Source: an uncultured virus (IMG/VR IMGVR_UViG_3300021425_000028)
Taxonomy: Duplodnaviria; Heunggongvirae; Uroviricota; Caudoviricetes
Virus record (IMG/VR): IMGVR_UViG_3300021425_000028
Length of the DNA: 20,000 nucleotides
Reading direction: 5' to 3' (one strand)
Position numbers and translations under genes: made by a program. This document shows positions 1 to 20,000 of this stretch, piece by piece (position 1 is the stretch's first letter; each line of letters begins with the position of its first letter). The notes below the pieces were generated by a model. It was not told the DNA's origin. It searched no databases and saw only the letters and a program-made list of their open reading frames with translations.

Positions 1-2223
1 AGAGAAAAGGTAATCCGCAACAATAAATACACTGCTGGGACACAAGACTCAAGTATTTATCAAACCAAAATAGAGGGCGAGAATAATGTAGCTAATCTTG
101 CTTTAAACTACGACACAGCTAATCCTATTGGAACGTTTGTAAAGAATATTGTCGGCCAGCTTCAAAACCAAGATTATAAAATTCAGTTTAAATCCATTTC
201 TCCAGCCACGGCCACTAGATTTGATAAGGAATTTAAGAGGTTAAAAAGGATAAAGGCAATCTCAAAAAAGAAAGATCAGTTTGCTGAAGCAGGAGTAGAT
301 ATTTCAAAATACATTGTTAATGAAGAGATTTTCGAAACTGAGGATGAAATAGAACTTCACTTAGAGTTAAACCTAAAAGATGATGCGGCTCTAGCTCTTA
401 CGATTGCTACGCAGTATGTTCTTGACCTTAATAAATACGAAGATCTTGAAAGAAGAATACTTGGTGATATTGTAAAGCATAATTGGGGAGCTGTTTACGT
501 TGAAGCAAGAGAAGATGGTCATTGTGTGATCAGAGTACCTCAATTAGAGAAATTGGTATTTGATTACTTTGAGGAAGAAGATGCTAGTGATTGTAGGTAT
601 ATTGGTGAGGCCAGAAGCGTATCAATCAATGAGCTAAGAAAAATGGCTGATGGTCAGCTTACTAATAAAGAGCTTTTTGAAGCGGCTAGACAAGGAGCTG
701 CTGGAAGTAGTTTCCCATATTCATTTGATCAGCTTCAGTATTACAAGAATGGAGATGCGAAAGGGATGCCATGGGGGGGTATGAAAACAACAGTTTATGA
801 TTTGAAGATATTGTCTGTCAATGAAGAAACTGGATACAATGTTCCAGATAGAAGATCAGGTGGTTACAAGTTCATCAAATCAGAGAAGCTAAAGAAAGTT
901 CCAGAAGGAGCGGAAAGAGTAACTAGAGAGATTGAAAATCAGTACAAGGTCAAATATATCCCTGCGCTTGATAAAGTTATAGATTACGGTATTTGTTATT
1001 CTCCTAGAGAAAGAAAAGAAGGTAAGTGGTCAACAAACTATGAGTGTGACTACATAATGTTTGCTCAAGATATTCATGAAATGGTTACTTCTTCAATTGT
1101 TGATCAATTGATTGGAAAGGCTGATGATTGGATTTTAATCAAGCTGAACATCATGAGAATGATTGCTCAAGCTCACCCTGCCGGTGTAGCCGTTGACCAA
1201 ATGGCGGTAGCTGCTGCAGCAAATGGATTTGGTGAAGGAAATATTACTCCAAGAGGGTTGATTGATATTTTTACCAAACGAGGCGTATTCATTTACAGCT
1301 CAATGGTTCATGGCCGTGCGCTTCAAAATCAGAATCCAATTCGAGACACAGCTGAATCTACATTGATTTCATTAGAGAGGATGCAGAAGCAAATGTTCGA
1401 TATTATCAGTGAAATGGAGATCATTTCAGGAGTTCCGTACAGCACAATTTCTGCTCCAGATAAGGACACAGCGGTTGGAAACAATAAAATTGCCCTTTCC
1501 AATAGAAATAATTCATTACGAAATATAGATCTAGCGTATAAAAACATTGCAAATAGAATGGGCAAGAAAATAGGTTCTTGCATACAAGACGCTGTTATCA
1601 GTGGAAAATCGATAATGGATTACGGCCAAGCTATTGGGTACATGAATTTAGATGCCATCAAAGCAACAAAAGCTATTCCTTCAGAGGAATTTGGAACAAT
1701 GGTTGATACAGCTCCAGACGGACAAGACCAACAAGATGTAATCGATTCATTGAACCTAGCAATTCAGAACAAGTCAATTCGAGCAAGTATAATTCCTAGA
1801 ATTAAGCAAGAGATCAGAAGATTCCCAGCAAGAGCAGCTAAAATGCTTGTAATTGAAGAAAGGCAATATGCTGATATTCAGAACAAAGCAGCTGACGAAA
1901 GATCAAGAGTATCAGCAGAAGCAATGGCTAAAGCAGGAAAAGATACTGAAATGGCTAAAGTCATGACTATTAATGCTGAATGGGATCGTAGGGATGCTCA
2001 CGTCACCTTAGAGTTTAGACATAAAAAAGGATTATCTCACCAAGACTACCTTGAAGAGGCAAGGATTCAATACCAAAAAGACCAAGCCAAACTTGAACAG
2101 ATTAAAGAGGCAATGGAGGGCGATAGTAATGAAGAGTCAGGAGAAGGTAATTATGCGTCTAAAGACATGCCTAAAGAGTCAGGTAATAGAATGCCAGCAA
2201 TACCAGCTGTTGCTAGTCAATAA
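1..2223 (+). CDS. Portal protein (5'-truncated; true start lies upstream of the window)
   Basis: Frame 1 is open from base 1 (REKVIRNNKYTAGTQDSSIYQ...FETEDEIELHLELNLKD...VLDLNKYEDLERRILGDIVKHNWGAVY) into the listed 526..2223 ORF, so the GTG at 526 is internal. The sequence pattern, the length (>=740 aa), the helical C-terminus and the position upstream of the neck/tail genes resemble portals of Bacteroidota podoviruses (recognised from memory). Confidence 0.8.
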   Translation, partial: REKVIRNNKYTAGTQDSSIYQTKIEGENNVANLALNYDTANPIGTFVKNIVGQLQNQDYKIQFKSISPATATRFDKEFKRLKRIKAISKKKDQFAEAGVDISKYIVNEEIFETEDEIELHLELNLKDDAALALTIATQYVLDLNKYEDLERRILGDIVKHNWGAVYVEAREDGHCVIRVPQLEKLVFDYFEEEDASDCRYIGEARSVSINELRKMADGQLTNKELFEAARQGAAGSSFPYSFDQLQYYKNGDAKGMPWGGMKTTVYDLKILSVNEETGYNVPDRRSGGYKFIKSEKLKKVPEGAERVTREIENQYKVKYIPALDKVIDYGICYSPRERKEGKWSTNYECDYIMFAQDIHEMVTSSIVDQLIGKADDWILIKLNIMRMIAQAHPAGVAVDQMAVAAAANGFGEGNITPRGLIDIFTKRGVFIYSSMVHGRALQNQNPIRDTAESTLISLERMQKQMFDIISEMEIISGVPYSTISAPDKDTAVGNNKIALSNRNNSLRNIDLAYKNIANRMGKKIGSCIQDAVISGKSIMDYGQAIGYMNLDAIKATKAIPSEEFGTMVDTAPDGQDQQDVIDSLNLAIQNKSIRASIIPRIKQEIRRFPARAAKMLVIEERQYADIQNKAADERSRVSAEAMAKAGKDTEMAKVMTINAEWDRRDAHVTLEFRHKKGLSHQDYLEEARIQYQKDQAKLEQIKEAMEGDSNEESGEGNYASKDMPKESGNRMPAIPAVASQ

Positions 2224-2677
2224 AAATAGCCTGGCATTCGTTTGCTAAAACATCGTACTTAAATGTATATGCCCACATACCTAAAGAGTTGTAAACTTTT
2301 ACATGAATAGTAACCTCTCCTTCAGGAAGTGATAATATCAGGTCTCTTGGATCTGAGCAGTCATTAGGAGCTTCATCATGAGTTAATATGCTACGATCAG
2401 ACTCAACTCCATCATAAGTAATTGTGAAGCTTATACCTGGTTGGTCTGTCCAAAACAAAACCGACCCTTCATAAGAACAAGTGCCATCATCTTTAGATGC
2501 TGCACTATTGTAATTAGTAGACGTTGGATCAGTGCAACCTAAGATATATTCACATGAACCATCGTTTTTTGTTGCTGTCTCATTGTAATTATATGCATCG
2601 GGATCAGTGCATCCTTTTTTATTACATGATGATAATGAACAAAGTGTGACAGCCGCTAAAAATATAGAAGTTTTCAT
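2213..2677 (-). CDS. Predicted lipoprotein (154 aa) with two GCTDPxxxNY...DGxC repeats; moron-like accessory gene
   Basis: The ATG at 2677 gives MKTSIFLAAVTLCSLSS-C, a signal peptide with lipobox LSSC (Cys18). It is followed by GCTDPDAYNYNETATKNDGSCEY and GCTDPTSTNYNSAASKDDGTCSY. It has its own upstream promoter box and overlaps the portal stop convergently by 11 bp. Confidence 0.85.
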   Translation of the reverse strand: MKTSIFLAAVTLCSLSSCNKKGCTDPDAYNYNETATKNDGSCEYILGCTDPTSTNYNSAASKDDGTCSYEGSVLFWTDQPGISFTITYDGVESDRSILTHDEAPNDCSDPRDLILSLPEGEVTIHVKVYNSLGMWAYTFKYDVLANECQAIFID

Positions 2678-2702
2678 TGTAATTAGATTTAATTGGTTAC
2701 GG

Positions 2703-2710
2703 CAAATATA
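2703..2710 (-). promoter_or_regulatory. Bacteroidota primary-sigma -7 element (TATATTTG) for the lipoprotein gene
   Basis: The reverse complement of caaatata is TATATTTG, an exact TAnnTTTG match 25 nt upstream of the ATG at 2677. Confidence 0.65.
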
Positions 2711-2749
2711 CACTACTTTTCAAGAACTAAGATTTCAACACAAAAATCA

Positions 2750-2757
2750 TATCTTTG
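2750..2757 (+). promoter_or_regulatory. Bacteroidota primary-sigma -7 element (TATCTTTG) for the tail/ejection operon
   Basis: Exact TAnnTTTG match 28 nt upstream of the ATG at 2786, divergent from the 2703-2710 element. Confidence 0.65.
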
Positions 2758-2785
2758 AAAGGTATTTGTAAACGCCCATTATCAC

Positions 2786-3412
2786 ATGAATCCTTGCATA
2801 TATTACGCTCAAGAATTACTTAAAATTCTCTATCCAAATACGACCATTGACGCAAAAATGGGTGAACAAGCAGCTCTAGCAGCTGTTGGTCAGGCGTGTG
2901 ATGAAGTTAGAAAAAGACAGTACTTACAATCACTAGGAGAGGGAGACATGATCCCATACGGATGGTTAAGCCATTTTGGAGAGCAGAATGATAAGTCTGT
3001 TGAAATTCTGAAAACAAATAAAGGCGAGTATTATTGTGAGCTTCCGGCAAGAGTGATTCAGATTAATGATGTTGGGGGTATTCGAACAGTTTATCCAACT
3101 GGATGTCCACAGAATTTAATCTATCCAACTCCAACTTCTTTTCGTGGGATGTTCAACACTTCTGAAGTAAAAAACTTAGGAGGTAGGATGGGGTTCAGCC
3201 CAAAGCAAGACCGATTATACTTTTTACAAGACATGAGCAAGTATAAGTCTGTAGATATGGACTTGTTTGCTCAAGCACAAAGCTTAGATGAAGACGATCC
3301 TTTTCCAGCTGACGATTCAATTATAAATCTCATTATGGAAAGGGCTACACAACTTTGGGGAACACAAAAGCAGATTCCTGCTGATCCTGTTAATAACGGA
3401 ATATCACAATGA
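2786..3412 (+). CDS. Putative ring / head-tail adaptor (tail tubular-like) protein
   Basis: 208 aa. The 'YYCELPARVI' core and the C-terminal 'DDPFPADDSIINLIMERATQLW...IPADPVNNG' helix resemble ring proteins of crAss-like phages. It lies between portal and muzzle genes. Confidence 0.55.
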   Translation: MNPCIYYAQELLKILYPNTTIDAKMGEQAALAAVGQACDEVRKRQYLQSLGEGDMIPYGWLSHFGEQNDKSVEILKTNKGEYYCELPARVIQINDVGGIRTVYPTGCPQNLIYPTPTSFRGMFNTSEVKNLGGRMGFSPKQDRLYFLQDMSKYKSVDMDLFAQAQSLDEDDPFPADDSIINLIMERATQLWGTQKQIPADPVNNGISQ

Positions 3413-4155
3413 TCGGAATACCATTAGCGGAAGTAGTTGACGGCTACATGTTAAAGCTTGGGAATGATAGCCCTAGAAAGTTTTCATATTATTTAGCCTA
3501 TGCCAAGGCTGGATTAGATATTTTCCATAGACAAGTCAACGGAACTTTAAAGGCCGAGCAAATTATTCTTAACCAAAATAATTCAACCGCGCCATTACCA
3601 AATGGTTGTGTGAAGATTGCGCATGTTTACATCATCGATAGATTTGGGTCGATCAGTGAATTGAGTGAGTCGAATAATATTCGAATTGCTAATGATAATT
3701 GTGGAGACCCAGTATCCTTAAGTGGAGATAGTGGATTTGGGTCTAATGGAAATGGATCTGGGATACGCCACCATCTAAACGGTGAAAACAAAGGTGCTTA
3801 TTACGGAAATGGTGGTCGCTCTGCTGCTGGACAGTATCGAGTAAATCAAGAACTTAATAGGATTGAAGTATCATCCGGTGTAGGCGCTGGAATACTTGTA
3901 GTTGAGTATATCGGAAGGCCTGAAAGAGTGGGAGAAGACTTTATGGTTCATCCATACTTAACTGAGGCATTGGAGGAATACATTCACTACGCAAGTATAA
4001 AATTCAAAAGAGGAGTTCAACTACAAGAAAGAGATTACTGGGATAACAAGTGGGTTATGAGTATGCTTCAAGGAAAGGTAGATATTTATGGCATGACGCA
4101 AAAGCAAGTAGAATACGCCATGGCTAAAAACACAATTTTAACACCAAAAATCTAA
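3409..4155 (+). CDS. Putative second ring / adaptor protein
   Basis: 248 aa with an ATGA overlap to the previous gene. The pattern 'YAKAGLDIF...PLPNGCVKI...GQYRVN...RIEVSS...LVVEYIG...VHPYLTEALEEYIHY' resembles neck ring proteins of Bacteroidota podoviruses. Confidence 0.55.
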   Translation: MIGIPLAEVVDGYMLKLGNDSPRKFSYYLAYAKAGLDIFHRQVNGTLKAEQIILNQNNSTAPLPNGCVKIAHVYIIDRFGSISELSESNNIRIANDNCGDPVSLSGDSGFGSNGNGSGIRHHLNGENKGAYYGNGGRSAAGQYRVNQELNRIEVSSGVGAGILVVEYIGRPERVGEDFMVHPYLTEALEEYIHYASIKFKRGVQLQERDYWDNKWVMSMLQGKVDIYGMTQKQVEYAMAKNTILTPKI

Positions 4156-4349
4156 TGGCAAATTACTTCGAAAAGCTTATTAAGACACAGCATGAAGTAA
4201 CTGGAAACAAGAATTTAAAGAAAGTTTTTCCAGAGATTTTAGATAAGCCAGCCGCTGAAAAAATTAACAGCGAGGCAATGCGTAAGTATAAGGAGCAGTA
4301 CGAAGATGGTGAGTTGGAAGAATTGGAATCTAAGTTAGTACAGAAGTAA
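4155..4349 (+). CDS. Small hypothetical protein (64 aa)
   Basis: TAATG stop/start coupling at both ends (4153-4157 and 4347-4351); it exactly fills the gap between neighbours. Confidence 0.7.
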   Translation: MANYFEKLIKTQHEVTGNKNLKKVFPEILDKPAAEKINSEAMRKYKEQYEDGELEELESKLVQK

Positions 4350-7300
4350 TGGGGGTAGATAAAAGAGTATTTGTTGGCGAAGGAGGTTCGGGTCAGAATA
4401 AAGACGTGGATGTTCGGTTTATTACAAATGGATTTTATCTTGATGGGCGAAATATGTCCGTTGGAATACTTGGAAGCCAGTATGTTGTCCACAACATAGA
4501 GGGCAATGTTTTAAAGTCATTTACTCTTGGATCTGGAAGCAATATGTGTATTGGCGCTCACGATGATAAGTTAAACGACTCATTATATTACTTTGTGTGG
4601 AATGGGCTTGGAAACCATAAAATTCTAAGATACAAGTACTCTGCAAGTGTAGACACCATTGAAGAAATTGCTGGTGGAGAAGGCCTGAACTTCAACTTTT
4701 TATATCTAATCGTTAGTATAGTTGTAACCGATAATAAAATTTTAGGGTGGACTGATGCATTTAATGCGGAAGTGTGTGCGATTGATCTAACAGATTTTGC
4801 ATCATTACCTAGTCCACTAACAACAGCCGATCGATATAGAATTGAACTAGCCAAAGCCCCAGAACCAAACGCTTTAATAGCTGAGTTTTTTAGCGAACAA
4901 ACTAGACAATCAAACGGGCTAAAAAATAATCTTTACAAGTTTAAGACAAGATATGTGTATGCTCTGAATATGAGAAGTGGATTCTCAAAGCATACTAAAA
5001 TGCCAGTCCCAGACATTGGATCTAATACAGAGGTTTACACTTCAGGAGGATCTTCTTACAATAATGCAAACAACGCGATATTTATAAGGGTAGACGCTCC
5101 TGATTTAACGGGAGTAGAAAAAATAGAGCTATTCGTGCAATTTGGTCAGGACGATAATACCATGAGTGATTGGTATCGATTCTTTGTTTTTGATGCGTCA
5201 TACGCGCCACAATCGATTGTATTTACTGGAGAAGAGGCATTAGATGTTACTGATCAAACAGAAGCCTTACAGCCGTATTCATTTGTTCCAAAATATGTTC
5301 AAGCAATTGAGGAGCTTCCAAGTAATGTTTGGGCGTTCTTTAACTTCACTGAAAATATAAACGCAAACATAACTCCAAATGTTTCTGTTTATCCAACATA
5401 TAATCAGAGAGTTCCATCCGCATCAGCTACTATAACAGGAACAGCAAATAATACACCGGTCGCCACTACAGGAACTTATCGAAATGTAAATTTTGATATT
5501 CTTCTTAATTCTTCGTTAAACTACAAAAGGTTTACGATAGGGGGAACATTTGGAGCTGGGCAGAAATTAGTGATAAATCTTGCTATAACCCATACGGGGA
5601 CAATGCCATTTACTTCTGCAGCTATTACGAGATCAGTTTATTATGTATGTAAAAAAGGAGATACGTTAGCAATAGCTGCGTCAAAATTAGCGGATGCCAT
5701 AAACGCTGTGGATACGAGAGATAGAGGTTATGGAGGTGTAATTGCTTATTATCCTGGATCTGGAAATATCATTAGAATCATATATGGGACAAACCAATTA
5801 AACACACCATACACACCAACAAGCGCGGTAACTATTACTGGAGCAGGGTCAGGTAGTGTGTCGTATTCTTTTCCAGGATCAACACTTGATGTTAATGGTG
5901 CTAAAGTGAGTCTTAAACGATACGCACAACACCCGTTTGCAGGACAGTATGAAGATTCTAAAGGAAGATTAAGCCCAGCAATTCCATTCGGAGAAATGTA
6001 TGCGGCTGGGTATGACACTACAACAAACAAGGGTGAGGTAACGGCAACAATGGTTGTTAATCATATTCCTCCAGCTGATGCGGTTAGGCTTAATGTGTTA
6101 TATGCTGGAAATCAAACTATTGGTAGCTTCTTTCAATTTTATTCTCAAGCATGGCAGGTAATTGAAGTAACTTATGATTCAGGAACAGGAACATTGCCAC
6201 CGCTATTAGCAGGTGTGATAGGCAGTGTGACTGGAGCAACAGGGTTTATTATTGATTTTAAAGAGGGTGGGAATACTGATGGCACATTGTTAATTGCGGT
6301 TACTTCTGGAGCTTTTCTTGACACGGACACCCTGGAATATAATACAACAGCTTGGACTGCAGACATTCCAACTGATGGGATTACAGATAATAATGTAGCT
6401 ATTGTGTCATTAGGTAGAACGTACCGGGCAAATCAAGATGCTTACGGAATAAGAAGTGATTACAGTTTTGTAGATGGTGATAAAGTAAGATTTCTTTCTG
6501 TAGTTGATCCAAGTACGGGAACGTATACTTATTTCACTGACTCAAAATCAGTAGATATTAATAAGGTTGACACTAATTTTGCTTACATTAATTATGACAT
6601 TTCTAATCTAAGCACTGCGGTTACAAGCTCACTAGCAGTATATGTTGAATTTTGGAGGCCAAAGCAAAGTTTCGGAAATCGCTTGTTTTATCAAACAGGA
6701 TTATCATTTCCAATAGTTGGTGGATACCATACCGGTAATACGCAAAATCAAACGGCAAGTCAAGGAGCAATTATTGAGCTTTATAATGTAGGAGACGTCT
6801 ACTTAAGAAGTAGTCCTTCGGTTACAATATCATCTACAACAGCAAAAATAGAATCTGCGAGTATCTATGAAACTATTCCAGTCAATGTTTCGCCAATAGG
6901 CGCTCCAGCCGTTGTTGATACTGTGAGCTTACAGGAGTTCAATAGTGAGACCGGAGTTTACTACACACAACCATATGTGGCCGATACAGAGTTAAATGGA
7001 CTTGCAGTTGTGCTTGGATCAAGCTTTAGGGAGTATGATCGTAAATATGGAAGTATTGAAAGGGTTAGATCAAGAGACAGAAGTCTTACGGTTTGGTTTG
7101 AAGATAGAGTTGGGCTGGTTGGAATCCTTCAAGAGTTAAGTCTTCAGGATAACGGGCAAGTTACTTACCAAACAAATGCCATCCTTAACAACATGCAGTA
7201 TTATGCTCATGACGGTGGTATTAGTGGGGCATTCGCATCAATGGTTGTAAATGGAAACAGAAACTACTACCTAGACCCTAAGAGAGCTAGTGTAAATAGA

Positions 7301-8218
7301 CTAAGCCAAGATGGAGTTACTGAATTGAGTAGGGTTTACAAGATGTCAAGTGAGTTTTTCAGGGTATTAAATCCGATTAAGAAAAACAACGAGATACCAA
7401 GGATTATAGGAGCTTACGATGATAAGCATGATACTTATAATTTCACCATTCAGTTTTATAGAAATAGCTCAGTGACGGCAAGTAGTTCTGGAAGATTATT
7501 ACTTCAAGGAAAAGGATTTGATACAGATTCAGATCTAATAGTAGATGCTGTATTATTTAATGGGACAAACTACTATAATGTGCCAGTATTAAGCACGTTG
7601 ATCAGTGGCGCAAATGAAATCGAGATTTATTATGATAATTCGATAGTAAACGCGGCTACTGTTACTGAGGTTTGGATACGATATGCGGGGGATACATACT
7701 CATTCAGTGAAGGCGCAAAAGGATTTACCAATCAATGGGACATGACGCCCGATTTTATGGTAGATGCTGGAGTAGATTGGGCATCATTTAAAGATGGAGA
7801 GATCTGGGTTCAGAATAAGAATGGAAATGGCGAATATAACTACTTGTTTGGACAAGAGGTTGAAAGCTATGTAGTTGTTCCGTTTAATGGAAGCCCTTCA
7901 TCGATTAAGTTGATGGAAAACTTAATTCAAGAAGCAAGTGAGTTGTGGTCAACTGATGTATTGGGAGATATTTACACTCCGGAAGGACAACAGACATACA
8001 TGGTTGACGCGCATTGGGAGGAGCTTTTAAGAGGTCAATTTAGCGCTGCTATACTGAAAGATTACAACACCCCAAATGTTGACTCAAATTATTCTATTTT
8101 TGAAGGAAACGATATGCAGTCATATGCATTACTATGTAAGTTTAAAAATTCAAGTCATAATGCGGCTAAATTATTCGCAGTAAACTTGATTACAACTGAA
8201 GCAAAATTAACAACATAA
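4349..8218 (+). CDS. Tail stabilisation / muzzle (nozzle-like, P22 gp10-type) protein
   Basis: 1289 aa, beta-rich. The N-terminal 'QNKDVDVRFITNGFYLDGRNM...VHNIEGN...CIG' and the C-terminal 'IIGAYDDKHDTY...TYSFSEGAKGFTNQWDMTPD...SFKDGEIWVQN' match the pattern of stabilisation proteins in crAss-like/Flavobacteria phages. It sits between ring and ejection genes. Confidence 0.75.
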   Translation: MGVDKRVFVGEGGSGQNKDVDVRFITNGFYLDGRNMSVGILGSQYVVHNIEGNVLKSFTLGSGSNMCIGAHDDKLNDSLYYFVWNGLGNHKILRYKYSASVDTIEEIAGGEGLNFNFLYLIVSIVVTDNKILGWTDAFNAEVCAIDLTDFASLPSPLTTADRYRIELAKAPEPNALIAEFFSEQTRQSNGLKNNLYKFKTRYVYALNMRSGFSKHTKMPVPDIGSNTEVYTSGGSSYNNANNAIFIRVDAPDLTGVEKIELFVQFGQDDNTMSDWYRFFVFDASYAPQSIVFTGEEALDVTDQTEALQPYSFVPKYVQAIEELPSNVWAFFNFTENINANITPNVSVYPTYNQRVPSASATITGTANNTPVATTGTYRNVNFDILLNSSLNYKRFTIGGTFGAGQKLVINLAITHTGTMPFTSAAITRSVYYVCKKGDTLAIAASKLADAINAVDTRDRGYGGVIAYYPGSGNIIRIIYGTNQLNTPYTPTSAVTITGAGSGSVSYSFPGSTLDVNGAKVSLKRYAQHPFAGQYEDSKGRLSPAIPFGEMYAAGYDTTTNKGEVTATMVVNHIPPADAVRLNVLYAGNQTIGSFFQFYSQAWQVIEVTYDSGTGTLPPLLAGVIGSVTGATGFIIDFKEGGNTDGTLLIAVTSGAFLDTDTLEYNTTAWTADIPTDGITDNNVAIVSLGRTYRANQDAYGIRSDYSFVDGDKVRFLSVVDPSTGTYTYFTDSKSVDINKVDTNFAYINYDISNLSTAVTSSLAVYVEFWRPKQSFGNRLFYQTGLSFPIVGGYHTGNTQNQTASQGAIIELYNVGDVYLRSSPSVTISSTTAKIESASIYETIPVNVSPIGAPAVVDTVSLQEFNSETGVYYTQPYVADTELNGLAVVLGSSFREYDRKYGSIERVRSRDRSLTVWFEDRVGLVGILQELSLQDNGQVTYQTNAILNNMQYYAHDGGISGAFASMVVNGNRNYYLDPKRASVNRLSQDGVTELSRVYKMSSEFFRVLNPIKKNNEIPRIIGAYDDKHDTYNFTIQFYRNSSVTASSSGRLLLQGKGFDTDSDLIVDAVLFNGTNYYNVPVLSTLISGANEIEIYYDNSIVNAATVTEVWIRYAGDTYSFSEGAKGFTNQWDMTPDFMVDAGVDWASFKDGEIWVQNKNGNGEYNYLFGQEVESYVVVPFNGSPSSIKLMENLIQEASELWSTDVLGDIYTPEGQQTYMVDAHWEELLRGQFSAAILKDYNTPNVDSNYSIFEGNDMQSYALLCKFKNSSHNAAKLFAVNLITTEAKLTT

Positions 8219-8222
8219 AGAA

Positions 8223-9221
8223 ATGGGATTTGATTGGAAAAAAGCAGCTGGTACAGGAATAGATTTGTTTTCTACTGGAATTACCGCAGGAGTTATTCCA
8301 GCCGCCTCATACGCATTAACTGGACAATCATTAGGCGCTAATATTATGGGAGATTCATATGCCCCAGAATTAGGCGATCACCCGAACCAAAAAAAGAAAA
8401 GCGCAGCTTCTGATTTAGAGGCTTATATGCAAGAATTAGCTGACTCACAGCAAAGCAAAGCTGATGAGATATATGCTGAACTTGAAGCGCAAGGGCGGCC
8501 AGAGATGGATGCTCAAGTCCAAAGAAATCAGGAGATTGTAGATATTGCTAGACAAATGGCCGACACTGGAATGCCAGAGGCGCAAAGACAACAAGCGCAA
8601 CAACAAATTGAAAGAAGTGGGGCAAACGCTATGGCAGCAGCTTCAAGTAGAGGTGCTGGAATGCAAATGCTTGCTGGCATACAAGGAAATCAAAATCAAG
8701 CATTCGGAAATCTAGCCGCACAAGATGCTATGATGGCTAATCAAAATCAGCAAGGATACATGTCTGCTCTTGGTAATTTAGGGGCGGCTGAAGGAATGGC
8801 TGAGCAGTATAATCAATTGCTGCCATACGAGCAGCAATTAGCGTATGCTCAAGGTCTTGAAGGTAGTGCTATACAAAACCAGATGGGAGTATATAACCAA
8901 GCTTATATGAACTCAGCTGCAAATCAACAGCAGCTTATGGATATGGCTGGAATGGTTTTAAATGGTGGAGGAACAGTCGCGTCTATTGCCTCTGATATAA
9001 GATTAAAAGAGAATATTAGTCATACGGGGTACAGTAAAAATGGCATTCCTATTTATCAATGGAGATATAAAGGCGACAATCCAAAAACTTACTCTGGAAC
9101 AATGGCTCAAGATCTATTGGAATTAGGATATGAGGATGCTGTAGTTACTATGGAAAGTGGTTTCTTTGCTGTTGATTATTCAAAAATAGATGTAGATTTC
9201 AAAACAATTTCTAATGGCTAA
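8223..9221 (+). CDS. Putative ejection (pilot/internal virion) protein with C-terminal peptidase S74-type intramolecular chaperone domain
   Basis: Gln/Ala/Gly/Met-rich helical body without Cys. The C-terminal 76 aa from 8991 read SDIRLKENI...GIPIYQWRYK...GTMAQDL...VDYSKI, the S74/ICA signature. Confidence 0.75.
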   Translation: MGFDWKKAAGTGIDLFSTGITAGVIPAASYALTGQSLGANIMGDSYAPELGDHPNQKKKSAASDLEAYMQELADSQQSKADEIYAELEAQGRPEMDAQVQRNQEIVDIARQMADTGMPEAQRQQAQQQIERSGANAMAAASSRGAGMQMLAGIQGNQNQAFGNLAAQDAMMANQNQQGYMSALGNLGAAEGMAEQYNQLLPYEQQLAYAQGLEGSAIQNQMGVYNQAYMNSAANQQQLMDMAGMVLNGGGTVASIASDIRLKENISHTGYSKNGIPIYQWRYKGDNPKTYSGTMAQDLLELGYEDAVVTMESGFFAVDYSKIDVDFKTISNG

Positions 9222-10728
9222 AGGAGGATTCGGTGCATATAGTAGTGTTCCAAGAAGTTCGGGTATGGGGCAAGGCGCTGCTCAAGTAGTTAATCCTGTA
9301 GCTCCAATAGCTACAGACTTTACAGGATTGAATCAGGGTATTCAAAATCTTGGAGCTGGGGTTATGGACATGAAAGCTCAAGACGCGGCCAAGAAAAAAG
9401 CTGAAGCTCAAAAGCTAAAAGATGCGCAGGATCTTAATGCTGGCACAACTCCTTATTATCAGAATGCCTTTAACGCACATAAGGATAAAGTAATGCAAGG
9501 TGTTTTAAATTCAGAAGATGAAAATATCGACCTTGATAAAGTTGCAGCTGATTTAGGAAGATTTGGAAAGGATATAGAGGCGGCAGAAAAATTGGAAGTT
9601 TCTATGTTGAAACAAGCTCAGCAAGATGAAAATCAAATGGTAAGGGATGCGAATGGAAATTGGATTCCGTTTCAAGAAGTTATGTTTGATCGATTGGCTA
9701 CTGCGCCTACAGAGGAAGAATTAGCTTTAGCAGATGAGGGTTTATTTGCTCAAAATAGAATGCTTGAGTTGAATGACTTACAAAAGTCAACGCTTAAAAG
9801 AGATCCTTTATATGATCCTGAGTTTAAAATCAGCGATACATTTATGGACTACGCAAAGAATAGCGCAAGCTCAAAAGCAGTTATTCAAAAGGTAATGAAT
9901 GACAACGATGGAAACTATGACTTTAAGAAGGTAATTACCGAGCTTCCACTGGAAGAAAGGAAAAAATTTATTGATAAGGTTAAAGACTCAGACCAATTAA
10001 TGACTGAGTGGGTTACTCAAAGAGCAATCGCCACGAATCAAAAGATTCCTAACATTAATGACCCTAATGAAAGAGCGTTAATAGAAGATGCTTGGTATGA
10101 AGAGGTAGATAAGATTGATAGTCGATTACCGGCTACTAGAAAGGAGTCCGGAAGTGTTGTTAAATCAGTTGATGGACAACAGAGGGGTAATAATAAGCAG
10201 ACTGATCAATATCGAGTGATTGAACTTGAAAATGAAAACTTTGCTACGCCTAAAGATTTTGAAAATCAAGTAGAAAAAGTAGGCAGTTTAATCTCAAAAT
10301 CAAATTCAGAAGACTTTACTGAAGATGACGCAAAACTTCTAAAAGAAAGCCAGAATCTTCTAAAGAAGATGAAGTCAACATCTTGGGGATTTGATACTGA
10401 GTCAGCTAAAACAACGTCATTGGTAAATGATAAAACTCCAGACAAAGAAATTCCTGTTTCGATTGGAAATTATACTGGAGGATTAAAGAGTATAACAGTC
10501 GATAAAAACGGCAAAGGATACGCAGTCATAAACACCAAAGTTTCATATCGAAAAGGAAGTACAGCAGATGATGGAACAGCAACAAGTAGAACAATTATTC
10601 AGCCATTACCAGTAGAAATTTCGCCTAATGATGTAAAAATGATTGAGGAAAGGTATAATGTCAAAGTAATGCCTGATGGTAGTGTAGAAGAAACAACAAC
10701 AGAAGATTTTAACTGGGGGGATCAATAA
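9214..10728 (+). CDS. Putative ejection/internal virion protein (504 aa)
   Basis: Overlaps the previous gene, has a Gly/Ala-rich N-terminus and a charged helical body, lacks Cys, and occupies the second-ejection-gene position. Confidence 0.55.
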   Translation: MAKGGFGAYSSVPRSSGMGQGAAQVVNPVAPIATDFTGLNQGIQNLGAGVMDMKAQDAAKKKAEAQKLKDAQDLNAGTTPYYQNAFNAHKDKVMQGVLNSEDENIDLDKVAADLGRFGKDIEAAEKLEVSMLKQAQQDENQMVRDANGNWIPFQEVMFDRLATAPTEEELALADEGLFAQNRMLELNDLQKSTLKRDPLYDPEFKISDTFMDYAKNSASSKAVIQKVMNDNDGNYDFKKVITELPLEERKKFIDKVKDSDQLMTEWVTQRAIATNQKIPNINDPNERALIEDAWYEEVDKIDSRLPATRKESGSVVKSVDGQQRGNNKQTDQYRVIELENENFATPKDFENQVEKVGSLISKSNSEDFTEDDAKLLKESQNLLKKMKSTSWGFDTESAKTTSLVNDKTPDKEIPVSIGNYTGGLKSITVDKNGKGYAVINTKVSYRKGSTADDGTATSRTIIQPLPVEISPNDVKMIEERYNVKVMPDGSVEETTTEDFNWGDQ

Positions 10729-10729
10729 G

Positions 10730-13700
10730 ATGAATCAAGACCAAGACAATAAAGCGCTAGATAACCTTTACAAGGATGCCCAGTCAAAAGGCTATAAAAA
10801 GGATGTCTCTGAATTTAAGACTCTTTTAGAGTCTGATGAAAGGGCTTTAGAAGCAGCGTATAAGCTGGCTACTGACAAAGGCTATAAGAAAGATGTTGCC
10901 GAGTTTGAAACCCTTCTAGGGTTAAAAAAAAAAGAATCCGCGCAGTCAGAAGCATCTACAACTCAACAATCAAAAAATCCACAGCAAGCTGGTCAATCAT
11001 CTCAAATGGATGGTCAGCAATCTACGCCATATGGTGTCCAACAACCAAGTCCTCTCGTTGATAAAACGCTTCCAGTTGGTGTGGCTGCTCCTAAAGAAGG
11101 GGGTGAAGTAACTACAGAGTTTCAAGAAAGTATGCGCCCCACAGAAGGTGCTGTAATTGGAGCTAATATTGGAATTGATAAAGCAAAGGATAAGAAATCT
11201 GCAGAGAGTGCGGTAGCTGGTTTTAATGTTGGCATTGAAAAGGCTAATGAAAAGCAGCCTGAAAATACTATGGCCGTATACTCTGATTACAAAAAATTAG
11301 AGCCTCAAATTGAGGAGCTTAATAAGCGTATTGATCAATTCGAATCTTTGGATACTCCAAATAGAAAGGTGATTGATGAGCTTACTATTCAGAGAAACGA
11401 GCTTGCCGATGCTCAAGCAAAAAATGTAGAGAAGCTTATTAATCCAGTAATTGAAAAAACTAAGGATACGTTTTGGACTAAAGATGGAGAGGTAAAGCCA
11501 GAATTTATTGATAAGAATTTTTATGGATTCAATGTTCCGAATCTTGATGCTATTAGAAGCGAAGCTGATAAGCTATTCAATGAAGATGCTCAAGGATTAA
11601 AGAGAAAGTTCATCAAAGACATGCAGGGGTCTATCCAATTTGGATTAGACGTTGAGAAAAACAACCTTGAAGATAGATTTGAAAAAATTCTAAAAGAAAA
11701 TACTGGGAAATCATTACAAGATTTAATCTCAGAAAACAGCCAAAAGCAATTCGATGAAACGTATGGCAAGGATCTAGCCGCCACACTTTCAACTGTTCAA
11801 GGTAAAATTGGGGCTTTAGAATCTGAATACACTGAAATACTTAAGGCTGAGCAAGAAAAAGATCAAGCCATTATAGATCAAATGAGCGCAGCGTATAAGG
11901 AGAAAGCCGAAATATTGACAAGCGCTCCTATTACTACTGTTGAGCAAGAAACTGCTGTAAATCTTGAGTTATCCAAATTATTTGATGATTACAACAAGTC
12001 AATAGACGAAATAATCGAAACATCTGCTGATAGGCAAAATGAATACAATAGTAGGCTGAACAGGGTTGCTCAAGAACAAACGGATCTTTACAATAAAAAA
12101 GCAGCAGAGCTTTCTGCTAAATTTGAGAGGGAATATAATTTATCTCCAGATGTTGTTGCTGAAATGAATAAAGCATCTAAAGCAGCGGCAGAGCAGTTAC
12201 TTCAAGAGGCAAACAAAGCAAAGGAAAAAGTCATATCCTCTATGGATCAGACAAACCAATGGTCAAACAGATTGATGACTAGCACCATGTCTTCTATTGG
12301 AGGTTTAATGGCTGGATGGGCTGTGTCTGGAGGTGGAGATGGTGCGTTTGGTGATAAGGTGGAGCAGTATTGGCAACCATCTGTATCACCGGTTAAGTCA
12401 TTTAAAGACATGACTTTATACTCATTTGAGGAAAGCTCTGGAAACCTTTTAGGTTCTATGATGCCATCAGTAGCTGCTAGTCTTGGTACAGCGGCTTTAA
12501 CAAAGAACGCTAGTATGACAACTAGGATTCTTGCCACTGGTGCAGCTGGATGGGCAACTGAAACTATAGATATAGCTGGAAGACAATACAAAGAAGCACT
12601 TGAGCGAACTGGATCAGAGGCAGAGGCTAAAAATGCAGCTTCAGAGGCTATTGATGCTCAGATTGCAATGTCTTATATGTATTTAGCAGATGGGCTTCCA
12701 TTTATCGGTGCGTATAAGAAAATTGCAAATCCGGTTCTCAGAATTGGGACTGGAGCAACAGTTGAATATGTTACTGAAGGTATTCAAGAATACGGACAAG
12801 GATTAGCAGAGAAGTCAATTTCTGGGTCTAGAGACTATGAAAACTGGTGGTCTGGATATAGAAATAAAGATGGTTGGATGGAAGGTGGAGCTTCTATGGA
12901 GGCGTTTGAAGAGAATATGGTAAATGTGTTGCCAGCTTCATTGACTGGAGTAATAGGGTCTGTAAACGCACAGAGCAAGTCTATTCTCGATACTAATCCA
13001 GACATTGCTATGCAACAACTTGGTGATATGATCATTAAGAAAGGTAAGCCAATGGCAAAACACCAAATCTCATTGATTTATAGCCAGGGGCTAATGGATA
13101 AGCAAACATTCAATTATTTAGGCCAGCAAATTGATAATTATGAGACAGCAAACTCTAAGGAGTACAATGCTATCATGTTTAAAAAGGATCAAGTCAATAA
13201 AGAGGCTGAAAAAGAGGAAGATCCAGTAAAGAAAAAGGTTCTAAATAAAGTAGCTCAGTCATATGATGTTTTAATGGAAGACCTATTAATGGGACGACCT
13301 ATTAACATGAATACTGTAGATGTTGCTGGAAAGGAGTATCTTGAAGTAACTAACAATCCTATCAAGCAAGTAGAGATGAATAAGCTTAAGGATGTAAAAA
13401 TTACCGCTCCGGAAGAAGCTAAAAAGTCTAAAACTACAGTCGAGCAATACGGGGATGAGCAAGAGGTTAAATCAAAACAAGCACCAGAAGAAAAAGGAGT
13501 ATCGGTATCAGATGCTATTACAGGAATCGTTGTGCCGGCTAGTGTAAAAGGAAGGCTTTTGAATGAAGATCAGTCAAAAGAACTACAGAAAGAAATTGAG
13601 TCGAAACAAGTCACTAATTCAACAGAAGTTTTTGATAAGGCCAAAGACGATATTCGTATGAAAGCCTTCAGCTATGATGAGCCGATAGCTAAAAAAGAAG

Positions 13701-14203
13701 TGAACGGAGTAGATGTGCGTATTACTGAAGGGTTAATACGCAATAACGAAAAATCTTATCTTCTTTATGCTGACGGTAAAATAGTTGGAGAATTTGAAAC
13801 TGTAGATGGAGCTAAAAAAGTAGTAGGATTAATTGAAGAGAATCTAGTTCCTTCATTAGAAAGCAATACACTATCTCCTTTCATAGAGAAGTTTAATTTA
13901 ACGGAATCAGAGTCAGCAGAAGGTGTGTTGGTTAATGACCCTAACAGCGATATTCAATTAGCGTTTTCTGAGTCAACAACGCCTAACACAATTAAACTAG
14001 AAAGTATTAGGTCAACAAAGGCAAAACAGGAGTTTGAAGCTCAAGAAGACAATGCATTTAAAGCTAGAAAATGGCCAGTAAAATTAACTTTGATTTCCCC
14101 AAAACAATTAGCAAATTCAAAAAATCCTATTGAAAACAAGTTAAAGCATGATGATATTAAGGATAGGTACAAAAAATTAAAAGCATTTATTAATTGTTTG
14201 TGA
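10730..14203 (+). CDS. Large ejection/cargo (polyvalent-type) protein, N-terminal half; last ~60 aa supplied by the inserted cassette
   Basis: 1157 aa. It has an N-terminal 30-aa duplication, a coiled-coil region and Gly/Ala-rich hydrophobic helices (~aa 520-750). It ends with a partial GNAT-like segment (IQLAFSE...TIKLESIRSTK) followed by an unrelated tail ending INCL. Confidence 0.7.
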   Translation: MNQDQDNKALDNLYKDAQSKGYKKDVSEFKTLLESDERALEAAYKLATDKGYKKDVAEFETLLGLKKKESAQSEASTTQQSKNPQQAGQSSQMDGQQSTPYGVQQPSPLVDKTLPVGVAAPKEGGEVTTEFQESMRPTEGAVIGANIGIDKAKDKKSAESAVAGFNVGIEKANEKQPENTMAVYSDYKKLEPQIEELNKRIDQFESLDTPNRKVIDELTIQRNELADAQAKNVEKLINPVIEKTKDTFWTKDGEVKPEFIDKNFYGFNVPNLDAIRSEADKLFNEDAQGLKRKFIKDMQGSIQFGLDVEKNNLEDRFEKILKENTGKSLQDLISENSQKQFDETYGKDLAATLSTVQGKIGALESEYTEILKAEQEKDQAIIDQMSAAYKEKAEILTSAPITTVEQETAVNLELSKLFDDYNKSIDEIIETSADRQNEYNSRLNRVAQEQTDLYNKKAAELSAKFEREYNLSPDVVAEMNKASKAAAEQLLQEANKAKEKVISSMDQTNQWSNRLMTSTMSSIGGLMAGWAVSGGGDGAFGDKVEQYWQPSVSPVKSFKDMTLYSFEESSGNLLGSMMPSVAASLGTAALTKNASMTTRILATGAAGWATETIDIAGRQYKEALERTGSEAEAKNAASEAIDAQIAMSYMYLADGLPFIGAYKKIANPVLRIGTGATVEYVTEGIQEYGQGLAEKSISGSRDYENWWSGYRNKDGWMEGGASMEAFEENMVNVLPASLTGVIGSVNAQSKSILDTNPDIAMQQLGDMIIKKGKPMAKHQISLIYSQGLMDKQTFNYLGQQIDNYETANSKEYNAIMFKKDQVNKEAEKEEDPVKKKVLNKVAQSYDVLMEDLLMGRPINMNTVDVAGKEYLEVTNNPIKQVEMNKLKDVKITAPEEAKKSKTTVEQYGDEQEVKSKQAPEEKGVSVSDAITGIVVPASVKGRLLNEDQSKELQKEIESKQVTNSTEVFDKAKDDIRMKAFSYDEPIAKKEVNGVDVRITEGLIRNNEKSYLLYADGKIVGEFETVDGAKKVVGLIEENLVPSLESNTLSPFIEKFNLTESESAEGVLVNDPNSDIQLAFSESTTPNTIKLESIRSTKAKQEFEAQEDNAFKARKWPVKLTLISPKQLANSKNPIENKLKHDDIKDRYKKLKAFINCL
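10745..10918 (+). repeat. Two tandem 30-aa (90-bp period) repeats at the cargo protein N-terminus
   Basis: DNKALDNLYKDAQSKGYKKDVSEFKTLL / DERALEAAYKLATDKGYKKDVAEFETLL. Confidence 0.9.
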
Positions 14204-14607
14204 TGGAAAAAGATAGAGATGATGAAATATTTGAAAGGGAACTTTCGCAAAAGAACCATAAGGAATTAATATCCCAGATTAAAAATCTGTCAGAGGCTAT
14301 TTTAAATAGAAAAGAAGCAGGAATTGAAGATGGCTTAAAGATCTATTTACAAAAAATAGATCATGCGTTAAACGCCCTAAATAATAAAAATGAGTCTAGT
14401 CCAAAAATTAATGTAAATTTAGAAGAAGCAGTACGCGCGATTGATAGAATCAAGGCTGAAATAGTGGATAGCAACAATGCTTTTATGCGGTACATGGAGA
14501 GCAGGTTAGTTCCTGATAAAATATCCTTTGTAAGAAATTACAGAGGGGTTGCAGATTCAGTCCAAATAACATACAAATCAATTAAAGAACTAAGAGATGG
14601 CCGATAA
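14203..14607 (+). CDS. Hypothetical protein (134 aa): coiled coil plus a short C-terminal beta-hairpin
   Basis: The ATG at 14203 overlaps the upstream TGA (TGATG) and is preferred over the TTG at 14194. The helical body ends in KISFVRNYRGVADSVQITY. Confidence 0.75.
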   Translation: MEKDRDDEIFERELSQKNHKELISQIKNLSEAILNRKEAGIEDGLKIYLQKIDHALNALNNKNESSPKINVNLEEAVRAIDRIKAEIVDSNNAFMRYMESRLVPDKISFVRNYRGVADSVQITYKSIKELRDGR

Positions 14608-15955
14608 TGTACAGTTAAATTCCCCTACAACTTCTGGAGCTGTTATTGCAACTGATGATATTGCAGGGGTTCAGCATCAACTTGTAAAGCTTGAGTTCGG
14701 AGAAGATGGTTCTGCGACTCAGGTAAGCAACTCAAACCCATTACCGTCTAAAGATTCAGAAGCCATTGCGCTACTCGAAAGTTTAGATGGTAAGATTTCA
14801 GCTCAAAGTTATACTTCTGAGATCGGGGTAAATTCAACTACAACACCACTAGCTAGTGGTGCTACATTTACAGGGGTTGGAGAGCTATCAAATCTACCCA
14901 ATGTTATGGTCATTTGTAAGACCGACAACACAGGAACTCTATTTTTTGATTTTTCACCTGATGGAACAAATTGGGACTCAACATTTCCTACAGCAGGATT
15001 TCAAGTAAAGGCGGGTATAAATGAGTTTCATACAGCAATAAAAGGAGCAAGGTATTTTAGAGTTCGTTTAGTTAATGATACAGGCGCTCAAACATATTTA
15101 AGGCTTTACACTTATTACGGGTCAAACTTTGTACCTAGTAACGCCCCATTAAATCAAATCGCTGGATTAGACCAAGACGCAATATTTACTCGTGGTACAA
15201 TTCCACAAGATGAAATAAGAATAGGTAGAAGAGAAGGTGTTACGGGCTTTACCAAGTTTGCTTATAGAGATGGTTTAACCGCTGCTTCTGGCGAGCAAAC
15301 AGTGTGGACTTCAGCGGAAAATACATTTATACCAATGGTTGTAGCGGACACTTATACAATTACTTATGATGGAACGGGTGGCGGAACAACTGATGGCGCA
15401 GGAACAACAGGAGCTTTGACGCTCGCTATAACTCATGTTAATGCAAATGGTGATCCTGAAACTTTTATACACACGCTTGGTACGGATGGTAGTGATATAA
15501 CAACACAAAGTGGTTTTGGCATCAATCGTTGTGCGGTAGCTAGTAGTGGGGGCGCTGATTACAATAATAGTGATATAACTATAGCCGCAACAATTAGTGG
15601 AAATGTCCAAGCTCATATATCAGCGAATAACAGCACAACCGAGCAAGCTATATTTGTGACTAGCGCTAATCATGATGCGGTTGCTAAGTGGTTATTTATA
15701 AAAATGAATAAATTAACTGGTGGTGGTGAGGTTCGAGCTTTAGTTAAGGGGTACATATATAATAGACAAGTTGCGACACGTTATCTAATTTTTAGAGCAA
15801 TACTTGACACAAGGGGTGAGGCTACTATTAATATAACTGACCCGATAGGATTCAACCTAAGCCCAACAGATGTAATATGGTTTACAGTTGACACAGATAC
15901 GAATAGTAGCGAGATAGACTTAAGGTTTAGCTTAAACGAGTATAGAAGAACATAA
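14597..15955 (+). CDS. Beta-rich putative virion-surface (fibre/decoration-like) protein, 452 aa
   Basis: Thr/Gly-rich. It has an N-terminal module (ADNVQLN...IATDDIAGVQHQLVKLEFGEDGSATQVSNSNPLP), a jelly-roll-like module (NSTTTPLASGATFTG...FDFSPDGTNWD...ARYFRVRLVN) and a second beta domain. The function is inferred from composition and remembered phage motifs. Confidence 0.55.
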   Translation: MADNVQLNSPTTSGAVIATDDIAGVQHQLVKLEFGEDGSATQVSNSNPLPSKDSEAIALLESLDGKISAQSYTSEIGVNSTTTPLASGATFTGVGELSNLPNVMVICKTDNTGTLFFDFSPDGTNWDSTFPTAGFQVKAGINEFHTAIKGARYFRVRLVNDTGAQTYLRLYTYYGSNFVPSNAPLNQIAGLDQDAIFTRGTIPQDEIRIGRREGVTGFTKFAYRDGLTAASGEQTVWTSAENTFIPMVVADTYTITYDGTGGGTTDGAGTTGALTLAITHVNANGDPETFIHTLGTDGSDITTQSGFGINRCAVASSGGADYNNSDITIAATISGNVQAHISANNSTTEQAIFVTSANHDAVAKWLFIKMNKLTGGGEVRALVKGYIYNRQVATRYLIFRAILDTRGEATINITDPIGFNLSPTDVIWFTVDTDTNSSEIDLRFSLNEYRRT

Positions 15956-16146
15956 TGCTACTTGCTTTAATATCAAATATTGGTACGGCAGCAGGAGTAG
16001 TAGTTCCTTTAACTGGAGCAAGTGGAGCTAGCAAGAGAATAAAAGAAGAACAAGATCGAATTGATGAAATTAGAGCTGCAAGAGAAGATGAGCAATACGT
16101 TTTACTCACAATAGCTGAAATAATGGTAAAATATTACACGAACTAA
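15955..16146 (+). CDS. Small hypothetical protein (63 aa)
   Basis: TAATG coupling upstream, and its stop lies 1 nt before the next ATG. It has a hydrophobic N-terminus, a GASGAS linker and a charged helix ending REDEQYVLLTIAEIM. Confidence 0.7.
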   Translation: MLLALISNIGTAAGVVVPLTGASGASKRIKEEQDRIDEIRAAREDEQYVLLTIAEIMVKYYTN

Positions 16147-16147
16147 G

Positions 16148-19100
16148 ATGGCAAAATGTTTAGAACTACTTAGTGGAAGAGAAGATCTTTTAGCCTTATA
16201 TAAGGATATAGACTCAAATGACAAAGAGGCAATGCTAGATATTGCGCAAAATTCATTTAAGGAACTGCATGATGAATTAGAAGAATTAAAGTCTAAAACA
16301 ATACCAGGCCATAAGAAGTCGAAATTCATTGCTCCAAAAATTGATGATGAAATTATTGCTGCTCCAAAACCTAAGAAAGGAGAGGGCAAAGCAAAAGAGG
16401 CGCTTCAACAAATAGTTGATATTGCTGATGAGAATGGAGTGGCTATAGAGTTAGATGTTGTGCCAGAAAATACAAGTACTTCTAAAGATCGTTTGGTGTC
16501 TCTTTATGAAGGTTTTGGATTTGTGATGGATAAAGATTCAGATACTAGAATGGTTAGAAAACCAAAGCAAAAAGAATCGTTTAAGCCATTAACAAAAGAG
16601 GAGATAAGGGAAGCAGAAGAAGTAAAGAAGTCGAAAAAGACATTATTTAATCGCGCATACTCTGGACAGACCGATGAGGAAATAAAAAAAGCAATAGCTA
16701 GACATGGGCTTACTAGAGAAGTGGAGAGTGAGGCCATCGCAACAGATATAGCGAATCAGATAATCGCAGAAGTTGGGCTAGAAAATGCATTCGAAGCTGT
16801 AAACAATAGGCAAATAGGTGGCGCTCCAGCTGCACTAATAGCTGGACGAATGGTAGACTTTGTTAAGTCCAAAATGGAAGGTGATATTTCTCAGCAAGAA
16901 GCCGATGAATTAATGATTGCTCAAGCCAATGTGCTAAATGTATTTGACTCCCTTGCTAAAGAAAGCGGCCGATTAATCAAGGCGTTACAATGGGTCTATG
17001 AAAAATCAGACTTCACGTTTGATTATGAATACCAAGTAGAGTTATTCAAGCGAGTAAATGGAGGTGAAATCAGCTTGGAGCAAGAAGCTCAAATCAAAAA
17101 GATTACAGACGAATTATCGGATCTTAAAAAGAAATTAGAAGAGGTTGAGGAAAAGCATAAAAAAGAACTAGAGCAGCAGATCATCGATGGAATAAAAGAT
17201 CATATTCAAAAATCGGCCAAGAAGAAAGCGCCTCAAAAACTTACGGGTAAAAAACGAGTGGCTAAAGGATTGGAAGACTTATTAAAAGCTACGGGTAGCA
17301 TAAGTATGGCTGTTGGCGAGGTTAGACCGGAAATTACCAAGGCATTAACGGACATTGGTATTGGTTTGATTGAAGAAGGGGTGGCCACAACTGAAAACGT
17401 CATTAAGAAGTTAGCTGACTACCTAAAAAAGAATAATGTCAAAAATGTTAAGCTAAACGATTACAAAGAATCGATTCAAACATCAATTGACGAGTATGCT
17501 TCTAAGGAAACAACCGGTGGGAAGATGAAAATTCCACATGCAATGATTCGTGAACTTGTTGAGGCAGGATATGATACCATGGATTCATTGGTTGCAGCAG
17601 TTAAAGATGTGGTGCTTGCTGAGTACCCAGAGGTGACAGATCGCGAGATAATGGATGCTATTTCTGGATATGGAAGAACGATCAACCAGAGTAAAGATCA
17701 ACTAGATAAAGAAATTTATCGAATGAAGCGAGTCATGAGACTTACTTCAGCTTTAGAAGATGTTCGAAAGAAGATTAGACCAAAGAAATCAGGACTACAG
17801 AGAGATAAGCTTACTTCTGAGGAGAGAGCTTTGTCAAGAGAGTTGCGTGAATTAATGAAAGATCTTCCTATTGATCAAGAAACTTTAGATAATCAGTTGA
17901 AAACTTCATTAGATCGATCAAAGTCAATACTTCAAAATCAAATTGAGGATTTACAAAATGAGATTGATGCCAAAGAAAGAACTGAAAAGAAAGCAAGAAC
18001 TGCTGTTACTGATGCTGAATTAGAGCAGCTTAAAGAGGAAAGGGATGCAATCAAGAAAATACACGATAGTATTTTTAGAACTGATCAGGTTATTCAAGAA
18101 GAGAAGTTAGGCGCTGCCATCAAAGCAGCAGAAAGAACAAATGCAGAACTAGAACGCAAGATTAGGGATAAAGACCTTGAGCGTAAGAAGACTAAAGGAG
18201 CTGTAGAAACAGTAGCATTAAAATCTCTTAGAGATCAAAAGAAAAAGCTTCAAGACACTATTAAGCAACTACGCGATGAAAACGGTATCACTGAGCAGGA
18301 AAGAATAAACCAAGCTAGAGATCGGGCTAAGAAACGAATTGCTGACATTAATCGAAAGATTAAGGAAAAAGATTTTGCTCCAGCACCAAAGAAAAAAATC
18401 ATTTCTGATGCTGAATTAGATAAGATTAGAGCTGAAATTCTTACTAGAAAGCATGAGCTTGATAAACACCGTTATTTGGCTGAATTGGCAAACCAAAACA
18501 AAGTTGAGAAAACTGGCAGGCTTTTAAGAGGTCTTTGGGATATTTCAAGGATTTTAAAAGCAACTGGGGAGGCTTCGTGGATTGGCATTCAAAACGGAAT
18601 ATATACTGTTGTTTATGGATTAAGAAAGCCAAGTGTTTTAAAAGAGGCTGGAAAGAATTTATGGGATGCGTTTGCTAGTAAATCTAAAGGGAAGCAGCTT
18701 ACAAAAATTATTCAATCAAGTCCTCAGTATCCATTAATGAAAGATTCTAAGTTATCCATAACTGAGGAGAATGCTAAATTAAGCGCTCAAGAAGAACAAT
18801 TTATAGGTACGTTATTCGATGAGGCATGGAATCTTGTTGGATTCCCATTGCGGGTTTTAGATTTTGCTCCAATTAAAGGAAAGACAATATATGAAAGTTG
18901 GAAAGATGCAAATTTTCCAGCCGCGTTAGAAAGGGCAAATATTGCATACTCCAATACTTTAAAGGTTGCTAGATTTCAAGACGCTGTTGCTATGCTAGAA
19001 AAGCAAGGTATTTCATATGCCGATGATCCAAAAGCTTATAAAAATGCAGCAGATGTAGTAAATACATTTTCAGGTAGATCGTCTCTTGGAAGACTAGATC

Positions 19101-19900
19101 CGATGGCCGACTCATTAACGTTTATGTTTTTCTCGCCTAGATTATGGGCTTCAACTTTGAAGCAAGCTAGTCCAGCAGCAATGTATTGGGTAGGATACAG
19201 TTTAAAAGATCAGAGTGGAGGTAAATTTAAGCCGTCTGTGGCTCAGAAAATGGCCATAATTGATTTTATGACATCATTCTCTTTGACGATGAGCGCAGTG
19301 CTAATGGCTGCGGCTTACTATAACAATGATGATGATGATGAGACAGGAGTAAACTTTGACCCTACTTCAACCGATTTCATGCAAATCAAAATTGGAAATA
19401 CGAGAGTTGACCCATGGGCTGGTAAGCGACCTTTAATTGTCCTTCAGGCCAGGCTTTTAACACAAGCTTCAGCGTATGCCTTTGGGAAGAAAATAGAAGC
19501 GGAAGAGTACTGGCAAACTAGACCCCCTGGAGAGTTACTTCTAAATTATGCTAGAAACAAATTAGCCCCATCAGCATCTTTAGTTGCAAATTATATGTTA
19601 TCAAGTCAAAAAGAGGAAGATGGAGAAATGATTCTCGTTGATTCATGGGGAAATCCATTAACTGGAAAAGACGCGAGTTTTTATCAGAATGTAATTCCTA
19701 TTTACGCAGAAACATTGATAGAGCTATATAAAGAGCAGCCAGTAGTAATGGCTACATTTTTAACTTCTGCAGCATTCTTTGGAATAGGTACAAATACTTA
19801 TAATAGAGAGGAAAAGAAAAAGAAGAAAGGGAAAAATACAAGTGAAGTTGATATACCTCAATTGGATATTCCGGATTTAGATATACCAGACCTTGATTAA
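16148..19900 (+). CDS. Large ejection/cargo (polyvalent-type) protein, C-terminal half; first ~76 aa supplied by the inserted cassette
   Basis: 1250 aa. Residues ~77-140 form the C-terminal part of a GNAT-like fold, followed by long coiled-coil repeats. The C-terminal domain has FDPTSTDFMQIKIGNTRVDPWAG...RNKLAP and a hydrophobic end, a pattern I recall from large phage internal virion proteins. Confidence 0.7.
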   Translation: MAKCLELLSGREDLLALYKDIDSNDKEAMLDIAQNSFKELHDELEELKSKTIPGHKKSKFIAPKIDDEIIAAPKPKKGEGKAKEALQQIVDIADENGVAIELDVVPENTSTSKDRLVSLYEGFGFVMDKDSDTRMVRKPKQKESFKPLTKEEIREAEEVKKSKKTLFNRAYSGQTDEEIKKAIARHGLTREVESEAIATDIANQIIAEVGLENAFEAVNNRQIGGAPAALIAGRMVDFVKSKMEGDISQQEADELMIAQANVLNVFDSLAKESGRLIKALQWVYEKSDFTFDYEYQVELFKRVNGGEISLEQEAQIKKITDELSDLKKKLEEVEEKHKKELEQQIIDGIKDHIQKSAKKKAPQKLTGKKRVAKGLEDLLKATGSISMAVGEVRPEITKALTDIGIGLIEEGVATTENVIKKLADYLKKNNVKNVKLNDYKESIQTSIDEYASKETTGGKMKIPHAMIRELVEAGYDTMDSLVAAVKDVVLAEYPEVTDREIMDAISGYGRTINQSKDQLDKEIYRMKRVMRLTSALEDVRKKIRPKKSGLQRDKLTSEERALSRELRELMKDLPIDQETLDNQLKTSLDRSKSILQNQIEDLQNEIDAKERTEKKARTAVTDAELEQLKEERDAIKKIHDSIFRTDQVIQEEKLGAAIKAAERTNAELERKIRDKDLERKKTKGAVETVALKSLRDQKKKLQDTIKQLRDENGITEQERINQARDRAKKRIADINRKIKEKDFAPAPKKKIISDAELDKIRAEILTRKHELDKHRYLAELANQNKVEKTGRLLRGLWDISRILKATGEASWIGIQNGIYTVVYGLRKPSVLKEAGKNLWDAFASKSKGKQLTKIIQSSPQYPLMKDSKLSITEENAKLSAQEEQFIGTLFDEAWNLVGFPLRVLDFAPIKGKTIYESWKDANFPAALERANIAYSNTLKVARFQDAVAMLEKQGISYADDPKAYKNAADVVNTFSGRSSLGRLDPMADSLTFMFFSPRLWASTLKQASPAAMYWVGYSLKDQSGGKFKPSVAQKMAIIDFMTSFSLTMSAVLMAAAYYNNDDDDETGVNFDPTSTDFMQIKIGNTRVDPWAGKRPLIVLQARLLTQASAYAFGKKIEAEEYWQTRPPGELLLNYARNKLAPSASLVANYMLSSQKEEDGEMILVDSWGNPLTGKDASFYQNVIPIYAETLIELYKEQPVVMATFLTSAAFFGIGTNTYNREEKKKKKGKNTSEVDIPQLDIPDLDIPDLD
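19850..19897 (+). repeat. C-terminal pentapeptide repeat DIPQL-DIPDL-DIPDL-D
   Basis: 15-bp period with synonymous divergence: gatatacctcaattg / gatattccggattta / gatataccagacctt. Confidence 0.85.
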
Positions 19901-19915
19901 TTGTTAATAACTTCG

Positions 19916-19949
19916 TTTGTAAGATGAAACAATTATCTTTCTAACTTTG
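19916..19949 (+). promoter_or_regulatory. Bacteroidota-type promoter (TTTG at 19916-19919, TAACTTTG at 19942-19949)
   Basis: Exact TAnnTTTG -7 box in the intergenic gap, 21 nt upstream of the ATG at 19971, with a TTTG 22 nt further upstream (slightly longer than canonical spacing). Confidence 0.65.
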
Positions 19950-19970
19950 TAAAAATCAAATTTTATTGTA

Positions 19971-20000
19971 ATGGGATTATTAGACCAATATCAGCAAGCT
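19971..20000 (+). CDS. Start of the next gene (MGLLDQYQQA...), truncated by the window end
   Basis: ATG after an AT-rich leader and a promoter box; the frame is open to the window end, but only 10 codons are visible. Confidence 0.5.
   Translation, partial: MGLLDQYQQA

Follow-up and report, generated by a model that had tools for sequence, protein, structure and literature searches.

A giant protein of a marine phage is split within a mini-GNAT domain into two pieces with a single terminal cysteine each

The window analysed here is the whole stretch of 20,000 nt from a marine phage (IMG/VR IMGVR_UViG_3300021425_000028), in which a giant protein is encoded by two separate genes on the plus strand. 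The upstream piece, half A (P0001, 1157 aa, 10730..14203), is assigned as a giant virion protein of the ejection type, polyvalent-like, and the downstream piece, half B (P0002, 1250 aa), occupies 16148..19900. Coordinates and lengths agree with the initial annotation, whose quoted peptide strings were found in the translations of both ORFs, and both ORFs are indeed in the same frame (10730 and 16148 are 2 mod 3). Between them lie 1,944 nt with three genes that are tightly coupled translationally by overlapping or adjoining stop-start motifs, and TGATG at 14201-14205, TAATG at 15953-15957 and TAAGATG at 16144-16150 were confirmed. The in silico removal of 14021-16375 also gave the expected result, as it takes out 2355 nt and leaves 1097 + 1174 = 2271 codons. 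The shared frame itself carries no special meaning, since at the homologous loci L082 and L042 the two ORFs do not share a frame. The AT-rich left end that had been described is visible as a G+C content of 0.29-0.30 (300-nt windows, 14000-14449) against 0.33-0.43 around it, but the dip is only modest. No integrase, transposase, homing endonuclease or reverse transcriptase was found by Pfam or PHROGs, in line with what had been noted before. The three genes P0003-P0005 match no Pfam or PHROG family, Rfam gave no intron or other RNA family at E<=1 within 13500-17000, and an intein is ruled out because of the stop codons. Both junctions are bridged by a Logan contig of 6,273 nt that covers 13800-16600 with 0 differences, which argues against misassembly; the run behind this contig may be the window's own source rather than an independent sample.

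The two ORFs had been proposed to be one gene in origin, and in relatives they are one gene: the single ORFs L016 (2311 aa) and L061 (2504 aa) cover both ends, starting like the N-terminus of half A and ending like residues 118/160-1218 of half B. Residues 6-137 of half A match the N-termini of these single-piece giants with 32% identity for L016 (pairwise E 2e-12) and 48% for L061. Half B contains the conserved C-terminal module of the giant protein (~1,070 aa; 16610..19825, plus strand), which is characterised by hydrophobic segments and the motif ...YYNNDDDD...DP.S.DF... and matches the ends of 1,600-4,435-aa ORFs in 80 viral contigs (80 loci were retained out of 323 confirmed relatives). 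In the closest relatives, the counterpart of residues ~155-1225 of half B forms the C-terminus of single ORFs of 1,600-4,435 aa. By this module the window falls into a fully supported clade (100*) of 28 rows, mostly single ORFs of ~1,950-4,435 aa, in which L010, L013 and L014 are split with other types of tail and head and no other row has those of the window type; the modules of L042 and L037 belong to another clade of 53 rows. The middles of the giant proteins are hypervariable, and only a GNAT domain and a sub-threshold ParB_N were recognised, the latter as a ParB_N-like stretch in half B of L037 (E 1.3e-4, under the Pfam threshold). A comparison of L010, which is split, with the closely related single ORF L011 revealed a mosaic replacement and no clean insertion. 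No closer relative of the window phage was found in the collections searched, so that a pre-insertion allele is not at hand. The gene context suggests that the giant protein is located in the virion.

The break had been placed inside a GNAT-like domain, and this same domain is found in one piece both in L024 and in hundreds of further giant proteins. As judged from its AF2 model (pLDDT 91.4), the intact L024 homologue has a GNAT fold that is closest to AcrVA5 (TM 0.82-0.83, rmsd 2.2 A); this model, not the window's pieces, has 61 PDB fold matches at E<=1e-3, and all those listed are GNATs. In total 507 relatives of this mini-GNAT domain were found, mostly within giant proteins, and the domain is embedded in proteins of 2,000-5,800 aa. 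The Pfam model Acetyltransf_1 is matched by 18 of 37 family members at E<=0.01 (best E 2.3e-8); the L024 domain stays under the gathering score of 20.7 with 17.9-18.3 bits, and so does the window fragment with 12.6-13.6 bits. Half B carries the C-terminal ~60% of the domain. A profile made from 36 intact domains matches its residues 68-146 with 87.4 bits (E 2e-25, for a database of 5,698 ORFs), which upholds the GNAT reading of the second half, and the domain part on half B shares 40% identity with the intact L024 domain (pairwise E 4e-17); in a phmmer search of 1.84 billion proteins, the L024 domain retrieved residues 65-144 (E 1.3e-7). In the C-terminal part of the domain (half B residues 77-146; 16376..16585, plus strand), a KGEGKA loop, a helix, the strand IELDVVP, the helix LVSLYEGFGF and a last strand follow each other. 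The cofactor loop motif of GNATs is R/Q-x-x-G-x-G/A, and the window has K-G-E-G-K-A where the family consensus is R-G-Q-G-S-A, with a lysine in place of Arg/Gln. Half B covers profile positions 50-127 only and positions 43-54 lie on half A, so that the domain is spread over two polypeptides.

As for the N-terminal half of the domain, which had been assigned to the first ORF, the strand adjoining the break is detectable, whereas the first ~42 positions are not. This strand, TPNTIKLESIRS (half A residues 1084-1095; 13979..14014, plus strand), scores 13.1 bits ungapped on profile positions 43-54, which none of 204,855 null 12-mers reached, and is the best match to the N-terminal half of the domain among 131 window frames. 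The region gives an hhalign E of 0.003 over 9 columns, the strand would correspond to E41-48 in the AF2 model of the intact homologue, and it ends 0-3 residues ahead of the independently defined start of the tail described below. The 50 residues upstream of it compare with profile positions 6-42 at chance level (16% of 3,000 null segments score as high), no profile match to the N-terminal part was obtained in half A at E<=10, and positions 1-42 were not detectable in any of the 131 window frames. Joining the two sequences adds little, 91.6 bits against 87.4 for half B alone, a gain of only 4.2 bits. The right boundary is blurrier than had been claimed: homology of the head stops at about residue 63 of half B and the domain profile starts at 65-68, not at 77. 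The intermediate segment KIDDEIIAAPKPK (half B residues 64-76; 16337..16375, plus strand) is of ambiguous origin. Residues 65-76 score 3.3 bits in register with profile positions 47-58 (0.78% of null as high), HMMER puts residues 68-76 on positions 50-58, and the strand at the end of half A may thus be present here a second time, in degenerate form. None of six other split loci examined on both sides has a seam that cuts one Pfam domain into two halves.

The intervening block begins within half A, with a C-terminal extension of ~60 aa that ends ...RYKKLKAFINCL (14015..14200, plus strand; cysteine codon 14195-14197). This Cys-tail is homologous to the C-termini of the upstream halves of L042 (45%, from residue 1096) and L082 (42%, from residue 1102), has further homologues in those of L037, L085, L086, L087, L088, L089 and L091, and is absent at E<=1 from the other 76 contigs scanned, which comprise single-piece giants and other split types. 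Always first after the Cys-tail is a gene of the P0003 family (134 aa from ATG 14203; 14203..14607, plus strand), whose start overlaps the stop of half A in TGATG; its homologues in L042, L037, L082 and eight loci of a metagenome scan have 25-33% identity, and Pfam, PHROG and Atlas gave no lead on it. It is followed by P0004 (452 aa; 14597..15955, plus strand), by its sequence matches a fibre-like virion protein with a conserved N-terminal anchor of 62 aa and a mosaic remainder. Over residues 1-62 it shares 57% identity with the N-terminus of the 255-aa gene at the same position in L042, residues 301-445 are 30% identical to another gene of L082, and residues 87-189 match a region annotated as "putative tail fiber protein" in Sphingomonas phage Scott; no PDB sequence matches P0004. 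The last gene, P0005 (63 aa; 15955..16146, plus strand), has the C-terminal motif ...EDEQYVLLTIAEIMVKYYTN, which by eye is similar, in the pattern ...ED(S)xI(I)AIVEL.L...I, to the C-terminal end of the gene directly ahead of the head in L042, L082 and L088 and of a 286-aa gene of L037; as BLAST found no hit, the link is weak. Half B then begins with the Cys-head, an N-terminal extension of ~63 aa starting MAKCLELL... and delimited by alignment and profile (16148..16336, plus strand; cysteine codon 16157-16159, residue 4). The head profile scores 72.5 bits in the window, 127-140 bits in L037, L082 and L042 and 53 bits in L088, and has no match in single-piece giants.

Among 83 loci, the tail, P0003 and head profiles match only the window, L042 (=L083), L037 and L082. 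The metagenome scan yielded eight loci, one of which (L084) is the same contig as L082; P0003 is present in all eight and the tail directly upstream of it in seven. Where the upstream ORF could be scored, P0003 is preceded by a tail-bearing ORF in 10 of 11 contigs, and in the eleventh, L090 (1,476 nt), the upstream ORF has no tail match at E<=0.01. In the five contigs with a locus long enough to show it (window, L042, L037, L082 and L088), a head-bearing half B is seen downstream. Altogether, the tail, P0003, the end of the last intervening gene and the head come back in the order of the window in at least nine other phage contigs, always with the two halves of the same giant protein on either side and with variable fibre genes in between. 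From P0003 to the head there are one to four genes of variable content, and one of those in L082 matches the Pfam Gp80 fibre family (E 1.3e-25). The initial annotation had inferred a foreign block with two unrelated tags, and the block and both tags are indeed found in other phages too, with giant-protein bodies that show no more than a distant relationship. The tags are, however, not mere donors of a stop and a start: they are conserved, carry a cysteine at their tip and form the native termini in each of the split relatives.

A rule governs the cysteines of these proteins. In the window, half A has Cys1156 of 1157 residues as its sole cysteine and half B has Cys4 of 1250. Of 16 split loci, all 16 have exactly one cysteine in the upstream piece, as its last or penultimate residue, and 15 have exactly one in the downstream piece at position 3-6 (in L059 it is at position 11 if a TTG start is used). 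L088 is divided into four pieces; a cysteine pair occurs at all three of its seams, and the pieces are otherwise free of cysteine. Unsplit relatives are essentially cysteine-free: the 67 other module-bearing ORFs have 5 cysteines among 117,875 residues, whereas the share is 0.51% in other phage ORFs. The conservation of tail and head as protein termini under this rule points to a function in the virion, and, with putative docking peptides that are tipped with the only cysteine of each piece, halves A and B probably become linked once more in the virion, by analogy with the phage A4 proteins discussed below.

We think, with a probability of roughly 60%, that the window encodes a two-piece giant virion protein that was split within its mini-GNAT by a seam module carried in by recombination, and that is re-joined by docking and a disulfide. 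The giant protein would be internal or of the ejection type, its conserved N-terminus being followed by a hypervariable middle with accessory domains and then by the conserved C-terminal module. The seam module would comprise the tail on half A, P0003, the fibre-like P0004, P0005 and the head on half B; as a unit common to a distinct lineage of split-gene phages, we infer that it arrived by ordinary phage recombination, with no mobility enzyme of its own. Its landing site in the AcrVA5-like mini-GNAT would be the loop that connects the third strand with the acetyl-CoA-binding loop, which would leave the strand on half A and the rest of the domain on half B. Tail and head may then dock on each other in the particle and Cys1156 of half A may form a disulfide with Cys4 of half B, which would make the protein continuous again except for one swapped bond. 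The split GNAT might retain some enzyme activity. An insertion is the direction that we favour for this event, and in general a deletion that removes the seam is just as possible.

More tentatively, and in our estimate doubtful, the whole block from tail to head could be a portable "cut-and-restitch" unit, in which two matching docking peptides with cysteine tips would accompany a set of host-range (fibre) genes as it moves between phages by recombination. Because docking and one disulfide would restore the chain, such a unit could land anywhere in a giant ejection protein, even in an enzyme fold. The window would then be a natural case of split-enzyme complementation, in which a mini-GNAT is rebuilt from two polypeptides across a docking insert of ~125 residues, and the possible duplication of 10-12 codons would be the insertion scar.

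Among the alternatives, the one that survives best, though we consider it unlikely, is an ancestral split in which everything after the head was replaced from one side, by recombination with a single-piece relative. It supposes two crossovers, an illegitimate one within the GNAT domain and a homologous one within the C-terminal module; the domain would have lost its N-terminal part, and the IKLESI motif in half A would be a coincidence. It would explain why the N-terminal 42 domain positions are not detectable in half A and why half B has the same layout of head, ~90-aa spacer and C-terminal module in the window (1250 aa), L082 (1254 aa) and L042 (1271 aa), and L010 and L011 show that such mosaic replacements occur. 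Such a coincidence would, however, have to place a 12-mer that outscores all 204,855 null 12-mers, and that no other match to the N-terminal half in the 131 frames equals, 0-3 residues before the start of the tail, and the N-terminus of half A groups best with single-piece giants. We regard as considerably less probable a selfish form of the gene-splitting cassette that the initial annotation had suggested. Such a mobile element would be autonomous through a mobility enzyme that escaped recognition, would insert into giant genes and would keep the host gene alive by donating a stop and a start. The sharing of the block and both termini by phages with giant-protein bodies of different clades would fit such an element, as would the possible duplication of 10-12 codons at its flanks. 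Against it, Pfam, PHROGs and Rfam give no signal of a nuclease, recombinase, reverse transcriptase, intron or intein, and the inner genes are structural (virion or fibre) genes that differ in number and kind. The block was also not seen at other, unrelated sites, given the tail-bearing ORF upstream of P0003 in 10 of the 11 scored contigs and the head-bearing half in five, and tail and head are conserved as protein termini with the cysteine rule, so that a seam module carried by recombination is most likely. An assembly artefact or a chance resemblance to GNATs, which the single metagenomic contig and the sub-threshold Pfam score might suggest, is hardly credible in view of the Logan contig without differences, the same gene order in at least nine other contigs, the family profile match and an intact homologue with a confidently modelled GNAT fold.

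A DNA block inserted in a gene is in concept also what is found in gene 60/39 of phage T4, where an inserted mobE cassette splits an essential gene whose parts still give a working protein. The mobE block contains a homing endonuclease, and ribosomal bypass is relied upon. The window is unlike it in having no nuclease, separate ORFs, conserved putative docking ends and fibre genes in between.

The polyvalent proteins of phages and conjugative elements are described as giant, virion-delivered proteins with variable accessory domains that include GNATs (Iyer et al. 2017, PMC5512222), and the family of the window may resemble them in having variable accessory-domain arrays with a GNAT among them. 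By that description, two families of polyvalent GNATs are RimI-like, in contrast to the ~120-aa mini-GNAT of the window, which is nearest to the AcrVA5 fold; the words "split", "cysteine" and "disulfide" do not occur in the main text of that article. AcrVA5 itself (PDB 6iuf), an anti-CRISPR acetyltransferase, shares the minimal GNAT fold with the L024 domain (TM normalised to AcrVA5) at 23% identity over 95-97 columns, and residues 75-137 of half B give a weak direct sequence match to it (E 0.26). It is a free protein of ~96 aa, whereas the mini-GNAT forms part of a giant virion protein, and that of the window is divided between two pieces. An anti-defence role of the latter is a guess.

The closest parallel to the seam is found in the pre-ejectosome of the cyanopodophage A4 (Anabaena phage A-4L), for which cryo-EM is described to show that the C-terminal helix of gp27 inserts into gp26 and that gp27 Cys1715 is disulfide-bonded to gp26 Cys5 (PNAS 2025, PMC12002296). 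By BLASTP, halves A and B match neither gp27 nor gp26 at E<=1, and PDB sequences gave no match at E<=1 except AcrVA5 and coiled-coil noise. The A-4L genes are adjacent, 5 nt apart, whereas 1,944 nt and three genes lie between those of the window, and no domain is reported as cut in A4, in contrast to the mini-GNAT. The arrangement of the cysteines is nevertheless the same. According to the A-4L record, the two bonded cysteines are the only ones of gp27 and gp26; that of the upstream giant is near the C-terminus (...NPCQF in A-4L, three residues from the end; ...FINCL in the window) and that of the downstream giant near the N-terminus (residue 5, MSKHC..., in A-4L; residue 4, MAKCL..., in the window). 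The disulfide that was seen in A4 by cryo-EM is predicted for the window by analogy.

By its gene content, the window comes from a structural region of a phage: PHROGs matches identify a portal protein (phrog_6547, E 2.2e-35) and a virion protein of 1289 aa (phrog_14478, E 1.2e-37), and a fibre of 332 aa contains an S74 chaperone domain. Five further ORFs lie on the plus strand: P0001 (10730-14203, 1157 aa), the upstream half of a giant virion protein, P0003 (14194 or 14203 to 14607), the fibre-like P0004 (14597-15955, 452 aa), P0005 (15955-16146, 63 aa) and the downstream half P0002 (16148-19900, 1250 aa). The initial annotation had described both halves as lying in the same frame around an intervening block that is tightly coupled to them and AT-rich at its left end. 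The ORF coordinates confirm the common frame, the overlap motifs TGATG (14201-14205), TAATG (15953-15957) and TAAGATG (16144-16150) are present, and the G+C content falls to 0.29-0.30 at 14000-14449. An Rfam search of 13500-17000 returned no match at E<=1, and a promoter and terminator scan of 13700-16700 gave nothing above the shuffled expectation. A misassembly at the two junctions is contradicted by a single 6,273-nt Logan contig from a seawater-metagenome run, which covers 13800-16600 with 0 differences; as this run may be the window's own source, the contig counts against misassembly only.

A profile built from P0002 and four distant homologues yielded 323 confirmed relatives in viral contigs, and 80 loci were kept. 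The closest relatives are single ORFs of 1,600-4,435 aa, the C-terminus of which matches P0002 residues ~155-1225. A search of the viral contigs with P0001 found no relative, and the middles of the giant proteins are not alignable across relatives. Two of the single-piece giants resemble P0001 at their N-terminus, namely L016 (2311 aa; P0001 residues 6-137, 32% identity) and L061 (2504 aa; residues 7-90, 48% identity). As these match P0001 at the start and P0002 at the end, the two ORFs correspond to one giant protein, and the 2271 aa that the initial annotation obtained by joining them is within the size range of the single-piece relatives. These comparisons show that a once-continuous giant protein is encoded here in two pieces. 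When 50,697 phage records were searched for near-identical DNA, nothing matched the window, and a word-index search of 5.8 billion proteins with P0002 residues 1-400 found solely one distant 2074-aa protein; with no close relative in the collections searched, there is no pre-insertion allele to compare.

P0001 residues 6-65 (10745-10925) contain a twice repeated motif, ..Y/LK.A..KGYKKD..EF.TLL.., followed by G[LI]KKK, which also opens the giants L016 and L061 and is visible by eye in the upstream halves of the split loci L042 and L089; this end of the giant protein may serve in packaging or anchoring. Residues 150-241 (11177-11452) weakly resemble the coiled-coil region of influenza haemagglutinin HA2 (Pfam E 0.004, 16.1 bits against 31.8; phmmer against PDB, E ~1e-3), a likeness that probably reflects coiled-coil composition only.

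P0002 residues 77-125 give a weak match to positions 72-116 of the 116-position Pfam Acetyltransf_1 profile (E 0.09-0.17). The uninterrupted relative that was sought could be found, at the domain level, in the 2243-aa giant of L024, which holds the same sequence in one piece (...NTNVILKSEGDNIKIESIQTPRNQRGQGSARNAV...LELNVVP...LVDFYESVGFV...) and is 40% identical in this domain to P0002 residues 68-142. When a 154-aa stretch of L024 was compared by phmmer with 1.84 billion representatives, 507 proteins were matched at E<=1e-3, the best of them mostly within the interior of 2,000-5,800-aa proteins; P0002 was matched from query position 42 on only (residues 65-144, E 1.3e-7). Acetyltransf_1 is matched by 18 of the 37 domain-family members at E<=0.01 (best 2.3e-8). 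The model of the L024 domain (37-row alignment, pLDDT 91.4) has the order helix, three strands, helix, strand, helix, strand, and a Foldseek search of PDB with it gave 61 matches at E<=1e-3; the matches listed are all GNATs, and the tightest of these is the anti-CRISPR acetyltransferase AcrVA5 (TM 0.82-0.83 on the AcrVA5 length, rmsd 2.2 A). Giant phage "polyvalent" proteins carrying GNATs are already on record (PMC5512222). With 1.1 bits per position, as compared to 1.4 in L024, the part of this mini-GNAT that resides in P0002 is as well conserved as in the intact relatives, and such a degree of sequence conservation speaks either for a domain that kept its function or for an event of recent date.

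The break had been placed inside the GNAT domain, and a profile of 36 intact domains (131 positions) allowed this to be located. P0002 alone reaches 87.4 bits over profile positions 50-127 and the joined sequence 91.6 bits over positions 43-127, P0001 alone remaining at noise; joining gains only 4.2 bits over P0002 alone. P0001 residues 1084-1095 (TPNTIKLESIRS) score 13.1 bits ungapped on profile positions 43-54, which none of 204,855 12-mers from giant ORFs without the domain reach (maximum 12.0). This segment is the best N-half match across all 131 window frames, hhalign gives it E 0.003 over 9 columns, and it ends 0-3 residues ahead of the start of homology in the ~60-aa C-terminal tail (residue 1096-1102). 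Its equivalent in the L024 model is the third strand (NIKIESIQ), directly before the RGQGSA loop, which reads KGEGKA in P0002. The strand match and its place before the cofactor loop put the break in the strand-to-cofactor-loop turn, so that the mini-GNAT is cut after its third strand. The cut inside the domain therefore stands, but of the N-terminal half only the adjoining strand is recognisable in P0001: among 5,698 ORFs searched with a sub-profile restricted to the first 58 positions, P0001 was not recovered at E<=10, and 16% of random segments fit positions 6-42 as well as the 50 residues before the strand. Because the N-terminal 42 domain positions are missing from P0001, a one-sided replacement stays a rival, which we consider unlikely, to an insertion of the block.

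On the other side of the break, P0002 residues 65-76 (IDDEIIAAPKPK), between the end of homology in the N-terminal head (~residue 63) and KGEGKA, score a weak 3.3 bits on the same strand positions, with 0.78% of the null equally high; the junction may hold a short duplication. The alternative that IKLESI belongs to the tail module, the relatives of which read ...ITKLE..., was rejected, since MAFFT sets AKQEFEAQ of the window opposite AITKLETE and IKLESIRS stays upstream of the tail. AF2, run on P0001 residues 954-1157 with no alignment, gave a poor model (pLDDT 49.6) that is uninformative on the half-domain. The sole confidently modelled part of the C-terminal region of P0001 is a small four-strand-plus-helix unit at residues ~985-1037 (13682-13840, block pLDDT 69-81). 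This unit, or residues 1035-1074, may be a degenerate tandem mini-GNAT copy; the hhalign match between residues 1035-1074 and the domain's C-terminal part (E 0.03-0.07) was too weak to retain this candidate. Complementary Pfam half-domains were found in none of 15 flank pieces from 9 loci with other seams.

The tail and head had been taken for unrelated additions, which the related loci contradict. In the split locus L042, a 1002-aa ORF has a C-terminus with 45% identity to the 60-aa P0001 tail; a P0003 homologue, a P0004-like gene (first 63 residues 57% identical to those of P0004), two more genes and a 1271-aa P0002 homologue follow it, and L037 and L082 share this layout. Profiles of tail, P0003 and head matched only in the window and these three among 83 loci; mixed alignments, which set heads on the GNAT part, were left aside for another alignment. 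A metagenome scan added 8 further loci (one identical to L082), P0003 being present in all 8 and the tail just upstream of it in 7. Inside single-piece giants no counterpart of tail or head was detected at E<=1. The peptides that end and open the pieces are thus conserved termini that recur in other phages, and the profile searches show them only at such breaks. The genes between P0003 and the head vary, with 452+63 aa in the window and 255+482+74, 136+286+391+310+88 or 163+177+258+286 aa in other loci. One of them encodes a podophage fibre protein (Pfam Gp80, E 1.3e-25), and P0004 overlaps a region annotated as tail fibre in Sphingomonas phage Scott; P0004 had no match among PDB sequences, and P0003 gave nothing over noise level in an Atlas search. 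The undescribed gene-splitting cassette that had been proposed, read as a selfish element, is unlikely: the cargo is structural and variable, the block has a single genomic context, and the Pfam and PHROGs matches contain no mobility enzyme, as had already been noticed. P0003 and the conserved tail and head may be homology arms through which the enclosed fibre genes are exchanged.

The ORF bearing the conserved C-terminal module and its upstream neighbour were surveyed in all loci. In the 16 split loci, which represent at least 5 different tail/head sequence types, the upstream piece always has exactly one Cys, in its last two residues (16/16), and in 15 of them a single Cys, at position 3-6, is all that the downstream piece contains; L001 has a second Cys in the downstream piece, and in L059 the Cys is at position 11 from the TTG start and 5 from ATG. 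The 67 other module-bearing ORFs contain 5 Cys in 117,875 residues, as against 0.51% in other phage ORFs of the loci. The window's pair consists of Cys1156 (...FINCL) and Cys4 (MAKCL...), so that tail and head each carry the only Cys encoded in their chain, and the window-type upstream halves (10 with the window's own) have one Cys each, 2-6 residues from the end. L088:3-10013 encodes four pieces, a tail-bearing upstream piece and then 712, 440 and 1134 aa (stop-to-stop frames), with a Cys pair at each of the three seams and no other Cys. By analogy with phage A4, we propose that tail and head dock and that both cysteines would form a disulfide in the particle; the cofactor loop of the window's GNAT would then be extended by a docking insert of ~125 residues.

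At other seams the halves are just 1-4 nt apart (L046, L056, L065, L077) or 63 nt from the called start (L059), and in these five loci the upstream piece ends ...[FI][IL][ND]S[IL]xxC and the downstream one starts M..(Y/F/W)CL. The succession of Cys codon, stop and nearby Cys codon recalls the take-off and landing pair of ribosomal bypass. Between the two Cys codons of the window such a bypass is ruled out, as the gap of 1,962 nt with three ORFs makes it inapplicable.

An 81-row tree of the C-terminal module puts the window in a 28-row clade with support 100*, and none of the other 27 rows has a window-type tail or head. Most rows of this clade are single ORFs of ~1,950-4,435 aa; L010, L013 and L014 are split and have tail/head sequences of other types. 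The other clade (53 rows) contains L042 and L037, and the seam module and the bodies consequently have different histories, a tree pattern in keeping with recombination that brought in the module (or the bodies). The block would have arrived by recombination with a split-type phage. L010 and L011 were considered as a clean split/unsplit pair and rejected: they are near-identical but differ by a mosaic replacement, so that insertion and ancestral split are not readable from them. In another split type, the halves are separated by one gene only, which encodes a ferritin-like protein (E 4.7e-14 and 3.1e-12 with Pfam Ferritin, both over the threshold) and lies at the cysteine-tipped seam in L001:6808-7284, L002:7630-8106, L003:1149-1625 and L010:8304-8795; L013 and L014 have 166-aa genes at the same place. 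Soon after the head of the downstream half, L037:5060-5659 encodes a ParB_N-like stretch (E 1.3e-4, 22.4 bits against 26.3), ParB being a domain type known from polyvalent proteins.

These loci provide a before-and-after view of the breaking and re-joining of giant phage injection proteins: as the domain is intact in relatives, the exact place of the chain cut is visible, and the conserved single-cysteine tail and head show which additions make it tolerable. If the halves re-associate, the tail/head pair would be a natural compact, heterodimerising and disulfide-locking tag, the split mini-GNAT a natural split enzyme open to test, and gene callers and annotators should read neighbouring giants of this kind as one functional protein. 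A search of open-access text for a split or a disulfide rule in such proteins brought up only the polyvalent-protein paper (PMC5512222). The structural basis of the cysteine rule is known for one unrelated pair only, gp27-gp26 of Anabaena phage A-4L (A4), in which cryo-EM revealed a Cys1715-Cys5 disulfide (PMC12002296); in the A-4L record, the bonded cysteines are the only ones of both proteins. The window proteins have no sequence similarity to gp27 or gp26, and what they add to that pair is a family unrelated in sequence, docking ends that travel with tail-fibre genes, and a cut that runs through a recognisable domain.

Follow-up and report, generated by a model that had tools for sequence, protein, structure and literature searches.

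Two giant phage proteins, A and B, are encoded by genes lying three genes apart; each carries a single cysteine, and the two cysteines sit at the ends which face each other across the gap. Do these residues belong together, and what would they be for? The window (the whole stretch of DNA analysed, 20,000 nucleotides of an uncultured virus) encodes, in this order, a portal, virion proteins, ORFs of 332 and 504 aa, A and B. The features relevant here are:

8223..9221, + strand: 332-aa ejection-type protein, 0 Cys, first in a small, medium, giant, giant series
9214..10728, + strand: 504-aa protein, 0 Cys, second in the series
10730..14203, + strand: protein A, 1157 aa, single Cys at residue 1156
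14021..14200, + strand: A tail, last ~60 aa, a conserved island ending ..YKKLKAFINCL, from alignment with relatives
14195..14197, + strand: TGT codon of Cys1156 of A, from translation
14203..14607, + strand: 134-aa protein, 0 Cys, start overlapping the stop of A (TGATG)
14597..15955, + strand: 452-aa protein, 2 Cys, variable member of the A-B block
15955..16146, + strand: 63-aa small protein directly before B, 0 Cys
16148..19900, + strand: protein B, 1250 aa, single Cys at residue 4, homologues found
16148..16375, + strand: B head, ~76 N-terminal aa (MAKCLEL..), aligning with those of relatives L041 and L028
16157..16159, + strand: TGT codon of Cys4 of B, from translation
18338..19897, + strand: conserved C-terminal domain of B, 520 aa, from alignment; a very large, almost cysteine-free phage protein family

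Cysteine content and gene context

Translation confirmed what a sequence-only reading of this DNA had noticed, that the sole two cysteines of the four ejection-type ORFs (2 in 3243 aa) lie at the facing ends of A and B. The 332- and 504-aa proteins have none; in A the cysteine is the penultimate residue (1156 of 1157, ..FINCL-stop), in B the fourth (MAKCLELL..). Five other ORFs of the window total 17 cysteines in 2937 aa (portal fragment, 5 in 740 aa; 208-aa ORF, 4; 248-aa ORF, 2; 1289-aa ORF, 4; 452-aa ORF, 2). Since these proteins carry 2 to 5 cysteines each, depletion is specific to the four ORFs, where cysteine frequency is far below that of the other proteins of the phage. Depletion extends to the relatives of B, with 27 cysteines in 112,596 residues of its homologues and 5 in 165,830 residues of 150 family representatives. 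Under random placement, the chance that one cysteine lands among the three C-terminal residues of A and the other among the ten N-terminal residues of B would be about 2 x (3/3243) x (10/3243) = 6e-6, a post hoc figure for which the real test is recurrence among relatives.

Gene order, size, composition and the weak PHROG matches of neighbouring genes suggest that A and B are virion proteins. The 332-aa ORF matches phrog_6121 (virion structural protein, E 8e-14) and phrog_4287 ('DNA ejection protein', E 4e-7), and contains a Peptidase_S74 chaperone domain (E 9e-6). No Pfam or PHROG family matches the 504-aa ORF, whose position is taken in relatives by cysteine-free ORFs of about 400-640 aa. 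The 452-aa protein is likewise without Pfam or PHROG match; its N-terminal 62 aa are 57% identical to a 255-aa ORF of L041, the remainder being unrelated. It resembles hypothetical proteins of viruses, and weak leads point to XepA, DUF6385 and Adeno_shaft. It is probably a virion protein of the fibre or receptor-binding type. In the A-B interval no terminator-like site was seen on the + strand, promoter-like sites did not exceed those of shuffled sequences, and the block, at 0.32-0.41 GC, does not stand out clearly as foreign.

The phage collection holds no close relative by DNA. The nearest cultured relatives of the portal are Cellulophaga and Maribacter podophages of the Pervagoviridae, at ~21% identity; the closest, Cellulophaga phage phi38:1, was rejected as a model of the pair, as its gp099-gp101 have no cysteine and gp101 does not match the B-domain HMM. 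Word searches at near or longer lengths returned no relatives of A, and a first scan of viral contigs was likewise empty. The core of A (residues 351-791) is homologous to the 2576-aa A protein of L013/L014 (E 7e-38), and its doubled N-terminal motif is common to L013, L041, L066 and P0010. A likeness of A residues 150-241 to the long helix of influenza HA2 (E 8e-4) was taken as coiled-coil composition.

Co-occurrence of the terminal cysteines

A locus was scored for a cysteine in the first 10 residues of B and for an upstream giant ORF with a cysteine in its last 3 residues. Of 85 B rows, 8 with a truncated N-terminus and 5 lacking a usable upstream ORF were left out, and 72 loci were informative. 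Co-conservation of terminal cysteines in neighbouring ejection genes, a check proposed by the sequence-only reading, turned out to be strict: 15 loci have both cysteines, 57 neither, and none is discordant, so that the two residues are kept or lost together among relatives. Four further contigs (L007, L090, L097, L098) carry the pair and some rows share one contig (L001=L027, L013=L095, L014=L096, L041=L091); the pair is found on 18 distinct contigs, window included. Positions are constant, at the C-terminus of the upstream gene and at residue 4-9 of the downstream one.

A tree built from the C-terminal domains of 70 B proteins requires 7 changes of the N-terminal cysteine, of which at least 5 fall on well-supported branches, and the partner cysteine changes in step in all five independent pairs (7/7 counting unsupported branches). 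A sign test over independent pairs gives p = 0.0625, a value which could be no lower because only 5 well-supported pairs exist. The placement is also specific among the 327 complete ORFs of at least 300 aa of the examined loci. All 10 low-cysteine proteins (2 Cys or fewer) with a cysteine in the last 3 residues are A proteins, and those with a cysteine in the first 10 residues are 17 B proteins and the middle protein of L009. This last giant is an exception: it has Cys5 and Cys1182, and the only cysteine of the protein preceding it is residue 844, not terminal.

Conservation of the facing ends

By sequence comparison, conservation in A and B is highest at the abutting ends. In BLAST, the A proteins of L041 (45% identity) and L090 (42%) align with A over its final ~57-62 aa only, and identity over the C-terminal 40 aa of A in four pairs of relatives is 82, 85, 48 and 55%, versus 44, 29, 25 and 24% overall. 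The terminal tags described earlier are thus real conserved islands. The window type (..I[NDK]CL-stop with M..C[LI]E..) recurs in L041, L028 and L090, in each case with both cysteines, and other types of tag recur in further lineages. The sequence-only reading would have failed had homologous tags lacked the cysteines; this check came out in its favour.

Other properties assigned to the tags fared less well. In the window the tail of A has a charge of +6 and the head of B one of -6, yet this opposite bias does not extend to relatives generally. Amphipathic helices had been proposed at both ends; the hydrophobic moment of the A tail 18-mer (0.40) is reached by 34% of shuffled sequences and is not above expectation, that of the B head (0.53) by 4%, and the claim is weak.

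A candidate disulfide tether

The reading which best accounts for these data, with a probability of roughly 0.7, is that A and B would be held tail to head by a disulfide tether in the packaged ejection complex. It is preferred because of the cysteine pattern, its co-conservation, the conserved islands at tail and head, and a precedent in the solved structure of another phage. In cyanopodophage A4 (Anabaena phage A-4L), as described in the structural report, cryo-EM places the C-terminal helix of gp27 in a dock in gp26, fixed by a Cys1715-Cys5 disulfide (PNAS 2025, PMC12002296). That structure and the recurrence of the tags favor the notion that the two cysteines belong together, and that the ends bearing them are a conserved docking or linking module. 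Contact between A and B, the disulfide nature of the bond and its purpose are inferred, as is the presence of both proteins in the virion.

According to the tether reading, A and B would be virion-internal (ejection or cargo) proteins, packed together and joined tail to head. The conserved C-terminal tail of A would dock on B, and its cysteine would bond Cys4 of B when the particle meets oxidising conditions. As a C-terminus would thereby be linked to an N-terminus, the two proteins would make an unbranched thread of ~2400 residues, still able to go through the tail channel as a single chain; cysteines may be avoided everywhere else so that wrong cross-links cannot form. The link would also set a 1:1 stoichiometry and the order of the two proteins in the pre-ejectosome, and could be reduced again in the host cytoplasm.

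Genes between A and B, and alternative readings

The interval between A and B takes three forms, the pair being present in all of them. No gene separates the partners in L061, L083 and phage A-4L; one ferritin-like gene does in L001-L007, L009-L014, L097 and L098; three to six genes do in the window, L041, L028 and L090. The ferritin-like gene (PF00210, E 5e-14 to 3.5e-19), lying exactly between A and B in three lineages, would suit a joint binding of metal by the terminal cysteines (as an ion or a cluster of Zn, Fe or Cu), perhaps with several A-B pairs in a ring and no disulfide, and the co-occurrence data are compatible with any joint use of both thiols. Each chain, however, offers one cysteine only. 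The gene is absent from L061, L083, A-4L and the window clade, where the 134-aa family was considered as its counterpart and rejected (hhalign probability 0.3%), and the only solved case, that of A4, is a disulfide in the published structure (PMC12002296). Metal binding is therefore unlikely.

An equally low probability is given to the view that a single gene was interrupted by a mobile cassette, made of the 134-, 452- and 63-aa genes, whose own two-part docking tags now hold the halves together. The A tail, the 134-aa family, a small ORF before B and the B head do travel together in the window, L041, L028 and L090. Members of the 134-aa family follow A in the last three (E 4e-15, 8e-14 and 4e-21), and ORFs of 74, 88 and 117 aa precede B in L041, L090 and L028, respectively, resembling the 63-aa protein by eye and with no BLAST match to it. 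The block is shared, yet the B C-terminal domains of the four loci belong to separate clades with good support, a sign that the block is mosaic; its middle genes vary, and a 24-nt imperfect direct repeat (21/24 identical) is found at 14197-14220 and 16520-16543. The pair, however, occurs without any intervening gene in L061, L083, A-4L, Pf-WMP3, Pf-WMP4 and TR020, and with the ferritin-like gene alone elsewhere. As the intervening genes differ in this way, the pair was not created by the cassette, and the earlier claim that the latter made the split or donated the tags is not supported. Integrase, transposase and homing-endonuclease domains were not found in the A-B block by Pfam and PHROG, and the repeat copies are read in different frames, so that their collapse yields no in-frame fusion.

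The related claim that A and B are halves of a split protein stands in part. The doubled N-terminal motif of A is found on unsplit giants, at the N-terminus of cysteine-free single proteins ending in a B domain (L066, E 7e-7; P0010, E 0.0066), and one A domain is embedded in a cysteine-free single giant (L009 A, residues 202-402, versus L020, residues 813-1000; E 3e-30). Probably, A and B together correspond to the single giant protein of cysteine-free relatives. For the A protein of the window itself no fused form was found, which also weighs against the cassette: an iterated HMM of its core in the retrieved loci and an alignment scan of viral contigs, searches of limited reach, returned separate A genes only.

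Somewhat less probable still is that the cysteines have separate roles, for instance in A-A and B-B homodimers or in anchoring to portal or capsid, and co-occur because of a shared lifestyle. The L009 middle protein, with its N-terminal cysteine and no terminal-cysteine partner upstream, would fit, as may the N-terminal cysteines of P0003, P0006 and P0077. Arguing against separate roles are the absence of discordant loci among the 72, the joint change of both residues in all independent pairs, the constancy of their positions, and the hetero-pair seen in the A4 structure as reported (PMC12002296). Chance placement of two rare residues deserves hardly any credit: the first observation was post hoc, but recurrence of the pattern in 18 contigs and four cultured cyanophages contradicts it.

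Implications

The arrangement, order and release of the giant internal proteins of podophages are poorly understood beyond T7, P22, N4 and, recently, A4. The protein family in which the window has an A4-like arrangement is unrelated and very common, with 13,298 representative clusters matched by the C-terminal domain of B at E<=0.001; the two cysteines co-evolve strictly, and their pairing survives the presence of genes separating the partners. A single structural observation may thus become a rule readable from sequence, predicting which internal proteins join and in which order. A search of Creative Commons PMC papers and bioRxiv found no paper stating such a terminal-cysteine pairing rule.

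A broader and more tentative idea, which we hold to be somewhat less likely than its opposite, is that paired terminal cysteines mark split sites in phage ejection machinery generally. If true, wherever a giant injected protein comes in pieces, even as many as six unrelated genes apart, one cysteine would evolve at each new end. The pieces would be re-joined after assembly into an unbranched, threadable chain, to be cut again by the reducing cytoplasm of the host, and the order and topology of the packed ejection complex could be read from sequence across unrelated families, the Saffermanviridae and the very large B family of the window included.

Comparison with known systems

Strong cysteine suppression in giant injected proteins is shared with the Schitoviridae, whose ejection proteins (N4 gp50-52, DEV gp71-73) are cysteine-free; there, suppression is a described feature, explained by passage through the host periplasm (PMC11445570). 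In the portion of that paper available to us, rare cysteines are taken for likely annotation errors, and no terminal pair is described (PMC11445570).

Split inteins and trans-splicing also rejoin separately encoded pieces after translation by means of terminal cysteines. The locus had been likened to a split intein without Hint chemistry, and indeed no Hint or intein domain was found, nor any Pfam family at cut-off, on A, the A tail, the B head and the intervening ORFs. In the absence of a Hint domain the comparison is an analogy only: the proposed disulfide would be reversible, unlike a peptide bond, and the window cysteines sit on the wrong sides for intein chemistry.

The closest parallel remains A4, whose report, as far as it was available, presents the bond between gp27 and gp26 as a structural detail of that one phage (PMC12002296). 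No sequence similarity of A or B to gp27 or gp26 was detected, and sequence searches of the window proteins against solved structures returned nothing relevant. The C-terminal domain of B is predicted by AlphaFold to be mostly helical with a small beta part (pLDDT 84, pTM 0.84); Foldseek gave this model no match at E<=0.001 in a library of solved structures including gp26 of A4 (PDB chain 9k3a_A), and with VIA-align the highest Z, 5.4, covers a helical stretch of 57 residues. For B residues 1-730 the model is of low confidence (pLDDT 58), and it matched designed helical proteins only (TM about 0.1). As no sequence or fold link was found, the A4 precedent is an analogy rather than a shown homology. 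The A4 genes abut, whereas three genes (1.9 kb) separate A and B, and the A4 bond was seen by cryo-EM, whereas that of the window is predicted from sequence. The likenesses are, however, several. In the A-4L genome (gene order gp29, gp28, gp27, gp26), as in the window, two co-directional giant genes close an ejection series which runs small, medium, giant, giant. The only cysteine of the upstream protein lies within 3 residues of the C-terminus (Cys1715 of 1717 aa in gp27, Cys1156 of 1157 in A), and the only cysteine of the downstream protein is at residue 4-5 (Cys5 in the 1114-aa gp26, Cys4 in B). In both systems the pair is conserved in relatives, being kept at about 25% identity in Pf-WMP3, Pf-WMP4 and TR020, the relatives of A-4L.

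Genomic setting and the two lone cysteines

The window is a piece of a 68,831-bp phage contig, and its 5' end falls within a portal gene (phrog_6547, E 2e-35). Among cultured phages, Cellulophaga and Maribacter podophages (Pervagoviridae) have the closest portals (~21% identity), and a DNA-level search of a phage collection retrieved no close relative. Downstream of the portal lie genes for virion proteins of 248 aa (phrog_13977) and 1289 aa (phrog_14478), then a close-set + strand run encoding proteins of 332, 504, 1157 (A), 134, 452, 63 and 1250 aa (B). PHROGs matched by the 332-aa ORF are those of a virion structural protein and a DNA ejection protein. Between the portal gene and the + strand gene that follows it, the gap is taken up by a 166-aa ORF on the - strand (2213-2713).

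The sequence-only reading had counted just two Cys in four ejection-type ORFs, and the count holds: the 332-aa, 504-aa, A and B proteins have 0, 0, 1 and 1, and other window ORFs 2-5 each.

Features of the A and B genes
10730-14203, + strand: A, ejection-type giant protein
14195-14197, + strand: codon of Cys1156 of A (..FINCL-stop)
16148-19900, + strand: B, ejection-type giant protein
16157-16159, + strand: codon of Cys4 of B (MAKCLEL..)

Cys is strongly suppressed in injected proteins of Schitoviridae, and PMC11445570 ascribes this to passage through the periplasm. Suppression of this type explains the depletion only, not the two remaining Cys. We consider it fairly probable (about 0.7) that A and B are tethered tail to head by a disulfide between the lone thiols. 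The conserved tail of A would dock on B, the two thiols would be oxidized to a disulfide in the mature particle, and the product would be an unbranched chain with a fixed 1:1 arrangement. The core of the docking module proposed earlier, namely paired ends, helix plus disulfide, and a single thread, is retained; the splitting of one protein is upheld in part, and the role given to the intervening genes is abandoned.

Relatives of B and cysteine avoidance

The conserved C-terminal domain of B (~500 aa; window 18338-19897) defines a very large family: at E<=0.001 it comprises 13,298 representative clusters, and none of the member records retrieved is from a cultured phage. Its predicted structure is confident (pLDDT 84), and comparison with solved structures gave no clear match. 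The B C-terminus (19850-19897) is a short acidic repeat (..DIPQLDIPDLDIPDLD). A faint resemblance to influenza haemagglutinin HA2, in its long helix, is seen for residues 150-241 of A (11177-11452; E 0.004 in Pfam and about 1e-3 for PDB chains) and probably reflects coiled-coil composition.

Distant relatives (23-43% identity) were gathered through the B domain from 3 viral contigs, 4 metagenome contigs and 80 of the 318 viral-contig matches of an alignment search. Across 112,596 residues, the B proteins of the fetched loci contain 27 Cys. Among the best 150 family representatives the count is 5 in 165,830; 146 of them are devoid of Cys, and one, P0077, starts MGPC. Seven of ten homologues found by word search also lack Cys. 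Of the same ten, P0006 carries Cys4; P0003 carries Cys6 and a Cys at residue 195, which, given an annotated cytosine-methylase domain (PF00145), would be the methylase catalytic residue. Very Cys-rich ORFs lie directly 3' of the nearly Cys-free B gene in three loci (L001:12033-15848, L002:12305-14568, L003:6574-9113). They encode 249 aa with 15 Cys, or 310-409 aa with 15-22 Cys, with ends such as MACNCN.. and ..NENCNC, a sharp contrast inside a single module.

Of the first seven loci, six (L001-L003, L005-L007) encode a B homologue whose one Cys is residue 5 or 9, together with an upstream giant ORF whose one Cys is the last or penultimate residue; in L004 the start of B and the upstream region are lost at the contig end. 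Counting each contig once, the pair is found in 18, window included. In L003, L005, L006, L010 and L028 A is cut by the contig end and only its C-terminal part is visible.

Make-up of the A/B junction

Five tag types, meaning the facing ends of A and B, occur at the junction.

Tag types at the A/B junction (end of A; start of B; genes between; loci)
..KDC-stop or ..KDCG-stop; MAKPCRY; one ferritin-like gene; L001-L003, L005, L006
..KKDCP-stop; MAKKSLIPC; one ferritin-like gene; L007
..DGCP-stop or ..ENCP-stop; MA[KN]PCK; one ferritin-like gene; L009, L010, L013, L014, L097, L098
..I[NDK]CL-stop; M..(P)C[LI]E; three to six genes; window, L041, L028, L090
..SI[TQ]C-stop; M...CL; no gene; L061, L083

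By sequence, the facing ends are conserved islands. In four pairs, identity over the last 40 aa of A is 82, 85, 48 and 55%, versus 44, 29, 25 and 24% overall, and that over the first 40 aa of B is 72, 85, 38 and 35%, versus 40, 84, 36 and 24% overall. Structure prediction renders the B head as a single long helix, with low confidence (pLDDT 41-68). The opposite charges noted for the two tags are real in the window (+6/-6) but do not extend elsewhere (L013 -1/-2, L061 +10/+3, A-4L +6/+10). The window tags cluster with those of L041, L028 and L090, whereas its B C-terminal domain falls alongside the L009/L013 clade together with L011 and L016, both Cys-free; the junction block has thus been swapped between lineages.

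Homologues of the 134-aa protein reside directly 3' of A in L041, L028 and L090 (E 4e-15, 8e-14, 4e-21), and hhalign found no relation to the ferritin-like set (probability 0.3%). The 452-aa ORF (14597-15955) and a 255-aa ORF of L041 (5197-5964) have in common only the first 62 aa, at 57% identity. The number of genes in the block varies in every relative (3 to 6), in the manner of an exchangeable fibre or receptor-binding module.

In three lineages ferritin-like genes sit exactly between two giant ejection-type genes (PF00210, E 5e-14 to 3.5e-19 where scanned).

Ferritin-like genes between A and B
L001:6817-7284, L007:694-1188, L009:7788-8279, L013:7854-8345
L097:15790-16296, L098:16121-16612 (judged by position and similar ends)

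The role of a ferritin-like protein within an ejection module is unexplained. Such neighbours suggest that the terminal Cys could be bridged by a metal, which we regard as unlikely. A model specific to the cassette of three intervening genes is about equally improbable: the Cys pair also occurs in loci with no gene between A and B, and the cassette is therefore unnecessary.

Co-occurrence and co-variation of the pair

In every fetched locus, Cys was scored in the first 10 residues of B and in the last 3 residues of an upstream ORF (>=300 aa, <=5 kb away). Out of 85 B rows, 8 are N-terminally cut and 5 lack an upstream ORF of at least 300 aa. The 72 informative rows comprise 15 with both Cys, 57 with neither and none with only one. 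The pairing noted in the window is borne out far beyond chance, and chance as an explanation is given practically no weight. Four further pairs (L007, L090, L097, L098) fall outside this count; B also carries the N-terminal Cys in L015 and L045, whose contigs lack upstream sequence. As background, 327 complete ORFs >=300 aa in these loci include 15 with Cys in the last 3 residues, 10 being A proteins (<=2 Cys) and 5 Cys-rich proteins (7-24 Cys), and 25 with Cys among residues 1-10, made up of 17 B, the middle protein of L009 and 7 Cys-rich proteins.

A tree was built from 70 distinct B C-terminal domains (a quick LG+G4 search, some long branches flagged). The distribution of the N-terminal Cys on it takes 7 changes, of which well-supported branches impose at least 5; none of 500 label shuffles reached a count that low. 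The partner Cys shifts the same way in 5/5 independent pairs on supported branches and 7/7 on all branches, the sign test p of 0.0625 being the best attainable with 5 pairs. That the two Cys serve independent roles appears slightly less probable still than a metal bridge.

L009 (557-8279) departs from the simple end-to-end rule in a way that the tether leaves unaccounted for. Here the A equivalent is divided in two: a middle giant of 1183 aa has Cys5 (MAKGC) and Cys1182, and the only Cys of the preceding 1159-aa protein is residue 844. The two are separated by a 63-aa ORF that has two Cys.

Origin of A and B

Cys-free relatives typically feature two 0-Cys ORFs, one small and one medium, besides a single giant, B; pair-bearing loci have one additional giant, A. 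At the N-terminus of A (10751-10945) a ~30-aa motif is doubled (..GYKKDV.EF..LL.. twice, then KKK). An HMM of this motif (seeds: A of L013, window and L041) matches, beyond the seeds, the N-termini of Cys-free single giants of L066 (2811 aa, E 7e-7) and P0010 (2074 aa, E 0.0066), both finishing in the B domain. Independently, BLAST aligned residues 6-87 of L013 A with 13-96 of L066 (E 1e-5), and the 2542-aa giant of L020, itself Cys-free, was found to contain at 813-1000 a domain of L009 A (202-402; E 3e-30). These matches suggest that A and B correspond to the single giant of other phages. The split-protein claim is supported to this extent, but iterated HMM, word and viral-contig searches, fetched loci included, found no fused homologue of the window A core, which was seen solely in separate A genes of L013, L014, L097 and L098.

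A 24-nt imperfect direct repeat (21/24 identical) flanks a stretch made up of the three small genes and 124 codons from the start of B. One copy (14197-14220) spans the A stop and the 134-aa start, the other (16520-16543) lies inside B (codons ~125-132); the copies are read in different frames, and so yield no clean excision product.

Comparison with known systems

The pre-ejectosome of cyanopodophage A4 (Anabaena phage A-4L), solved by cryo-EM, provides a precedent for the tether. Its outer layer has five copies each of gp27 and gp26, as described in PMC12002296; gp27 docks into gp26 by a C-terminal helix, which a Cys1715-Cys5 disulfide secures. In the A-4L genome (KF356198) these are the only Cys of gp27 (1717 aa) and gp26 (1114 aa); the two genes abut, preceded by gp29 (0 Cys) and gp28. 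Three other Saffermanviridae retain the pair at ~25% identity.

Terminal Cys in Saffermanviridae (A; B)
Pf-WMP3: 1495 aa, Cys1494, ..TNCL-stop; Cys5, MPLNC
Pf-WMP4: 1459 aa, Cys1457, ..SPCGL-stop; Cys5, MNISC
TR020: 1506 aa, Cys1505, ..NPCL-stop; Cys5 plus two internal Cys, MTLNC

Searches of Creative Commons PMC papers and bioRxiv retrieved no paper giving a general terminal-Cys rule. Sequence and fold searches, with gp26 chain 9k3a_A among the structures, found no similarity of window proteins to gp26 or gp27; the two systems are alike in mechanism and layout, and descent is not indicated. One solved phage structure thus far documents such a link, and the window would be a further case, in an unrelated and very common family. 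The feature added by this family is that the putatively tethered partners may lie several genes apart, whereas in A-4L their genes abut.
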